Sequence record: KY499642.1
Reading direction: 5' to 3' (one strand)
DNA: 64,000 nt
How positions within the stretch are numbered: position 1 is the first letter of the stretch; each line of letters starts with the position of its first letter. A program made the position numbers and the translations under genes. Of the stretch, positions 1-64,000 are shown piece after piece. Under the pieces are notes generated by a model, which was not told where the DNA came from, did not search any database, and saw only the letters and a list, made by a program, of their open reading frames with translations.

Positions 1-35
1 AGGGAGCTTCGGCTCCCTCATTCATTTATTTTTTT
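1..35 (+). terminator. Intrinsic terminator
   Basis: AGGGAGC-TTCG-GCTCCCT hairpin followed by a T-rich tract; hairpin identical to 44593-44610. Confidence 0.85.
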
Positions 36-66
36 GTCGCGGTAAATCCTTTGGAGGACAAGTCTT

Positions 67-1614
67 ATGCCAAGTTACTTTTTCGAAATACCTGACGTCG
101 GGAGCACTATCCAAAAAGCGGTCACCGATAACGTCACTAAGAATGTTCTTGCCAACATGGGTGTGCCAGAAGCTGACGTCGTGTACGAAGGCGCTGAGTA
201 TGCTGAGCAGTCCCAATCGGGTTCTACCATTGGCGAGAAAAGAAAACAATCCTACGGAAGCTCTGACCGCATCGTAATCTCCGTAGAAGAACAACGCGAC
301 CCGTTATCACGTATTGAACGTGCACCGGGCTATAACCTAGAGGTACCGTTCTTCCATGACACCAATCATGGAGTAAAGCTAATCCCATCTATGGTGAAGT
401 ATGACGTCAACATCACTGTACGTCGCCGTGCTCCATCTAAAGCAGTTATCCAGAACTGGTGTAATGAGATTCAACGTAAGACCGATATGGGTCGTGATAT
501 GTTTGTCACACATGCTGACTTCTACTATCACATTCCAAACCCTGCATTGAATCTGTTGAAGTCTTGTTACGAGACACAGTACTGGGACTTACCGCAACCA
601 CCAGTAACGCTACAAGGATACTTCAAGAAGTTCTTCACTAACAATGTAACGGTAACGAATGCATTGGGTGGTCAAGGCGCTCGTTTTGCGGTACGTGTAT
701 CTGAACAACGCATTATTGGTATCTTTGATACTGAAGGGCCTAAGGAGCGCAAGGGTGATAAGTTTACTGCATGGGAATGTGAGTTTACCTTTAAGTTCAA
801 TTACCACCGTCCTGAGGCTGTAGAGGCAGTATTCCCTATCATCTTAAACAACACGCTTATTGAACGTGAATGGTGGTTAGATAATCTAGCGCCGGGTTTA
901 GTTGATATTGAAGATGCTGGAGTGGGTTCATTCGTAGCCGCAGCAGAACACATTGTGTCGCCACCTTATCTACGACTGCCTGTCTATATCCCTGAGTGTG
1001 ATAAGCCGAACTTGAAAATCCCGTCTGGTAATACAGGGGACATTCAGATTGGTGTGATTCATTTGGAGATGTCTGCAAGTGACACTAAACCGAACTTGCT
1101 GTTTAATTTAGGTGAGTTAGGTAATGAGGTGAAACTGAGTGATGACTTGTTGGATTACATCCGTGAGAGTTATTCAGAAGACCCTAACGGTCGCGACAGC
1201 ATTATTAAGATTTACGTCTTTGAAGATGACTACGTAGTGAATCCAGATAAGATTGCAATTGACCAATCGCTGAACATTTACTACAACAACATCATTCAGG
1301 TGCACAAAATCTATCGAGTGATTATTGTACTGGAACTAGACTGGTCGATTATCACTGACACAGGTTTTGATTTCATCCGTCGTTATCCTGATTTAGTGGA
1401 TACGATTAATGAAGAGTTCCGCCCTATCGTTAACAAGCAATACCCGATTGACAAAGAGCGTGACACTATCCCACCGGGTCACCTTGATGATATCATTAAG
1501 GAGATGGGGCAGTATGACGAACTTGCACACGGTCAGTATGGCGTGGGTGCTAAGTTGCGTGGTATGGTTACAGTGCACAATAACAGCATCATCGCTTACA
1601 GGAGAGATCTATGA
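67..1614 (+). CDS. phiKZ-like virion structural protein
   Basis: 515-aa ORF with GGAGG SD; size and position at the head of a four-gene block recall the phiKZ-like structural module upstream of DnaB/capsid. Confidence 0.55.
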   Translation: MPSYFFEIPDVGSTIQKAVTDNVTKNVLANMGVPEADVVYEGAEYAEQSQSGSTIGEKRKQSYGSSDRIVISVEEQRDPLSRIERAPGYNLEVPFFHDTNHGVKLIPSMVKYDVNITVRRRAPSKAVIQNWCNEIQRKTDMGRDMFVTHADFYYHIPNPALNLLKSCYETQYWDLPQPPVTLQGYFKKFFTNNVTVTNALGGQGARFAVRVSEQRIIGIFDTEGPKERKGDKFTAWECEFTFKFNYHRPEAVEAVFPIILNNTLIEREWWLDNLAPGLVDIEDAGVGSFVAAAEHIVSPPYLRLPVYIPECDKPNLKIPSGNTGDIQIGVIHLEMSASDTKPNLLFNLGELGNEVKLSDDLLDYIRESYSEDPNGRDSIIKIYVFEDDYVVNPDKIAIDQSLNIYYNNIIQVHKIYRVIIVLELDWSIITDTGFDFIRRYPDLVDTINEEFRPIVNKQYPIDKERDTIPPGHLDDIIKEMGQYDELAHGQYGVGAKLRGMVTVHNNSIIAYRRDL

Positions 1615-3014
1615 GTATCGGCGGTAAGAAACGTCGTGTCGAAGAGTCCGTAGCCGAGACAGAAAATGTCGGTTGGGAACAAGACCCGCATAACCCGTTA
1701 AACATTGACGGCGTGGTTGAGAACAAACCCGTCGTTACTAAAGTCCAAGAACGCCGCAGTGTTGTTGACAGTGAGTACACACCAATCACTCACCTCATTC
1801 TACACTCCAGTGGCGATATGTGGACTGTGGACTACTATCGTCAGCTCATCGGTCTTGACGATATGTTACGACCTCTCTCGTTCGATGTAGATATTGCAGA
1901 ACAGAACTACGAACTGATTAAAGGCTTTAAGCTTCGTGTGGATGACCCACTACAGCCTGAACAAGACACTGAAACAAAAGAGTTCAATGTTACAGGCTCT
2001 GGTGCAATCACTCACGGTATCGTGCCAAACACAGGCGACATGTTTGTTGCTGACATTGGTAATGGTAAGGCAGGTCTACTCGCAGTCACAAGCTCTGAGA
2101 AAGCAAGCTACACGAAAGACGCAGCCTACCTCATCCGTTGGGTGCTGGTCAGTGAAATGGATGATGAGAAGTGGGCTAATGAACTAGCACGCAAAGTCTC
2201 TAAGACGCTACACTACGTAGACGAACTGGCAGAGATGTACGATACGCCATTCATGACTGAGTCGGCGTTTAACACGTATGTTAGCCTAGCGCGTCAAGAT
2301 GAGCGTTTAATCGAATACTTCAAAGAGTTGTTCTGGTCTAAGGAAGTACACTCGATTCGAATGGCTGACCAAGATGAGAAAATCTATGATGGTTTCCATG
2401 CACGTTTCTGTCGTGACTTAGGTCTGACTGACGTGCGTCGTCCTATCAAGACTTACAGCTTAGGTCGTCTGGATGATGAAGATGTGAATACGTTGTGGGA
2501 TTTGTTCGATGAGATGGATACGTACCGTATGCCGATGTTACATCGTGACTTCGTCTTGAACATGTCAAAGTCCATGCCGGGTCTTCATGTCATGCGTACT
2601 ATCGCATGGTCGCCTTTTACATGGGCGTTAGTACCTGAGGGTGTGATTGATGATATCGATGGGGAAGTGGAATTCAGAGATGGATTACTGACTCCAGAAG
2701 TAGTATCAAACGGCAAAGGGCCTACGATGCTTCCAGAAGCTCTACGTGCGCGCTTTAACCTCGCAGAGAAGCCTTTGTATGACTTAGTGACGTTTAAGCC
2801 ATATGTGCTTTCTACAGCGTTCTATGATGGTAATCGTGCTGAGATGAATATCTTAGAGCAGATGCTTCACCGTGCTTTATGTAATGAAGTAGTGCCGCCA
2901 GAGGTAGTGGATGTACTGACACGTGAGCTGTTTACAGAACCGCGCCTGTCTATTTATTATTACACACCGTTAATTCTTGTGTTAATTCATTACTGTAAAC
3001 GCGGAGGTATTTAA
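1611..3014 (+). CDS. phiKZ-like virion structural protein (possibly baseplate-associated)
   Basis: 467 aa, ATGA overlap with upstream gene; PNTGDMFVADIG segment typical of phiKZ-like structural proteins from memory. Confidence 0.55.
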   Translation: MSIGGKKRRVEESVAETENVGWEQDPHNPLNIDGVVENKPVVTKVQERRSVVDSEYTPITHLILHSSGDMWTVDYYRQLIGLDDMLRPLSFDVDIAEQNYELIKGFKLRVDDPLQPEQDTETKEFNVTGSGAITHGIVPNTGDMFVADIGNGKAGLLAVTSSEKASYTKDAAYLIRWVLVSEMDDEKWANELARKVSKTLHYVDELAEMYDTPFMTESAFNTYVSLARQDERLIEYFKELFWSKEVHSIRMADQDEKIYDGFHARFCRDLGLTDVRRPIKTYSLGRLDDEDVNTLWDLFDEMDTYRMPMLHRDFVLNMSKSMPGLHVMRTIAWSPFTWALVPEGVIDDIDGEVEFRDGLLTPEVVSNGKGPTMLPEALRARFNLAEKPLYDLVTFKPYVLSTAFYDGNRAEMNILEQMLHRALCNEVVPPEVVDVLTRELFTEPRLSIYYYTPLILVLIHYCKRGGI

Positions 3015-3601
3015 TGGCAAAGGAACGATTCCTGCCAAAGCTGAAAGACCAAACTCCTGCATACAAGTTGTTCCACTGGCCTTACATGTGGATGTATGCA
3101 GAGAACGAAGACTTCGATGAAAACGATACTGAGTTCTTTGGTCGTCTGACTACAGGTAACACTGAGTTCGACATGAAGCTTGCAACGGCAAACAGTGAGC
3201 GTTATATCACTACGGCTAAAGCTGCCGAATTAGCTGGACGTGGGGTAGCAATGTATCTGAACAATCCGAAAGACTCCATTGTTATCTACAACCTCATCTG
3301 TGAGCACCTGCATAAATGGCATGAGCACTTAAGTCGTCCGGGTTCGTTTGGTCGTTATCGTGATGTTCCGTTAACGGGACTGAAAGAGTTTAACGACTTG
3401 GCGCGTAACCTTGCTGTAGTAGGTCGCCGACATGGTCTAGTTGAAAAGATGGACCCATACGAAGAAAACCGTAGACGTCGTGCTATCACATTGGGCTATG
3501 TGCCTGTGTTAGACCTTAAGAGTATGGTTCACTCGGATCAGGTCTATAACGAGATTGCTGCGATGTGTCGCCGTAATCGCAAAGAGAAGAGTCAACGATA
3601 A
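3014..3601 (+). CDS. Conserved phiKZ-like hypothetical protein
   Basis: 195 aa, TAATG coupling, GGAGG SD. Confidence 0.6.
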   Translation: MAKERFLPKLKDQTPAYKLFHWPYMWMYAENEDFDENDTEFFGRLTTGNTEFDMKLATANSERYITTAKAAELAGRGVAMYLNNPKDSIVIYNLICEHLHKWHEHLSRPGSFGRYRDVPLTGLKEFNDLARNLAVVGRRHGLVEKMDPYEENRRRRAITLGYVPVLDLKSMVHSDQVYNEIAAMCRRNRKEKSQR

Positions 3602-4920
3602 TGTCGATAGATGGATTTGATCTGGTGCTTAGGCAGCAGATAGAAGAATGTACGGGACTACCGCAGTCACGCTTTGATGCTGAGATTAGTATCGGGTCAT
3701 ATGTCATCAACCCAATGGCAGTTGTCGCGTTTACTCAGCGTCAGGCATACATGGAGAACATGTTCGAAGAATGTATGCTTAGTGTCGCCATCCAGCCCTC
3801 TGAGTATTCTGAGGGCGTCTTGGTAGGTCATGAGGACATTACTGTCAAATTGATAGAACGTCCTTATGAGGGCGGTACGCCACACGTTAAGATGTTCCGT
3901 GGTATTCTGGTTGATGTGAAAGATGAACAGATGGAAGCCAACCGAGCTGATATCTCAGAGACAGGTCTGCAAGATGCAATGTCTATCTCTATCATCACCT
4001 TCCAGTTAATTTCAGAAGCCGCATACGACTTGCGTTTACGTGAAGTCGCAGGTGGTCAAACTATCTTTGCTAATGCTACAGCACATGACGTGTTGAGATA
4101 CTTCCTAGTGAAGACTCGACTCTATGACCGCTATAGCAATAAGGAAAGTGTAGCAACGATTAACATTGATGAGCTGAAGTCAGACCGAGTGTATCGAGAA
4201 ATCAAACTGCCAGAGGGACATCCGTACTTAGGTATTGCAGACTACCTGCAAGACAACTACGGCATCTTCCCACAAGGTATGGGTTGTTTCCTCAAAGGGC
4301 AGGCGTGGTACGTCTTTGCACCCTTCGGATTGTCTAAAGCATCGACGGATGTCAGACGTCTAATATTGTTCAACGCACCGTCGGCACGTAACCGTTCCCT
4401 TGAGCGTAACTTTAAGGTTGAGGGTAACTCCATTACTGTAATCGCTACAGGTATGTCGAAACACACAAAGACGTCAGATGCCGATGCGCTTAATGGCGGC
4501 ACTGGTGTGCGTTATGCGTCGCTTAGTGCGATAGATGGTGCTGTTTCTACGGCAGACCCTGCTACAGACCCACTGAGAACGCCTCAGGACTACATGACGG
4601 AGTATCGCTCCAGTAACTATGCTAGTCCATACAACAAAACAACAACCGCTAAGGAACGCTTTACAGACAACCCGTTAAAGGCAGCCTCTGAACTGGCAGC
4701 CCGTGGTGGTGACTTGATTACCGTCACGTGGGAGAACGGTGTACTTGATCCTCTGGTTCCGGGAATGCCTGTGAAGTTCTATTACGGCAAAGCTGGTAAG
4801 GTAGAGTTAAGAGAAGGAACGTTAATTAATGCAGAGCGACTATCAACGATTCCACTATCGGGCATCATTGAACCGAGACACCAGTCTATGGTTCAGTTAA
4901 CTGTTTGGTTGAAACGTTAA
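3601..4920 (+). CDS. Virion structural protein, putative baseplate hub-like
   Basis: 439 aa; C-terminal VTWENG...LVPGMPVK resembles hub/late-D C-termini; synteny. Confidence 0.45.
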   Translation: MSIDGFDLVLRQQIEECTGLPQSRFDAEISIGSYVINPMAVVAFTQRQAYMENMFEECMLSVAIQPSEYSEGVLVGHEDITVKLIERPYEGGTPHVKMFRGILVDVKDEQMEANRADISETGLQDAMSISIITFQLISEAAYDLRLREVAGGQTIFANATAHDVLRYFLVKTRLYDRYSNKESVATINIDELKSDRVYREIKLPEGHPYLGIADYLQDNYGIFPQGMGCFLKGQAWYVFAPFGLSKASTDVRRLILFNAPSARNRSLERNFKVEGNSITVIATGMSKHTKTSDADALNGGTGVRYASLSAIDGAVSTADPATDPLRTPQDYMTEYRSSNYASPYNKTTTAKERFTDNPLKAASELAARGGDLITVTWENGVLDPLVPGMPVKFYYGKAGKVELREGTLINAERLSTIPLSGIIEPRHQSMVQLTVWLKR

Positions 4921-4980
4921 TGGTATTTTTTCAGTAGTTGGTATATGGTCTGAACGAATAGAACCAACAAGGGTATTGAA

Positions 4981-5811
4981 ATGGCTAAGAAAAAGCAATC
5001 GGTTGTACTGACAGAACTTGACCTGAATATGTTCAGTGAGCAACTACGTAACAGCATCAATGCATATTTACCAGAAGAGTCACAACTGACTGGTAAAGAA
5101 ATCATTGCAGTTGGTCCGGGTCAGAAACTGTTAGAAGTACGTACTCCAAATCCTGAACTGGGTGATGCAGGCGTATACAACCCTGAGCTTATCGATGAGT
5201 TCAAACATGACCACATCAAGCTTACTGACAAAGACCAGATTAAGCACGTGTGTGGTTACATCACGTTCGCTAAAATCCTGCGTACGGCATTGTCTACGTT
5301 TAGCTGGCAATTCATTGAATGGATGCTGGTTAACTACGGCCCTGCATTTAACGAAGGTGAACTCCAACTCGGTGAAGAGCTATCCGAAGACTTCGTTCTG
5401 GATAACTCAGGTAAGGAAGGCATGATTGGTATCCGTCGTGAGTTCCTAACTCGTTGGGTTGAGAAAGGTGTGGTTTGTAAGGGCGATGTTGCAATTCGTG
5501 AAGAACTGCGTCCTGTTGACCCTGAAGATAAGAAGCGTACTAAGCTACCAATTAACTACCCGATGTTGATTGTTGGTCAGGTAATCTTCTTCAACCAAAC
5601 TGTACCGACTCCGTACATGACCATTGGTCGTGCACATCCTGAAGATGAACTAGCGCCAGTATCTGTTGGTGCGATTATCTACGAAAGCCTAGGCTTAGCA
5701 GAAGTTGATCAGAAAGGTCCAGAAGCGGTATTCACTTATGGTGGTATACATTACCATGCTGACCCTTTAGGCGTACGTGAATTGGAACACGCGAGCAAGT
5801 CGTTCCATTAA
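4981..5811 (+). CDS. Hypothetical protein
   Basis: 276-aa ORF with phage-like codon usage. Confidence 0.7.
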   Translation: MAKKKQSVVLTELDLNMFSEQLRNSINAYLPEESQLTGKEIIAVGPGQKLLEVRTPNPELGDAGVYNPELIDEFKHDHIKLTDKDQIKHVCGYITFAKILRTALSTFSWQFIEWMLVNYGPAFNEGELQLGEELSEDFVLDNSGKEGMIGIRREFLTRWVEKGVVCKGDVAIREELRPVDPEDKKRTKLPINYPMLIVGQVIFFNQTVPTPYMTIGRAHPEDELAPVSVGAIIYESLGLAEVDQKGPEAVFTYGGIHYHADPLGVRELEHASKSFH

Positions 5812-5932
5812 ATATTAACAAAGGTCACTATTATATGTAGATGATGTTCTACGATTGACGTGACTTGGAATTCTCTTGGGTTTGCCACACTTTAAGAGAA
5901 GCTTCCTTTTATTATCTTTAATAGATGTAAAT

Positions 5933-5968
5933 AGCAGTATGGGGGAAATCCCCATACTGTTCTTTTTT
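5933..5968 (+). terminator. Intrinsic terminator
   Basis: AGCAGTATGGGG-GAAA-TCCCCATACTGTT then CTTTTTT. Confidence 0.85.
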
Positions 5969-5992
5969 GTGTCTGTACGTTTTGTGTACAGT

Positions 5993-6024
5993 AAAAAATT
6001 TTACAGATATATATCATCTAAGTG
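5993..6024 (+). promoter_or_regulatory. Phage promoter-like motif, class A (probably early)
   Basis: AAAAAATTTTAC-AGATATATATCAT-CTA-AGTG; 8 copies in window, all intergenic, same orientation. Confidence 0.75.
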
Positions 6025-6060
6025 GAGTTCCAATCAAAACCTTTATAATTGGAGTTAATA

Positions 6061-6519
6061 ATGAGTGACGAAGTTGTAAAAAGAAGTTATCCTGAACGCG
6101 AGTTAACCGTATCTGATATGGTTCGCATTATGGCAACCCTACGTTCATCCGAACTAACCTTACCTGCTATGTTGACTATGACGATTGTCAACGAGAACGC
6201 GTCAGCACGCTTCCCAATGGTTTACGCTGGAGAGATTGAATGCGTCTACCGTTCAATCATCGCGAACAAAGAACATATCTTAAACACGGTGATTGCAGCA
6301 TTGCCAGAGGACACGAACGATTGGTCCTACTCTGCAATCTCACGACACTTACGTGTGTTGGCTAAGAAGGGTTTCCTGAATAGACAACGTGATGGACGTT
6401 ATGTAGGTTACGGGATGACTGACCAAGGCGTAGAACTCTTAGTTAAACTATTTGGCCCACAAATGGAACTAAGTCCGAAAAAGAACAAAGCAAAGAAAAC
6501 TAAGAAAGAGGAGAAGTAA
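6061..6519 (+). CDS. Winged helix-turn-helix (ArsR/MarR-like) DNA-binding protein
   Basis: SYSAISRHLRVLAKKGFLNRQRDGRYVGYGMTDQG matches wHTH recognition helix and wing; start moved to the ATG after the GGAG SD. Confidence 0.75.
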   Translation: MSDEVVKRSYPERELTVSDMVRIMATLRSSELTLPAMLTMTIVNENASARFPMVYAGEIECVYRSIIANKEHILNTVIAALPEDTNDWSYSAISRHLRVLAKKGFLNRQRDGRYVGYGMTDQGVELLVKLFGPQMELSPKKNKAKKTKKEEK

Positions 6520-6520
6520 A

Positions 6521-6961
6521 ATGCTTTACACTGTAAAAGGCGATACCCTATCTAAAACAACTGGTGGCGAAACATTCCACATGCCTGTGAACTTCCTAGC
6601 GCATCTGGAAGACACTCAGGTAACAGGGCAGTACGTTCTGTTAGGTGGTGTGCCTATCGAGAACGTAGTCATCTCTAAGTACGATGAGCGTTGTCAAGAG
6701 CAAGAGACGTACGATGCGTTCGCTAACCAAGTTGCTAACAAGCAACGCAACATGAACGAGTATGTCGTAGTACAAGGTTGTAATGACCTAGACGCATCAG
6801 TGTGTCAGTTATTCGCAGACCAATGTGTTATCCTGCTAGCACGTATGCGTGTGGTGCTAAATAACCGCCGTATGTCTGAAGCTGGTAAATCAATGGAAGT
6901 AGAAAATCTGTACATTGAACTACGCGAAGTGGTAAGAACATGTAAAGCTCTAATCAAATAA
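6521..6961 (+). CDS. Hypothetical protein
   Basis: 146 aa, GAGGAG SD. Confidence 0.75.
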   Translation: MLYTVKGDTLSKTTGGETFHMPVNFLAHLEDTQVTGQYVLLGGVPIENVVISKYDERCQEQETYDAFANQVANKQRNMNEYVVVQGCNDLDASVCQLFADQCVILLARMRVVLNNRRMSEAGKSMEVENLYIELREVVRTCKALIK

Positions 6962-6988
6962 CAACAAACTTTTAATGGGAGATAATAA

Positions 6989-7543
6989 ATGAAATATGTA
7001 CGTGGTTATGTGGTTCGTATGCACGGTCCATTCTTAGCAAAAGAGAAGTTCGAAGGTTTCGTTAAAGAAGTATTCGAGCATGAAGACCATTACATCATCC
7101 AAGGTGTACGTCTGGACAAAGAACAAATCGAACACGTAGCTGAAGTGTCAGTTAAGTCTGAGTCGCTAGATATGCCAGCTCTAGTTGGGGCTGTTAAGCG
7201 TAAGCGTACTCGTAAGGCTAAACAGAAAGAAATCGTTAAGGACGAGCATGACGAACGCTTTGAGTTCATCAAGGGTAAGTGGTCAGGTGTGCTGGCTGAG
7301 GCTCTTAAAGATGCTAAACGCTACAAGCGTATGGTATCTCCAATTATGCTTGAACTTCATGATGAAGCTATCAAGGATATCGAAGAGTCGATGCGATTTG
7401 CAACAGTGGCTGAGAGTCCATCCCAGAAATACGATTGTTGTGAACGACTATTCAGTCAATTCGTTAGTACGATTTATGAAGTTGATAAATCGCCTACAGA
7501 AAAGCAAATGGTAAAACAGTTCGCTAAGACCTTCGGGTCTTAG
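6989..7543 (+). CDS. Hypothetical protein
   Basis: 184 aa, GGGAGATAA SD. Confidence 0.75.
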   Translation: MKYVRGYVVRMHGPFLAKEKFEGFVKEVFEHEDHYIIQGVRLDKEQIEHVAEVSVKSESLDMPALVGAVKRKRTRKAKQKEIVKDEHDERFEFIKGKWSGVLAEALKDAKRYKRMVSPIMLELHDEAIKDIEESMRFATVAESPSQKYDCCERLFSQFVSTIYEVDKSPTEKQMVKQFAKTFGS

Positions 7544-7560
7544 TAGACATAACGGCATAA

Positions 7561-7606
7561 GCAGGTAGTGGATTTCTCCACTACCTGTATGCTCTTATTT
7601 TTTTTT
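7561..7606 (+). terminator. Intrinsic terminator between convergent genes
   Basis: GCAGGTAGTGGA-TTTC-TCCACTACCTGT plus T run; lies between a + gene and dnaB (-). Confidence 0.8.
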
Positions 7607-7610
7607 GTCT

Positions 7611-9137
7611 TTAGAAACCATCTAGACCGAATAGGTCGTCAGTCTCACCTGCAAGCGCGGCTGCGTTTACAGACTTAAGACTCAGGTCAACGTCCAAGTC
7701 AAAGTCCCATGGAAGGATGCCTGTGTCATTGAACTGTAGTACACGGTAGCGGTGTGCCATTGGTGTATCTACAAGCGTACGGTGCTTACCACGCTGTACT
7801 TCCAAGAATGAGTGCTCACCCATCTCAGTAATACCGAAGTACAATTCACCATCTGCTTCGTTATCGACAGTTGTACAACCATCGTAGTAACCTTTACCCG
7901 GAAGTTGACGAACGTACTTAGCAGGGTCAATTGCTTTTAGTTCTTTTGCTTTAGGGGAAAGCTGATGTGGTGCTAGAACTGCACACTTACGTGGCGAAGT
8001 GATGTTACGAACGATACGGTAAAGCTCACGAACATCAGAACCCGTTGCTCCTGTACCCAAACCCGCACGGTTGATTGTACCTAAGTAGTCAGGACGTAGA
8101 ACAACAACATGGTAGCCTAATGACTCGTAGTAAGCGAAACGTTCACGTAGCATAGCCGGAGTAAAGTCTGAGTTAATGTGGCGTTCAAACTTATATGTCC
8201 AACCGCGTTCAGCGAGTTTCTGACAAACGTACTTAGTTGCAGTCTTAGGATCGATGTCTTTAACGTTAGCAGGTTTCTTTTCGAAGTGGTCATGGATAGC
8301 CTTGTATGCAATCGGCATGTTCACTTCCAGTTCGTTCTCAAATGACAAGTCTAGCATCAGTGGCTTCTTGCCCTCAGGAACAAACATGTCAGGGTCATTG
8401 AACAGACCAAGACTTAAGAACGTCATTAGAGAGAACAACGTCTTAGCATTGTGTGGTAGTGCAGGCATTAGCCATAGCTCGCCCGGAACAATACCATCGT
8501 TGATACCCATCATGCGGTTGATGCCTTTCCAACCTGTCTTAAGTGTGGCACCTGCTAATTGCTTCTTGGTGTTCTCGAAGATGTTCTCCATTTCATCTGG
8601 AGTGTCAGTACCAACAGAAGCAACCAGAGTAGAACTTTTACCGTCAAGAGAGTTACGTGTAACTCGCGCTAACTCGTCTGATAATTTGGCAGCAATGTCA
8701 CGAAGGTTTGCGTCGCCTTCACGGTTGATACTATAAGAGGCCGTAGAGATGATCTTTCTTAGCTCTGAGCCGTTAATATAATGTTGCAAATGTGAGATGT
8801 TCGAAGAGATAGCATTCTTGATTTCATTGTCAGTTTCATACTTAACGTCGAACGCCTCTTTGACGCTTTCGTAGAAATGAGTGTCTAGTGAGCAATACAC
8901 GCGTATCTTTTGTAAGACAGTGTGATGGTCAAATTCTAGGTCGCCATTTGCCAAATCAACAACAAGAGTTTTAACTCCAGTTATTGCAGCATGGCCGTCG
9001 CCGTCCGATACGAAGTCGGGTGTGCGAATGTGTGTAGCTGTTTTCTTGATTAGGTTAGCGTAACTACCTTGCTCTCCAAGTTTCTTTTCAAGTAACAACA
9101 AAGTAAGACAGTTAACTAGTGCGATTTTCTCTTCCAT
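7611..9137 (-). CDS. dnaB: DnaB-like replicative helicase (phiKZ gp118-like)
   Basis: LKTGWKGINRM, variant Walker A PALPHNAKT, SFENE catalytic Glu, Walker B LRPDY, HQLS, EADGELY, RGKHR arginine finger; position next to capsid gene. Confidence 0.9.
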   Translation of the reverse strand: MEEKIALVNCLTLLLLEKKLGEQGSYANLIKKTATHIRTPDFVSDGDGHAAITGVKTLVVDLANGDLEFDHHTVLQKIRVYCSLDTHFYESVKEAFDVKYETDNEIKNAISSNISHLQHYINGSELRKIISTASYSINREGDANLRDIAAKLSDELARVTRNSLDGKSSTLVASVGTDTPDEMENIFENTKKQLAGATLKTGWKGINRMMGINDGIVPGELWLMPALPHNAKTLFSLMTFLSLGLFNDPDMFVPEGKKPLMLDLSFENELEVNMPIAYKAIHDHFEKKPANVKDIDPKTATKYVCQKLAERGWTYKFERHINSDFTPAMLRERFAYYESLGYHVVVLRPDYLGTINRAGLGTGATGSDVRELYRIVRNITSPRKCAVLAPHQLSPKAKELKAIDPAKYVRQLPGKGYYDGCTTVDNEADGELYFGITEMGEHSFLEVQRGKHRTLVDTPMAHRYRVLQFNDTGILPWDFDLDVDLSLKSVNAAALAGETDDLFGLDGF

Positions 9138-9156
9138 TATCTCAACCTATTAGGGA

Positions 9157-9729
9157 ATGCTTTATATGGCTAAATTACTATTCGTTCCAGCATGGCTTGC
9201 GGACGACTTGTCTGAAAGTGGACAATCGCTGGAAACGTTAAAGGATGACTTTAAGTCTGCTATAGTATCGAACATTGACGTAATTAATTATCATAAATCC
9301 CAATGGCAATTCTTCAAATTGCTTGCAGGTAAAGAATATTCTGCGGATTGCATGTATTCTATGTACCAGAATGTGTTCATGCATCAACTACCAGATATGC
9401 CGGAAATGGAACTGTTTCTAAAACAGGACGATTCAAAGGCTATTATCTGGGATGATATGGCAGCAGGTTCTGGCACACAAGACCGATTACGTTTCCGTAT
9501 CAAGCCTAGCCTTGACGGTACAGTGATCTATATTATAGGGGAAAATGTAGATCGTGGTCACCCATGCGAAACAGTGTGCGCAGAACCGTACGCAATTGTT
9601 TGTAGCATACTAAAGGAACAACACAACGGTGTCCGTATCGAAGGCAGAGGCTTAGATAAATCCGCTGTGTTTCGTGAGTCCCCATTCCTCGCCCAATTGT
9701 ATGTAAATTTAAACAAGTCATTTTGTTGA
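9157..9729 (+). CDS. Conserved hypothetical protein between dnaB and capsid gene
   Basis: 190 aa (start may be 9166); synteny with phiKZ-like phages. Confidence 0.6.
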   Translation: MLYMAKLLFVPAWLADDLSESGQSLETLKDDFKSAIVSNIDVINYHKSQWQFFKLLAGKEYSADCMYSMYQNVFMHQLPDMPEMELFLKQDDSKAIIWDDMAAGSGTQDRLRFRIKPSLDGTVIYIIGENVDRGHPCETVCAEPYAIVCSILKEQHNGVRIEGRGLDKSAVFRESPFLAQLYVNLNKSFC

Positions 9730-9791
9730 GGCGTCGCTAGCAGCGCTTAAACATGAACACAATACTTAATTAAGTAGAAAGGAAGACCGTA

Positions 9792-12059
9792 ATGGCAAAA
9801 CTAACTAAATTCACGCAGAGCCCTGCGGCTCAGCTGTTTGAACAAATCGGCACTAACCTGCTGGAAACTACTCGTAGCGAAGTATCTGATAAAAAGGCTG
9901 TTGGCTCTGTTGTAGGTTTAGAGAACTACACTGATGCTGCTTCGCATGGCGTACGTGTTCAGACTGAAGGCAAGCTGATCGACAAAATTAAGAACGGTAT
10001 CGCGCAACATGGCGGTCAATTCGGTATCGCTGCGGAAGAGTTCACTCCTGCACAGCTAGAAGCTGGTGCGATGGTTCTGATGGCGGCTGGCGATGCTCAA
10101 GCATACGCTAAAGCAGCAATGTCTGAAAGCTACCCTGCGCTTGAAAGCGGTGACATCGAAGGTCCTGCAATCAACACTGGTGTTGGTGGTGTTATGGACT
10201 ATGGCATGCAAGGTATCTCTCTTGAGTACTTTACTGAGCAGTCACTGGACAAGCACATGGCGGCATCTTTCCGTTTCAACATGCAAGCGGCTCGTCAAGA
10301 CCACTTCTCTGAAACAATCATGCCTACTATCGTAGCTGACCCTACTGAAGCTGGTCTTCTGATCGAAATCAAGAAAACGATGGTTCACCGTGCGGTTCGT
10401 CACGCTATTAAAGACGAAGACAACCGTCCATACAACCGTCGCAACATCCTTGATGGTGCTACTGACCACACTGTACTGGAAGACCAAGCAATCGCTGTTG
10501 TTCCTTACCGTCTGGCTGATGGTTCAAACGCTGACGAGTTCATCTCGGAAGACTTGTACCAACCACGCGAAAAAGAAGTTGGTGACTACTCTGTACCTAC
10601 AGCGCCTCTAGCGTTCGGTAAGAAGCACAACCTTCTGCGTCTATCTGCACACCCTGGTCTAGTTACTTCTGGCGTTCTTGACGAATCAGATGAACTGAAC
10701 GGTCGTGTTGAACTGGGCGAACTGTTCTTCACAGTCGGTAAGAAAGGTGGCAACGCTGCTGACCTTCAGCTACTTCGCATCAAGACTGCTAACCGTGCTC
10801 GCAGCACGTTCAACAAGTCTCAAGAAGGCGACGGCATGGAAATGTCGCTTAACTTCACTGGCGCTACGTTCACTCTATCTGGCGAAACAGTTGACGTCGA
10901 CAACAACGTAATCCTTGCAGCTGACGCTCTGGGTAGCAACGACTACAAACTGAACTTCACAGTTGACGTGAAGAACTCTCTGAACCTGCAAACTGGTCTA
11001 GAGAAGCCAATGGTTTCTGACGTAGAAATTATTGGTCTACAAGACGAAGAAGGCGACAAAGTTGGTCACGAGTCTGGTAAAGGTAAAGTTATCGTTGACG
11101 ATATCGAAATCAAACCAGTAGGCTACACTTACCTGGCTACTCGTTCAAATGCGAACCGCCGTACTAAGGGTCTTCTAATTGACTCTGTAGTTGAACGTGA
11201 GCGTTACAAAATCCAACTTGGTTCTCCACTGACTTCTCGTAAGCCAATTGGTCGTGAAGACAACAGCCAAGCAATCGAAGACCTGATCACTGCTGCACGT
11301 GTTCGTAACTCGAACCAATGTGTGACTAAGATTCTGAACGTTACTGAAGTACTGAAAGAAACTGTTAAGTCTATCGGTAAAGGTAACCAGTACGAAGTTC
11401 CTTCAATCGAAGGTGTTGGTCGTCACTACGTGCGTCCTTGGTACGACGAAGCGAACATCAACGTTAACAACCTTGTGTCTACTCTAGACTCAAAAGACGT
11501 TGACGAAAACTTGACTGCGGTAATCCTAGGTATTATCCGCGAGCAGGTAGTTCGTGCAATCCAAGAGTCTCGCTTCCAGCCTGCTCTTGAAATGCTGTCT
11601 GGTTACACAATGACCAAGCCAAGCGTTATCATCGGTACTGACGTTGTTATCGCTAACTGGATTGAGCGTACAGCTGACAAACGTACTCTGGGCGACCAGT
11701 TCAAGTACGAAGTTGTTACTACTAACGACAACCGTTGGCATGGCCGTATCCAGTGGTTCTTCAAAGTTGGCGAAGGTGAAGGTGGTCTAAACCCACTGAA
11801 CTTCGGTAACCACATCTGGGTACCAGAGCTAATCACAGACACCAACCTAACTCGTAACGAAGGTACTGCGAACGAAGTAACAGTACAACCTCGTAACACT
11901 CACATCGTTAACTGCCCAATCACTGGTGTTGTAAACGTTGAAGGTATCCACGAGTTGATCAACAGCCGTACTCCACAAGCATCTGTTGTCCTTGGACAAC
12001 TGACTACTGGTGGCGACGACGCAGTTGTTGGTGACCTGATTCCTGATGCAGAAGCTTAA
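9792..12059 (+). CDS. Major capsid protein precursor (phiKZ gp120-like)
   Basis: 755 aa, strongly biased codon usage, AARQDHFSETIMPTIV and FGNHIWVPEL segments typical of phiKZ-like capsids; position between dnaB and RNAP subunit; strong terminator downstream. Confidence 0.9.
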   Translation: MAKLTKFTQSPAAQLFEQIGTNLLETTRSEVSDKKAVGSVVGLENYTDAASHGVRVQTEGKLIDKIKNGIAQHGGQFGIAAEEFTPAQLEAGAMVLMAAGDAQAYAKAAMSESYPALESGDIEGPAINTGVGGVMDYGMQGISLEYFTEQSLDKHMAASFRFNMQAARQDHFSETIMPTIVADPTEAGLLIEIKKTMVHRAVRHAIKDEDNRPYNRRNILDGATDHTVLEDQAIAVVPYRLADGSNADEFISEDLYQPREKEVGDYSVPTAPLAFGKKHNLLRLSAHPGLVTSGVLDESDELNGRVELGELFFTVGKKGGNAADLQLLRIKTANRARSTFNKSQEGDGMEMSLNFTGATFTLSGETVDVDNNVILAADALGSNDYKLNFTVDVKNSLNLQTGLEKPMVSDVEIIGLQDEEGDKVGHESGKGKVIVDDIEIKPVGYTYLATRSNANRRTKGLLIDSVVERERYKIQLGSPLTSRKPIGREDNSQAIEDLITAARVRNSNQCVTKILNVTEVLKETVKSIGKGNQYEVPSIEGVGRHYVRPWYDEANINVNNLVSTLDSKDVDENLTAVILGIIREQVVRAIQESRFQPALEMLSGYTMTKPSVIIGTDVVIANWIERTADKRTLGDQFKYEVVTTNDNRWHGRIQWFFKVGEGEGGLNPLNFGNHIWVPELITDTNLTRNEGTANEVTVQPRNTHIVNCPITGVVNVEGIHELINSRTPQASVVLGQLTTGGDDAVVGDLIPDAEA

Positions 12060-12117
12060 TTATTAGGCTGAGTCAGTGTAATAAATAATATCAAGTATTA
12101 AATTACTGATTGAAATA

Positions 12118-12150
12118 GCGGAGAGAGCTTCGGCTCTCCCCGCTTTTTTT
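12118..12150 (+). terminator. Intrinsic terminator after capsid gene
   Basis: GCGGAGAGAGC-TTCG-GCTCTCCCCGC-T7. Confidence 0.9.
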
Positions 12151-12281
12151 GTGTCTCTATATATAGAGGGGATTAGACCAGTCTTTTTTTACGCTCAGGT
12201 GTATGATTTGTATTATCATCTATACGGCTACCATTCAAAAACATCACGGATATATTTTATCTATGTGGAGGTTGACCAAAG

Positions 12282-13349
12282 ATGATAAAACGTTTCGATG
12301 TTGAGCCGGAATCCTGCGAAGCCAGCGCTCTCCGATTACAGCTTTCTACCAAGTTGGGATTTGCCAACAATACAGGTAAGACAGTTTCAGTAATCAGGAG
12401 AGATGGTAGCGTAGATATCATTCCGCCGACTCTGTCTACATTGGGCGACCGTGGTCAGTTTGAAGTGATGTACAGTGTGAATGCAAGTCAGGCAGTTTTG
12501 CAAGACATGCTTACATCCGGATACCTATCAACCACAGAGCGCAAGATATATTCAGAGTTAAAGAAACATGGTACCAAGCTAGGCGGTCAACATGCATTGA
12601 AGTACACCGTACCTGCGGTGGAGCTTGTCGATATGGAAGGCGTCTATCTAGAGTCGCTTGACTTGGTAGTCACGATGAGAAGCCGTGACAATTTACCGAG
12701 ACATCCATATTCTGCATCGACAGGCATGGCAATGATTTCAGGTGACGCGATAGACGATGTATTTACATTCCGTCTAGCGATGGTGAATAAATTTAACACA
12801 GTGGGGGATTTGTTTGTAAAGGTGTGCGGTGCGACTGTTAAGATACCTAGAGTTGTATCAGACACACTACCCGATGGTATTTACGTATCACACGGTATCG
12901 GTAAAGATGTGCGAATGAGACATTTCGCGTTTACAGATGAAGATATACCTTTCGTATTGTATAACACGGAGCGTGAGGCTGAACTCTACGGTGGTGAGTT
13001 AACCGCCGCAATGGAGAAGCTAAATAAGCGTGAACGTGACTTTGATGAGAAGGTAAAGGCATGGGAAGTAGAGAAGCGAGACTTAATTGCTGAACGTGAC
13101 CGTCAACTACATCTAGCCGACATTGACAAACAAATGCTTACTCACGTACTGAATGAGCAGGAGAGAAAACTTGAAAACTTAAAACGACGTGAAGAACACG
13201 AAATTAAGCTACAAGAAACAACAACAAAAAGCCGGGCAGACGAACAGGCTACGGTGCGGAAGAATACTACAGAATGGCTTAAAGTGGTACCGCATATCTT
13301 AGGCACTGTTACGCTAGCGGCAGCAATGTACAACGGTGGGTCCAAATAA
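12282..13349 (+). CDS. Conserved phiKZ-like protein with C-terminal coiled coil
   Basis: 355 aa; E/K/R-rich heptad region and short hydrophobic C-terminus; synteny upstream of RNAP subunit. Confidence 0.65.
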   Translation: MIKRFDVEPESCEASALRLQLSTKLGFANNTGKTVSVIRRDGSVDIIPPTLSTLGDRGQFEVMYSVNASQAVLQDMLTSGYLSTTERKIYSELKKHGTKLGGQHALKYTVPAVELVDMEGVYLESLDLVVTMRSRDNLPRHPYSASTGMAMISGDAIDDVFTFRLAMVNKFNTVGDLFVKVCGATVKIPRVVSDTLPDGIYVSHGIGKDVRMRHFAFTDEDIPFVLYNTEREAELYGGELTAAMEKLNKRERDFDEKVKAWEVEKRDLIAERDRQLHLADIDKQMLTHVLNEQERKLENLKRREEHEIKLQETTTKSRADEQATVRKNTTEWLKVVPHILGTVTLAAAMYNGGSK

Positions 13350-15028
13350 TGTTTAAAGACGCATTCGACTTGATTTATAACAAGCAAGGCGACGAAGAGC
13401 GCATTCCGAAAATTAATCCGTTGATTGGTGAAGGTGTCGCATATCGACAAATGGTTGACCTCCATCTGACCATTCACCAACAATTGAGCACTTTGTTGCG
13501 TAAGGATCGGGAGCCAGACTTACCAGAGGGGTTTGACTACATCGGTTACGAAATCTTAACTCCTGAGGAGGAGTATGAAGAGCGTGGTCGTCGTAAGAAC
13601 AAACAGTCGAATCGTGCAGGGAGCGCATCAGAAGGATTCCAATACTTACCAACTGATACCTACTATGTTCGATTCTCTTTTAGGAATGGTGACAGTGTTA
13701 TTGAACGTAACATGCAAATCCCTTTCCTACGCCGTGGTGGTATCATGCAGATTGTTGGCACTAAATACGCCATCTCTCCTGTAGTGAAAACACGCGGTGT
13801 TTCTGTTACACCTAAAGGCTTCTTTGTATCATTCGATTCAAACCAAGTTAACTTCGAACGTAAATCTCGAAGCTTCCTTGTGAATGGTACATCACGTCAC
13901 TTCTATCTTCCTATATCGAACGACTTGCATCGATACAAGAAGAAAGGTAGCAAAGCATTCAATCCACCTGTAGTGGGCTGGCTGTTTGCTAAGTGGGGTG
14001 TTAAGGAAACCTTTAAACGATACCTTGGCATTGACGCTGAGTTCTACGCTGACGATGATTACCGTCTACGTGAGTTAGATACTGAGCAATATGCTGTATG
14101 TCGTGCACCACTTCCGTACAAAGGTGAAAGACACTCACAGTTTGCAGTAGTTCTTAAGAAAGAGGACTTGTCCAAACATGCTGAGATTTTCATTGGTACG
14201 TTGTTCTACATTGCAATCTTCTACGGTGACCGTATTAATGTGGATGTAATGGATAACGTAACGTTGTGGCGTATTCTCCTTGGCTATTCAGTCCATGGTG
14301 AGGGTGAGTACAATGACCCTAAACATCTCTTCATGATTAACAAGCACTTGACAGAGACAGTTGAGAAATACCTCGACCCAATCTTCCAAGCGCAGTTGTT
14401 GCAAGAAGGTTTAGAGTTCGACGACATCTATGAGTTCTTCTTCTACATCATTGACCTGTATACGAAATCGGGAAATCGTATCTCAGGCTCATTGGCAAAC
14501 ACTTGGGGACGTTACCTAACTTGTGCAGAATACGTACTGGTTGGAATTCGACACAACATCCGTAAGTGTATGTGGGAGTTGAAAGATGCAGCGAAGAACA
14601 CCACAACAGGTGAGTCTGGTTTACCAGTCTCGAAACGACGCATCGAAAGTATCATCAACCGTAAGATTTCAGCAGACATCCTGACGAACATCTCAACGGG
14701 TCACGGTGAAGTTGCACCAATGCAGGTTACGTCCGACAACATGCTAATCGGTGTTACGTCTCGTGCGATTGATGAGACAGATGCTAAGAAGACGTCAGGT
14801 TCAGGTAAGAAAGTGGTAGACCTGAATGACCCGACTAAGCATATCCACGCATCATGGATTGAAGTAGGTTCAGTGGCAAACCTGCCTAAGTCAGCACCAT
14901 TTGGCTTAGCAGTTTTGAACCCATATCTTCAAGTCAATCAATGGGGTAAGATTACGCGCAAAGATAGTAACCGTAAAGTACTGGATACTACACAAGCAGA
15001 CTTACGCCAGAAAGGTCATGTCGTTTAA
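13349..15028 (+). CDS. Non-virion RNA polymerase beta-like subunit, N-terminal part (phiKZ gp123-like)
   Basis: 559 aa; QIPFLRRGGIMQIVGTKYAISPV (rpoB-like 'G.F.I.G..Y.+' region) and HASWIEVGS...PFGLAVLNPY; synteny. Confidence 0.8.
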   Translation: MFKDAFDLIYNKQGDEERIPKINPLIGEGVAYRQMVDLHLTIHQQLSTLLRKDREPDLPEGFDYIGYEILTPEEEYEERGRRKNKQSNRAGSASEGFQYLPTDTYYVRFSFRNGDSVIERNMQIPFLRRGGIMQIVGTKYAISPVVKTRGVSVTPKGFFVSFDSNQVNFERKSRSFLVNGTSRHFYLPISNDLHRYKKKGSKAFNPPVVGWLFAKWGVKETFKRYLGIDAEFYADDDYRLRELDTEQYAVCRAPLPYKGERHSQFAVVLKKEDLSKHAEIFIGTLFYIAIFYGDRINVDVMDNVTLWRILLGYSVHGEGEYNDPKHLFMINKHLTETVEKYLDPIFQAQLLQEGLEFDDIYEFFFYIIDLYTKSGNRISGSLANTWGRYLTCAEYVLVGIRHNIRKCMWELKDAAKNTTTGESGLPVSKRRIESIINRKISADILTNISTGHGEVAPMQVTSDNMLIGVTSRAIDETDAKKTSGSGKKVVDLNDPTKHIHASWIEVGSVANLPKSAPFGLAVLNPYLQVNQWGKITRKDSNRKVLDTTQADLRQKGHVV

Positions 15029-15036
15029 GAACGATT

Positions 15037-15068
15037 GAAAAGACCATTAAGTATATATCATTAAGTTG
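15037..15068 (+). promoter_or_regulatory. Class A promoter-like motif
   Basis: GAAAAGACCATT-AAGTATATATCAT-TAAGTTG. Confidence 0.6.
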
Positions 15069-15112
15069 ATATCACGCACCAATTTAAAGTTTACATCTAT
15101 TAGGAGATAATC

Positions 15113-16975
15113 ATGTCCAACCTTATCGACTCACGCGATTTGAAAGAAGCACTAAAAATGGCGTGCGATTTCTTGGATAACACAAACGACCGTCTAGAAG
15201 AAGACGTTGCAGATATTGTGTTGGCCAATGACGGTCGTAACCGCGATATGGATGATTTCGCGAAGTACTTCGAAACAGCCATTACGTACATTGATTTGTA
15301 CAATCGTGACAAGAACCGTCGCTCTGTATTTGACAGCGACCGCGACATGGAAGAAGCGGTAGGTAAAGCACTTACTCTATCAGTGGGTGCATTTGTAGCA
15401 GCAGATAAGAATCTGTCTGAAGGTCTAAGTGACCGTGACTACGATGACGTAATGGATCATGCTGAGAAGCTTGAGAAGATGGAAGATGCTCTAGAAGACC
15501 TAGAGCGTGAAGCAGAAGACCGTGACCGTCGTGGTTCACGTCGTGGACGTGACCGTGACCGTGATGATCGTCGTAGCTCTCGCCGTGACGACCGTCGTAG
15601 TAGCCGCCGCCGCGACCGTGACACTGGACGTAGCAGTACTCGTACTGATTACCGTCGTGGTCGTGATGATCGTGATGATGAGCGTGAAGAACGTCGCAGC
15701 TCTCGCCGTGACCGTGATGACCGTAAGTCTCGCAATAATCGCGGTTCTAACTACGGACGTAAAGACCCATCTAAGCGTGAAGAGCGTGAAGAACAAGGAG
15801 CGAAGGAAACTATGAACGTAGATCCAAATGAAGTTCTTATCCGCGTACCACGCCGCGTTCCAGTGAAAGAGTCTATTGTTAAACCAGACGCACTTCCTGA
15901 TGAAGCGGCAAGCCGTGTATTTAACCCAAGTACTCATGGTGCATATGCTATTGCAGGTGAGCAAGGTGTGTACCGTGCAGTACTATCTCACGAAGAGGAA
16001 GATAACGTGGAGAACTATGAAGCGCATGAACTTAACCGTTCTCTAGTCGGTCATGACCGTAAAGGTGAACGTATTGTTCCGCTTGCAGACTTCCGTGGTG
16101 TGAAAGACCCATCGGATGATGAAACAGTTGAAGGTGATGCACCACGTGAACCTACCATTGTGTACGGTGAGCAAATCAACTGCGTATCTACAGGTGAGCG
16201 CGTACCAACTCATGTACTAACTGGTGTACTGAACGAAGAAGCAGAATACCAAGTAGTAAACATGAACAAGTACATGCCGTTGACTGTAGTGTCTAGCGTG
16301 TTGGAAATTGTGAACGATGAAATCGGTGAATTAAACTCGATGAAACGTTTCAATGATTTCTACAACTGGATTACCAAAGCACAAGAGAAGAAAGAAGACC
16401 TGACTTCTCGTAACGATCGCTTCGCAATGCTTGGCTGTCTGAACGCATTGACTGAACAACTAACGCTACTAGCGAACAACCTGTTCAGCATCGTGAGCAA
16501 CATCCCAGGCATGGACAACTTCCTTGAAGATTGGCCAAGTGCACAAGCGTGGTTGGTAAACCCAGAGCAAGCTGACGTATACGCTGCATGGCAAGAACTG
16601 GAAGCACCATACCTACGTCATAACTTCGCTGTACTGTCTGAGCAAGAGGTTGCAGAAGCTGCAACTAAAGGTGAACTGACTACATTAGACGTTCAAGGTA
16701 AAGACATTCAGAACCTATGGGTTCGTGCTAAGCAATTCGTTGTCCTAGTTGATGGCGATATCTCTGGTACAATCCAAATGTCTAACCCAGACCTTCCTGC
16801 TAAGGTTGAATACGAACTGACTCCAGACTTCCATACTGCATGTATGACTCTGGTAAATCACCGTAACCGTAACCTGTCTATGGCGAACATTGTTCTTGTA
16901 GACACAGTAGGTTCACAATACTGCATCTTGGCTAACCGAGCTCAAGTACCAGTAATCAAAGTACGCATGCTTTAA
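15113..16975 (+). CDS. Conserved phiKZ-like protein with Arg/Asp/Ser-rich disordered region
   Basis: 620 aa, AGGAGATAA SD; about 80-aa RD/RS tract. Confidence 0.75.
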   Translation: MSNLIDSRDLKEALKMACDFLDNTNDRLEEDVADIVLANDGRNRDMDDFAKYFETAITYIDLYNRDKNRRSVFDSDRDMEEAVGKALTLSVGAFVAADKNLSEGLSDRDYDDVMDHAEKLEKMEDALEDLEREAEDRDRRGSRRGRDRDRDDRRSSRRDDRRSSRRRDRDTGRSSTRTDYRRGRDDRDDEREERRSSRRDRDDRKSRNNRGSNYGRKDPSKREEREEQGAKETMNVDPNEVLIRVPRRVPVKESIVKPDALPDEAASRVFNPSTHGAYAIAGEQGVYRAVLSHEEEDNVENYEAHELNRSLVGHDRKGERIVPLADFRGVKDPSDDETVEGDAPREPTIVYGEQINCVSTGERVPTHVLTGVLNEEAEYQVVNMNKYMPLTVVSSVLEIVNDEIGELNSMKRFNDFYNWITKAQEKKEDLTSRNDRFAMLGCLNALTEQLTLLANNLFSIVSNIPGMDNFLEDWPSAQAWLVNPEQADVYAAWQELEAPYLRHNFAVLSEQEVAEAATKGELTTLDVQGKDIQNLWVRAKQFVVLVDGDISGTIQMSNPDLPAKVEYELTPDFHTACMTLVNHRNRNLSMANIVLVDTVGSQYCILANRAQVPVIKVRML

Positions 16976-16988
16976 GCATAAATAGATA

Positions 16989-17028
16989 GCAGGTAGGGAT
17001 TCGTCCCTACCTGTACTATTCTTTTTTT
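16989..17028 (+). terminator. Intrinsic terminator
   Basis: GCAGGTAGGGA-TTCG-TCCCTACCTGT plus T7. Confidence 0.85.
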
Positions 17029-17044
17029 GGAGATAATAAAAACA

Positions 17045-17830
17045 ATGGCTAACATCAATAACCTAGATATCCAAGCTGCGCGCCTAATGGCTGCTATTCG
17101 TTCCACAGCGCCTTTCTCAGTGCGTGTGCTTGATAATGACACCATTGCATTAGTAGATGGTAAGTCAGCGGAGTATAGCTATACAATGCTTAAACAAAGC
17201 AATGATGGTTCACTGTCTAGGTCAGGTATTTACTACGGTAAACTTACAGACGCTCGTTACCTATCTAAAGTTGCGCCGCTACTATTTAACGGTTACTATA
17301 TAACGGCTGATGGTGTCTATGGCGATTTTGAAGGTGGAACATCACGCATCGTAGATTTTAATAACGTACTGAAGAGTGTGAAACGTCCGCCACATGGCTA
17401 CACTTCAAGTATGATGCTAAATTCAATGTACAACACCTATGGTAAACATGCATCCAATCTATCTGAAATCATCTATGAGTACCGTAATCAAATGACAATG
17501 AACGGTGTATTCATTCGCGATGGTGCAATTACCTTTAACGATCAAACACACACGGCTGTACATGAACTGATTGGCGATGAACATACTGAACAAACTATCT
17601 TAGAAGCAGTAGAGGAATTAGGATGCATTAAGAATCCTCGCGACTATCAGCTCCTTGTAGACACGTTCGTTGATAAGCAATACGTTATATCAGAAGAACA
17701 CAAAAGACACCTTACGCGCGCAATGAACGCGATTATGTACATCATCCGTAGTAGTCTAACCGTAGAGAGTGACGAAATCGTCATCATCCATGGTCATAGA
17801 CTACCAACGAAGATTTTCTTAACGGCATAA
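17045..17830 (+). CDS. Hypothetical protein
   Basis: ORF 17027-17830; start moved to the ATG after GGAGATAA. Confidence 0.7.
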   Translation: MANINNLDIQAARLMAAIRSTAPFSVRVLDNDTIALVDGKSAEYSYTMLKQSNDGSLSRSGIYYGKLTDARYLSKVAPLLFNGYYITADGVYGDFEGGTSRIVDFNNVLKSVKRPPHGYTSSMMLNSMYNTYGKHASNLSEIIYEYRNQMTMNGVFIRDGAITFNDQTHTAVHELIGDEHTEQTILEAVEELGCIKNPRDYQLLVDTFVDKQYVISEEHKRHLTRAMNAIMYIIRSSLTVESDEIVIIHGHRLPTKIFLTA

Positions 17831-17833
17831 ATA

Positions 17834-17869
17834 AGAGAGAGGGCTAAGCCCTCCCTCTTTATTTTTTTT
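17834..17869. terminator. Probable bidirectional terminator
   Basis: AGAGAGAGGGC-TAA-GCCCTCCCTCT plus T run, between convergent genes. Confidence 0.75.
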
Positions 17870-17873
17870 GTGT

Positions 17874-20639
17874 TTACAAGTTGTTTAGGTCAACGTCATC
17901 ATCTTCTTCAACTTCCGCATCTGCATCGGTGTCAGCATCAGCGTCCGCATCCATGTCCATGTCGACATCGTCGCCGCCCATATCGAAGTCAGCATCGCCA
18001 CCTGTATCGGCATCGAAGTCCATGTCAAGGTCATCACCACCCATGTCACCGTCCATACCGTCCATGTCGCCATCCATACCGCCATCGCCGAACTCGTCGC
18101 CTTCCATACCGTCGCCGCCAAAGCCACCATCCATACCTTCTTCTTCAGGCATGTCGATGTTCTTCTTAACTGTTTCCATACGTTGCTTAGAACGTTTCAA
18201 TGCTTGCATCAAGAACGTAGAGATGTTCACTGTATCATCAGCCATAGACTTAACAAAGTCTTGACGCTTATCAGTGTCATCCAACATTTCAATCAGATCA
18301 GGCATTACGCCATTCTTACGGAACCAGTTACGACGTAGGTAGTTAGCAATCATCGCCTTACAAGAACGGATATCGTTTTCGAAGCCAGCCTCAGTTAGGA
18401 AGTCTTCATCCACGAACGCCTCAACGATTTCTTCAATCGCCTTCGACTCAACATCGTACGCATCCATCTGAGATGCCAATAGTGACATATCTGGTGGCGG
18501 TAGAGAAACATCGAAGTTATTGACGAACTCATTCAAGTGGTGTCCTAGTTCACCTTCTTTAAGCTTACGCTCGCCCTGCTCGTAGTAGTTGACAATTTCT
18601 TCAGCAAGCTTAGTCATCAAGATGCCAGAAGAGATTGTGTACGTACGACAGAAGTGTGTAATAAGAGGTGCGAACTTCTCTTGACGTTGACAGGTTTGTT
18701 TAGTCGCAATCAAGTCTTTAGAGAGTACTTGTGTAGCAAACTCAATTGAACCCGGAGACATGATTAAGTCAGGGTCAACTCCAAAACCACGGTAGTTACG
18801 TTTCGCAAGGTCTTCATCGACATCACGGTCAGGCACTTTGTAGTCAGGTGTGTTATCTGAAACACTAATCTTAGTCGATGGGTAGTAATCGTTACCTTCA
18901 ATGTTGAATGAGATACCAGCGTTCGTAAAGTACGCTTCCATATCGTCAATCGAACCAGTAAACGGAATACGACCACCATAGCCTTGCATGATACGGTGTT
19001 GTGCATCATCAATGGTCTTCTCTGGCTCACGGTCTTCTGGAGCCAGTTCAATTGTGTACTGCATGTTACGCGTTGCGTTCAGTACAGACGACTGTAGTGT
19101 AGCGAACATGATTGCAGCACGACCCGCAGTGATGATTTTGTTCTTATCAGTTAAAGAACGGCCAATACCAGCATCCGTGTAGTCAAACGCAAAGTAAGTC
19201 ATTTGCTCAGCAGGTACGTACAGAATCTGAGTTTGCTTCTTAGCCAACGAACGTGCCATCATGATACGGTACACTTCCTGTGGTCGTGTAATCGTAACCG
19301 AGTCACCGTACACACCGTTAGCCAATGCGTTCTTCAGTTTACGGTCAACCAAGTCTGCGTAACAGTCAGTCAGTTTAGCCAACGTCCACTTCTCTTGGTC
19401 AGATTTACCAAAGCCCAAACCTTCCGCAGCATCTTTCATTAACTGAGAAGTAGCGTCGCCACTAATCCATGTCCAAGCCTGAGTAGTATTCATCAAGTCA
19501 TGGCGGTTAACTGGATTACCCAACTTATCTAGCAGAACTAGATAACCAACGTGCATCTTCAAGTCGCCCGGTACGTGTACTGGAATAACTGCTTCAGATG
19601 GCATGTGTTGAACCAACGGGTGACCAACGTTAGGGCGCTTAGCAAACGTAGAGTTTGGTAGCTCTTCAATTGGACGAATGCTGTAAGGACTATCCGAGTA
19701 CATCGTGTTATCGAACTTAGAAAGCTCATCGCCTGTAGAGGTTTCTTTACCACGAACAACGTTCTCTTCATTGATGTTACGGTCAACATGACCTTCAGCC
19801 GCAATAGACGCTTCCTTGTTTTCAAAGACCTTCTTGGCAGCAGCCCATCCGGTATTATATGTGGATGAAAGCTCCTTGCGTGTCAGTGCTCTTTTGACTT
19901 GCGGGATTTTAAGAATGTCAATGTTGTCAGTCAGGTGGATATCACCGTACTTGTCAGCATGCTCTTCTACGCCGATAGTAATCTTAGCGTTTTCAGCTGT
20001 AAGAGGTTTTGACTCTTTGAGCAGACTCTCTAAACCGATAGAGGTAGACTCTTTAGGTTCTTCTGTACTACCTAGGATGTTACGGAAACCGAACTTATCT
20101 TTGAGCCTTTCTTGGATATGTTCGCGTGCAACTCCCTCACGTCCTGAGTTAATCAGCGTGTCAACAGAGCTTTCTGGAATAATCGTGACAGGGTAAGAAC
20201 CTGTCTTAAACATGACATCGTAAAGGATGTCGTACAAGTAGCTAGGCAGCTTGTATTCATCATTAAAGTGATCTGCAACGATTTTTACAAGATCGTTACG
20301 TAGTTCGAAAGGCAGGTCACCAGTACAGTCGTATACCAACGTTGTGGTGATTAAGTCTTTACTTGATAGAATACTGGAGATAGCAACCTGTGCAACCATC
20401 TCTAAATCAGGCAAGACTTCAAATGCGTTGTCCGCATCTTTAGAACGCTGGATGGTGTCACGCATCAGCGGTTGTAACTCGTGCTGTGTAGGTAAGTTAG
20501 TGACGTTATCGTCGCTAGAACGTTTACCTTTTGGAGTCACGAGTTTTGACATGATCGATTGAACTGTTTCGTCGCGTTGAAACACTGAAGAGTGAATCTT
20601 TGACGTAATCAACGATCTGCTATTACGGCTACTTTCCAT
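17874..20639 (-). CDS. Portal protein (phiKZ gp129-like)
   Basis: About 920 aa; LFEVLPDLEM-like N-terminus (AFEVLPDLEMVAQV), TGSYPVTIIPES, HVGYLVLLDKLGNP; acidic D/G/M tail; opposite strand as in phiKZ-like genomes; GAGGA SD before ATG 20639. Confidence 0.85.
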   Translation of the reverse strand: MESSRNSRSLITSKIHSSVFQRDETVQSIMSKLVTPKGKRSSDDNVTNLPTQHELQPLMRDTIQRSKDADNAFEVLPDLEMVAQVAISSILSSKDLITTTLVYDCTGDLPFELRNDLVKIVADHFNDEYKLPSYLYDILYDVMFKTGSYPVTIIPESSVDTLINSGREGVAREHIQERLKDKFGFRNILGSTEEPKESTSIGLESLLKESKPLTAENAKITIGVEEHADKYGDIHLTDNIDILKIPQVKRALTRKELSSTYNTGWAAAKKVFENKEASIAAEGHVDRNINEENVVRGKETSTGDELSKFDNTMYSDSPYSIRPIEELPNSTFAKRPNVGHPLVQHMPSEAVIPVHVPGDLKMHVGYLVLLDKLGNPVNRHDLMNTTQAWTWISGDATSQLMKDAAEGLGFGKSDQEKWTLAKLTDCYADLVDRKLKNALANGVYGDSVTITRPQEVYRIMMARSLAKKQTQILYVPAEQMTYFAFDYTDAGIGRSLTDKNKIITAGRAAIMFATLQSSVLNATRNMQYTIELAPEDREPEKTIDDAQHRIMQGYGGRIPFTGSIDDMEAYFTNAGISFNIEGNDYYPSTKISVSDNTPDYKVPDRDVDEDLAKRNYRGFGVDPDLIMSPGSIEFATQVLSKDLIATKQTCQRQEKFAPLITHFCRTYTISSGILMTKLAEEIVNYYEQGERKLKEGELGHHLNEFVNNFDVSLPPPDMSLLASQMDAYDVESKAIEEIVEAFVDEDFLTEAGFENDIRSCKAMIANYLRRNWFRKNGVMPDLIEMLDDTDKRQDFVKSMADDTVNISTFLMQALKRSKQRMETVKKNIDMPEEEGMDGGFGGDGMEGDEFGDGGMDGDMDGMDGDMGGDDLDMDFDADTGGDADFDMGGDDVDMDMDADADADTDADAEVEEDDDVDLNNL

Positions 20640-20665
20640 TACCAAGTTTCCTCGTGGTGAGTCTC

Positions 20666-22780
20666 ATGAATTATTCATTATACAAAATATTTCTAAACAG
20701 TACGATTGAGCTTGCTCGAACTATGGTCATTAAAGTTGATTGTTTCGGACAAGCAATGAATCGTAAATTGACCGATTACGGTCATGAAGTTCCTGATGAC
20801 CGCCGTGAGTGGCGGTACTATAAACATCTGGCAGGGATGTATCATCATCTTGATGAAGACATCATGATTACATCTCTGGATGATTCGACGGAGATTATCT
20901 TTAACCGTGAAAATTTAAAGCGTCATAAGAAGACGCGTTCGGTATATCTTTACAACAGGAAGTACCCTGACGCACTTAAGGAAAAGTACCCTGAACAAAC
21001 TATCCTTATTAACGGTATCTTACGACCTGTAGATATTGACACCGCTATCAATTCTTCGGACGGTACTGTATTAACTTACAATCAAGATTTGATTGAGAAG
21101 CAAGAGTACCGTTTAATTCCAGAAATTGAACAATTCGTTCGTGGTTTCCTACACCGTTACCAGATGGATAGTCTTCTGGAGGCAGAAGACATGTATGCTG
21201 TAGACCTGGCAAGTAAGCTTTATGCATTCTTACCAGTACGTCTACTTGACATACGAAACAAATACGTTCGTAGTTCGCAGACACATACGTTTCATATCAT
21301 GGCGTTCCTTGCGAGTAATCAGCGACTGGATGAGTTTGCTCCGTATCTAACATACGACCAGATGCTGTTCTTGTATCGTAACATTCTGTACATTGAACAA
21401 CACACTGGCATGCAACACACATTCAACATGCTCGTTGAACATCTGTTGACGTCACGTAACCTACCTATCTATGACTACACGCTAAGACAGCGTGACATGG
21501 ACTTAGAGGCAGGCGAGCTACAACCATACCCTATCTTCGTTAAGAACCAGTTGAACCTAAGAACAGGTTTGTCATCTCGTGACCTCAATGAATGGGAAAT
21601 CGATGACATCCTCTTTAAAGAAGTGCCGCTGGCGTCTGACAACCAAGGGTCGTACGAAGAGTATTTGGTTGAGACTGAAAAGCTAACGTCGCGCAGCTCG
21701 ATTTCAAACATCCCAACTAAACTGTTGGAGGTGTCTGCGATTGACCCTGAAGACGTTGACCCAATTAAACTGATTGATGTGTTAATCAACGAATGGATGC
21801 ATCAGGCAGCTACGGGCATGTACTCTACTCAGATGGAAATTATTAACCCTCTGAATGGTGATACAATCCGTCTTGACCCGAAAGGGATGTTCTTGCTTTA
21901 CATCTACTCTCATGCTGCGGGTTTCCACGGTATTGAGATGAAAGAGATTCCGACATTCATTGCTAAGCAGGTATTGCGTAAGCGTTGGATTGATGAATCG
22001 GAATACTTGAAGATTCTAGAGCACGACCATTTCAATGGATGGGATGATGAGATTGAGTTCTTTACCAATACGCATCCAGTCCAGTTCGTCGAAGCATTGA
22101 CACCTGAAGAGTTCCTAGAGCAAGCTCTAGAACTACTCAAACGTCAACGTGTTCGACATCAGTATGCTTTCCAAGCACACCGTCATACTAACCGTACTGG
22201 CCGACGTGTGATGTACCACTACAACTACATCGATGCTTTCTGCGACTTTAAAGAAGAGTTCATTCAGGACTTTAATGACTTCTTTATGTATATCGCATTA
22301 GACAAAGAGAAGATGTCAGCGGATGCTTGGAAGGACTTAGCCATGCAAGCCTTAGATAAGGCAACCTTGTTTGGCTCAATGAACCGTATCAGTTTGAAAG
22401 AGATTCAAGCGGCTATGGTTCGACTCTTCCGACGTTTAAGTAGTTACACTGTCCAATTTATCGAAGAGATTGTTGGTGGTGAAGCTACAGTTGCAGACCC
22501 ACTCTGTGCTATCTTAGGTGATACATTCGAGGAAGGTGAGGGTGATGGACATACTCGTGACATGACAACTACCGTAGAGAATGTGGATATATTCTCATTT
22601 GGTAGTGCTGACGTTACTAGACCAGTTTCTACTATCGTCAAAGCTGAGTTGATTGAAGATCGTTCGTTCGATATTTATCTACATGTTAAGGCTACTGCTG
22701 ACGAGATGGCTGAAGTACACTTCAATGCTACAAGACCTTCTACAAGCGTACGTGCCTATACGGTGGAGGAGTTGCAGTAA
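20666..22780 (+). CDS. Virion structural protein (baseplate wedge-like)
   Basis: About 704 aa; WRYYKHLAGMYH and SLDDSTEIIF motifs of phiKZ-like structural protein found head-to-head with portal. Confidence 0.65.
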   Translation: MNYSLYKIFLNSTIELARTMVIKVDCFGQAMNRKLTDYGHEVPDDRREWRYYKHLAGMYHHLDEDIMITSLDDSTEIIFNRENLKRHKKTRSVYLYNRKYPDALKEKYPEQTILINGILRPVDIDTAINSSDGTVLTYNQDLIEKQEYRLIPEIEQFVRGFLHRYQMDSLLEAEDMYAVDLASKLYAFLPVRLLDIRNKYVRSSQTHTFHIMAFLASNQRLDEFAPYLTYDQMLFLYRNILYIEQHTGMQHTFNMLVEHLLTSRNLPIYDYTLRQRDMDLEAGELQPYPIFVKNQLNLRTGLSSRDLNEWEIDDILFKEVPLASDNQGSYEEYLVETEKLTSRSSISNIPTKLLEVSAIDPEDVDPIKLIDVLINEWMHQAATGMYSTQMEIINPLNGDTIRLDPKGMFLLYIYSHAAGFHGIEMKEIPTFIAKQVLRKRWIDESEYLKILEHDHFNGWDDEIEFFTNTHPVQFVEALTPEEFLEQALELLKRQRVRHQYAFQAHRHTNRTGRRVMYHYNYIDAFCDFKEEFIQDFNDFFMYIALDKEKMSADAWKDLAMQALDKATLFGSMNRISLKEIQAAMVRLFRRLSSYTVQFIEEIVGGEATVADPLCAILGDTFEEGEGDGHTRDMTTTVENVDIFSFGSADVTRPVSTIVKAELIEDRSFDIYLHVKATADEMAEVHFNATRPSTSVRAYTVEELQ

Positions 22781-22852
22781 TTTATTAAGTAATAGGCGGA
22801 ATCCTATGACGACGGTTAGTACTTCAACTTAATTAAGATCAACGAGGCAAAC

Positions 22853-23341
22853 ATGATTAAACAAGACATGTCCTTGCCGCCTGAAGAATTTCTCCTTAGC
22901 GTAATTAATCATAAGTACGATAAGAACTTCACGTTCAATGACTTTTATTTCGGTGAGCGAAAAGATGTAGACATTTACGGTTGTGAAAGCATGATTTACA
23001 TGCATGCAAATCCAAATGGTCCTTACACAGGTACCATCCGTGCCTACTACAATCGCGTACAGTTGGATGAGTTTCTTGAGGGACAATTCTTAACAGTCGG
23101 TTGGCGTGAGTTTTTTGACACAGACGATTTATTGGGTGAGGTTTTAGCGCAGTTGGGTATCAACCTTGGGCGGGGTGATATTATCAGTGATATCATTGAT
23201 CCAGATGCGCAAACAACAAAGATTCGAATTTCAAACCGATCCATTGCATACCGTGGCTACGTTCCGGTGTTGTTTATGGGTCACCCAAATTCATTGTCGA
23301 GTCGAGTGCAGTCTACTGTACTTAATGGCTTTTCAACATAA
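22853..23341 (+). CDS. Virion fibre/baseplate family protein (N-domain only)
   Basis: 162 aa; YYNRVQL, SIAYRG and C-terminal STVLNGF shared with 28530, 29200 and 39844-43911 genes. Confidence 0.6.
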   Translation: MIKQDMSLPPEEFLLSVINHKYDKNFTFNDFYFGERKDVDIYGCESMIYMHANPNGPYTGTIRAYYNRVQLDEFLEGQFLTVGWREFFDTDDLLGEVLAQLGINLGRGDIISDIIDPDAQTTKIRISNRSIAYRGYVPVLFMGHPNSLSSRVQSTVLNGFST

Positions 23342-23359
23342 ATTTATTAGAGGTGTGCT

Positions 23360-24310
23360 GTGAGTACTGAAACCAAAGCATATGACGGTAAACACGTAAC
23401 AAACGCGTTAGCGGGTCTTTCCCTGCAAACAACTTTGCTTATGGGTCTACCGATGGAGTTTAAACAAAAGTCAACGCTCAATGAGCATTTGGCTATTAAC
23501 CGTGAGATTATTCCAAGCGAAGATTCTCGTCCGGTTATGAAATACCTGTGTCTAGGTAACGGTGGTCACGTAGTTTCGGCTGAAGACAATCTGGCTACTC
23601 CAATCCCTATTGAACACCAACCTACCGATGCTGCCCCATACAACATCATCCCGCTGGTTATGCGTCCTATCGACAAAGACCTAAGTGATGAGTTGCGTGA
23701 GAACTACGCATTGCGTAAGCAGGTGGAATACAGTGGACGACGTTATTGGGCATACTACCTGAAACGTCTAGACTGGCGTGGTATTCGTGTTAAAGAATAC
23801 TACACTAAGGTGCGCGATGGTATTAAGACAGTTTCTGATTTTGAATACTCAGATAAGAACCTGTTCCCAACACCGCCAGAAATGCCGGACTACAACTACG
23901 AAGTTTCCGATCAGGTTACTCCTAACGATGGTGACTACGTACACTCATCTGCGTCTACTCGTATCGAGCTAAACGAATTTGATGTACAAGAGCTGCTTAA
24001 TGTAGCAAGCATCATTTATGGTGACCCTCGTAAAGCAGTGGTTTCAGAGTTCTGTTTGACGTCTGGTGTTGACACTATCGCTACTGGCGAAAGTGCTGTA
24101 GGTTCTCCATTCCAGTACATGGAGTGTATGGGCACACAAATCAGCATCTTCCTGACAACGTTCACTAACATGGCATACCAAAATAAAGGCGTGGCATATA
24201 CACTGGATGTGGGTAACACAGAGCCTATGGTTCTTGCACCGGGTCAAATCCCTAACCAAACTGGTACAGCAGCAGAAGCAGTTCCATCAGTTGGTAACAC
24301 ATTAGTGTAA
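23360..24310 (+). CDS. phiKZ-like virion structural protein
   Basis: 316 aa, GTG start; YLCLGNGGH, IPLVMRP, AYYLKRLD motifs remembered from phiKZ-like baseplate proteins. Confidence 0.65.
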   Translation: MSTETKAYDGKHVTNALAGLSLQTTLLMGLPMEFKQKSTLNEHLAINREIIPSEDSRPVMKYLCLGNGGHVVSAEDNLATPIPIEHQPTDAAPYNIIPLVMRPIDKDLSDELRENYALRKQVEYSGRRYWAYYLKRLDWRGIRVKEYYTKVRDGIKTVSDFEYSDKNLFPTPPEMPDYNYEVSDQVTPNDGDYVHSSASTRIELNEFDVQELLNVASIIYGDPRKAVVSEFCLTSGVDTIATGESAVGSPFQYMECMGTQISIFLTTFTNMAYQNKGVAYTLDVGNTEPMVLAPGQIPNQTGTAAEAVPSVGNTLV

Positions 24311-24320
24311 GGAGTAGTGT

Positions 24321-24971
24321 ATGGAGTTCCCACCGGAAGCTGGACCGGATATCATTCGATTGATTGGTCTTGACCCCGGCACGGATACTCTAGGTGCTGC
24401 CGTCATGGATGTAAACATGGATACGTATGAACCAACGATTGTGTTTGGGGAAACGCACCATGCGTCTAAGGCTGCAAAAGACATTACTTGGAAACAAGAA
24501 ATTCGAGGTGGGCGTGATGTCCGCCTCGAAATGCACCGGAGATATTTGTCCGAGCTGTTTGATTACACTGCCCCTGCGGCAGTAGCGGCAGAATCACCGT
24601 TCCTTAAGTTTGGCCGAGTGACTTCGTTTGAAGCACTGGTAGAATGCTACGCTGTGTTGAGGGATACGTTATGGGATTACAGTCCTAGTATGTATCTAAG
24701 ACGCATCGACCCAATTACTGCTAAGAACTATGTAGGTGTCAGCCATATCGGCACTGACAAAGATGATGTACGAAAAGCGGTGATTGCACTTTATAAAGAT
24801 AAGTGTGCTGAGGGTGTTGACATCATGTCTTTTGATGAACACACAATCGATGCCATCGCTGTGACGCATTGTCTACTACAGAAGTACTTACTCAATGTAG
24901 AAATTGCATCGAGTAAGAAGAAAAAGAAACGTGGCGGTAGACGCCGACGTAAGAAAGGTAAGAAAGGGTAA
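24321..24971 (+). CDS. ruvC: RuvC-like Holliday junction resolvase
   Basis: IGLDPGT, AVAAESPF, K..VG....DKDDV, DEHTIDAIAV carry the RuvC acidic catalytic residues. Confidence 0.85.
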   Translation: MEFPPEAGPDIIRLIGLDPGTDTLGAAVMDVNMDTYEPTIVFGETHHASKAAKDITWKQEIRGGRDVRLEMHRRYLSELFDYTAPAAVAAESPFLKFGRVTSFEALVECYAVLRDTLWDYSPSMYLRRIDPITAKNYVGVSHIGTDKDDVRKAVIALYKDKCAEGVDIMSFDEHTIDAIAVTHCLLQKYLLNVEIASSKKKKKRGGRRRRKKGKKG

Positions 24972-24975
24972 CGCT

Positions 24976-25491
24976 ATGAACATTGGTTCTATTTTGAAAG
25001 CGGCTGGTCGCGGCGTCCTGAAAGAAGTCCCCTTAGGTGGCTTAGTTCTTGACGTAGTGGAAGCTGCTATCGGTGAAGACTTTGACCGTGACAAGACCAC
25101 AGGTCTTGATGTGGAGCGTGCGATTGAAAAGCTCTCTCCTGACCACAAGGTCAAAATCCTGACCAAACAGCTGGATTCAACTGCTCGCGCTATTGAGTCC
25201 CGTACTGAACTGAAGAAGAAGATGGAAGAAGATGGCCCGCAGTCTCGTGCTCGTGCTAAGATTGCAATGCTGATTGCTGTCGTGATTCTGGTTCTGTCTT
25301 GTGGCTTCGGTTTGATGTTAGGTCATGCCTACATCTACAAAGGCATCATGCCGTCACTGGAATCGTTAGTTGTAGTCTTCGCACTACCAGTCATTGCACT
25401 GCTAACGTTTTTCGGTGTGGATACAAAAGCCTTCCAAGGCATTATCGTGGATATCATTTCGCGTGGCCTTATCAAAGGTAAGCTTAAGTAG
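24976..25491 (+). CDS. Holin-like membrane protein (GTA 3TM-holin-like)
   Basis: Amphipathic N-terminus, coiled region, RARAK then two hydrophobic segments ending LLTFFG; basic C-terminus. Confidence 0.55.
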   Translation: MNIGSILKAAGRGVLKEVPLGGLVLDVVEAAIGEDFDRDKTTGLDVERAIEKLSPDHKVKILTKQLDSTARAIESRTELKKKMEEDGPQSRARAKIAMLIAVVILVLSCGFGLMLGHAYIYKGIMPSLESLVVVFALPVIALLTFFGVDTKAFQGIIVDIISRGLIKGKLK

Positions 25492-25500
25492 AGTAAACGT

Positions 25501-25532
25501 ATGGGTGGCTTCGGCCATCCATATCTTTTTTT
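25501..25532 (+). terminator. Intrinsic terminator
   Basis: ATGGGTGGC-TTCG-GCCATCCAT plus T7. Confidence 0.85.
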
Positions 25533-25575
25533 GTCTTTTATTACAGGTATTCGTATTCTTTGTATAATTAGTGTC

Positions 25576-26097
25576 ATGGATAAAACAATGAAACACAAAA
25601 GAATTTCTGATACAGTAGTCGACGTCACTGGGTTGTACTGTAATATGAAGTATCCTGACCGGATGCTACAGTGGAGTTTAAAAGGGCAGTTCTTTCGTAA
25701 GGCGTTATGTTGGTATCTAGAATATCGTTTTACGGCATACGTGCGTAGTCTTACCGATGAGAAGCGTCGTCACCATATGGTGAATCATTGTACGCAATAT
25801 ATCATGCAAGATATCGCAGTACGTCACCGTGACGACCCTACGCAGTTAGTGCGTGCTATATTGACGGCTTTCTTCAACCATGTGGAAGTCTTCCTACGTA
25901 ACCCTGCCATAGATTACTTAGACAAGGAACCGTTAGTGCAATTTACTCAATTGGATATGCCAAGTGATCACCCTTACAAGTTTAAGCTACTTAAACCAAA
26001 AAAAGAAAACCGTACTAAGGTTGACCCATTCGGTTTCCGAGTGTTGGGTAAGAAACATTACTACTTAGCATTGCGCCAAGGAGGCGATGATGAATAA
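25576..26097 (+). CDS. Hypothetical protein
   Basis: ORF start moved past terminator (25576 or 25588). Confidence 0.65.
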   Translation: MDKTMKHKRISDTVVDVTGLYCNMKYPDRMLQWSLKGQFFRKALCWYLEYRFTAYVRSLTDEKRRHHMVNHCTQYIMQDIAVRHRDDPTQLVRAILTAFFNHVEVFLRNPAIDYLDKEPLVQFTQLDMPSDHPYKFKLLKPKKENRTKVDPFGFRVLGKKHYYLALRQGGDDE

Positions 26098-26527
26098 CGT
26101 TCCAGTACATGGTGTGAACATAGACCAGTTATCAGAAGCTGTAGGAATCAGCACAGTGCGTTTATACGACATGATGACAGACATGTTCAAGTCTACCCGT
26201 TTAGACCCGTGTGTGGGCGTTACACGCATCGGAAACAACATCGTCTTCTTCTTTAGTGCTGCAACTGAGCATTATGGTTACAACAACTTCAATGAAGAAC
26301 TGTTGAAGAAGATACGTTTTGCTGAGACGCATTATGTCTGTGGTGCTGAAGCTATCTTCCTAGCAAGTCGTAATGCCATTTACGAGTATGGTGAAGAAAC
26401 GGATAAGTTGGTCGACCTAGAAACACTCAAAGGCCATCTAGAACGCGGTGAAGGGATACTGACTGCGCACGACTTAATCCCATTGACAATGGACTTAATC
26501 AATGACGACGTACGACCAATGTCCTAG
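26087..26527 (+). CDS. Hypothetical protein with possible N-terminal HTH
   Basis: IDQLSEAVGISTVRLYDMM fits the xxxLAxxxGISxxxLY HTH pattern; GGAGG SD. Confidence 0.5.
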   Translation: MMNNVPVHGVNIDQLSEAVGISTVRLYDMMTDMFKSTRLDPCVGVTRIGNNIVFFFSAATEHYGYNNFNEELLKKIRFAETHYVCGAEAIFLASRNAIYEYGEETDKLVDLETLKGHLERGEGILTAHDLIPLTMDLINDDVRPMS

Positions 26528-26855
26528 AGATATTAAAGCGTTAGCAAAGCATCACGGTGTGCTCATAACGCAACTTTCTCAGGAGATATCTAAGGAAATG
26601 CGGTTGTGTAACAAAATGATGTGCATGGATGAGGTCATCACTATGGGGACCTTCTCAGACCCAGAGTTACGCACCGCTATCTTTTATCACGAACTGGCAC
26701 ATATTGAAATGGGTTTAACCAGAGCCTGTACTTATGAAGAAGAACGTGAGGTGTGGCGAGTTGCATTCAAGAACATGCGTCGTTTAGGTTTCCTACCACC
26801 TTACTCCGTCCTTAAGCAATGTATCAAACAACTTTATGAGTACCGCAATGACTAA
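26502..26855 (+). CDS. ImmA/IrrE-like zinc metallopeptidase
   Basis: DIKALAKHHGV N-terminus, R.AIFYHELAH (HExxH) and downstream EEERE third-ligand Glu. Confidence 0.7.
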   Translation: MTTYDQCPRDIKALAKHHGVLITQLSQEISKEMRLCNKMMCMDEVITMGTFSDPELRTAIFYHELAHIEMGLTRACTYEEEREVWRVAFKNMRRLGFLPPYSVLKQCIKQLYEYRND

Positions 26856-27492
26856 TCTGAATATCCCAAAGTGGGCTAAGGAAAACCCACAGACTTTTAA
26901 GTGTCATCTTTCGTCTAAAGCCTTTAACGATATCAACAACGACCTGCGTTGGTATTTTAACCGTTGGGTAATGTGCACTGACGAATGGTGTCATTTCACG
27001 AAGTCTCCTACGGACATCGTGCGTGATGCTATCGTAAACAGCTGTGTACGTGTCGCTACCGATAACTTCTGGAACATTTTGCACTGCAATAAGTCAGACC
27101 TTGCTAAGAAGATTGGTCTACCTATTCTTACTGCACATTCGTTAGATTATGCAGGAGTTGGTCATATCTTAGCGAAGCACTTGATGGATGCTATCCGCCG
27201 TGGTGACATCATCGTACAAGTCAAGTACAAATGGCGTGTCGGTAAGTATGCCTTCTTACCAGAAATCCAATTGGTGCAGAAGGGTTATCCAACGCGTCTA
27301 GATCAAAACCTAGGACGTGCTGTTAAAGTAACGCGTGCGTATCACAACATCAAAGATACGGCTAGCCGTACGAAGTTTAAAGACCTTATCTATAAACATC
27401 GCGACTACTACTACGGTCCTTACACTTCTGCTGAAGAAGAGAAGGAATACGTGGTACCGAAGTACGCACTTGAGTTCTCGGAGAAAAAATGA
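26836..27492 (+). CDS. Hypothetical protein
   Basis: 218-aa ORF overlapping neighbours. Confidence 0.65.
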   Translation: MSTAMTNLNIPKWAKENPQTFKCHLSSKAFNDINNDLRWYFNRWVMCTDEWCHFTKSPTDIVRDAIVNSCVRVATDNFWNILHCNKSDLAKKIGLPILTAHSLDYAGVGHILAKHLMDAIRRGDIIVQVKYKWRVGKYAFLPEIQLVQKGYPTRLDQNLGRAVKVTRAYHNIKDTASRTKFKDLIYKHRDYYYGPYTSAEEEKEYVVPKYALEFSEKK

Positions 27493-27962
27493 GTAGAGTA
27501 ATTGAAATCCGTAATCACTACCTAGCCAAATGGCCAAAGCTTAAGGAGTTCGTCGATGAACGTCCGGGCACTATCTGCTTGGGTATTCAGGTAGATGAAG
27601 ATATCGAAGCGGTAATGTTGGTAGGCGGTAGTCGTATCCATCACATCCATGTGAAGGAAGAGTCTCGTCGTGGTGGGTTTGGTTCGGAGTTGGTAGCTTA
27701 TGCCGTCCGTAACTATTCTAACGGTGAGAAGATGCGTTGCGTCGTTGCACCGAACAACACTGCGGCAGTACGTATGTTCATGAACTGTGACTTTGGCGTC
27801 GTTGGTAAAGACGTGACGTGGGGTGACAATCGTTACGTTATGGAACATGGAATGCAATGGGAATTCAAAGGCGTAGATCCTCTGTTAGAGATGAAGGCCG
27901 AATTTGAAGACATGGCAGACCACCTTTACGTTGTAGAGGCTGCGCCAGTCCGTATTAAGTAA
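27489..27962 (+). CDS. GNAT-family acetyltransferase
   Basis: IHHIHVKEESRRGGFGSEL (acetyl-CoA motif A) and VAPNNTAAVRMF (motif B). Confidence 0.85.
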   Translation: MSRVIEIRNHYLAKWPKLKEFVDERPGTICLGIQVDEDIEAVMLVGGSRIHHIHVKEESRRGGFGSELVAYAVRNYSNGEKMRCVVAPNNTAAVRMFMNCDFGVVGKDVTWGDNRYVMEHGMQWEFKGVDPLLEMKAEFEDMADHLYVVEAAPVRIK

Positions 27963-27971
27963 TTCCCGAAC

Positions 27972-28003
27972 AAAAATCTTTTCAGATATATATCATTCTA
28001 GTG
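27972..28003 (+). promoter_or_regulatory. Class A promoter-like motif
   Basis: AAAAATCTTTTC-AGATATATATCAT-TCT-AGTG. Confidence 0.75.
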
Positions 28004-28040
28004 ATATCAATTGATAAAAGACTTTTAATGGGAGCTTATT

Positions 28041-28262
28041 ATGGAACTTACAACTCGTCTAGAACAAATCGTTGAAGCAATGGTTGAAGCAGCAGAACAA
28101 TCAATCATCCATCCTGAGATGGTGAACGAAATCAGACAGCTTCGAGTCAACGGTTTCAATACTCGTGACCTATTCGGAATCCGTGCACACGAATTCGTAA
28201 ATAACAACTTTGAATCATTACCGCTAGAACAGCGTGTTAACTGGTTCAATAGTTTAGCCTAA
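28041..28262 (+). CDS. Small hypothetical (probably early) protein
   Basis: 73 aa; alone between class A motif and terminator; GGGAG SD. Confidence 0.75.
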   Translation: MELTTRLEQIVEAMVEAAEQSIIHPEMVNEIRQLRVNGFNTRDLFGIRAHEFVNNNFESLPLEQRVNWFNSLA

Positions 28263-28288
28263 CCACTGCTGGCGTTGCTACGCCTTTT

Positions 28289-28317
28289 GAGGAATCTTCG
28301 GATTCCTCTTTTTTTTT
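28289..28317 (+). terminator. Intrinsic terminator
   Basis: GAGGAATC-TTCG-GATTCCTC-T9. Confidence 0.9.
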
Positions 28318-28529
28318 GTCACTGTATTATTTTTTTTGCCATAAACTGATCTTATTATATGCTGAAGTAAGTCGGCGACGATTTTAGATTTTAACTCTAA
28401 AAAAGTTTTTTCGGAGGGAGAAGCCTTGAAAATCAAGGTTCTTCTAAATTAATCGAACAGTACCTCAAACTGTTCATATGTAGAAACGTCTACATCAACC
28501 CTGAACTTTAACACAAAAGGATACTTATC

Positions 28530-29111
28530 ATGGCATATGTTCTTGACATGACTAAGGCGCACAAACAAAGCTTCATCGAGCTGGTGAACTCTGATAACGC
28601 CGCAACTATTCAAACGCCTCTTACTCTGGCTGCTGTTCTTATCAAGAACGAACGCGTTGTAGATAAAGTTGGCGAAGGTATCGACCGTGGTTTCGCGGTT
28701 ACACTTGAAAACGCAGCTTACGCACCTGACACTGTAGAAGTGTTCTGGAACAAAGTTGAACTAGCTGACGTGATGGAGATGATCATCTCTGACACTGGTG
28801 CTAACGACTTCGACTGGTACACACCAGACAACTGGGACGACGCTACGTCTCCAGCTCAAGCAATCGCTGCATTCCAAGCTGCTGCTACTCGTGCTGGCAT
28901 CGACCCTGCTGCAACAATGGAAAACATTGGTGTATCTCGTCGCTTCGACAACACTGAAAACCGTTACTTCCTTGACTTCACTCTAACGTCAATGGTATTC
29001 GACGGTACAGTAACCTTCCGTATGCCACGTCACTTCTCTGAAGAAGTAACAGTGACTAAACTGAACGGTTTCGTCTACAGCCCAATCCAAGCGGCTGACG
29101 TAGTTTACTAA
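28530..29111 (+). CDS. Virion fibre/baseplate family protein (N-domain only)
   Basis: 193 aa; highly expressed codon bias; VFWNKVEL, VTKLNGF. Confidence 0.6.
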   Translation: MAYVLDMTKAHKQSFIELVNSDNAATIQTPLTLAAVLIKNERVVDKVGEGIDRGFAVTLENAAYAPDTVEVFWNKVELADVMEMIISDTGANDFDWYTPDNWDDATSPAQAIAAFQAAATRAGIDPAATMENIGVSRRFDNTENRYFLDFTLTSMVFDGTVTFRMPRHFSEEVTVTKLNGFVYSPIQAADVVY

Positions 29112-29199
29112 TCACTGATTGGTAAAGCTTCCATATAGGGTGGCAACTGCTGCCCTATAAACCTTGAATTCAAAGAACTCCGAAATAAGGATAAACATC

Positions 29200-29724
29200 A
29201 TGGCATATGTTACTGACATGACTAAACGCCCAGTAGAAATGCTTCTGGGTCTTATCAACGCCGACAACAACCTGGGTCTGGTTGAAGCGGATGTTGAAAT
29301 TCTGGCACCACAAACGCAAGCAGCGGATGTTGATGGCCGTAACACAAACGTTCAAATCGACCTTGAAGTTCTTCCATCTGAAGTTCAAGACGACTTCGTA
29401 ACGTTCGAATACGAGCGTATCGACCTGGCTACTCTGTTTGGCGCAATCGCTCCAGAATTCCGCGAAGTTGACGTTCCTCTGAACGAAAACGGCGTTCCAG
29501 CTGTAGCGGCAGACTTCTACGCGGAAATCCTGCGTAAGTTTGGCGTAGCAATGAACGAAACTGATTTCAGCTACGCTCTGAAATCTGCTGGTGTTATCAC
29601 GATTACTGCTGCGGCAGGTAACCTTGCATACATCGGTTCATTCGACATCGCAGTACAAAGCTCTCTTGAGACTCGTGTTGCTACGACTGTACTTAACGGC
29701 TTCACTGCTCCAGCAGCGGCATAA
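29200..29724 (+). CDS. Virion fibre/baseplate family protein, paralogue of 28530
   Basis: Starts MAYVTDMTK vs MAYVLDMTK; YERIDL, LAYIGS, TTVLNGF. Confidence 0.65.
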   Translation: MAYVTDMTKRPVEMLLGLINADNNLGLVEADVEILAPQTQAADVDGRNTNVQIDLEVLPSEVQDDFVTFEYERIDLATLFGAIAPEFREVDVPLNENGVPAVAADFYAEILRKFGVAMNETDFSYALKSAGVITITAAAGNLAYIGSFDIAVQSSLETRVATTVLNGFTAPAAA

Positions 29725-29746
29725 GACGTTAACCCGTCGTCAAAGT

Positions 29747-29782
29747 GAGGAGGTGGCTTCGGCCATCTCCTTATCTTTTTTT
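29747..29782 (+). terminator. Intrinsic terminator
   Basis: GAGGAGGTGGC-TTCG-GCCATCTCCTT plus T7. Confidence 0.85.
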
Positions 29783-29859
29783 GTCTCGATAGAAAATGGT
29801 TAATATTTACGCACAGTGTATTAGATATGTAGGATATAAAACAAACAAAGGAGCCTTAC

Positions 29860-30672
29860 GTGTCGTTAGGAATCACTAGCCTGCATAAAGATGTTATCCC
29901 TGCATTAAGGGAGCAAATGCCTCAGCACTTCTATTTGGAGTGCCCGTCTAATAGCAACGTCCTTATACTTTGGCCTAAGAATCATCGCGCTATGGATGTC
30001 TACGAGTTAGATATCGATAACGCCAACCGTACAATTCTACGTGAGCCAAAGATGCTCACTAAACTACTTCGACGCGCTAGTCGTAAAGCGGAACAGAAAG
30101 CCGTTCATGTTGCGTTTAAAGACTACCGTGTTGTAGACTCATCTCACATTAACAAGTTGCACTCGTTGTTAGAAGCAACGTATTGTCAATCAGAGGTGAG
30201 TGACGTCTTAGGGGATAAGGCACCAATCATTCATGGTACATTGGCGTTGCCAAGTAACTTTGTATTGGCGCACGACTTCAATAAGACAGTAAGAGCTGGT
30301 ACGTTCGATCCTGAATTAGGGATGAAGTACCTTAAAGATAAAATGGAAGTTGAAGCAGACACAAAACTGTGGGAACTGGAGGGTTATCGCTTATATCGTT
30401 CCTTAATGACAATAGATGGTTTCCATAACACGTATGGTAAGTTTATGGTTAACGTCGGCGGGCAATACTTAGACCCTGCGGTCTTGATTGCAAACTGCGC
30501 TACTGTCTGGACAGGTTCGCTTACTGAAACGGTTTACTTGGAGATTGAAGAAGATAGACACCGTGATATCATCTCAACTTCGGAAGGGAAAGTACAATCG
30601 TGCTTGGTAGGTATTCCACGTGAATACTATGAGCGATTACTCACCATTATAAACACGTATATTGAATTCTAA
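29860..30672 (+). CDS. Hypothetical protein
   Basis: 270 aa, GTG start, AAGGAG SD. Confidence 0.7.
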   Translation: MSLGITSLHKDVIPALREQMPQHFYLECPSNSNVLILWPKNHRAMDVYELDIDNANRTILREPKMLTKLLRRASRKAEQKAVHVAFKDYRVVDSSHINKLHSLLEATYCQSEVSDVLGDKAPIIHGTLALPSNFVLAHDFNKTVRAGTFDPELGMKYLKDKMEVEADTKLWELEGYRLYRSLMTIDGFHNTYGKFMVNVGGQYLDPAVLIANCATVWTGSLTETVYLEIEEDRHRDIISTSEGKVQSCLVGIPREYYERLLTIINTYIEF

Positions 30673-30779
30673 TTCAAAGCGTGTACCCATATGCGATGGC
30701 TCCTGACGTTGTTAGGAGGAAAGGGAGCCAAACAAAACTCTTTATTAGTCAGAAAAATAATAAGGCTAGAGTCAACCCA

Positions 30780-30804
30780 ATAATAAATATATATCATCTA
30801 TGTG
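30780..30804 (+). promoter_or_regulatory. Class A promoter-like motif (variant)
   Basis: AATAATA-AATATATATCAT-CTA-TGTG. Confidence 0.55.
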
Positions 30805-30917
30805 AACTATGCATGATGAACATTTGGGTGTGCTATATGACTGTATCTATGAAAAGGTTGTTGGATACTTGACTTTAAAGATACTTACCCTCGCGTAGCG
30901 GGGTGAGGAGAAAGCAT

Positions 30918-32237
30918 ATGTTAGTTATAAACGAAGGTAATTTAAACATTTTTGGTAACGGTATCACGGTACGTCAAGTAGTAGAGCGTTATGAAACAAC
31001 GCTAATCGACCTACCTAAAGATACTATTAAAAGCTTGTTGCGTAATGGGGAATTGACACGTGAGTTCATGCTGAGAAGTTGGATTCATGCAAACCCTGAA
31101 GATGTAGAACAAATGGGCATTGACTTAATGCCTAGAAATGAGCTGTGGGCTATCACTAAGAACCCTAAGCTTGCACGCTTAGCGCTGAAGCATCGTGAGG
31201 TAGTAGAAGCTCTAGGCTCACACACCCTAGGTCGAGCATTCGACCATATCACTCTACCGGAGGCTGATGAGTACGATGTCCAATTGCATGAAGTGATTGG
31301 TAACCCAACGGTTTCAGTAGAAGTTAAACGTTCATTGATACAAAAAGCTTTCCAGTCCGGTGAACTGCCCGTGAAAGACGTTGATGCATTACGCAAGTAC
31401 GTCCACGCAGACATCACCATTGAGCTTGTACGCCAGCTGGAGCAAATCAACTACCCGGAACGTCTCATTGACCCGTCAATGTTAGAACGTCCAGCAATGC
31501 GTCGCTACAACGATTTAAGTAGTCGATTAATGTTGGTTCTGTGTGGCTGCTTTGATGAAGAGTTAGTAGAATGTATGTTGGAAACAGACTTGGCTCAGTT
31601 GTCAGCTGTGGAATACTGCGTATGGTTTAAAGGGCCAACTACTAAAGCTCAAACCGAAGCACTGCTACACAAGCATGGTGAGAATCCTGCTGCGGTGAAA
31701 TATCTGGCGGCCAAGGGTCACTTTGACGATAACACACTAACGGAGATGGTTAAGCGTATCAACAAGTACGGAGATGGGTCAGACATGGTTTCTCTATATG
31801 AGAACAACCACCTGTCTAACGGTCAGCAAAAGACTATTCATAAACAGGTAACACCTTGCGTGCCATTAGGTTCGGTTCGTCGTAGACTATTCGACAGTTA
31901 CATCATCAATGCTACTAAAGCAGAGTTAGATGACTTCTGTCAGACATGGTATCACGATCCTGCTATGATGTTTATGATTACGTCACCTCGCGCGTTCAAG
32001 CGTGCAGGTCTGCATTGCATCAGCCGTATCGACCCAGATGGTGTAACCGCATTTGACATCATCACTAAATGTAGTGGAGAAGAATTCACCGAGCACGAAG
32101 CTGGCATTTTAATGTCGCAGGTTCTAGCCTCACACGACGATGACTTAGTTACTCGTTTCGTATTGATGGTTGGTATTCCTACGAAGATTAAACATGACCT
32201 AGTAAGATGCATCGGAGATTCTCGCCGTGCAGCATAG
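30918..32237 (+). CDS. Hypothetical alpha-helical protein
   Basis: About 439 aa; GAGGAG SD before ATG 30918; Leu-rich helical pattern. Confidence 0.7.
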   Translation: MLVINEGNLNIFGNGITVRQVVERYETTLIDLPKDTIKSLLRNGELTREFMLRSWIHANPEDVEQMGIDLMPRNELWAITKNPKLARLALKHREVVEALGSHTLGRAFDHITLPEADEYDVQLHEVIGNPTVSVEVKRSLIQKAFQSGELPVKDVDALRKYVHADITIELVRQLEQINYPERLIDPSMLERPAMRRYNDLSSRLMLVLCGCFDEELVECMLETDLAQLSAVEYCVWFKGPTTKAQTEALLHKHGENPAAVKYLAAKGHFDDNTLTEMVKRINKYGDGSDMVSLYENNHLSNGQQKTIHKQVTPCVPLGSVRRRLFDSYIINATKAELDDFCQTWYHDPAMMFMITSPRAFKRAGLHCISRIDPDGVTAFDIITKCSGEEFTEHEAGILMSQVLASHDDDLVTRFVLMVGIPTKIKHDLVRCIGDSRRAA

Positions 32238-32256
32238 AAATATTGCAACAGGATAA

Positions 32257-32295
32257 TGAGGGTAGCATGGGCTGCCCTCAGTCCTATTTTTTTTT
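32257..32295 (+). terminator. Intrinsic terminator
   Basis: TGAGGGTAGC-ATGG-GCTGCCCTCA plus T9. Confidence 0.8.
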
Positions 32296-32317
32296 GTCTC
32301 GGCGTAAAGTTCTAGTG

Positions 32318-32348
32318 AAAATTATTTCAGATATATATCATTTTAGTG
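32318..32348 (+). promoter_or_regulatory. Class A promoter-like motif
   Basis: AAAATTATTTC-AGATATATATCAT-TTT-AGTG. Confidence 0.75.
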
Positions 32349-32412
32349 AAGAAAACGAGATAAACTTATTCTTCAATACTTAAACGTAATACTTTTACTT
32401 AGGAGATAACCC

Positions 32413-32943
32413 ATGACTAATTACGTATCAACTCTAAACCAACTAATCAACGAACTAACTGAAGACGGTATCGAAGGTATCAAGTACGATTTACAAGGTG
32501 CTATGAACGACGAGAAGAAAGCAGCACTGTTGGTTAAGTTGGCTGAAGCAATCGATGCTCAGAACGACCTAGTTCAGAATGCACAGCAAGAACTAAACGA
32601 TGAAGTAATCGTTCAGCTTGGTAACGAATCTGATACCGATGGCGCTACACTAGCAAAAGGTGAGATCATCAAAATCACACTGAACATTCTCGACAAACCG
32701 CTGTACTACATCGCAACGCCAAAAGGTATTGCAGTCGCAGAGAAGTGTCGCGGTAAACTGAATATCTTCTACAGCACGCACTGCATGCCAGTAAGCTACG
32801 CAGAGTGGATTGAGCGCAACTGGAACATCAATGTAGAAGACCACCTTGAAACAATCGAGCGTGGTGAAGTCCTTGCAGATAACGTTAAGTCATCTGACGT
32901 AATGCGCAAGGCAATTAAGGAGGCTGTAAGTCTCCAAGACTAA
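32413..32943 (+). CDS. Hypothetical (probably early) protein
   Basis: 176 aa, AGGAGATAA SD. Confidence 0.75.
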   Translation: MTNYVSTLNQLINELTEDGIEGIKYDLQGAMNDEKKAALLVKLAEAIDAQNDLVQNAQQELNDEVIVQLGNESDTDGATLAKGEIIKITLNILDKPLYYIATPKGIAVAEKCRGKLNIFYSTHCMPVSYAEWIERNWNINVEDHLETIERGEVLADNVKSSDVMRKAIKEAVSLQD

Positions 32944-32990
32944 AACTATAAATAAGGGGCGGGCATAGACCTGCCCCTGAGGAGACTTAT

Positions 32991-33227
32991 ATGAACAACG
33001 TACAAACAGTGGCTAAAACTAACGTCATCAAAATCATCAAAGAAGCAAAATACCGTTACGAAAACGATGAGCTAGGCATGGTAGTGTTCTTGGAAGAACG
33101 CGCACGTGAATACGTGAATCGTGCAAATGCATTCACCGATGCATTAATCAAAAAGCTAAACCTACTAATCGCACGTGAACTAGTTCGTGTACGCGAACGT
33201 CTACTTGAAACAACTCTAGGCTTATAA
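32991..33227 (+). CDS. Hypothetical protein
   Basis: 78 aa, GAGGAG SD. Confidence 0.75.
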   Translation: MNNVQTVAKTNVIKIIKEAKYRYENDELGMVVFLEERAREYVNRANAFTDALIKKLNLLIARELVRVRERLLETTLGL

Positions 33228-33237
33228 GGAGATTACC

Positions 33238-33867
33238 ATGAGCATGCCAATTACAAAAGAAACAATCGAAAACATGTACTACAAGTGGTGGTTGGAAATC
33301 TGTAAATCAGTATCACCAGAACAACGTAACCGCATCCGTTGCGCCGTATCAATCATTGAAGCCTACCGTTCAGACTTCATGTACAACCTAATGAATGGCA
33401 TCCATCGTCACGATGTTGTTAAAGAAGGTTACAATGCAAAGGAATGGGAATTCCGCATGAAAGCAAGCTTAGAGCGTGCTATGGCTAACGACAAGAAACG
33501 CGTAGCCGCATTAGCTGCACGTTGCCCTAACCTACTAATCAGTATCGCAGGTGTCATCAATGGCGTACGTCGCGCTACAGATATCCGCAATGCATTCAGC
33601 ACAATCCTACTATTGGATGTGGTTGACAATACAACAATTGGTATGCTTGACAAAGTAGAACTTGAAAACGTTCGCTTCATCCAACAAAGCAAATCAATCT
33701 ACCTACCTCTACGTGAGCCTGAAGTATATTCAGTCATTAAAGAAGTAGAGAAGTTGTTAGCAACAAACAAAGTTCTTAGCGAACGTATTGATAGAGAATA
33801 CGAAAAGCGCCAAAAGTTATTATCCTCAGTACTTGGTATTCAAGTCGAAGTTGAGGAAGCAGCTTAA
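33238..33867 (+). CDS. Hypothetical protein
   Basis: 209 aa, AAGGAG SD. Confidence 0.75.
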   Translation: MSMPITKETIENMYYKWWLEICKSVSPEQRNRIRCAVSIIEAYRSDFMYNLMNGIHRHDVVKEGYNAKEWEFRMKASLERAMANDKKRVAALAARCPNLLISIAGVINGVRRATDIRNAFSTILLLDVVDNTTIGMLDKVELENVRFIQQSKSIYLPLREPEVYSVIKEVEKLLATNKVLSERIDREYEKRQKLLSSVLGIQVEVEEAA

Positions 33868-33898
33868 TGTTAAGATGTATTGCAGTAGTACCCTAATG

Positions 33899-33929
33899 AA
33901 AGAAGCCCGTAGTAAGGCTTCTTTTTTTT
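33899..33929 (+). terminator. Intrinsic terminator
   Basis: AGAAGCC-CGTAGTAA-GGCTTCT plus T run. Confidence 0.75.
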
Positions 33930-33980
33930 GTCTTTATTTTTCACGGAGTTAGAAATGGTCTGTACAGAAAGGTATGTGGG

Positions 33981-34649
33981 GTGGATATGATAGGTGATGT
34001 AGAATTTAGTTTCGCATTAGTGGGTTCAAGAGAAGCCTCTGTATTCGATTGTGAAGCGTTAGAAGAAGCAGCGGTAGAGTTAATGATGTTAGGTGCGAAA
34101 GGAGCATCTGGTGGCGCTCCGGGGCCAGACACTGCATTAACGAATGCTATTCTTAGAATGATGACAGACACAGGAATGGAAGGGTGGAACTTCGGCTCTA
34201 TTCATCTCCCGTGGGATGGATTCAATGACTTGCGTCGTGGGGATATTGGTGGGGCTTGCATCATTAATGATGAGTCCTACATTCGTAAGCTTGCAGAAAC
34301 CATAGGACGTATTGCCCGTGGTGGGTACTTCGGTTTAGGTCGAGGTGGGTGTAGTTTACATTCTCGTAACCCGTATCAAGTATTGGGGTATAACTTAGTT
34401 ACGCCAGTCAATGTGGTGATCACCTCGGCACCGTTCAATAACAGAGGTAAGGTAACTGGTGGGACAGGTACAGCGTGTGCGATAGCTACGGCAATGGAAA
34501 TCCCTGTAATTAACTTACAGAAGCCGCATGGGTTTGAGCAATTAGAATCGCTACTGGAAGGGTTGAAGAATCCGCCTGCTGGATGGAAAGGGAAGATTCG
34601 CATTACACGCGATGAACCTACAAAAGTACAATTAATTGGAGAAGAATAA
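33981..34649 (+). CDS. DprA-like SLOG-superfamily nucleotide-binding protein
   Basis: ALVGSRE, SGGAPGPD, IHLPWDGFN, LHSRNPYQVLG, GGTGTA...IPVINL match the phage DprA/SLOG family. Confidence 0.85.
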   Translation: MDMIGDVEFSFALVGSREASVFDCEALEEAAVELMMLGAKGASGGAPGPDTALTNAILRMMTDTGMEGWNFGSIHLPWDGFNDLRRGDIGGACIINDESYIRKLAETIGRIARGGYFGLGRGGCSLHSRNPYQVLGYNLVTPVNVVITSAPFNNRGKVTGGTGTACAIATAMEIPVINLQKPHGFEQLESLLEGLKNPPAGWKGKIRITRDEPTKVQLIGEE

Positions 34650-35713
34650 TGGCTGTAGTACAACGTGGGCTGTTTGAAGAGCTAGATAACATCTTTGGTC
34701 AATATCGTGATAAGCGTGTTACTGTGCTTCACTCAGGTGGGTTAGATTCGAATATCATTCTTGCTGGACTTTACTTTGCAGGTGCAGATGTTAATGCGGT
34801 ATCCATCCGCGCTAAAGTATTGGCGTCGTCTACAATCGAAGAGCGTACACGTAAGTTATTTATCGAGCGTTTAAAAGAATCAAAAAAGGGTAGGGGTACC
34901 ATTACCTCAGAAACTGTTACCTTTGATGGTAGACTACAAGGTATCCACCGTAATCGCTTCTCGCAAATGTCTATCTGGTTAAACATGTTGCCGATTGTTT
35001 CTCGTGAAAATGATGATGCAGTTATCATCGGATATGTCATGTCAGACCAAGGTAACTCAATGATTGATTACCTCAAGAAGACATGGCGCACACATGCTCC
35101 ATACCTTAAGTGGACGGCGAAGCTGCCATCGCTAGATTTCCCAGTTACACGTTTCGCTAAATCTGAGCTAATCAAATACTTGCAGCATAAGTGTAAAGAA
35201 ACAGGCTTGGATGAAAACATCGTACACATCCATTGGTTCTGTGAATTACAACAGGGTTCGGTCATGAAACGTTGTGAGACACACTGTGAAAGCTGTAAGC
35301 GCGCTAAGAACGAGAACCTCTTTGACTGGGATGTTGCAACTAATATCGAACGCATCTTTAAAAGCCGTTTACACCTGCTTGAGTTCTTAGAGTTGAATCG
35401 TGACAGTGAATCACTGCGCATGAAGAAGCGCGAGGATGGTAGTGTAGATACATACATTGTCGTAAAGGGTACAACAACAGAACGCTTTGTATACAACACA
35501 CCACGTCGTGAGGTTAACTACTACAAAGACCCTGAAGCGTTATCTATGCCTGAAAAGGCGTCCCCTTACGATCACTTCGAACATGCACGTCCTAATCAGT
35601 TCCCTGACCCAGAACACTTCCCTGAGTATTATTTGAAGTCAGATGAAACTATCAAAGCAGAAGAAGTTGCTGCAATGAAAAAGGAAGAAACTCATGAGCT
35701 CGCAGAATCCTAA
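34649..35713 (+). CDS. QueC-like PP-loop ATPase
   Basis: VLHSGGLDS PP-loop, IGY..SD, FP....K, Zn-site WFCE...CETHCESC; TAATG coupling to SLOG gene. Confidence 0.8.
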   Translation: MAVVQRGLFEELDNIFGQYRDKRVTVLHSGGLDSNIILAGLYFAGADVNAVSIRAKVLASSTIEERTRKLFIERLKESKKGRGTITSETVTFDGRLQGIHRNRFSQMSIWLNMLPIVSRENDDAVIIGYVMSDQGNSMIDYLKKTWRTHAPYLKWTAKLPSLDFPVTRFAKSELIKYLQHKCKETGLDENIVHIHWFCELQQGSVMKRCETHCESCKRAKNENLFDWDVATNIERIFKSRLHLLEFLELNRDSESLRMKKREDGSVDTYIVVKGTTTERFVYNTPRREVNYYKDPEALSMPEKASPYDHFEHARPNQFPDPEHFPEYYLKSDETIKAEEVAAMKKEETHELAES

Positions 35714-36206
35714 ATATGTTGAAGAAGTTGCTATCTTCTCAGAAGAAGGTAAGTTGATAAGTAAGCACGTTAAACCGATTGACGAACAGACACTCAACTT
35801 TCTAAAGCAGATTGCTCCGAACAATATCGGTGTGTGGTCAGGTATCCTCATTGGTCGTCAGAACGTTCAGTTCAACGCAATCAATGATAGACTCCTTACT
35901 ACGTTAGTGTCGGCAGCGGCGGCGGGTAAAGACACTATCCTAGTGATGCCAAGATGTCACGGACGACGAACTATGGAACGTGCTGTTGAGAAAGCTCGCG
36001 GTATCACTATCGGCTACGATGCAGATATGGAAAAGCGTGTCCAGCGTATCCTAAACACGACATTAAGTCTTGACCCAATGCCAGACCCATGTAGTGAATA
36101 CTTTGAAGGTGCAGAGTTTGAAAATCGACACACCTTAAAGGTAGAAGCTAATCGCAAGGTTGGTGGTAAACATGCACAGCCATTTTGGCGTAATGGTCGT
36201 TGGTAA
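35694..36206 (+). CDS. Hypothetical protein
   Basis: 170 aa; ILVMPRCHGRR; C-terminal GKHAQPFWRNGRW. Confidence 0.65.
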   Translation: MSSQNPKYVEEVAIFSEEGKLISKHVKPIDEQTLNFLKQIAPNNIGVWSGILIGRQNVQFNAINDRLLTTLVSAAAAGKDTILVMPRCHGRRTMERAVEKARGITIGYDADMEKRVQRILNTTLSLDPMPDPCSEYFEGAEFENRHTLKVEANRKVGGKHAQPFWRNGRW

Positions 36207-36403
36207 TAAGTATGGGTAAAACCGTAAGTATGGAAGGTCGTAAGGTTGGCACTACTAGAGCTAACATCGGTACGATTGGCGAGGTAGAGATAACTGTGGT
36301 GTCTGTGTCAGACCCAAACGCTACAGTACCTAAGTTCCTTCCTAGAGATAAGAGTAGGCGAGGCAAACATGCTAAGCCTTGGTATAAAAGAGAGAGATGG
36401 TAA
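36200..36403 (+). CDS. Small hypothetical protein
   Basis: 67 aa; C-terminal GKHAKPWYKRERW repeats that of the upstream gene. Confidence 0.6.
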   Translation: MVISMGKTVSMEGRKVGTTRANIGTIGEVEITVVSVSDPNATVPKFLPRDKSRRGKHAKPWYKRERW

Positions 36404-36588
36404 TGAAGGGCACAAATGTCTATACCTTAGAAGCGCTGAAAGAAGCGGAGTTCACGACAGTTAACCGTAACAATAAGTGGGTTCCTGCCCGCCCTATAGG
36501 TTTGGGTGGTTTCTGGCATCGCCTACACATGGCGTGGTTAGCATTGACTGGTCAGTGTGACTTGATTCGTTGGCCTGAAGGTCAGTAA
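36397..36588 (+). CDS. Small conserved phage protein
   Basis: WVPARP.G...RL..AW...TG..D...WP.GQ pattern recalled from other phages. Confidence 0.7.
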   Translation: MVMKGTNVYTLEALKEAEFTTVNRNNKWVPARPIGLGGFWHRLHMAWLALTGQCDLIRWPEGQ

Positions 36589-36615
36589 CACTTCTGACGA
36601 TAATAAGGATAAGTA

Positions 36616-37047
36616 ATGTCAGGTACAGAAATATTTTTATCGATGTTAGTTACACAACTGTTTGTATTCGGTCTTTACCGCATCACCCAGTGGCTTAGTC
36701 GACCTCTAAGTCGGGAAGAATACGAACTGTGGACTTCACCGAGTTTACAACGTCTTTACTACGAGCGATTGAAGAAGCAGTTCAACCGTTTACGTGCCAA
36801 GGTGCCAAGACTAGACTCAATCATTGAGCATGACGAAGAGTACCTAGCGATTGCAGAACTCGCTGCAAGTAAGCGTAGCAATCGTAATTTAGCAATCGGT
36901 AGTCACTACATCAACTGCGACCAACCATTACATCAATGGGTTGTATTGAATGTGGATTTACTGCCAAATGAAATTCTAGCCGATGTGTATCATGAGGCTC
37001 GCGTATTAGACCGTGAGTTTGTTGATCAAATCGTCTACAACGTCTAG
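36616..37047 (+). CDS. Membrane-anchored hypothetical protein
   Basis: 143 aa, hydrophobic N-terminus, AAGGA SD. Confidence 0.7.
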   Translation: MSGTEIFLSMLVTQLFVFGLYRITQWLSRPLSREEYELWTSPSLQRLYYERLKKQFNRLRAKVPRLDSIIEHDEEYLAIAELAASKRSNRNLAIGSHYINCDQPLHQWVVLNVDLLPNEILADVYHEARVLDREFVDQIVYNV

Positions 37048-37055
37048 GGGCTAAT

Positions 37056-37424
37056 ATGACCTTAACTGATATCATTGGTGAAAGACGACGTCACCAACAA
37101 ATCGCTAATGATGCTGAAAAGAAAATCATTCAGCAATCGTTAAAGCTCGGCATACGTAATACAAACATCGACAACGTGTATGATTTACTTTCATACCCAT
37201 GGAAGATGGGCGGTAATAAGGTATTGCTGAATTGGAAAGACGAGGACGAAGTATTTGAAGAGCTCGATATGTGTGTTTCCGAATACACTAACGATGGCCC
37301 TGTCTTTATCTTCAGTGTGTGGGATTGTAACATTAGCGGTAATCAAGGCGAAGATGCAATCGTATTATTGAACGGACGTAATCTAATTGGTGAGTTAAAT
37401 GAGCAATCCCGTATTAAACGCTGA
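37056..37424 (+). CDS. Hypothetical protein
   Basis: 122-aa ORF in operon. Confidence 0.7.
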   Translation: MTLTDIIGERRRHQQIANDAEKKIIQQSLKLGIRNTNIDNVYDLLSYPWKMGGNKVLLNWKDEDEVFEELDMCVSEYTNDGPVFIFSVWDCNISGNQGEDAIVLLNGRNLIGELNEQSRIKR

Positions 37425-37656
37425 GTTAGCACGTGCAGCGCTACAGCATGGTGGCGTGGTGTATTGCAACGACACTATAGAAAACAACCGTACTGTGATG
37501 CTGAAAGAAGAGACTACGTTGTGGACTCCAGAAGAGCCAGAAGTACCTGCCTTTACCTTTAAGCTTTATCAGAAACCATTTAGCTTAACTGTGAAAGCGT
37601 GCGACCTAGGTCGATTCACCTACCGTGAAAATGTCCACTATAGTGGTCCAAGCTAA
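37399..37656 (+). CDS. Hypothetical protein
   Basis: 85-aa ORF ending before terminator. Confidence 0.65.
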   Translation: MSNPVLNAELARAALQHGGVVYCNDTIENNRTVMLKEETTLWTPEEPEVPAFTFKLYQKPFSLTVKACDLGRFTYRENVHYSGPS

Positions 37657-37669
37657 TGTAATACAGATT

Positions 37670-37700
37670 GGAGAGCCACGGCTCTCCCTTCTTTTTTTTT
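37670..37700 (+). terminator. Intrinsic terminator
   Basis: GGAGAGC-CACG-GCTCTCC plus T run. Confidence 0.8.
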
Positions 37701-37711
37701 ATTTGCTATTG

Positions 37712-37742
37712 AAAAATTATGGAGACATATATCATATAAGTG
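37712..37742 (+). promoter_or_regulatory. Class A promoter-like motif (variant)
   Basis: AAAAATTATGG-AGACATATATCAT-ATA-AGTG. Confidence 0.7.
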
Positions 37743-37796
37743 AATTAGCGTGCACACACGCAACAGAATTAAATCACTTAATTGGGAGATAACAGC

Positions 37797-38507
37797 ATGA
37801 AATTTATTAACTTAAGCGGCTACCCTTTGCGTAACGAAGACGGTATTCTTATTCCAGTAGATGGTCACGTTAAAGTTCGCGAAGTTGAAATCAATGGCGA
37901 TATGGAATTGACGTATGGCGGTCACGTGAATCCGCAAGACGACACTGTCGTCATCCTACCACCAGAAGCTGACGAGTATAGTGCAACGCCGCCAAACCGC
38001 CACGCATTACCTGATGAAATGACATGGGATGCGAAAGACCGAGTGTTTGATTGTGTGCTCGACATCTACATGGAAACAGAAACTACCGAAGAAGAATTGG
38101 ATGAGATGGAGCGTAATCTGGATTCAGTTATTCAGAACATGCCGCAATTCCAAATCTGGCCAGAGCTAAAAACTGTGTATGGTTCGTCAGTGATTTATTC
38201 AGGTAAGGAAGAAGATAGTCCGAACTTCGCTAAGGATATCTTCGAGAAATGTTTCACTAGTTTCAATACGGCGTATGCTCGCGCCGATGATCGTCTTGAA
38301 GAGTTAACGTACATCTACGGCAGGTCGTTCACGGATTATGCGAGAGTACGTGAAGCATTCAAAGAAAACCTATCTACTGAGCGTTTGGTTACAGCATCTG
38401 TAGATAAAACATACATCGATAAATTCTTCTACAACTTCTTTGGGATTGAAGGGAACATGCCCCGTCCTAAGAACGCATTCCAAGCAAAAGCTAATAAGGA
38501 ACAATAA
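37797..38507 (+). CDS. Hypothetical (probably early) protein
   Basis: Start moved to ATG after GGGAGATAA. Confidence 0.75.
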   Translation: MKFINLSGYPLRNEDGILIPVDGHVKVREVEINGDMELTYGGHVNPQDDTVVILPPEADEYSATPPNRHALPDEMTWDAKDRVFDCVLDIYMETETTEEELDEMERNLDSVIQNMPQFQIWPELKTVYGSSVIYSGKEEDSPNFAKDIFEKCFTSFNTAYARADDRLEELTYIYGRSFTDYARVREAFKENLSTERLVTASVDKTYIDKFFYNFFGIEGNMPRPKNAFQAKANKEQ

Positions 38508-38917
38508 TGGATCAATACGAACTGCCTAATGCAAATGACTTCGAAGTATTTGGACACAATGTACAGGGTGGTCGTTTCGACATCTTCAAGATTGTAGATA
38601 TCGACCGTAAGGCGTGCTACCTATTCAAGGGCTCGTCTACAACCGACTTTGCAAACAAGTGTGACAACCATTACCTCCAAGAGATTGCGTTAACCATCAC
38701 TGATGATGAGTTCCTAACCGCTAAGTCTCGTATGCACTACGCTCTGCCACCAACACTCACTAACCCACACCCGTTCGTAGACTGTGATAACTTCTATGTG
38801 CGAAACATCCTAGCTACCCTACTTATGGCAGCTAAGAATGACGATGATGGTTTAGACAACCTGTTGGAACCTGAGCACAAACCGTTAGCCGACCTAGGCT
38901 TAGATTTGGACATTTAG
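38507..38917 (+). CDS. Hypothetical protein
   Basis: 136 aa, TAATG coupling. Confidence 0.7.
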   Translation: MDQYELPNANDFEVFGHNVQGGRFDIFKIVDIDRKACYLFKGSSTTDFANKCDNHYLQEIALTITDDEFLTAKSRMHYALPPTLTNPHPFVDCDNFYVRNILATLLMAAKNDDDGLDNLLEPEHKPLADLGLDLDI

Positions 38918-38958
38918 TCTATTCTATGTCTAACTAAACCCTGCCAGCGGAGGCTCCT

Positions 38959-39330
38959 ATGTATCAGTACTATTTATATTCGGCAATCATTATTCTCATT
39001 GTTGTAGGCTATTTATGTGTAACAACACCTGTGATTGAATGGTTACAACTACACCTACATCGTCAGAAGCAAGACGTCTTGGTGGATGAAGGCGAAGCGT
39101 TGGATCTTATCGAACGTTTCGGTTATACGCTCCATGAGCAAATGACGCCTTCACCGTTTAGCACTAACCCTGAACCTGTGCTAACGAAATACACTGATAC
39201 ATTAGGCCGAACCGTAATTCACAAAGTCCGTTGGATGGAAGTGCATTACTACTACGTCAATCAACATTGGCTCACCATGCTAGATAAGCTATGGCCTGTT
39301 GAGGACGAGGAGCCTACTAACGAAGCGTAA
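38959..39330 (+). CDS. Membrane-anchored hypothetical protein
   Basis: 123 aa, N-terminal TM segment, GGAGG SD. Confidence 0.7.
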   Translation: MYQYYLYSAIIILIVVGYLCVTTPVIEWLQLHLHRQKQDVLVDEGEALDLIERFGYTLHEQMTPSPFSTNPEPVLTKYTDTLGRTVIHKVRWMEVHYYYVNQHWLTMLDKLWPVEDEEPTNEA

Positions 39331-39340
39331 GGAGGTTGCT

Positions 39341-39685
39341 ATGGCAATCCGAACTATCACACAAGGCTTATTGAATGACATCCAAGAAGTCTCCTTCGAA
39401 GATGGCATTCAGGTCATTACCGTTCGTTTCGACAACGGTATTGATGTAAGCCAAACATGGAAATGGTCTACACTGGTAGATGCAGATGGGAAAGAAACCT
39501 GTGCGCATGAGGTGATGTGGAAACATATCGCTGCCTTGGGACCGGATACATGTTTTGAACTGCTAGGTAAGATGGCCAAGCATGTCGACGGCGTATCGGT
39601 AACACCATTTGATGGAGCCGCATTTGACACCAACGGTGGTACGATGGCTGAAGACCTTCCGGTTAAGCATCCTGAAGAAGAATAA
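39341..39685 (+). CDS. Hypothetical protein homologous to the N-terminal extension of the NudF at 52183
   Basis: AAGGAGG SD; FEDGIQ..RFDNG..Q..W...HEV...PD..F.L..K..K..G aligns with 52183 residues 1-100. Confidence 0.7.
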   Translation: MAIRTITQGLLNDIQEVSFEDGIQVITVRFDNGIDVSQTWKWSTLVDADGKETCAHEVMWKHIAALGPDTCFELLGKMAKHVDGVSVTPFDGAAFDTNGGTMAEDLPVKHPEEE

Positions 39686-39687
39686 TA

Positions 39688-39720
39688 GAAGAGAGAGCTT
39701 CGGCTCTCCCTTCTTTTTTT
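39688..39720 (+). terminator. Intrinsic terminator
   Basis: GAGAGAGC-TTCG-GCTCTCCC-TTCT7. Confidence 0.85.
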
Positions 39721-39843
39721 ATTTGTTTCAATATTTTTTACTCAGCCTCACTATCCCCGTCATACGGAGAATCCTCAATATCAGCAAGGGTTCAGAGGCC
39801 ATAATATGGGTATATTTATCAATGCCTATAAAGGATTCAACAC

Positions 39844-40665
39844 ATGGCCATTACTACTAACTTTAATCAAACTCCAGAAGAGCTCATTCTAGAGTTGTTT
39901 AATGCTGATAATGGTACCGCGTTTACGTCACAAGAGTTAGACATCCTAGACGGTCATAAAGACTTACTAGGTGGTCGTCGTAGTGTTACTGCTAAAATTT
40001 TAGACCTAAGTTTGGTCGACGCAGATATCCCTTACGCAACTTTAACTTTTCAACCAATCGTGATACCAGAGCAGTTTTCACAAATCGAATTAGAGATTCG
40101 AGAAGTGGACTGTTTCGATGAGAACCATGTTGTTCAGTACGACAAGATTATGGCAGAGATTACTCGACGCTATAAAATCTTAGTTGATAATGTTAACTTT
40201 GGGATTAGACAAGACGGCGGCGTCTTCTACTTCTTCGCTACTGAGGCTAACCGTGCCTACACTGGTGAAGTTCCAATCGCGTTAACATTATCGTTCTGGA
40301 CACGTGTGCCGAATCGAGAATTGAGAGGGTTCTATGCTAAAGAGCCACTGGAGTGGGCAATTGAAGACCAGACCGTGTCTGCGTTTACAATGCCTGAAGA
40401 CGGATTAGATATTCAACGTAAGACTTGGTACCAAAACTTTACTGAGATTCGCAACCTCTTAGAAGTTGTGGATGGACGTCTCGTGTACCCAGACCAGTTG
40501 AATACTTACCTTGAGCAATACGGGATTCCACCTATTCCGGCAGATGCGCCAGTGGTTAACCGCATTGTCCGTAATCCAGACGAGAATAGTAAATATTCTC
40601 ACATTCTTAAAACGACGGGTCTACCTGCGAAGGAAACCCATTACCTACACTATTACGGAGCTTAA
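39844..40665 (+). CDS. Virion fibre-type protein (N+C domains)
   Basis: 273 aa; LFNADNG, RAYTGEV, RVPNRELRGF; family shared with neighbours. Confidence 0.6.
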   Translation: MAITTNFNQTPEELILELFNADNGTAFTSQELDILDGHKDLLGGRRSVTAKILDLSLVDADIPYATLTFQPIVIPEQFSQIELEIREVDCFDENHVVQYDKIMAEITRRYKILVDNVNFGIRQDGGVFYFFATEANRAYTGEVPIALTLSFWTRVPNRELRGFYAKEPLEWAIEDQTVSAFTMPEDGLDIQRKTWYQNFTEIRNLLEVVDGRLVYPDQLNTYLEQYGIPPIPADAPVVNRIVRNPDENSKYSHILKTTGLPAKETHYLHYYGA

Positions 40666-40668
40666 TGC

Positions 40669-41535
40669 ATGAGTGCTGTACTATTTTATCAACCGCAGAT
40701 GATCATTGACGCGATTAACTCAGCGAATGGTCTAGCGTTGAAGAACACTGACGTAATGTTGTCAGTTTCAACAAACCAAGAAAACAACTGGTTGGTCGAG
40801 CAAGGCCACGGTAACACTGTATGTCGTGTAGTAGCGACTAAAGAAGGTGATTACGAAGGTGAAACTATCGTAGCTTACGACCGTGTTGACTTGACCATGA
40901 TCAAGAACATGGTAGGTGGCTTCCTAGGTATTCCACAATCGGTGACGACTGTTCACCAAGCACTGCCTTATTTTGCGTCACGCTACGGCATCACGTTCTA
41001 CGCAGATGATATCGTAGACGGCCCTGTAACGTGGACTGAAGGCGTTGGTGCATCATTCCAACTGAAAGCATCACCTGCTTCTTTGATTTACCATGGTGAA
41101 GTAACGTTTGTTTCCTCTATCTTACCGGAAGAGTTAGCGAACATCGTTGTTAATACAGACCTGCCTGAATACCCAGTATTCACACACGCAACTGACAAGT
41201 ACTTTGCAGAAGCGTTAGTGTACGGCGTTAACTTCTCTAACGAACAAGAGCAGCTATCTGCTATGACGACTGAGAACTACGACCCTGCGGCACTGCAACT
41301 TATCTTGAACGCCAATACGTCTATCTCTTGGACTATTGAAGATAACCCAGATGCGATCGGCTGTCTGTTCAACTCACAAATCACGTACAACGGTTTGAAC
41401 TCTGGTGTTGAAATCTCCAACTCAAGCTTCAAGTACCTGATGGTAGTTGAACTACGTAACGATTCGAACGTAGTAGAAGGTTCTCTATTGATCCACTACA
41501 ACGATTACTCGAACGAAGACTCACTTCCACTTTAA
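40669..41535 (+). CDS. Virion fibre-type protein (N+C domains)
   Basis: 288 aa; AINSANG, YDRVDL, SLIYHGEV, ITYNGLN. Confidence 0.65.
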   Translation: MSAVLFYQPQMIIDAINSANGLALKNTDVMLSVSTNQENNWLVEQGHGNTVCRVVATKEGDYEGETIVAYDRVDLTMIKNMVGGFLGIPQSVTTVHQALPYFASRYGITFYADDIVDGPVTWTEGVGASFQLKASPASLIYHGEVTFVSSILPEELANIVVNTDLPEYPVFTHATDKYFAEALVYGVNFSNEQEQLSAMTTENYDPAALQLILNANTSISWTIEDNPDAIGCLFNSQITYNGLNSGVEISNSSFKYLMVVELRNDSNVVEGSLLIHYNDYSNEDSLPL

Positions 41536-41559
41536 TCCTGAGCCGTACAAGGTAGAGAT

Positions 41560-41880
41560 ATGTTAGTACAAGAAACACACCTAAACTACATCCAAGATGT
41601 TGACTTCATGGAAGTGCGTCCACTTATGGTTGACATCGCTGAAGGTACTCGTCCGGTCGCTGACCTAGTCGATTTCCTTTCTCGTGTTACTTCTGACCTT
41701 TGGTCTTCTGAAGCTGGTGAAGTTAGCCTTAAGGGCGCTGAGCTGGTTTACTTCGGTATGAACAAACGTTCGTTCCCAACGAAGCCAATCTTCAACGAAG
41801 TAATGATCATCAAACTTTCTGATGAACACACCATTAAGTTTGCAGGTAAGAAACTTTACTTGATGGTAGGTCGCAAGTAA
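41560..41880 (+). CDS. Stand-alone C-domain of the fibre-type family
   Basis: 106 aa; VDF...L....TS..W...L....LVYFGMN....F..VMIIKL aligns with the C-terminal third of 40669. Confidence 0.6.
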   Translation: MLVQETHLNYIQDVDFMEVRPLMVDIAEGTRPVADLVDFLSRVTSDLWSSEAGEVSLKGAELVYFGMNKRSFPTKPIFNEVMIIKLSDEHTIKFAGKKLYLMVGRK

Positions 41881-41899
41881 GTAATCGTCAGGAGGTATT

Positions 41900-42883
41900 A
41901 TGATTCTTTTTAAATCACCAAACCCGCTTGACGATATCGCTACAATCCTTCGTAATGCAAACCCGGAGACAGCTTCGGGTTTAAATGGTAACAACATTGC
42001 CATTGATAACATTAAGGCTATTGACCCTCTTGCAAATGACGGGTACAATACCGAATGTGAAGTACGAATGGTTGGTATTGATACAGCGGTCGGTCTGATG
42101 CGTGTTCGCTTCAACCGTCTAAAACTGTCTGAAATCATTCCAACTGCGGCAGGTAACCGTGTGCGTGTTGAGATTCCTACGAAACTGAACAAGTACATGA
42201 GCTATCCAGAATTAGCAGACCGAATGAGTAAAGCGTTCGGAACCATGCTAAAGGCAGATGGTTTATACAAAGACTTCACCAACACTAACTCAGTTGCAGT
42301 TAGTAAAGGCTTCACAGCAAACGCGGGTATCAGCATTAACCCTGAGTCACTGCGCTATGAACCGGAAACGTTCTCGTTCGAAGTGTTCGGTCTTGGTATT
42401 GCACTAAGTATCGTTGTGACTACTCCGGGCTGTGTACCGTTCCGTGACGCTAATGGTTTCCCTAAGTATGAACATGCGTACTGGGATGACATCGGCTACG
42501 TTGATGCGGAAGCGAAGCGTTCATGCATCATGACGTTGGGCACATTGGACTTCACCTCTGTGTGGGGTACTGACCCATCTAACGTTATTGTGCCTGGCGA
42601 TAGTGCGGCTGGTGAGAAGGCTTGGAAGTTCACGGATGTCGCGTTTGAGAAGATTAACTTAATCCTCGCAACGAACGGTCTACCTGCACTGCCTGCGAAA
42701 GACTTCGCGGCATGGTACCGTGGTGGTACAGGCGCTTACCAAACGCCTAACTGGACTGAAACTAACTACCATGTCTACATCCGTTATTCACACTTGGATT
42801 ACGACTACAAAGAGGTAGCTAACCTTCATCCAGAAAACGCACCGCATCGTGACAATCTAATTCTACCATACCGTACTGTTTAA
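41900..42883 (+). CDS. Virion fibre-type protein, paralogue of 42895
   Basis: 327 aa; DNIK.IDP..NDG.NT, ESLRY.P, DFTSVWG.DP.NVI, KF.DVAF.KIN shared. Confidence 0.7.
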   Translation: MILFKSPNPLDDIATILRNANPETASGLNGNNIAIDNIKAIDPLANDGYNTECEVRMVGIDTAVGLMRVRFNRLKLSEIIPTAAGNRVRVEIPTKLNKYMSYPELADRMSKAFGTMLKADGLYKDFTNTNSVAVSKGFTANAGISINPESLRYEPETFSFEVFGLGIALSIVVTTPGCVPFRDANGFPKYEHAYWDDIGYVDAEAKRSCIMTLGTLDFTSVWGTDPSNVIVPGDSAAGEKAWKFTDVAFEKINLILATNGLPALPAKDFAAWYRGGTGAYQTPNWTETNYHVYIRYSHLDYDYKEVANLHPENAPHRDNLILPYRTV

Positions 42884-42894
42884 GGAGGTTCGCT

Positions 42895-43911
42895 ATGATG
42901 TTCTTTAAGAAAGCGGACCCTCTTGAGGAGATCGCTGGTATTATCCGTACTGCTAACCCTGGCTTAGCTGACCGTATCAACAAAGATAACGTAGTTGTTG
43001 ATAACATTAAGGTGATTGACCCTGCAACCAATGACGGGTTTAACACTCAGGGTTACGTTCGTGTTCTTGGTGATATGAATGATGTGGTAGGTATCGTTAC
43101 GATTCGTTGGAACCGTATGAACTTGCGCAACATCATTCCATGGAACATGGTTCGTGTTGAAGCACCATCTGAGAAAGGTGTTATCCGCCTAGACAACCTA
43201 GAGAATGTATTCTCTAAAGGTTTGGGTACGAAGATGGAATCAAGTGGTCGTTACAAAGACTACAGCTATCCGACTGCACGTGGTCAAGCAAAAGGTACTG
43301 ACTTGGAATACCGAGTTCGTCCATTAGCTGAATCGTTACGATACACTCCGGATGAGTTCTCGTTCCGTATTTACTGTTTGGGTAGTTCGTTAGATTTCGC
43401 TGTGACCGACGCAGCGTGTTTGCCGTACTACGAAGCAGATGGTCGTTTGTTCATCACTAACCCACAACGTAGTTACTGGAACCCAACGCCGCGTATGCCG
43501 GGAGATACCTGGGTTGATGCGGCAGCTACGTTAGGTATGGTTGATTTTACTTCGGTGTGGGGCGAAGACCCGCGTAACGTTATCATTGAGCATGGCGAGG
43601 TCGATAAACCACGCTACAAGTTCGACGATGTGGCATTCGCTAAGATTAACCAACTGTTAGCCGCGCAAGGATTGCCACCGTTACCCGATCCGTACTTCCA
43701 AACGTATCACTTTCAATGGGCTAACTACCGCGACCGTGGCTGGCGATACTTCTGTACGCCAATCCCACAGACGTTGAATTACTCACTGCGTATTGACCGC
43801 GCGGGGTTACAATACGACTACGCGGCTATCTCAGGTTTGGTATACCCATATGGTCATAGCTACTGGGCACACACTGAGTTGCACTGGTACTTAGGTTACC
43901 AAGTGAAATAA
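42895..43911 (+). CDS. Virion fibre-type protein, paralogue of 41900
   Basis: 338 aa; same shared motifs; aromatic-rich divergent C-terminus. Confidence 0.7.
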   Translation: MMFFKKADPLEEIAGIIRTANPGLADRINKDNVVVDNIKVIDPATNDGFNTQGYVRVLGDMNDVVGIVTIRWNRMNLRNIIPWNMVRVEAPSEKGVIRLDNLENVFSKGLGTKMESSGRYKDYSYPTARGQAKGTDLEYRVRPLAESLRYTPDEFSFRIYCLGSSLDFAVTDAACLPYYEADGRLFITNPQRSYWNPTPRMPGDTWVDAAATLGMVDFTSVWGEDPRNVIIEHGEVDKPRYKFDDVAFAKINQLLAAQGLPPLPDPYFQTYHFQWANYRDRGWRYFCTPIPQTLNYSLRIDRAGLQYDYAAISGLVYPYGHSYWAHTELHWYLGYQVK

Positions 43912-43920
43912 GCATAAGTT

Positions 43921-43955
43921 AGAGAGAGAGAGGGCTTCGGCTCTCTCTCTCTTTT
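43921..43955 (+). terminator. Intrinsic terminator
   Basis: (AG)6GGC-TTCG-GC(TC)5T hairpin plus short T run. Confidence 0.8.
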
Positions 43956-43999
43956 ATGTGTCTTGATGTATTTAAAAATGACGGTTCCTATTATATAGT

Positions 44000-44127
44000 G
44001 AACCAACCGTTTGCTGATAATGTTTAGACGGCATCATCAGCGTTTCGTGACGTAGCGGAGATTAAAAGGTCACTCTCGTATTCTAACTGCCAGACAACGA
44101 GAGACTCCGTTGCGTCACATCTTTTTT
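44000..44127 (+). ncRNA. Candidate structured small RNA or attenuator leader
   Basis: 10-bp hairpin 44013-44041; 14-bp stem 44047-44060/44105-44118 with two G-U pairs enclosing 7-bp stem 44073-79/44097-103; followed by T6. Confidence 0.55.
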
Positions 44128-44148
44128 CTATTTGTTAAGGAAAAGACA

Positions 44149-44421
44149 ATGAACAAACAAACACTAGCAAACTGGCTTTCAGGACCAATCACAAACAAAG
44201 AACTAGACGTGCTCGTTCTAGAGATGGATATGGTTATGCGTCAGCCTGAAACATGCAGCGCGTTGGGAACACTCCGCGAATTAGAGTTCCGTAAGCACGA
44301 CCACGATGGTGATACTGCATTACCAATGTCGTACACTCGTGAAGATGGGACTATCCAAGATAACGAAGTTGCATTCATGTATCCGAACCGTGTGGCGCTG
44401 GTACCAATCCGCAATTATTAA
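44149..44421 (+). CDS. Small hypothetical protein between two structured non-coding regions
   Basis: 90 aa from ATG after AAGGA SD. Confidence 0.7.
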   Translation: MNKQTLANWLSGPITNKELDVLVLEMDMVMRQPETCSALGTLRELEFRKHDHDGDTALPMSYTREDGTIQDNEVAFMYPNRVALVPIRNY

Positions 44422-44424
44422 TTA

Positions 44425-44592
44425 TTCGACTTAGCCTTATATCGGGCCTACGTTTATTGCTATCAAACCCTTGTCTATAGGGGAATCTTGTGAGTAGAGG
44501 CTTACAGAATTCTTCGACGGTGGCCATGTGGAAGAAGATAACAATAACTACCCCAGATGCCTCGACTGGCTAGGTAGATCCAATACGCATTT
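44425..44592 (+). ncRNA. Candidate structured non-coding region or long 3' UTR
   Basis: Four consecutive hairpins, no ORF of 60 aa or more, closed by UUCG terminator. Confidence 0.35.
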
Positions 44593-44617
44593 AGGGAGCT
44601 TCGGCTCCCTCTTTTTT
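44593..44617 (+). terminator. Intrinsic terminator
   Basis: AGGGAGC-TTCG-GCTCCCT-CT6. Confidence 0.9.
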
Positions 44618-44680
44618 ATTTGCCTTAAAAAATACTGACACAGTTATGTTTTGTATTATTAACAAACCGGAGATAGAACA

Positions 44681-45142
44681 ATGAGTTTACTGCGTAAGGG
44701 TATCGTACTCGCACTTAAGAAGAAGATGGTGAAGTTACGTGCCAACCCGTCTAATCTCATCATGCTTTGTGTGCAAGAGAAACTTGCAGATGAAGGTTAT
44801 ACCGCAACCGCCCATGCCGGATTACTGGCAGTCGTTAAAGAAGGTGATGATAAACCTACCTTGACAGTTTTCGAATTGAAAGCATTCCCTGCACTCAACC
44901 ATGAACTGTTCAGCCTAACTACCGAAGTTCGTAAGTATGCAGGGCGCGATGGTAAAGACTGGAGCGCATTCGCAGCACGTGCAAAAATTGTGTTAGAAGT
45001 CCCTAACTACATTCCTACTCGTGATGAGGTGACTGAGTTTGGTTATAAGCATCTGACCAATGAAGGTAATGCTGAAGGTAAGAAGTACAATAACGAAGAC
45101 GTAGTGCAAGCGGTTTACGATAAAGTTATCGCAGAGCTGTAA
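44681..45142 (+). CDS. Hypothetical protein
   Basis: 153 aa, GGAG SD. Confidence 0.75.
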   Translation: MSLLRKGIVLALKKKMVKLRANPSNLIMLCVQEKLADEGYTATAHAGLLAVVKEGDDKPTLTVFELKAFPALNHELFSLTTEVRKYAGRDGKDWSAFAARAKIVLEVPNYIPTRDEVTEFGYKHLTNEGNAEGKKYNNEDVVQAVYDKVIAEL

Positions 45143-45162
45143 TCGCTACTTGGGAGATAATA

Positions 45163-45774
45163 ATGGAAATAACTATCGCTGAGGTAGGATTGGTCATTGC
45201 CGTCATTTACGGTCTATTCGTTACGTTCTTACTCTACCTTAAGGATAAGAAGTATCAGCGTAACCGACTGACGTTGTGTACTGTAAAGAGCGAACTAAGG
45301 TCCTTATTTAAACCATTCAACCTATCACATCCAGATGTTGATGTCCTGAGTGCATTTAGTCATATGTCTGACGGTCGCTTTGTGGCAATGGGTGGTTATG
45401 GGTTAGACATTCGCAGTGTGTTAAAAGACGCGGACATTTGGCTTGACTCACATCTCTACGTTGCGTCGGTGATAGCCGATGATCGTGCAGCGCCTACAGC
45501 GATTGCCTACGGGTATCTCACTGGGGTTAAGACGATGTATGTCGAAGTGTATGTGGTTGACCCATCGATTAAGTATTGGTCAGATGCTAATGAGACTGAT
45601 ATCTTAAGGCGTGTTGCGTCAGCGCTTGAGCTTGACCATATCTACAGTAACTCATTCACAAAAGTGCCTGGCGGCAAACATCCTAAAGAACGCGCAGCAA
45701 ACTTTGCTAAACACGTTATGGACTTACGTCAGAATATCACAACAAACATCAAATACACATTACACAGGGGATAA
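45163..45774 (+). CDS. Membrane-anchored hypothetical protein
   Basis: 203 aa, N-terminal TM, GGGAGATAA SD. Confidence 0.75.
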   Translation: MEITIAEVGLVIAVIYGLFVTFLLYLKDKKYQRNRLTLCTVKSELRSLFKPFNLSHPDVDVLSAFSHMSDGRFVAMGGYGLDIRSVLKDADIWLDSHLYVASVIADDRAAPTAIAYGYLTGVKTMYVEVYVVDPSIKYWSDANETDILRRVASALELDHIYSNSFTKVPGGKHPKERAANFAKHVMDLRQNITTNIKYTLHRG

Positions 45775-45776
45775 GT

Positions 45777-46382
45777 GTGGAATTAACAACATCTGAACAG
45801 CAGCTAATGGCTATCAAAGTACTCGCGGTGGCAATCTGCGTTATCTGTGCACTATTCTGGTTTGTCTTACAAGTGTTGCGTAAACGCCTTGAAGAAGTTA
45901 AAGCAGACCGTGACATATGGCGCGAGCGTTGTCTAGCACATAAGGCAACTATCAATGCTTCAAGCGGTGACCGTATCCGTAAGGATATGGAGGAACGACC
46001 TCGTGTGATAGAGCCGGGTACAGCTACTGTACATAATGCTAGAAAGGCTCAGGACAAGATTAACCAACGTCGCTTTAAAGGTGATGGTGAGAATGGTCGT
46101 AATAAACATGGTCGTTATGGTGAGTCGAATCCTGATCTGGTTGTTGCATCCGCAACCATTGCATCTGGTATGGTGATGGCTGAAGTCATTGATGAGATTG
46201 GTGACATGCTGGAAGGTAGTCAAGATGACGAGCCTAACTTCGATGTTCATCCAATGGGCGTATCTGGTTTAGAAGAATCAGGTACAACTTTCTCAGACTG
46301 GAAATCAGAGCCTGAGTGCGAACCTGTGCAAGAACCAGCAGCGGACTCCTACGCTTCTGATTCCGACAGTTCGTATGACTAA
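45777..46382 (+). CDS. Membrane-anchored protein with acidic Ser/Asp tail
   Basis: 201 aa, TM near N-terminus, low-complexity C-terminus. Confidence 0.7.
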   Translation: MELTTSEQQLMAIKVLAVAICVICALFWFVLQVLRKRLEEVKADRDIWRERCLAHKATINASSGDRIRKDMEERPRVIEPGTATVHNARKAQDKINQRRFKGDGENGRNKHGRYGESNPDLVVASATIASGMVMAEVIDEIGDMLEGSQDDEPNFDVHPMGVSGLEESGTTFSDWKSEPECEPVQEPAADSYASDSDSSYD

Positions 46383-46890
46383 CTTTATGGATAGTATTCC
46401 AGAGGGCATGCATGGCCCTCTTCTTTTTTTATCCTTCGTAGCACTGGTACTTCTTAACACGATAGTTACTCATATGTGGAGAAAGGCACGTAATGCTTAT
46501 TTTGAGTATACCTTGTGGAAGTGTCAGGAAGAAATCTTACGGGATAAGTTAGAGAACAAACGTCTACGTAAAGCGTTCTATGAACGTCGACTAAAGTATG
46601 GTCGGGCAGCAGGTGCGAAGTGTTCTATTGACCCTGAGCATTTAGTTGAAGGTCAAATCGTCTATACGTATCGTACAGACCGTCCCTTTTACGTTACGTC
46701 AGTGCGCGGTCGCTATGGGTTAAACTGTTCAGTGCCGATGGTATGTTATCGTAACATATTCGACACAGACGATGCCGAGTCCGATACTCTCTGGCATCTA
46801 GAAGAGTCAATATTCCTGAAACAGTTTTATACTTACGGTGAGAATATCAATGACTACAACGAACAACAAATCAAATCAATGGCATCCTGA
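46375..46890 (+). CDS. Membrane-anchored protein with possible DUF1653/SH3-like domain
   Basis: TM then GQIVY....PFYVT....PMVCYRN...W....F. Confidence 0.55.
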   Translation: MTNFMDSIPEGMHGPLLFLSFVALVLLNTIVTHMWRKARNAYFEYTLWKCQEEILRDKLENKRLRKAFYERRLKYGRAAGAKCSIDPEHLVEGQIVYTYRTDRPFYVTSVRGRYGLNCSVPMVCYRNIFDTDDAESDTLWHLEESIFLKQFYTYGENINDYNEQQIKSMAS

Positions 46891-47431
46891 CTTTGCTCCG
46901 TCGTTCACTCCAAAAGAGATGATTGACATGGGCATCTTCGAGGGTATCTATACACATGCTATCGAGGGGATTCCAGCAGACTGGTTAAACAGTCCTAAGG
47001 TATTACCTCGTGGAGTTGACCCTGACCCGTCTTTAAACCACTACGGTGTGAAATCAAGACAGAGTCTAAAAGAATGGCAAGAGAAAGGATGGACTACGGA
47101 ACATTCCCCATTAGGTTGGTGGCAATGGTACTGTCTGTACTTCTTAGGTCGTCGCATCCCCGGTGAGGATGAGAAACAAATAGAACGTTGGCGTGGTTTC
47201 ATTTCAAGACATCAAGCGCAAGTAACCAAAGCTTGTCGTTTAGATGACCCTGAGTGTCACCCAAGACAACGTCAAGGGCTTTTGCAGTGGGGTTGGGACT
47301 CTACTACTAAGTTCACTCCGAAACAGCGTGAAGAGAATCTCAAGCGTGTTTCAAAAGCAGCTGGTTGTGAAATCGGCGAGTTCCCGGCAGTGGAACAATA
47401 TGTTGGTAAGCCTAAGTCTTTAGGTTGGTAA
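46850..47431 (+). CDS. Conserved Trp-rich hypothetical protein
   Basis: F.PSFTP.EM...GIFEG.Y, NHYGVKS, GWWQWYC.Y..GRR...D..QI.RW, RQRQGLLQW: widespread phage/bacterial family of unknown function from memory. Confidence 0.75.
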   Translation: MTTTNNKSNQWHPDFAPSFTPKEMIDMGIFEGIYTHAIEGIPADWLNSPKVLPRGVDPDPSLNHYGVKSRQSLKEWQEKGWTTEHSPLGWWQWYCLYFLGRRIPGEDEKQIERWRGFISRHQAQVTKACRLDDPECHPRQRQGLLQWGWDSTTKFTPKQREENLKRVSKAAGCEIGEFPAVEQYVGKPKSLGW

Positions 47432-47455
47432 GTAATTAGAAAAGAGTAAATAAGA

Positions 47456-48811
47456 ATGAAACAATATCTAAATGTAGCGGAAGATATCATTGACAACGGT
47501 ATGGAACAGGAGAACCGTACTGGCGTTAACACACTCTCCGTCTTTGGCCGTGATTTACGAGTTGACCTGCTCGACGGCTTCCCTGCTCCGACTACAAAGA
47601 AAGGTTTCTTCAAAGGTGCTAAAGTTGAACTGACTTGGATGCTAAAAGGTTTGACCAACCTTGAGTTCTTGCATCAACATGGCGTCATGTTCTGGGACCA
47701 ATGGGCTATCAAAGGAGAGCATAAGGTTCTCAAGCCATTGGGTGAACTTAAGACGTCTGCAATGTTGATGGGTAAGTCAGTCAACGAAGACCTGTACAAT
47801 GCTGGTGATATCGAAGCTCTTGAAGCTGAGCTCGGCATGGAAGTAGCGGATGTAGTAGATGACCGTTACGTTGAAATCCCACCTACTTACGAATACGTAC
47901 TCGATGCTGTATGTGAATCATTCGGTTTAGGTAAGGATGACGCTGAGAAGAAGATGATGGAAGTGTTCCATACACACCGTCCTCTACACAGCGGTTTCGG
48001 TATCACTAAGCAAGAAGTGGCTGATGCTAACGCACGTTCTATGAAGCTGCCTGAGAAGGTTCGTCTCAAGACATGTGAAGTTGGTGACCTTGGTCCAGTG
48101 TATGGTCAGATGATCCGTAACTTCCCTAACTCGGATGGTACAACAACTGACCAACTACAGACGTTAGTTGATGGTCTATTGAACAACCCACTATCACGTC
48201 GCCACTTAGTTGACCTGTGGTGTCCTGAGATGCTTCCTGACGAGACTAAGTCTCCTCAAGAGAACGTTGCCTTGGGTAAACAAGCGTTGGCTCCTTGTCA
48301 CATGCTGTGGACGTTTAAAGTATTGAAGGCGAAAGAAGAAGACCGTCGTAAGTACCTTGACCTGAACTACAAGCAGTTCCGTCTTGACCATTTGAAAGAC
48401 TTGGTTGAAGAAGAGATGAAGGTGAAAGGTGGTTCATTGTCACCTGAGCAGGAATACGAAGTCCTACTTAGCTGCGTGCCTGAATATCGTCTGAACCTAC
48501 ATACACAACTTCGTTCAAACGACTGGCCTGCTGGCAACCCTGTGAACTTCATGTTCTACGCGATTCTGTGTGAACTTGCTGCGCATCAGACTGGTTTCAT
48601 TCCGGGCGAGCTGTGGTTAACCGCTACAGATGCGCACGTGTACGTTGACCAGATTGAAGGTATTAAAGAGCAGCTAACTCGTGAACCGTACCCACTTCCA
48701 CGTCTACGTATTAAAGCGAAACGTGCGAACCTCTGGGATTACGAACCGGAAGACTTCGAGTTGGAAGGTTACCAATGTCATGACACAATCAAATTTGCAG
48801 TAGCGAAGTAA
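47456..48811 (+). CDS. thyA: Thymidylate synthase with large insertions
   Basis: NRTG, FP..TTKK, EL.W, FWDQWA, GDLGPVYG, LAPCH (catalytic Cys), RSND, GNPVN, DAHVY. Confidence 0.95.
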   Translation: MKQYLNVAEDIIDNGMEQENRTGVNTLSVFGRDLRVDLLDGFPAPTTKKGFFKGAKVELTWMLKGLTNLEFLHQHGVMFWDQWAIKGEHKVLKPLGELKTSAMLMGKSVNEDLYNAGDIEALEAELGMEVADVVDDRYVEIPPTYEYVLDAVCESFGLGKDDAEKKMMEVFHTHRPLHSGFGITKQEVADANARSMKLPEKVRLKTCEVGDLGPVYGQMIRNFPNSDGTTTDQLQTLVDGLLNNPLSRRHLVDLWCPEMLPDETKSPQENVALGKQALAPCHMLWTFKVLKAKEEDRRKYLDLNYKQFRLDHLKDLVEEEMKVKGGSLSPEQEYEVLLSCVPEYRLNLHTQLRSNDWPAGNPVNFMFYAILCELAAHQTGFIPGELWLTATDAHVYVDQIEGIKEQLTREPYPLPRLRIKAKRANLWDYEPEDFELEGYQCHDTIKFAVAK

Positions 48812-48818
48812 TCTAAGC

Positions 48819-48845
48819 GGTAGGTGTTTCGGCACCTACCCTTTT
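48819..48845 (+). terminator. Probable weak terminator
   Basis: GGTAGGTG-TTTCGG-CACCTACC-CT4. Confidence 0.6.
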
Positions 48846-48859
48846 ATGCAGGGACTATT

Positions 48860-49195
48860 ATGAAAGACGAGTTTAAAACCGCTAGTGATTGGACGTTAGA
48901 CATGGTGCGTAAGAATGGGACTTACGTGGCTGCATTCCTTACATCTAGCTACATCTACTACCATTGGGATCACATGCGTCCTATTTGTACAGATGAAACC
49001 TTTGACCAAATCTGTAAAGAACTCTTAGAGAAGTGGGATGAGATTGAGCACAAACACAAGCATCTTATCAGTAAGGATGACTTGCGTGTGGGTTCAGGCT
49101 TCTCGTTAAAAGAGTCAGACTATCCAAGTATTGTAGCAACGGTTGCATTATCGATGTCGAACCGTCGATTGACTATTCCTGACTGGAGAAGATAA
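48860..49195 (+). CDS. Stand-alone NAD-dependent DNA ligase subdomain Ia (Nlig-Ia)-like protein
   Basis: SYIYYHWDHMRPICTDETFDQICKEL parallels LigA YY..D.P.+SD.EYD.L..EL; no adenylation domain follows. Confidence 0.7.
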   Translation: MKDEFKTASDWTLDMVRKNGTYVAAFLTSSYIYYHWDHMRPICTDETFDQICKELLEKWDEIEHKHKHLISKDDLRVGSGFSLKESDYPSIVATVALSMSNRRLTIPDWRR

Positions 49196-49482
49196 TGAAG
49201 AAATTCAGACTGAACAATGGCGAATGGACAGATAACGTATTACCGTACTGTTTATTTGAGACAGTGAAAGAAGTTAACGAATGTGACCTACGCGCACGTT
49301 CTAAAAAACCAATTCCCGCAGGAGCTCAATTAGAAGACGCTAGGGTATTCCAAAACTATTATGGCGTGTATGTTTCCTGTCGTTACGAGGGCGAACATTA
49401 CAACATCGAAGCAACTGACGTTAAAGCTATCGTCACAGAAGCCGCTGAAGAAGAGATTCGAAAGATGAGGACGGGCTGGTGA
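49195..49482 (+). CDS. Hypothetical protein
   Basis: 95 aa, TAATG coupling. Confidence 0.7.
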   Translation: MKKFRLNNGEWTDNVLPYCLFETVKEVNECDLRARSKKPIPAGAQLEDARVFQNYYGVYVSCRYEGEHYNIEATDVKAIVTEAAEEEIRKMRTGW

Positions 49483-49643
49483 AAAACTTTATGGCATTAA
49501 TTTACATATTCAGATATCAGATAGGAGCATCTGTTGTCGCTTTGCTTTTATATCTCATGTACTTAGTTGTAACTGCATGGGTGGGCAAGCCTAACAGCGT
49601 GTGGATAATCTGTGAAATGTTAAGCATCAATGTATGCAATTAA
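49479..49643 (+). CDS. Small membrane protein (54 aa; absent from ORF track)
   Basis: GTGA overlap with upstream stop, GAGGA SD; MKNFMALIYIFRYQIGASVVALLLYLMYLVVTAWVGKPNSVWIICEMLSINVCN fills the gap exactly. Confidence 0.55.
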   Translation: MKNFMALIYIFRYQIGASVVALLLYLMYLVVTAWVGKPNSVWIICEMLSINVCN

Positions 49644-49655
49644 AAAGGATAACAA

Positions 49656-50420
49656 ATGCAATTCTTTATCTTTGGGTTGAAAATCCCAACTGGCAAACGT
49701 TCAGTAGTAATCAATGCACCACTTAAGTGTGAATCCCTCGGTATCATGATTAATGATGAGATGGTCAAGGACTATGACGTTAAGGGACGTTTGAATCTGT
49801 ACGCTAATCTCATCCACAGTCTAGCCCACCTGTACCAATCTGCAAATGTGATGAACAACGCTCTTGTAGAGAACCTGAAGTCGATTCAGAGCGCTATTGA
49901 AGAGCAGGGCGCGTTACTGGAGCTACGTACTGGCTGGTCAAAGAAAATGGTATCCGCAAGTGACGAGTTGGAACTGGAATTCTTCATTAATGAAGTTGAC
50001 CAATACGGCGTTCCGTTGGATGCAGATGATCCTGATGGATATCTGGTTGCGCGTTATAGCATTGATGACTTCGACATGGTTCCAGTTGCCGTTGAACTTA
50101 AGAAGCATATGACTGCCCAGTCACGTGCAGTAGCTTACGAGCAACTGTTTGGTTTATTGCGTGAACACTCTCCTGAGAAAGAAGAGCGCAATGCATGGTT
50201 CAAACAACTGGAAGGGATTTTCAAGAACGACGAACATCCTATCGTTAAGAACACTTACTGGACGCGTAGCTTTAGTAGCGGTGAATTGAGTGTGGAAATT
50301 ACATTCCGCCCGCTTGAAGATTTAGCAGACCTTTGTGAATTTGAAGGTACGTGCGGTCTGAACATTATGAAAGATGGCGAGAAGTCATTCCTACGTGTAG
50401 AGGAGTTACCGGATGCATGA
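49656..50420 (+). CDS. Hypothetical protein
   Basis: 254 aa, AAGGA SD. Confidence 0.75.
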   Translation: MQFFIFGLKIPTGKRSVVINAPLKCESLGIMINDEMVKDYDVKGRLNLYANLIHSLAHLYQSANVMNNALVENLKSIQSAIEEQGALLELRTGWSKKMVSASDELELEFFINEVDQYGVPLDADDPDGYLVARYSIDDFDMVPVAVELKKHMTAQSRAVAYEQLFGLLREHSPEKEERNAWFKQLEGIFKNDEHPIVKNTYWTRSFSSGELSVEITFRPLEDLADLCEFEGTCGLNIMKDGEKSFLRVEELPDA

Positions 50421-51234
50421 AACACCTAAGGTGACAGAGCTAGGCATTACTCACGTGAATGAATCAAAACCTAACGTTCGCTTATTGGTAGCTGGCACAT
50501 TTGCTAACGCTGCACACTTAGCGGTTGGTCAGAAACGTAAGTACACGGGTGAGCCTTATATCGTACACCCTGCGGAAGTTGTACGTATCCTAGAGCAACA
50601 TGGCATCATCGACGGTACGACTTTAGAAGCGGCATGGTTGCATGATGTAGTGGAAGATACGAAGGTTACTGAAGATGCTATCCTAACACTGTTTGGTATT
50701 GATACGCACTACGTTGTCAAGACTGTAACGATGGAAGAGCATCCTGCTAATGTTGACCGTGCTGCCCGTATGTCGCTAGAACGTGCACGTTGGCGTGCTG
50801 GCGACCATCGTGTTAAGAACGTGAAGTGTGCTGACTTAATCAGTAATGGTCGCTCTATCATTGAACATGACCCAACGTTTGCGGTTGTCTTCATGAACGA
50901 AGTGCGTCTAGCGTTATCTGATCTGTTGGGCGCTAAACCATCGCTGCATGCAGAGCTTAAGAAGATGGTCGATGACTACTTCGATAACATGTTGGCTGAA
51001 CGTATTGGTGCTAAGTACTACCGTACTAAGATTATCAATGACACGTCCGGCGTGTATATGGGTGCAAAAGCAAAAGGTTCAGAGTTACGCATTCGTATCC
51101 GTAAACCATGGGATAAGACTACCTCACAGTTGGGTGACCTATTCCCTAGCAATATGCCGATTACATTAACGGCAGATTGTAGAGTGTATATCGGTGAAAC
51201 TTACCATCCTGAATTAGACGTGGAGCTTTGCTAA
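50413..51234 (+). CDS. SpoT/Mesh1-like HD-domain (p)ppGpp hydrolase
   Basis: AH..VGQKRKYTGEPYIVHP, AAWLHDVVEDT, VKCADLISN. Confidence 0.85.
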   Translation: MHETPKVTELGITHVNESKPNVRLLVAGTFANAAHLAVGQKRKYTGEPYIVHPAEVVRILEQHGIIDGTTLEAAWLHDVVEDTKVTEDAILTLFGIDTHYVVKTVTMEEHPANVDRAARMSLERARWRAGDHRVKNVKCADLISNGRSIIEHDPTFAVVFMNEVRLALSDLLGAKPSLHAELKKMVDDYFDNMLAERIGAKYYRTKIINDTSGVYMGAKAKGSELRIRIRKPWDKTTSQLGDLFPSNMPITLTADCRVYIGETYHPELDVELC

Positions 51235-51620
51235 TGGCATTACTGTTTAGACAACACGTTCCTAACTTCATAAGTGGCGCGGAAAGCAAAGAAGTTGAGT
51301 ATGTTGACTTAGCCCAAATCAAAGAGTTCAGTCACATTAAGAACCTTATGGCTGAGCCTGACTTCCTTGAGCTGGCTAAAACCGAACTCCGCACACCGTT
51401 TGATGATCGCGGTGACTTCTTAATCAGTGCATTCTTTAAAGACTCACATATCGTTGTTGGTTATATACGTGCCAATAATCAAGACGAGATGAAGCAGTTA
51501 AAGATTGTACAGGAAGGTATGGAACTACGTGACTGGGAAGATGCTAAAGCAGAATTAGACCGTCGCCGTGATGAACTAATACCTCGATTTAAAAACAACT
51601 GGGTGAGAGAAGATGGCTAA
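51228..51620 (+). CDS. Conserved phage hypothetical protein
   Basis: RQHVPNFISG.E ... IVVGYI pattern recalled from other phages. Confidence 0.7.
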   Translation: MLMALLFRQHVPNFISGAESKEVEYVDLAQIKEFSHIKNLMAEPDFLELAKTELRTPFDDRGDFLISAFFKDSHIVVGYIRANNQDEMKQLKIVQEGMELRDWEDAKAELDRRRDELIPRFKNNWVREDG

Positions 51621-51861
51621 CCAATACATCGTAACCGAACATAACGTAACACCGGGCACATGTCGTGTAATGGCACAACTGAAACTGTCAGACATGCCTG
51701 GTCGTGACAATGGGCCAACCTACCGCTTAATGAAACAAGTTGGTACGTCTAACTTTGAACTGCGTGAAGATTTTAAAGAAGGTACTATCTTCACCATCAA
51801 AGGTGGTAATCCGGTAATCGCAGGTAAGGTCTACGAGACACTTACACTTCGCGAACAATAA
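51613..51861 (+). CDS. Hypothetical protein
   Basis: 82 aa in operon. Confidence 0.65.
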   Translation: MANQYIVTEHNVTPGTCRVMAQLKLSDMPGRDNGPTYRLMKQVGTSNFELREDFKEGTIFTIKGGNPVIAGKVYETLTLREQ

Positions 51862-51895
51862 CGGGTATAGTGTGAACAATCATAAAGGAGGCAAT

Positions 51896-52186
51896 ATGCA
51901 CAACTTAAATGGTGAGTTTGCTAAGATTACGGAAGTTCGCACTAAAACCTTTTCAGAAGAAGATAACAGTGCAGTAGTTCGTGTGATGGCGCAAACTGGA
52001 AAATGCAAACTGCTGCTTGTTTGGGATTCCTCTGTTACTGTTAAAGACATCCTGAAACACTTTAAAGAGGGGCAGGAAGTATTAATAGACAAAGGGAAGC
52101 CGTGTGATGAAGACGGCAATATCTTACCACATTACCAATGGCGTGTGGTAAAGACCTTGTCTGATGTAAGCGGGGCTAACAAGTGA
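51896..52186 (+). CDS. Hypothetical protein
   Basis: Start moved to ATG after AAGGAGG. Confidence 0.7.
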   Translation: MHNLNGEFAKITEVRTKTFSEEDNSAVVRVMAQTGKCKLLLVWDSSVTVKDILKHFKEGQEVLIDKGKPCDEDGNILPHYQWRVVKTLSDVSGANK

Positions 52187-53082
52187 AAGAATATGGCAAT
52201 CTAGTCAAAATATGTCAGGACGACTTTGATGATGGTGTTCAAGAGCTGGTACTGAAATTCAGTAATGGTGATAGCATCACACAACGCCGTGTATGGCCGG
52301 ATGTAATCTATCGTGACAATGATGGTAATGATAGTCTACATGAAGTGGTCTACTACTCTGACGAGTTTAAAGAGCTTGAGAAAGCAAACCCTGACGCGGC
52401 ATTTGCACTTATCTGTAAATGCAGTAAGCTGATTGAAGGAACCGACATTAAGCCACAAGCGGTGGCTGTTGAAGACTTCATCGGCGGTCAAGTAGAAATC
52501 CGTGACCAACGTGTTTTACATGAACACTGGTTCCAAGTGATTCAGATGAGCTGTCGTCACTCCCTATGGGAAGGCGGTTGGTCTGAGTACAAAGAACATA
52601 CGTTTGTGAAAGGGCGTGAAGGTGTCGCATGTGTGCTCTACGATAAAGACAGTGATGTGATTGTCCTTATTGAAGAGTTCCGCATCGGCGCTGTCTATGA
52701 AGACAGTCCGTGGATGGTAGGGATTCCTACTGGCGGGTTGGAAGAAGGCGAAGATCCAATGGAAGGCGCTCGACGTGAATGTGAAGAAGAGGCAGGGTTA
52801 AAACCTTACCACATGGAACACATGTTGACTTACAAACAGTCTCCGGGTTTCACTACACATACACAGCACCTGTTCTACGGTTTAGTGGATGCAAGCCAAG
52901 CGCCTGAAAAGGTTCAAGGTTTGGACTCCGAGGGTGAGGACATTCGTGTGGAAGTAATTCCTGCACATGAAGTTCGTTACATGCTCGGTAAGAAAGAGTT
53001 CAAGAATGGTACAGCCATTACTGCACTCCAACAATTCCTAATGTTCCATTACGAATCAGCACGTAGTGTTGTAGAAGCTTAA
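52183..53082 (+). CDS. nudF: ADP-ribose pyrophosphatase (NudF) with extra N-terminal domain
   Basis: Nudix box GGLEEGEDPMEGARRECEEEAGL, LIEEFRIG, SPG, GLDSEGEDIRV; about 100-aa N-terminal extension. Confidence 0.85.
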   Translation: MKEYGNLVKICQDDFDDGVQELVLKFSNGDSITQRRVWPDVIYRDNDGNDSLHEVVYYSDEFKELEKANPDAAFALICKCSKLIEGTDIKPQAVAVEDFIGGQVEIRDQRVLHEHWFQVIQMSCRHSLWEGGWSEYKEHTFVKGREGVACVLYDKDSDVIVLIEEFRIGAVYEDSPWMVGIPTGGLEEGEDPMEGARRECEEEAGLKPYHMEHMLTYKQSPGFTTHTQHLFYGLVDASQAPEKVQGLDSEGEDIRVEVIPAHEVRYMLGKKEFKNGTAITALQQFLMFHYESARSVVEA

Positions 53083-53083
53083 G

Positions 53084-53120
53084 AGATGGCGGGCTTCGGC
53101 TCGCTATCTTTTATTTTTTT
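53084..53120 (+). terminator. Intrinsic terminator
   Basis: AGATGGCGGGC-TTCG-GCTCGCTATCT plus T run. Confidence 0.85.
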
Positions 53121-53165
53121 ATGCCGTGAGAGATATAATGTCAACTAACATATAAGGAACTGACA

Positions 53166-53672
53166 ATGATTGGTATGATTGTAGCGCACGATTTAAATCT
53201 TGCTATCGGTAACAAGGGTAAGTTGCTTTGGCATAGTCCTGAAGACTTACAGCACTTTAAAGAAACAACTATGGGTGGTACGTTGGTATTCGGTCGAGAA
53301 ACTGCCGAGTCCATTGGTCGCCCGTTACCGGGTCGCGAGTGTATTGTCCTATCTAAAGATTTTAATTACCAACTCGACGGTTTTACTACCCTAACACCTG
53401 AAACAATCGATCGTTCTTGGTTAGAAAGTATTGCAGGCGGTAGACCGCTTTGGATCTGCGGTGGCGGTACTATCTACGATCAATGCATGGAGATGGTAGA
53501 TAAGGTAGTGGTGTCTGTAGTGCATACTGAAATTGAAGAAGCGGATGCGTATTTCCCACAATACCGTGGATGGTTGGAAACGAGACGGCTACAGAACAGC
53601 GAACCGTTCATACAGTTCGCACCTAATGAAAAGTGTCCTCATCCTATCAGTGTGTTTGAATACGTAGCATAA
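53166..53672 (+). CDS. folA: Dihydrofolate reductase
   Basis: IVAHD.N.AIG.KGKLLWHSPEDLQHFKETT.G...VFGRET.ESIGRPLPGR, ICGGGTIY, EADAYFP. Confidence 0.95.
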   Translation: MIGMIVAHDLNLAIGNKGKLLWHSPEDLQHFKETTMGGTLVFGRETAESIGRPLPGRECIVLSKDFNYQLDGFTTLTPETIDRSWLESIAGGRPLWICGGGTIYDQCMEMVDKVVVSVVHTEIEEADAYFPQYRGWLETRRLQNSEPFIQFAPNEKCPHPISVFEYVA

Positions 53673-53700
53673 ATTCTTTCAGATATATATCATTCTAGTG
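53670..53700 (+). promoter_or_regulatory. Class A promoter-like motif
   Basis: TAAATTCTTTC-AGATATATATCAT-TCT-AGTG. Confidence 0.75.
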
Positions 53701-53734
53701 GAATTCCATTAAAACCTTTATCTGGGAGCTTAAC

Positions 53735-54226
53735 ATGACTAAACCTAACTATGATAAACCTGTAACTATTGAAGAAGCAGTAGAAGCTGTACGTGAAATC
53801 TCCGAACGTGTGTGGAATGAGGTAACTAGTGAACCTGATTTGACAAGCGATGCACTAGACATCAATGCACGTTTTCAAGAGATGATGATGGAGCTTATGG
53901 TTGGTTCGGCTTACGCTGAAATCGACGGCGATAAACTGAAGTCGTTGAATGTTGCAATGATTGTTGGTATTTCTGAAGACACTCGTTTCAAGGATTACTT
54001 AACCGATCGTTTCTCAACGTTACTTCATTGTTATAAAGACAAAATCGTAGCAATCAAATCGTCCATCGTTTTAGGTACAGTAATCACATTTAACGTAAAT
54101 GGTAAGCATGTTAAGTTCGCTATCGATATGTTTGCTGGACACATTTCACAATTAATCTACTTAGGCGATTCTGAAACAATCAGTCAGGTAGAACTTAATA
54201 TCAATGCTGAACTAGGCATTCGATAA
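53735..54226 (+). CDS. Hypothetical (probably early) protein
   Basis: 163 aa, GGGAG SD. Confidence 0.75.
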   Translation: MTKPNYDKPVTIEEAVEAVREISERVWNEVTSEPDLTSDALDINARFQEMMMELMVGSAYAEIDGDKLKSLNVAMIVGISEDTRFKDYLTDRFSTLLHCYKDKIVAIKSSIVLGTVITFNVNGKHVKFAIDMFAGHISQLIYLGDSETISQVELNINAELGIR

Positions 54227-54312
54227 TTAACCAAGACCGTATCATTCGATACGTAACTTTAACAGTTCGGGGAGCAGGTGTTCCCCACCTTTATTCTAGG
54301 AGATAATCACCC

Positions 54313-54936
54313 ATGGCTAAATCAACTAACAAGAAAGCAGCGCGTAAGAAGAAACCTACTACACGTCGTAGCCACCACGCTGACAGCGCAATCGTAAAAG
54401 CGTGTCATAAGGTTCTGAACGATATGTACTTGTCGTTCTCTTCAACGCATAAGGAAATTCATCGCCATGGAATGGACCAGCTTTCACATTTACTGTCTAA
54501 CCGCGAACCTAAGAAAGTTTTCGGTTACGCAACTAAGGGCAAGTCAGACCTATCTATCGGTAGAGAGGCATTGTTAGCCGACCTTAACGAAACGCCACGT
54601 GAATGGCAATACTGGGTTGGTGTCTTTACTGATGATGGTGATGAAATTGCATGTGAGATTGAAGCAGGCAAAATCAAAGACTGTGTGATGGGAGACTTAA
54701 CTCCAATCATGCCGGAATTAACCACAAACGTATTAAATGAAGACGTCATCAACCAAGACCATGTGAAAGGTTGGGCATGGCTAGCGGCACCGTCAATGTA
54801 CTTAGACTTCGCAGGTTCTGACGACTTCACATTGAAAATGTTTATCGACCGTTTCGATATCTTAAACCAAGACCGTCGCGAAGAGATGAAAGTACTCCAC
54901 CGCGTAAAATACACAGAAGAACAGGCAGCAGCATAA
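54313..54936 (+). CDS. Hypothetical protein, paralogue of 63362
   Basis: 207 aa, basic N-terminus; YWVGVF, GWAWLAAPSMYLDF. Confidence 0.75.
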   Translation: MAKSTNKKAARKKKPTTRRSHHADSAIVKACHKVLNDMYLSFSSTHKEIHRHGMDQLSHLLSNREPKKVFGYATKGKSDLSIGREALLADLNETPREWQYWVGVFTDDGDEIACEIEAGKIKDCVMGDLTPIMPELTTNVLNEDVINQDHVKGWAWLAAPSMYLDFAGSDDFTLKMFIDRFDILNQDRREEMKVLHRVKYTEEQAAA

Positions 54937-55193
54937 TGACATACATCGTTTACGGAATCTTACTTGCGTTCTGGGCAGAAGGTTTCCGCACTTTCTTTCT
55001 CACCGACTTTAAACGCACGTGGGAATTCACCAAAGAGTCTACGGAATGGACTGACCGTGGTCTGGGCGCATTTCTCATGTTGGCGATGTTGGTCTACCCA
55101 ATTACATTCACGCTAGTGGTGTGCGCTGCACTACTGCTAGGTGGTCACGGTACATTCGTTGAGGGCTGCAAGAAAGTATGGGGTACGAAGTAA
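54936..55193 (+). CDS. Small membrane protein
   Basis: 85 aa, two hydrophobic segments. Confidence 0.65.
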   Translation: MTYIVYGILLAFWAEGFRTFFLTDFKRTWEFTKESTEWTDRGLGAFLMLAMLVYPITFTLVVCAALLLGGHGTFVEGCKKVWGTK

Positions 55194-55507
55194 AGAAACT
55201 TAGACGAGGGTCATTCCTCGTCTACTTCACTTACTTAAAAGGTAAGAATGGGCCACGTGTTGACTTTATCAAGTACCACATTCGTAGCAATAAGAAGAAT
55301 AATGCACACCGATTCTTTCGTGGTAAGTTTGAAGACATTCTTAAGAAGTATGTCAAGGAAGAACAACCTGCGTTAGGTAAACGCCATAAATGTATTATTC
55401 GTGTTTATGAAACCGATGAGGGTGTTCACGTTAGCGGATTTCCTATCCAGCATCCGGCAGACCCTTGGCCACCAGAACAACTAATCAAATTCCGCACAAT
55501 TTATTAA
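55178..55507 (+). CDS. Basic hypothetical protein
   Basis: 109 aa in operon. Confidence 0.65.
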   Translation: MGYEVKKLRRGSFLVYFTYLKGKNGPRVDFIKYHIRSNKKNNAHRFFRGKFEDILKKYVKEEQPALGKRHKCIIRVYETDEGVHVSGFPIQHPADPWPPEQLIKFRTIY

Positions 55508-55517
55508 GGAGCTAATA

Positions 55518-56060
55518 ATGGCACATTGGACACGCATGGCATTCCGTGCAACGATTGAAGATGCACCTGTGCATGTACGCACGATGTTAGAGATGTTATC
55601 TCGCGGTGAGTGTGAAGCAGCGGTAGCTTATCGTGAAGAGAACAAGCAGTTATTCAAGGATGAGTTCTTTGATGGGATGCGTTGGGATAACTTCCTAAAT
55701 GGAAATCCGGGCATCTATAATGACTGGGATCGTCGTGAGAAAACCATCAGTGCGGATGAGCAAACGTACAAACTGGATGTTGCTTGGACACAACGTTCGG
55801 GCACTGCGGGTATGATTGAATTCATCCGTTGGTTAAAAGAATGGATTGTGGAAGAAGAAGTGGTTATCGGTCTTGCAGTTTGTGACCTAACTGATGACAT
55901 GTTCCGCAAGTTTTGGGTCGAGTCCGACCTACCTGCATCTGGTGTAGTTAATCTAGATTACTGGATTGATGATGAAGATGCAGACGACCTTTATGAATTG
56001 GCTGAGAAGAAAGAAGTGCCAGTTGATCAACCACCACATGGTTTCTACATCGGGAGATAA
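55518..56060 (+). CDS. Conserved phage hypothetical protein
   Basis: 180 aa, AAGGAG SD. Confidence 0.7.
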   Translation: MAHWTRMAFRATIEDAPVHVRTMLEMLSRGECEAAVAYREENKQLFKDEFFDGMRWDNFLNGNPGIYNDWDRREKTISADEQTYKLDVAWTQRSGTAGMIEFIRWLKEWIVEEEVVIGLAVCDLTDDMFRKFWVESDLPASGVVNLDYWIDDEDADDLYELAEKKEVPVDQPPHGFYIGR

Positions 56061-56063
56061 GAA

Positions 56064-56561
56064 ATGACAACTAACGAACAAACTAAATCGGCAACTGAAC
56101 TATTAATCCTAAAAGACTTTGAAGTGAGTCTTCCTGAAGTGTTTGTAGCACAGATGGCTGAACAAAAGACCATCAATGTGTACGCTGCACCACATCAAGG
56201 TAAAAACCTTGGTGCTGCACTTATAGTTAAAGCTATCGGCGGAACTACATTCACAATACTTGAAGAGAATTGTCACATCGATGAGGTGGCTAAACGTTTA
56301 TGGTCTACGGAGCCGGGCGAATATGACAATATGATCATCGATACCTGCATTCAAGGTAGTGCCTTCACATATGAACCATACGCTGAGCGTTCTAGAATGT
56401 TTTTACTCAAGACATGTCAACGTGATGAATCGGTTATTCCGGGCGTGAATGATGTAATTATGTCTATTGATGATAACGTTTTCTTTACATGGCGTAACCG
56501 AGAAACTGGTAAAGTTGAAGTCATCGAGTATGATGTAAACTGTATTCCATCGCTAACATAG
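56064..56561 (+). CDS. Small P-loop-like protein, paralogue of 60704
   Basis: INVYAAPHQGKN (Walker A-like), YDNMIIDTC (Walker B-like). Confidence 0.55.
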   Translation: MTTNEQTKSATELLILKDFEVSLPEVFVAQMAEQKTINVYAAPHQGKNLGAALIVKAIGGTTFTILEENCHIDEVAKRLWSTEPGEYDNMIIDTCIQGSAFTYEPYAERSRMFLLKTCQRDESVIPGVNDVIMSIDDNVFFTWRNRETGKVEVIEYDVNCIPSLT

Positions 56562-56571
56562 GAGTTGTATA

Positions 56572-56889
56572 ATGCTTGAACTGAATATGGACGAACTCAC
56601 TGTAGTTTGTAGACAGAAACCAAACGGTGAAATTGATATTACGTTTTCAGTAATCACTGAAGATGGTGCACAGTGCTTCGCAATAGCGATGGAATTGAAA
56701 GGTGTTGAATCGATTGAGGAGATGGGTGAGTGGTTAATCATGTCAACTGTTGAAGAGATTGACGAGAAATACCCAGATAGCCCTGAAAGTAAAGGTCGTG
56801 GCGTAACTAATGAACAATTGGAAATGTTCGCGTCTAGTGCAATCGTTAACCGCGTCAATGAGATACTCTCAGACGTTAAGGTGCAGTAA
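56572..56889 (+). CDS. Acidic hypothetical protein
   Basis: 105 aa, AGGAG SD. Confidence 0.7.
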   Translation: MLELNMDELTVVCRQKPNGEIDITFSVITEDGAQCFAIAMELKGVESIEEMGEWLIMSTVEEIDEKYPDSPESKGRGVTNEQLEMFASSAIVNRVNEILSDVKVQ

Positions 56890-57671
56890 TGGCTGGCAAC
56901 GATCCATTTGTAATTGACGCTGAAGTAAACATTCAACGTTATGGTGCAATTGAAAAGGTTAAGGCAAAGCTCACTAAAGAAGCCTCAAACCTTGTAGAGA
57001 AGCTACCTGATTACGTATTTGGGCAACAAGACCGCAAACATGAACTGTTCGTGGTATGTCGTCCAGAAGACCATTATGGTCGACCGCATTACATAGGTAA
57101 GGTGTGTGCGTTAGTGGATTCCAGAGACATTCCTAATCACGCACGTATCTTTCTTGACAAGCCAAAGCGTCAACCTACTACGGTAAAGGAAGTGATGCAG
57201 AAGCGTAGTGACATCGGTCGCAAGATATACAACCGTGAGGCGGAGTTGGAGGCATTAAAAGCTGAAGACCGCGAACTTGCTGAGCAGACAGCACGTTTAT
57301 CCCAGAACCCTAATGGGACACCTGAATGGGTGGATGGCGAAATCGTAATTGAGAAAGGCGTGCCTAACTACGCAACGTTCCGCACTGAGTTCTTCAAAGA
57401 CGGTCATGCTGCATTGGCAGTCATCAATGAAAACGGTTGGGACTTAGTCAGCGTGAGACGTTTATACGACTTACATGACTGGTTAATGTGTATCACTATT
57501 GAATTGCCTAGCAGTCTTGCTGGACAAACAGCAGAAGAACAACTCGAAACCTTCCGTGCTGAATTTGAAGAAGCGTGTACTGCGTTAGAAGGTCTGTACG
57601 ATGGTTTATCGTTGCACCGCTGTTGGCAAACACTCAATCTGGGCTTTGAACCAAAAGACCCGTTTAAATAA
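56889..57671 (+). CDS. Hypothetical protein with central coiled coil
   Basis: 260 aa, TAATG coupling. Confidence 0.75.
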   Translation: MAGNDPFVIDAEVNIQRYGAIEKVKAKLTKEASNLVEKLPDYVFGQQDRKHELFVVCRPEDHYGRPHYIGKVCALVDSRDIPNHARIFLDKPKRQPTTVKEVMQKRSDIGRKIYNREAELEALKAEDRELAEQTARLSQNPNGTPEWVDGEIVIEKGVPNYATFRTEFFKDGHAALAVINENGWDLVSVRRLYDLHDWLMCITIELPSSLAGQTAEEQLETFRAEFEEACTALEGLYDGLSLHRCWQTLNLGFEPKDPFK

Positions 57672-57675
57672 TATC

Positions 57676-57704
57676 GAGGGACGTGACGTCCCTCATTCTT
57701 TTTT
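57676..57704 (+). terminator. Intrinsic terminator
   Basis: GAGGGACG-TGA-CGTCCCTC plus T run. Confidence 0.75.
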
Positions 57705-57718
57705 ATTTGGAGATAATC

Positions 57719-59038
57719 ATGAAACTACTTAAAGCAACATTCAATCGTGTTAACCTTACTCAAACTCCTGTTCGTTACCCAATGACGCCGGATGCGAATG
57801 CTGACGTATTCCAGTGTCTGAGTGAGATGCCGCTGCATCAACTTATGCAGGATAACTTTGGTGACATTAACGCTCTTGCAGAGCAGTTCGAAAAGGATGG
57901 TGTGTTCACACATCGTTACGGTGAAATGGAACCAACTGCTATCCCGTCTGTAGAGTTGGGTGTTGTTAATGCATTCGAGTTCTTTGTTGAGGTAATGCCA
58001 GAAACAGTATATTGCAAGCAATCCACCTACATGCATCTGCGTGGTTATGTCGAAGGCGAGCCTAATACACCTGAAGCAAAGTACCATGTTGTTTCAACTA
58101 TGACGTACAAGAAGGCTGCAAATGAAACCGCAATGCATTTGGTTGACAATGCACTATTCTGTCAAGATGTTGACCTTGATGCGCGTGCACTGCGAGCACG
58201 TGATGGTGTGTATGCCTACGAATCTCTACTGGAGGCAGCTGCTCTTGAAATTGATACCATGATAGATACACGCTCTTCATTCCACGTGGGTGTCCAAGCA
58301 TTCGAAGCGACAGAGGTAAGTCGTGCGCATTACTTAGCACGTTTAGTAATGGCAATCCTACAAAGTGAACAACATCCGCAGTGTGATAGCGTATTCGGTG
58401 TAGAAGGCAATCATTCATTGGTGTGTGATTACCTCAACTTCCCTAACATGGCATATCATCCAATCGTTCGCGAATTGCGCACCAAGAGTGGTGCAGCACA
58501 TCGCACGTTATGCCTTGATGATGATACACTGCGTCAACTATTTGATGGTGGATTAAGTGATGGATGTGAGCTGGAATTTAAAGACCTCATTAAGGTTCGT
58601 CCTGTGGCAGATGCTTGGGACCACTCTTTCGATTCTGTAGCAGCCTACACGATCATGCAGTACATGCATGGAGTAGTTGCAAACCTAGGTGTACAAACCC
58701 TGGAACTGGAGATTGATGAGAACGGTCCAGTCCAACCTAAGTACACGGTGATGCCTGAGATGGATAAAGGTGCACACACATATGCTGACATTAATAGTAT
58801 CGGTGAAGACATCTACGAACAGTTCGAATGCGCTCAACGTTCAGTGTTAGCACACATTGACTTTAACGTTAATGGAATTTCTACTGTAGAAGTAACCGTA
58901 GATGGTGGTGAAACTCGCGTCTTTGAATACGCAAGCTTTGCTTCTAGCTACTGCAACCCTCTGGTATCAAGAGACGCACAAAAGCCTCAAGAACTAGCAG
59001 AGATGTACAGAACAATTTGCGAAGTAATCGCACAATAA
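57719..59038 (+). CDS. Hypothetical protein, possibly a diverged paralogue of a phiKZ-like core protein
   Basis: 439 aa from ATG after GGAGATAA; FEFFVEV, LRGYVE, VTVDGGE..VFEYASFASSYCNPLV recall a roughly 500-aa phiKZ-like core hypothetical (memory only). Confidence 0.55.
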   Translation: MKLLKATFNRVNLTQTPVRYPMTPDANADVFQCLSEMPLHQLMQDNFGDINALAEQFEKDGVFTHRYGEMEPTAIPSVELGVVNAFEFFVEVMPETVYCKQSTYMHLRGYVEGEPNTPEAKYHVVSTMTYKKAANETAMHLVDNALFCQDVDLDARALRARDGVYAYESLLEAAALEIDTMIDTRSSFHVGVQAFEATEVSRAHYLARLVMAILQSEQHPQCDSVFGVEGNHSLVCDYLNFPNMAYHPIVRELRTKSGAAHRTLCLDDDTLRQLFDGGLSDGCELEFKDLIKVRPVADAWDHSFDSVAAYTIMQYMHGVVANLGVQTLELEIDENGPVQPKYTVMPEMDKGAHTYADINSIGEDIYEQFECAQRSVLAHIDFNVNGISTVEVTVDGGETRVFEYASFASSYCNPLVSRDAQKPQELAEMYRTICEVIAQ

Positions 59039-59052
59039 CGGAGATAATAAGA

Positions 59053-59721
59053 ATGACAACAGTACTATTCACTAAGGACAAAGTTTTCTGTGACACGCAG
59101 GTTACTCGCTGTAATGATGTGGCGAGTTTGGATTGCATCAAGTTCTTCCCGCTGTCAGATGGCTCTATTGCGTATGGGGCAGGTTCTCTTAGTGAGATTG
59201 TGGCGTCGGTTGCAATGTATGAAGGTATTGATGAAAAGCTACCAATAGAGCAATACATTACAGGTAGCGGTACGACACTAATCATTGTTAAGCCTAGTGG
59301 ATTCATCGACCGTTTTAAACCGAAGAGGAAGCCGCGTCGGGATACAGAGGCGGGCAGTTCTAAACCACGCACTCCAATATTGTTTTGGAAGGGGACAGAG
59401 CCTTACGTTGCAATAGGTAGCGGACGACCACATATCGAAGCACACTACACCTACGTTGACCATAATCCTAAGCGAGCAATGATAAATGCAGCAAAACGTG
59501 ATACAGGTACAGGTGATCGCATCTTTGAGCTACCACGACATTGGGAGAAAGGGGAATCTGTTGAGATTAAGTTCTATGACGGCTTCACACGTCGTGATAA
59601 GTACCGTAAGCCTATAACTATCACACTAGAGTTCCCTAAAGACCCTTCGTGGATTTATGATGCATTGGTCGGCAAACGTGACCTATACCCTATCAACCTT
59701 AAAGAAATAATCGGAGCGTAA
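59053..59721 (+). CDS. HslV/proteasome-beta-like Ntn-hydrolase (Thr protease)
   Basis: With start after GGAGATAA the N-terminus is M-T-T-V; FCDTQVT, IK, YGAG, VAIGSG, A.KRDTGTG match HslV/proteasome motifs. Confidence 0.75.
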   Translation: MTTVLFTKDKVFCDTQVTRCNDVASLDCIKFFPLSDGSIAYGAGSLSEIVASVAMYEGIDEKLPIEQYITGSGTTLIIVKPSGFIDRFKPKRKPRRDTEAGSSKPRTPILFWKGTEPYVAIGSGRPHIEAHYTYVDHNPKRAMINAAKRDTGTGDRIFELPRHWEKGESVEIKFYDGFTRRDKYRKPITITLEFPKDPSWIYDALVGKRDLYPINLKEIIGA

Positions 59722-59722
59722 G

Positions 59723-60562
59723 ATGTTCGACCACAAGCCAACTCAAATCAAAACACCATGGTCACAAGTAAATGAGCTGTTACATGGCGACGGTTTCTAT
59801 CCCGTAGGTCTTTGGCTACTACCTGTGATTAACCATGAACAGGTATATGACTTCTATGCGCATCTAATTGCTTCACAATCACATCTACTGGATGTGTCAG
59901 AACATCCTCGTCGTAATGATGACTTGAAATACACTATCTGTTATATGGATGCCTCGTCGCAATACGCGGGCGCTATGGATGCTAATGTGGCTCAATACAT
60001 CTCGGAACATACAGGTAAGCCTGTGGGTGACTTACCTGTTGACATCATTAACTACAATGAAGAAGCGTTTGGTGCGCGCGGTATTCGCTTTGTTAGTTGG
60101 CGACTATCGCGTTCGAACTCATTAGATGTTGCAGTGACTGGTATCGGCGACGGTTTGTTAAATGGTGGCTGCGATATGCGTATTTGCATCATTGACCGTG
60201 TTGGTTTAGATGAATATCATACTGAAACAGCACGCCGCATGTTACGTACTATCCGACAGTGGGCAGTCCAGAATCAAGTGCTGGTGTTAGTGAGTGCACC
60301 ACTCGACCCGGTACTTGTTCGTTACGACTCAGAGTTTGATGCACCACTTATTGACCGTTTCGAAGATAAGCAAATGGATCGTCTGTATTATCATAAAGCT
60401 ATCACGCAAGAAGCGGATGGTGAGCTGCTAATTGGACATAACGAGAAAGAGCAAGAGCTAGTTATTCGTCGCGGTAAGTTCCGTGGTGACTCTCGCCCTT
60501 ATGGTGAAGAAGTTCGCTTTGATTCATTAGTAGGGGAGTTTCCTGAATGGAACGCGAAGTAA
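59723..60562 (+). CDS. Truncated, degenerate paralogue of the phage DnaB helicase
   Basis: IKTPWSQVNELL..DGFYPVGLWLLP..NH and EADGELLIG...EL.IRRGKFR align with 7611-9137; Walker A Lys and catalytic Glu absent. Confidence 0.8.
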   Translation: MFDHKPTQIKTPWSQVNELLHGDGFYPVGLWLLPVINHEQVYDFYAHLIASQSHLLDVSEHPRRNDDLKYTICYMDASSQYAGAMDANVAQYISEHTGKPVGDLPVDIINYNEEAFGARGIRFVSWRLSRSNSLDVAVTGIGDGLLNGGCDMRICIIDRVGLDEYHTETARRMLRTIRQWAVQNQVLVLVSAPLDPVLVRYDSEFDAPLIDRFEDKQMDRLYYHKAITQEADGELLIGHNEKEQELVIRRGKFRGDSRPYGEEVRFDSLVGEFPEWNAK

Positions 60563-60720
60563 TGCGCTTGTATCTAGGTATTGAACGTAAACCTGAAAAC
60601 AGTACTATGTTACACGTGCATGTAGCTAAGAAACGTACGTCAGGTCCAAAGGTTAAAATCGTGAATGGTCACGCAATTGTGATCAGAGAACAAGGAGCTA
60701 ATAATGAATCCAGCAATTAA
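60547..60720 (+). CDS. 57-aa ORF resembling DnaB C-terminal H4 segment (absent from ORF track)
   Basis: GGGGAG SD; MEREVMRLYLGIERKPENSTMLHVHVAKKRTSGP...; fills gap between neighbours. Confidence 0.5.
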   Translation: MEREVMRLYLGIERKPENSTMLHVHVAKKRTSGPKVKIVNGHAIVIREQGANNESSN

Positions 60721-61210
60721 TGAAGCGTCTAAACGCATAGAGTTACCAGAAGACTTTAAACAGTCGTTAGCGTCTATGTCACATATCCGAGTTATTGGTC
60801 GTGGCAATAGCGGACGCAGCTTACTGGCACATGCCATTGCAAACTGGCTGATTGCGGGTCACAACTTCGTGAACAACGTGTTCATTGAAGACACAATGGG
60901 TAAAGAAGCATATGCCATGTTTAACGAGTCAGATAAGTACGACTTTGTATTGTTCGACAGCTGCATGTTGCGTAACTTCGACTACAACAAAACAAAACGT
61001 TCGGTATGTTGCGAGACACTATCGGTTGGTGTAAACACGGTGAACTGGCCTGCCACAGTAGCTGAGTTTGAAACACTACTGGCAGTTAAACTGGTACCGG
61101 GTTCAGTGTTCGTGTTTAACGATCACCATAACTCAGAGATTCATGTATGGTATCGTGGTTGTGAGCAGGGGCGTTCACACTTCACCTTCAAGAATCCATT
61201 CGTAGCATAA
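60704..61210 (+). CDS. Small degenerate P-loop-like protein, paralogue of 56064
   Basis: IRVIGRGNSGRS (GxxxxGRS), YDFVLFDSC; AAGGAG SD. Confidence 0.6.
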   Translation: MNPAINEASKRIELPEDFKQSLASMSHIRVIGRGNSGRSLLAHAIANWLIAGHNFVNNVFIEDTMGKEAYAMFNESDKYDFVLFDSCMLRNFDYNKTKRSVCCETLSVGVNTVNWPATVAEFETLLAVKLVPGSVFVFNDHHNSEIHVWYRGCEQGRSHFTFKNPFVA

Positions 61211-61218
61211 CAACATAA

Positions 61219-61246
61219 GGGGTAGTTCGCTACCCCATCTTTATTT
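61219..61246 (+). terminator. Probable terminator
   Basis: GGGGTAG-TTCG-CTACCCC then ATCTTTATTT. Confidence 0.7.
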
Positions 61247-61256
61247 GGGAGATAAC

Positions 61257-61886
61257 ATGTACACATTTGAAACAGAACAACAATTTATGAATGACTTGCG
61301 TGACTTTATGGGTGAGTCTGGCTCTTACGACACCGCAATTAAGTTTAATGAAGAGCGTGAAGAGAAGATACCTAAGATACTTGAGATGATCAACTCAGGC
61401 GGTTTCTATGATGTAGAAATCAAACGCATTACCGAGACACTAACCAAAGAACGTCCTGAAGTGATACGTGTACTTCCAAGCGAGTTCATGGTGTCGGGTA
61501 CTAAGTCACACTACAAACCTAAGCTTGCCGATTACAAAGAGCTCGATGCTGAAGCAATTGCACCATACTGGCAATACCGTGGTACATTCAACCATGAGAT
61601 ACGCCACCTTATCGTGAGCGTGCGTGGTTCAGATAATGTCGAAACCAATTACCTGATTGAGAACCCTGACGACATCCCTACCAACACCATCAATCACCGT
61701 ATAGGTGTTAATGGTTTACGCTGGTTGTTTGATAACTTCCGTAATGTGCGTTCAATAACCCGTGAAGATTTCTATCCTATCCATGAGAAGCCTAAAGCGC
61801 CAGCCATTATCTTTAAGGTATCGCGGAGCAAAGGTTTCCCTAATACTGATAAGCTATTCAAGCCGTACTTGATAGTGGTCAAGTAA
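61257..61886 (+). CDS. Hypothetical protein
   Basis: Start moved to ATG after GGGAGATAA. Confidence 0.75.
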   Translation: MYTFETEQQFMNDLRDFMGESGSYDTAIKFNEEREEKIPKILEMINSGGFYDVEIKRITETLTKERPEVIRVLPSEFMVSGTKSHYKPKLADYKELDAEAIAPYWQYRGTFNHEIRHLIVSVRGSDNVETNYLIENPDDIPTNTINHRIGVNGLRWLFDNFRNVRSITREDFYPIHEKPKAPAIIFKVSRSKGFPNTDKLFKPYLIVVK

Positions 61887-61911
61887 TTTAAAGATATATA
61901 TCATTTCAATG
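61885..61911 (+). promoter_or_regulatory. Class A promoter-like motif (variant)
   Basis: AATTTAA-AGATATATATCAT-TTC-AATG. Confidence 0.6.
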
Positions 61912-61916
61912 CATTA

Positions 61917-61944
61917 AGGAGAACTTCGGTTCTCCTATTTTTTT
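61917..61944 (+). terminator. Intrinsic terminator
   Basis: AGGAGAAC-TTCG-GTTCTCCT-AT7. Confidence 0.85.
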
Positions 61945-61982
61945 ATTTGTCTAAGTATGGTTTGTTACTAAAGGAGCTACCG

Positions 61983-62642
61983 ATGGAAAAGAATAACGTT
62001 GTTAATTTGTTCAAGGGTCAGAAGAGTCCTACTGAAGAATTCCGTAACTATGAACGTCAAACGGATGCGGCGATGAACCGTGGTGGGCTGGAAGTGGGTA
62101 TCATCTCAATTGCACGTATGGACTTTCTACACATGAAGTCGCATTACGACCTGTCTGTATACTTACGTCGTCTGGAAATCGCACTACGTTACTTACGTCC
62201 TACGCTTGCGGTGTATGATGTCCCGTTCCCTGAAGCACAATACAACTTCATCATTAACCGTCACGATCAAGAAGTCACCTCTTTCAACATTGTACTCACT
62301 CGTAAGGATTTGCCTGAGCCAATCATCTTGCGTGCCGAGGTGTTGGATAACGGTGTATGGGAAGCAGGTGTATCAAACGAAGCTACGCCCTACCCTATGT
62401 TTGAGAACGATGGATACGAGTCGGTCTATTGGGCAATGTTAAAGTCACAAGACCGCATGGTTAAACTAGGTGTGGCTAAGAAAACCATATCGAGCTACAC
62501 GTTATTGGATTTGGAATACCACCTGTCTGCATACACGTACTTACGTACTGAAGACAACGTTAATGTAACTATTGGAATCATGGGATTGATTGATGAACAT
62601 AAATACACTGAAAGCGAGCACGACGATTCAACACCTGCGTAA
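61983..62642 (+). CDS. Hypothetical protein
   Basis: Start moved to ATG after AAGGAG. Confidence 0.75.
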   Translation: MEKNNVVNLFKGQKSPTEEFRNYERQTDAAMNRGGLEVGIISIARMDFLHMKSHYDLSVYLRRLEIALRYLRPTLAVYDVPFPEAQYNFIINRHDQEVTSFNIVLTRKDLPEPIILRAEVLDNGVWEAGVSNEATPYPMFENDGYESVYWAMLKSQDRMVKLGVAKKTISSYTLLDLEYHLSAYTYLRTEDNVNVTIGIMGLIDEHKYTESEHDDSTPA

Positions 62643-62796
62643 AGGTGATAAGTACACTGTACTTGCAGTGGGTAAAATGGAAGAGCGTGGCGGTAATTGG
62701 GTACCGTCAGTTACGTTTCGTAAAATCAACACCGATGAAGTGTACACACGTGCAGCTTCCCGTGTAGCAATTAAGTTTAAAGTGGTGGAAGGATGA
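62590..62796 (+). CDS. DUF1653-like small SH3-fold protein
   Basis: QHLRKGDKYTVL.VG.ME.....V.F......VYTR matches the YRHYKG..Y.V...A..E...VVY....WVR pattern. Confidence 0.6.
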   Translation: MMNINTLKASTTIQHLRKGDKYTVLAVGKMEERGGNWVPSVTFRKINTDEVYTRAASRVAIKFKVVEG

Positions 62797-63332
62797 AAGA
62801 CTTAGCGTTCTATCAACGTGTTAGTTTCAATGAAGCACAGTGGCAAGAGATTCGTACTATCTGGTATGAACTCTTTGACAAGCATAAAGAACTGATGCAA
62901 GTTAACTTCAGCCATGTTCTGCCAGAGTACAAGGACGAGTTCTTCGAAGAGTCTCAATTGGTTGATTTAAATGGTGAGGTACTTACCGATCCAGATAAAG
63001 TGTACGGTGCTGAGAAAGTAGACTACCATACTGAAACTGACATTTCGGTTTACATTCAGATACATGAATTTAAGCCATATAGAAGTGTACCATTCCGCTT
63101 GTACCGACATATCACGCCGTCGTATGAGGGCGATGAAGAACCTGAGTTCCGCGTGTATAAAGTCCGTAGTCAGTTCTACTCAGTTGTTGCACTAGCATTA
63201 TTAAAGGCTATTGCATGTCGCTGGCCGGGAAGTATTGAAATGATGGATGAAGAAGACGAACTAGAGTTAGACTCTCACGTCTTAAACTACATCAATAAAT
63301 TCGCAAAACAATTTGAAGTACAGGGCGCATAG
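62793..63332 (+). CDS. Conserved phage hypothetical protein
   Basis: 179 aa, ATGA coupling. Confidence 0.7.
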   Translation: MKDLAFYQRVSFNEAQWQEIRTIWYELFDKHKELMQVNFSHVLPEYKDEFFEESQLVDLNGEVLTDPDKVYGAEKVDYHTETDISVYIQIHEFKPYRSVPFRLYRHITPSYEGDEEPEFRVYKVRSQFYSVVALALLKAIACRWPGSIEMMDEEDELELDSHVLNYINKFAKQFEVQGA

Positions 63333-63361
63333 ACGCCCTCCTAATGGGAGATAGTAGTACC

Positions 63362-63886
63362 ATGAGTAAAGGTTTCACTAAGAAGCAAGTAGAACAAGCA
63401 AAGAAAACAGCACTAAACAACATCATCTTTTATGGTTCATCTGCGGTACGTGGCGTTACCTTTGAAGGGTTTGATACAATGGAACGCTTACTTCGACCTA
63501 AGAAGTACGAGCAAGCCGTAGAAGAACTTAAACACGAGTTACGTACTGAGAATCGTCCTTACATGTTTTGGGTGGCTGTGTTCCGTGAAGTTGAAGATGG
63601 TATTGAAATCGATACTTACCAAATCATCCACAAAGAACTTACGGTACCTGAGATCGACCTGTGGCTAAACGACTACATCACTCAGTGTATTCATGAGAAG
63701 AATCCTGAATCGTGTCAGGGTTATGGTTGGGTAGGTACGCCGTGTATGTATTTCGACTTCGATGCCGAAGAAGAAAAGCTGATTAAGCTGTTCGAACAAC
63801 AAGGCGTTTATGACCAAGAGAAGCGCCAACGTATCATTCATCAGTATACTGCGGAACAAATCGCTAAAATGAAAGGAAACATGTAA
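63362..63886 (+). CDS. Hypothetical protein, paralogue of 54313
   Basis: FWVAVF, GYGWVGTPCMYFDF, QYTAEQ; start after GGGAG. Confidence 0.75.
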   Translation: MSKGFTKKQVEQAKKTALNNIIFYGSSAVRGVTFEGFDTMERLLRPKKYEQAVEELKHELRTENRPYMFWVAVFREVEDGIEIDTYQIIHKELTVPEIDLWLNDYITQCIHEKNPESCQGYGWVGTPCMYFDFDAEEEKLIKLFEQQGVYDQEKRQRIIHQYTAEQIAKMKGNM

Positions 63887-64000
63887 TGGAATTTACAGTT
63901 TGTCTAGGTGTCCTGCATGAGCCAAGCCAATTTGGTAATGCAATGACTGAAGAACATGTGGTAGCAATGCAGAAGAAGATTGCAACGCATGGTGGCATTT
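63886..64000 (+). CDS. Partial ORF truncated by window end
   Basis: TAATG coupling; MEFTVCLGVLHEPSQFGNAM... open to the end. Confidence 0.6.
   Translation, partial: MEFTVCLGVLHEPSQFGNAMTEEHVVAMQKKIATHGGI

Follow-up and report, generated by a model that had tools for sequence, protein, structure and literature searches.

A putatively ATPase-dead paralogue of the divergent DnaB-like helicase in Vibrio phage pVa-21 retains the K-x-R face

We describe in Vibrio phage pVa-21, a phiKZ-like jumbo phage, a gene that is almost certainly an ancient and fast-evolving paralogue of a RecA-like helicase domain, kept by purifying selection with its own nucleotide site gone. The window analysed is the first 64 kb of the phage genome. 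The gene, pVa21_077, is annotated as hypothetical and encodes 279 aa from an ATG start with a GGAG 9 nt upstream; it stands 51 kb from the helicase gene, replication genes are not its neighbours, and head-morphogenesis genes stand downstream of the unit that carries it. The two genes compared are:

59723..60562 (stop codon included), plus strand: pVa21_077, predicted ATPase-dead paralogue of the helicase ATPase domain (open reading frame, hhalign, fold, dN/dS)
7611..9137, minus strand: divergent DnaB-like replicative helicase, the parent-type gene, 508 aa (PF20307, phrog_3213)

An earlier note on this DNA, made from the letters alone, had called the second of these dnaB. Its coordinates are right, but the gene lies on the minus strand and does not encode a canonical DnaB; the product matches PF20307, 'Divergent DnaB-like ATPase' (E 1.4e-131, 438.8 bits), the divergent DnaB-like helicase described for chimalliviruses (phiKZ-like, 'group 1' jumbo phages) by Iyer et al. 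2021 (PMC7824862). Every ATPase motif of this helicase is intact, and its N-terminal domain, linker and acidic C-terminal tail are present. pVa21_077, encoded in the same phage, has a homologous ATPase domain and the same predicted fold.

Remote homology to the helicase ATPase domain

The same note had proposed, from a manual alignment, that 59723-60562 holds a second copy of the helicase. The open reading frame is there on the plus strand, and direct comparison by BLASTP returns the two motif blocks that had been quoted as collinear segments (E 5e-5 and 2e-4, for a single comparison). Profile-profile alignment by hhalign of a four-sequence pVa21_077 family against 28 helicases gives a probability of 97.1% (E 6.7e-11, 241 columns), and with six family sequences this rises to 97.6% (E 3.1e-12, score 93, 262 columns), query residues 7-278 aligning to helicase residues 197-479, which is the whole ATPase domain. 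The homology is significant, as the true score of 93 compares with 17 for the reversed profile and at most 25 for the best of 20 column shuffles. Motif assignments are concordant between hhalign and MAFFT, and the helicase motifs were anchored on solved DnaB structures, Walker A on Geobacillus DnaB. Common to pVa21_077 and the helicase are K-T-[GP]-W, L-W-L-[ML]-P, E-A-D-G-E, R-G-K-x-R and P-[E]-W-D.

Pfam has no match at E<=1 for pVa21_077 or any of the six family members; pVa21_077 fails the PF20307 gathering threshold (26 bits), and a home-made helicase HMM scores family members at 1.5-22.6 bits. A phmmer search of 1.84 billion protein representatives gave four matches, family members only, and made no link to the helicase. 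Among NCBIfam models and PDB sequences pVa21_077 has no match, and among PHROGs it meets only phrog_22250, of unknown function (E 0.003). The homology of pVa21_077 to the helicase ATPase domain is thus real but very remote.

Predicted fold

The AlphaFold model of pVa21_077 (pLDDT 91, pTM 0.91), made from a mixed family-plus-helicase alignment where the four-sequence family alignment alone gave pLDDT 46.7, is DnaB/gp41/RadA-like, and an independent model in BFVD agrees with it (TM 0.98). The nearest non-self viral structures in BFVD are chimallivirus helicases of 511-521 aa (TM about 0.74). Foldseek assigns a probability of 1.00 to T4 gp41, DnaB, T7 gp4, RadA and KaiC, its best PDB matches being T4 gp41, RadA, Rad51 paralogues, E. 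coli and V. cholerae DnaB, KaiC and T7 gp4; RAD51-paralogue-type structures among the best fold matches are 9q2a, 9svx, 8gbj and 8ouy. As modelled, pVa21_077 is a Superfamily 4/RecA-like core with DnaB-type strand order and a C-terminal hairpin.

The nucleotide site and the trans face

Judged from the alignments, the cis nucleotide site of pVa21_077 is destroyed and the trans-acting residues are kept. The relevant segments, all on the plus strand, are:

59822..59848, plus strand: pseudo-P-loop, residues 34-42, P-V-I-N-H-E-Q-V-Y, where the helicase Walker A reads P-A-L-P-H-N-A-K-T (alignments, per-column table)
59951..59980, plus strand: loop that follows strand 2, residues 77-86, at the position of the helicase catalytic Glu in S-F-E-N-E (alignments, per-column table)
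60176..60196, plus strand: strand 4 with the Walker B-type D158 (alignments; helicase D350 aligned to the DnaB Walker B)
60284..60310, plus strand: strand 5 and turn, residues 188-196, at the helicase P-H-Q-L-S-P sensor motif (alignments; helicase motif aligned to DnaB L-S-Q-L-S)
60407..60484, plus strand: putative trans face, the E-A-D-G-E-L strand and a beta-hairpin ending in R-R-G-K-x-R, residues 229-254 (alignments)
60533..60553, plus strand: C-terminal G-E-F-P-E-W-D/N motif, homologous to helicase G-I-L-P-W-D (alignments)

The losses of the Walker A Lys-Thr and of the catalytic Glu that the earlier note had read from the sequence are both found, and both positions vary within the family. 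Helicase K232 and T233 are replaced by V41 and Y42, with Gln in place of the small residue before the Lys; across the family the Lys column, 100% conserved in the helicase, reads V/V/V/V/M/S and the Thr column Y/Y/Q/Q/A/Q. The pseudo-P-loop has no loop Gly, and an acidic residue (E39 in pVa21_077, acidic in all six members) and bulky Gln/His occupy the anion hole. E267, the catalytic Glu present in 100% of helicases, becomes S79 (family column S/A/K/K/Y/E); this loop is aligned with less certainty, and residues 77-85 hold no conserved acidic residue. Two further losses go beyond those noted before: the sensor Q392 (motif H3, 100% in helicases) is P193, with P/P/P/P/P/I in the family and Asp, Cys, Thr or Val replacing the sensor-motif Ser, and the helicase's conserved Gly in the loop that lines the DNA channel of DnaB-type helicases is gone from pVa21_077. 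The protein begins 8 residues before the K-T-P-W motif and so differs from the PF20307 helicase also in its outline, the N-terminal ~196 residues, linker helix included, and the acidic C-terminal tail both being absent. That the N-terminal domain is missing had been seen before; its label as 'primase-binding' rests on an assumption, since chimalliviruses have no identified primase (PMC13648687).

Retained, as had been claimed, are the Walker B Asp and the K-x-R finger. The first, D350 in the helicase (100%) and D158 here, is kept in five of the six members and is Pro in the most distant. The second, helicase G450-K451-x-R453 and G251-K252-x-R254 here, is invariant in 68 of 68 aligned sequences from both families and present in six of six paralogues. 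In DnaB-type domains the K acts as a piston and the R as a finger, both in trans (PMC5512693). Residues 229-279 are the most conserved part within the paralogue family, and there the consensus shares 41-42% of residues with the helicase versus 12-25% elsewhere; the pocket region and both faces are conserved within the family as well.

The kept Walker B Asp and the conserved pocket are what would be expected if pVa21_077 were still an enzyme, with a non-canonical nucleotide site or some other catalysis in the old pocket. We consider this very improbable for a pocket with no Lys/Thr, loop Gly, catalytic Glu or sensor Gln and with an acidic residue and Gln/His in its anion hole, the more so as the catalytic-Glu loop of one relative (P0002) accommodates an insertion of 10 residues.

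Family, selection and distribution

Five complete copies and a sixth relative, full-length at 253 aa and with 25-27% identity, were found, none of them interrupted, with open reading frames of 253-289 aa in all lineages. For the closest pair, pVa21_077 and its counterpart in phage pVp-JHP1101, dN/dS is 0.078, and it is 0.13-0.25 against more distant copies. These values bear on whether the gene is a decaying duplicate or its likeness to the helicase a matter of chance, a reading that could draw on the failure of single-sequence searches (phmmer, Pfam) to link it to the helicase. We give this next to no weight, given reading frames intact down to 25-27% identity at dN/dS of 0.08-0.25, a profile-profile score far above that of shuffled controls and a DnaB-type fold in two independent models; both the pseudogene and the chance match are refuted by dN/dS and the profile-profile controls.

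A profile search of a 5.8-billion-protein set returned nothing beyond the six members, and family-pattern scans of IMG/VR, JGI metagenomes and GTDB genomes gave no confirmed relative. The paralogue was not found in the other 286 phage records with the divergent DnaB-like helicase, nor among the other chimalliviruses of BFVD, and a search for the syntenic locus with the highly conserved neighbour 084 yielded nothing in IMG/VR or JGI. With tblastn, 075 and 076 were found in pVa-21 and pVp-JHP1101 only, while the prohead protease reached other chimalliviruses as well; these searches identified no positional orthologue in other chimalliviruses. The helicase is also present in both complete genomes that carry the paralogue. 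The family is tiny and confined to pVa-21-like marine phages. It therefore cannot be a general chimallivirus loader, and its occurrence in a small marine Vibrio-phage clade points to an accessory elaboration rather than a core part of the chimallivirus replisome.

In a maximum-likelihood tree the paralogue clade is monophyletic (99/100), is separated from the helicases by a branch of about 8 substitutions per site and attaches at the poorly supported base of the helicase tree. With so long a branch and so weakly resolved a base, the tree fits a recent or an old duplication alike.

Genomic neighbourhood

pVa21_077 lies in a unit of genes 075-079 whose elements include:

57676..57694, plus strand: terminator-like G+C hairpin and T run that closes the upstream unit, left edge of the 075-079 unit
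57719..59038, plus strand: pVa21_075, phrog_3141, unknown function, first gene of the unit
59053..59721, plus strand: pVa21_076, HslV-family peptidase homologue, phrog_1040
60547..60720, plus strand: pVa21_078, 57-aa basic protein
61219..61236, plus strand: terminator-like hairpin and T run after gene 079, right edge of the unit

The 076 stop codon lies 1 nt before the pVa21_077 ATG. Gene 076 is present in most contexts and missing beside the paralogue in two relatives (L003 and L004), and 075 is directly upstream of the paralogue in relatives without 076. Gene 078 overlaps the last 16 nt of pVa21_077 and follows it directly in each of the four genomic contexts examined, and the translation of the two is probably coupled; the codons of the C-terminal G-E-F-P-E-W-D/N motif carry the 078 ribosome-binding site (GGGGAG) and ATG. 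Two further arrangements were considered and rejected. Genes 076 and 077 together (222 + 279 aa) have about the length of the helicase, but they are not its split halves, 076 being in a different frame, with a BLASTP E of 1.4 and an HslV-family PHROG match. Gene 079, which has a P-loop-like motif, was set aside as a candidate AAA-type loader partner; it is conserved beside the paralogue only in pVa-21 and JHP1101.

This setting is where a helicase-independent role finds its arguments. The dead domain might form its own nucleotide-free ring or filament, each K-x-R finger pairing with the next acidic pseudo-P-loop, and might serve 078 or 075, or act as the ATP-independent ring partner of the HslV-like 076. 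Such a scaffold would fit the conservation of both faces and the gain of the acidic position 39 in six of six members, a unit far from the helicase with its own terminators at both ends, and gene company in which the overlapping 078 always follows, 075 precedes and 076 is there in most contexts. RecA-like domains do form rings without an N-terminal domain (RadA and the KaiC C1 fold are among the matches), and Erwinia phage RAY has an HslUV-family protein that is taken into the phage nucleus (PMC10299810). We nevertheless think a scaffold, although the main rival to a helicase-bound role, fairly unlikely. The finger face is far nearer to the helicase sequence than the rest of pVa21_077, which is most simply understood if it still binds a helicase-type P-loop face; beside the paralogue in L003/L004 there is no HslV-like gene, and no alternative partner is supported.

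Model for a pseudo-subunit of the helicase

We propose a model, held tentatively and at somewhat less than even confidence, in which pVa21_077 is a selected ATPase-dead paralogue that docks on the helicase as a loader, seam cap or brake. The pseudo-subunit would be incapable of ATP hydrolysis or translocation. With its retained finger face it would bind a helicase subunit whose P-loop face is exposed, in an open ring or at a spiral's seam. As pVa21_077 could accept a linker helix but could not donate one, it would cap the helicase or hold it open rather than become a stable ring member, so that the ring would be opened and loaded or the motor braked. That pVa21_077 completes a neighbour's ATP site, as a dominant-negative regulator, a loader or a decoy, had already been suggested in the earlier note and is plausible from the residues kept. 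The retained side (E-A-D-G-E, R-G-K-x-R, P-E-W-D) is the side that faces the neighbour's ATP site in DnaB-type rings, and the concentration of helicase-like residues on the finger face plausibly fits a trans-acting role. It is a matter of speculation that E39 of the acidic P-loop could take a neighbour's K-x-R finger with no nucleotide present.

A more specific form of this model, which we regard as rather unlikely taken by itself, makes the dead motor-domain copy the helicase's own loader or seam cap, holding the ring open or stopping the motor late. The K-x-R finger would enter the ATP site of the last subunit in the open ring and the acidic 'phosphate-mimic' P-loop would meet the finger of the first, so that the opened ring might let ssDNA enter, or the motor might be arrested late in infection. 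The loaders known so far take hold of the helicase by its C-terminal domain and linker-helix element and keep its ring from closing (PMC6391071), and in the chimallivirus literature a loader for the DnaB-like helicase is not named (PMC13648687, PMC13648698).

Several observations temper the pseudo-subunit model. pVa21_077 shares its unit with functionally uncharacterised proteins and an HslV-like peptidase, not with replication genes, and the loss of the Walker B Asp in the most distant member counts against it as well. Since the hairpin also belongs to the structural core, folding may be what conserves it, and part of the C-terminal conservation is accounted for by the 078 start signals that overlap there. 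In RadA these two residues, K and R, have an effect on ssDNA binding as well (PMC5512693), and their retention need not therefore mean trans-catalysis.

The same interface could also be turned against a different ring. pVa21_077 might enter host DnaB or another RecA-like ring as a decoy or poison, or might be a bait that diverts a host defence able to sense the phage helicase. Single dead subunits are known to poison ring helicases, as in T7 gp4 mixing experiments; the fold and the K-x-R finger are shared with the E. coli and V. cholerae DnaB structures, and the family, like many conflict genes, is accessory, evolves fast and is restricted to one clade. We judge this improbable, since K-T-P-W, L-W-L-L-P, E-A-D-G-E-L, R-G-K-x-R and P-E-W-D are of the phage-type helicase and not of canonical DnaB, no Pfam or NCBIfam model, canonical DnaB included, matches, a dN/dS of 0.08 is that of conservative and not diversifying evolution, and the PADLOC defence and anti-defence models have no match to the paralogue. 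The Avs5 anti-jumbo-phage work concerns a different, early protein, JADA.

Comparison with known systems

Dead ATPase paralogues that keep trans-acting residues are known already. Inactive paralogue subunits of oligomeric P-loop ATPases that keep a trans-acting arginine include E. coli clamp-loader delta-prime and the non-catalytic subunits of F1/V1-ATPase. In these too an ATPase subunit was duplicated and lost its own catalysis while the residue that completes the neighbour's site was kept. Unlike pVa21_077, they belong to other folds or families (AAA+; F1 alpha/beta), they have been demonstrated to assemble with the active paralogue, which we infer here, and they are stoichiometric ring members, whereas pVa21_077 lacks the DnaB tethers, the N-terminal collar and the linker helix. 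The RAD51 paralogue complexes (BCDX2, CX3, Shu) offer another parallel: these RecA-fold paralogues, some of them ATPase-deficient, cap or remodel RAD51 filaments by binding the end of an active oligomer through the normal protomer interface. They differ in being eukaryotic, in acting on recombinase filaments and not a ring helicase, and in having no specific sequence relationship to pVa21_077.

The role that we propose is that of the loaders DnaC/DnaI, lambda P, DciA and T4 gp59, to none of which pVa21_077 has homology in Pfam, PHROG, NCBIfam or PDB sequences. We know of no helicase loader derived from the helicase's own ATPase domain. Certain mycobacteriophage DnaB homologues, the subject of a paper that by its title is a biochemical characterisation of a DnaB orthologue (PMC4523182), are likewise phage-encoded and consist of the RecA core alone, with no N-terminal domain; pVa21_077 for its part lacks the catalytic motifs and has a full-length helicase beside it in the same genome.

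Significance

The replication of chimalliviruses, the nucleus-forming jumbo phages, is only now being reconstituted, the polymerase and clamp having been described in 2026 preprints (PMC13648687, PMC13648698). A motor-domain copy that is dead, under selection and still in possession of its trans-acting face would offer a probe of how the helicase is assembled and controlled. If the pseudo-subunit model is true, DnaB-type ring helicases would join the oligomeric ATPases that have evolved 'pseudo-subunits'. Should pVa21_077 prove to be a loader or seam cap, a helicase would for the first time be the source of its own loader or regulator, and the protein may give access to helicase loading in the chimallivirus replisome.

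Homology of pVa21_077 to the phage helicase

Vibrio phage pVa-21 (KY499642.1, 232 kb) is a phiKZ-like jumbo phage infecting Vibrio alginolyticus (PMC6472347). The window matches its bases 1-64000 exactly, and two of the genes in it concern us here.

59723-60562, + strand: pVa21_077, 279 aa, annotated 'hypothetical protein'
7611-9137, minus strand: helicase gene, 508 aa

The earlier note called the second gene dnaB, which is right as to position but not as to type, the minus-strand product being no canonical DnaB but a divergent relative that matches Pfam PF20307 'Divergent DnaB-like ATPase' (E 1.4e-131) as well as PHROG 3213 'DnaB-like replicative helicase'. Helicases of the PF20307 type define the 'group 1' (phiKZ-like) jumbo phages (PMC7824862). 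By tblastn, 288 phage records carry this type. Two clear PF20307 helicases, P0010 and P0052, bear JGI source names that look mistaken ('ribosomal protein S20' and 'CRISPR/Cas system CSM-associated protein Csm2 small subunit', respectively). The Straboviridae record of Aeromonas phage AP1 (MT713136.1) has a 358-aa ORF, at 2989-4065 of the locus, annotated 'putative virion structural protein'. Over its first ~155 residues this ORF matches helicase residues 304-453, from Walker B as far as the arginine finger (E 2e-9), which suggests a fragment of a helicase, a helicase fusion or a chimeric assembly within a T4-like record.

BLASTP aligns pVa21_077 with the helicase in two collinear segments (E 5e-5 and 2e-4, single comparison), and the motif strings quoted in the earlier note are present in both sequences. 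This pair aside, the link is invisible to single-sequence methods: pVa21_077 has no match among Pfam, NCBIfam or PDB sequences, and a phmmer scan over 1.84 billion representative proteins recovered family members only, four of them. Profile-profile comparison of a four-sequence family with 28 helicases gives a probability of 97.1% (E 6.7e-11, 241 columns), rising with six family members to 97.6% (E 3.1e-12), the alignment spanning query 7-278 and helicase 197-479. Its score of 93 compares with 17 for the reversed alignment and 25 for the best of 20 column shuffles, so that the alignment proposed in the earlier note is significant.

The AlphaFold model of pVa21_077 from a mixed alignment has a pLDDT of 91 and a pTM of 0.91. 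As that alignment was dominated by helicases, the model was compared with the independent BFVD model of the same protein (A0A1S6L1Q6), which superposes with a TM of 0.98 and an rmsd of 1.3 Å. The next-best viral structures are chimallivirus-type helicases of 511-521 aa (TM about 0.74 on the query), and the best PDB matches are T4 gp41, archaeal RadA, RAD51 paralogues, E. coli and V. cholerae DnaB, KaiC-CI and T7 gp4. Since the two models agree and the structural matches are DnaB-type or RecA-like proteins, pVa21_077 is predicted to be a DnaB-type RecA-like domain.

Loss of the catalytic site and retention of the trans-acting face

Loss and retention were scored at positions 100% conserved among 62 helicases, the helicase Walker A (A-L-P-H-N-A-K-T), Walker B (D-Y-L-G) and sensor (P-H-Q-L-S) being anchored on Geobacillus DnaB structures; hhalign and MAFFT were concordant at the key columns.

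Helicase positions lost or kept in the six-member pVa21_077 family
Lost: E220
Lost: K232, Walker A Lys, now V/V/V/V/M/S
Lost: N247
Lost: E267, catalytic Glu, now S/A/K/K/Y/E
Lost: Y351, G366, P390
Lost: Q392, sensor Gln, now Pro
Lost: S394
Lost: G416, DNA-channel loop
Kept: D350, Walker B Asp, in 5/6 members
Kept: R374
Kept: D429 and E431, E-A-D-G-E strand
Kept: R449, G450, K451 and R453, R-G-K-x-R hairpin
Kept: D478

The former P-loop of pVa21_077 is without Gly, Lys or Thr, carries Gln/His where a small residue is required, and has gained an acidic residue (E39/D39) in 6/6 members. These sequences allow canonical nucleotide binding to be excluded with some confidence, and a residual enzyme is among the less likely readings. 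In P0002, a metagenomic relative (79-82% identity), the former catalytic-Glu loop holds a 10-residue insertion (alignment A1, columns 78-87), consistent with a loop freed of catalytic constraint. The earlier note thus correctly described the loss of the Walker A Lys-Thr and of the SFENE Glu, and equally the survival of the Walker B Asp and the K-x-R finger: across the 68 aligned sequences of both families, no column other than G251, K252 and R254 is invariant. In domains of the DnaB type the two charged residues serve as 'piston' (Lys) and arginine finger (Arg) at the ATP site of the adjacent protomer (PMC5512693). Residues 229-279, comprising the face towards the neighbour's site (229-257) and the C-terminal tail (258-279), show 41-42% consensus identity to the helicase, against 12-25% in every other segment.

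The protein starts eight residues ahead of the K-T-P-W motif and therefore lacks the linker helix, the helicase's acidic C-terminal tail and, as the earlier note had it, the entire N-terminal domain; its pI is 5.1 (acidic) against 7.9 for the equivalent helicase part. The acidic, aromatic-ended helicase C-terminus (window 7611-7680, minus strand; ...E-T-D-D-L-F-G-L-D-G-F) recalls the acidic, Phe-terminated tails with which T7 gp4 and gp2.5 contact polymerase, and pVa21_077 has no such tail.

Selection and distribution

An intact copy of 279 aa (81% identity) occupies the same genomic position in Vibrio phage pVp-JHP1101, metagenomic contigs hold intact copies at 79-82%, 50%, 50% and 39-40% identity, and a further relative of 253 aa shows 25-27%. 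Nei-Gojobori dN/dS is 0.078 against JHP1101, where dS (1.45) is near saturation, and 0.13-0.25 against more distant copies, within the neighbouring genes' range of 0.05-0.26. The gene is alive and shows no pseudogene-type decay, making a pseudogene another of the less likely readings. With intact copies, dN/dS of 0.078-0.25 and a significant alignment, neither the frameshifts and neutral evolution nor the spurious similarity that the earlier note weighed against its own proposal was found. The paralogue does evolve faster than the helicase (81% versus 95-99% identity between pVa-21 and JHP1101).

The family comprises two isolates (pVa-21 and pVp-JHP1101) and five metagenome-derived proteins, from samples that include a sponge metagenome. 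No further relatives were found in IMG/VR, JGI metagenome contigs or GTDB genomes, and no similar-sized protein from other chimalliviruses ranked above full-length helicases in BFVD; this marks pVa21_077 as accessory to the pVa-21 lineage and outside the core chimallivirus gene set. A maximum-likelihood tree groups the six paralogues as a single clade (99/100), whose branch of about 8 substitutions per site joins the unresolved base of the helicase tree, a topology that fits either a recent or an old duplication.

Gene neighbourhood

57676-57694, predicted on both strands: strong hairpin with T run
pVa21_075: phrog_3141
59053-59721, + strand: pVa21_076, HslV-family peptidase homologue (phrog_1040, E 1e-38)
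60547-60720, + strand: pVa21_078, basic protein of 57 aa (57-65 aa across relatives; core motif V-K-I-V-N-G-H-A)
60704-61210, + strand: pVa21_079, 168 aa
61219-61236, predicted on both strands: strong hairpin with T run
61917-61936: strong hairpin with T run

The first two terminator-like hairpins bracket pVa21_075 to pVa21_079 as one unit, and such hairpins split the long same-strand gene run into short units; eleven terminator-like sites were found against 5.1 expected. The helicase gene lies 51 kb from pVa21_077, a prohead protease gene about 3 kb downstream of it. With these neighbours, pVa21_077 stands outside any replication-gene cluster.

The pVa21_076 stop codon lies 1 nt ahead of the pVa21_077 ATG, suggesting translational coupling. 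The annotated pVa21_076 product, which has no Pfam or PDB sequence match, begins Met-Thr-Thr, and Met removal would leave an N-terminal Thr as in Ntn-hydrolase proteases. An HslUV-family accessory protein of Erwinia phage RAY, gp116, is found within the phage nucleus (PMC10299810). Two metagenomic loci (L003/L004) have no HslV-like gene beside the paralogue.

pVa21_078 directly follows the paralogue in 4/4 contexts examined and always overlaps its 3′ end, with its ribosome-binding site (GGGGAG) and ATG inside the conserved V-G-E-F-P-E-W codons; because these start signals are embedded there, conservation of the motif reflects in part a dual-coding constraint. pVa21_078 may be a partner protein. 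pVa21_079, present in pVa-21 and JHP1101 and not beside the paralogue in metagenomic relatives, has a P-loop-like G-R-G-N-S-G-R-S in which Arg replaces the expected Lys, a hydrophobic strand with Asp at its end, and only weak matches (nSTAND3, E 0.027; PADLOC mad8, E 0.002). An extra gene of 164-172 aa separates the small ORF from the gene after it in JHP1101 (pVp-JHP1101_081, 6988-7506 of its locus) and in the metagenomic locus L006 (1737-2231). As pVa-21 lacks this gene of the JHP1101 and L006 lineages, the stretch directly downstream of the paralogue-pVa21_078 pair is a variable cassette.

The main rival to a role at the helicase draws on these neighbours: pVa21_077 would form a helicase-independent, nucleotide-free homo-oligomer in which the finger pairs with the acidic pseudo-P-loop, working with pVa21_078, pVa21_075 or the HslV-like protein.

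A model for pVa21_077 action

We are close to certain that pVa21_077 is a shortened paralogue of the phage helicase, dead as an ATPase and with its finger kept; the mechanism proposed here is held far more tentatively, at somewhat under even odds. Because the cis site is destroyed, the DNA-channel residue lost, the trans face retained and the tethers absent, we propose a pseudo-subunit that would bind the exposed P-loop face of the active helicase. DnaB-type rings open into a spiral that leaves a single P-loop face and a single finger face exposed. The element that known loaders engage consists of the C-terminal domain together with the linker helix of the adjacent subunit (PMC6391071). Having the C-terminal domain alone, the paralogue could receive a linker helix and donate none, and for that reason would cap the assembly or hold it open with no place in a closed ring, resulting in loading or braking of the helicase. 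A decoy directed at the host is less likely: the specific motifs resemble those of the phage-type helicase and not of canonical DnaB, dN/dS is conservative, and defence-system models gave no match.

The logic has precedents in clamp-loader delta-prime, the F1 alpha subunit and filament-capping RAD51 paralogues, the last also being among the fold matches of pVa21_077. No description of a dead, finger-keeping helicase paralogue was found in the literature searched. For chimalliviruses no primase has been identified, and two papers on their replication name no helicase loader (PMC13648687, PMC13648698); given its narrow distribution, pVa21_077 cannot be their general loading solution. It presents an easily testable but clade-restricted case.
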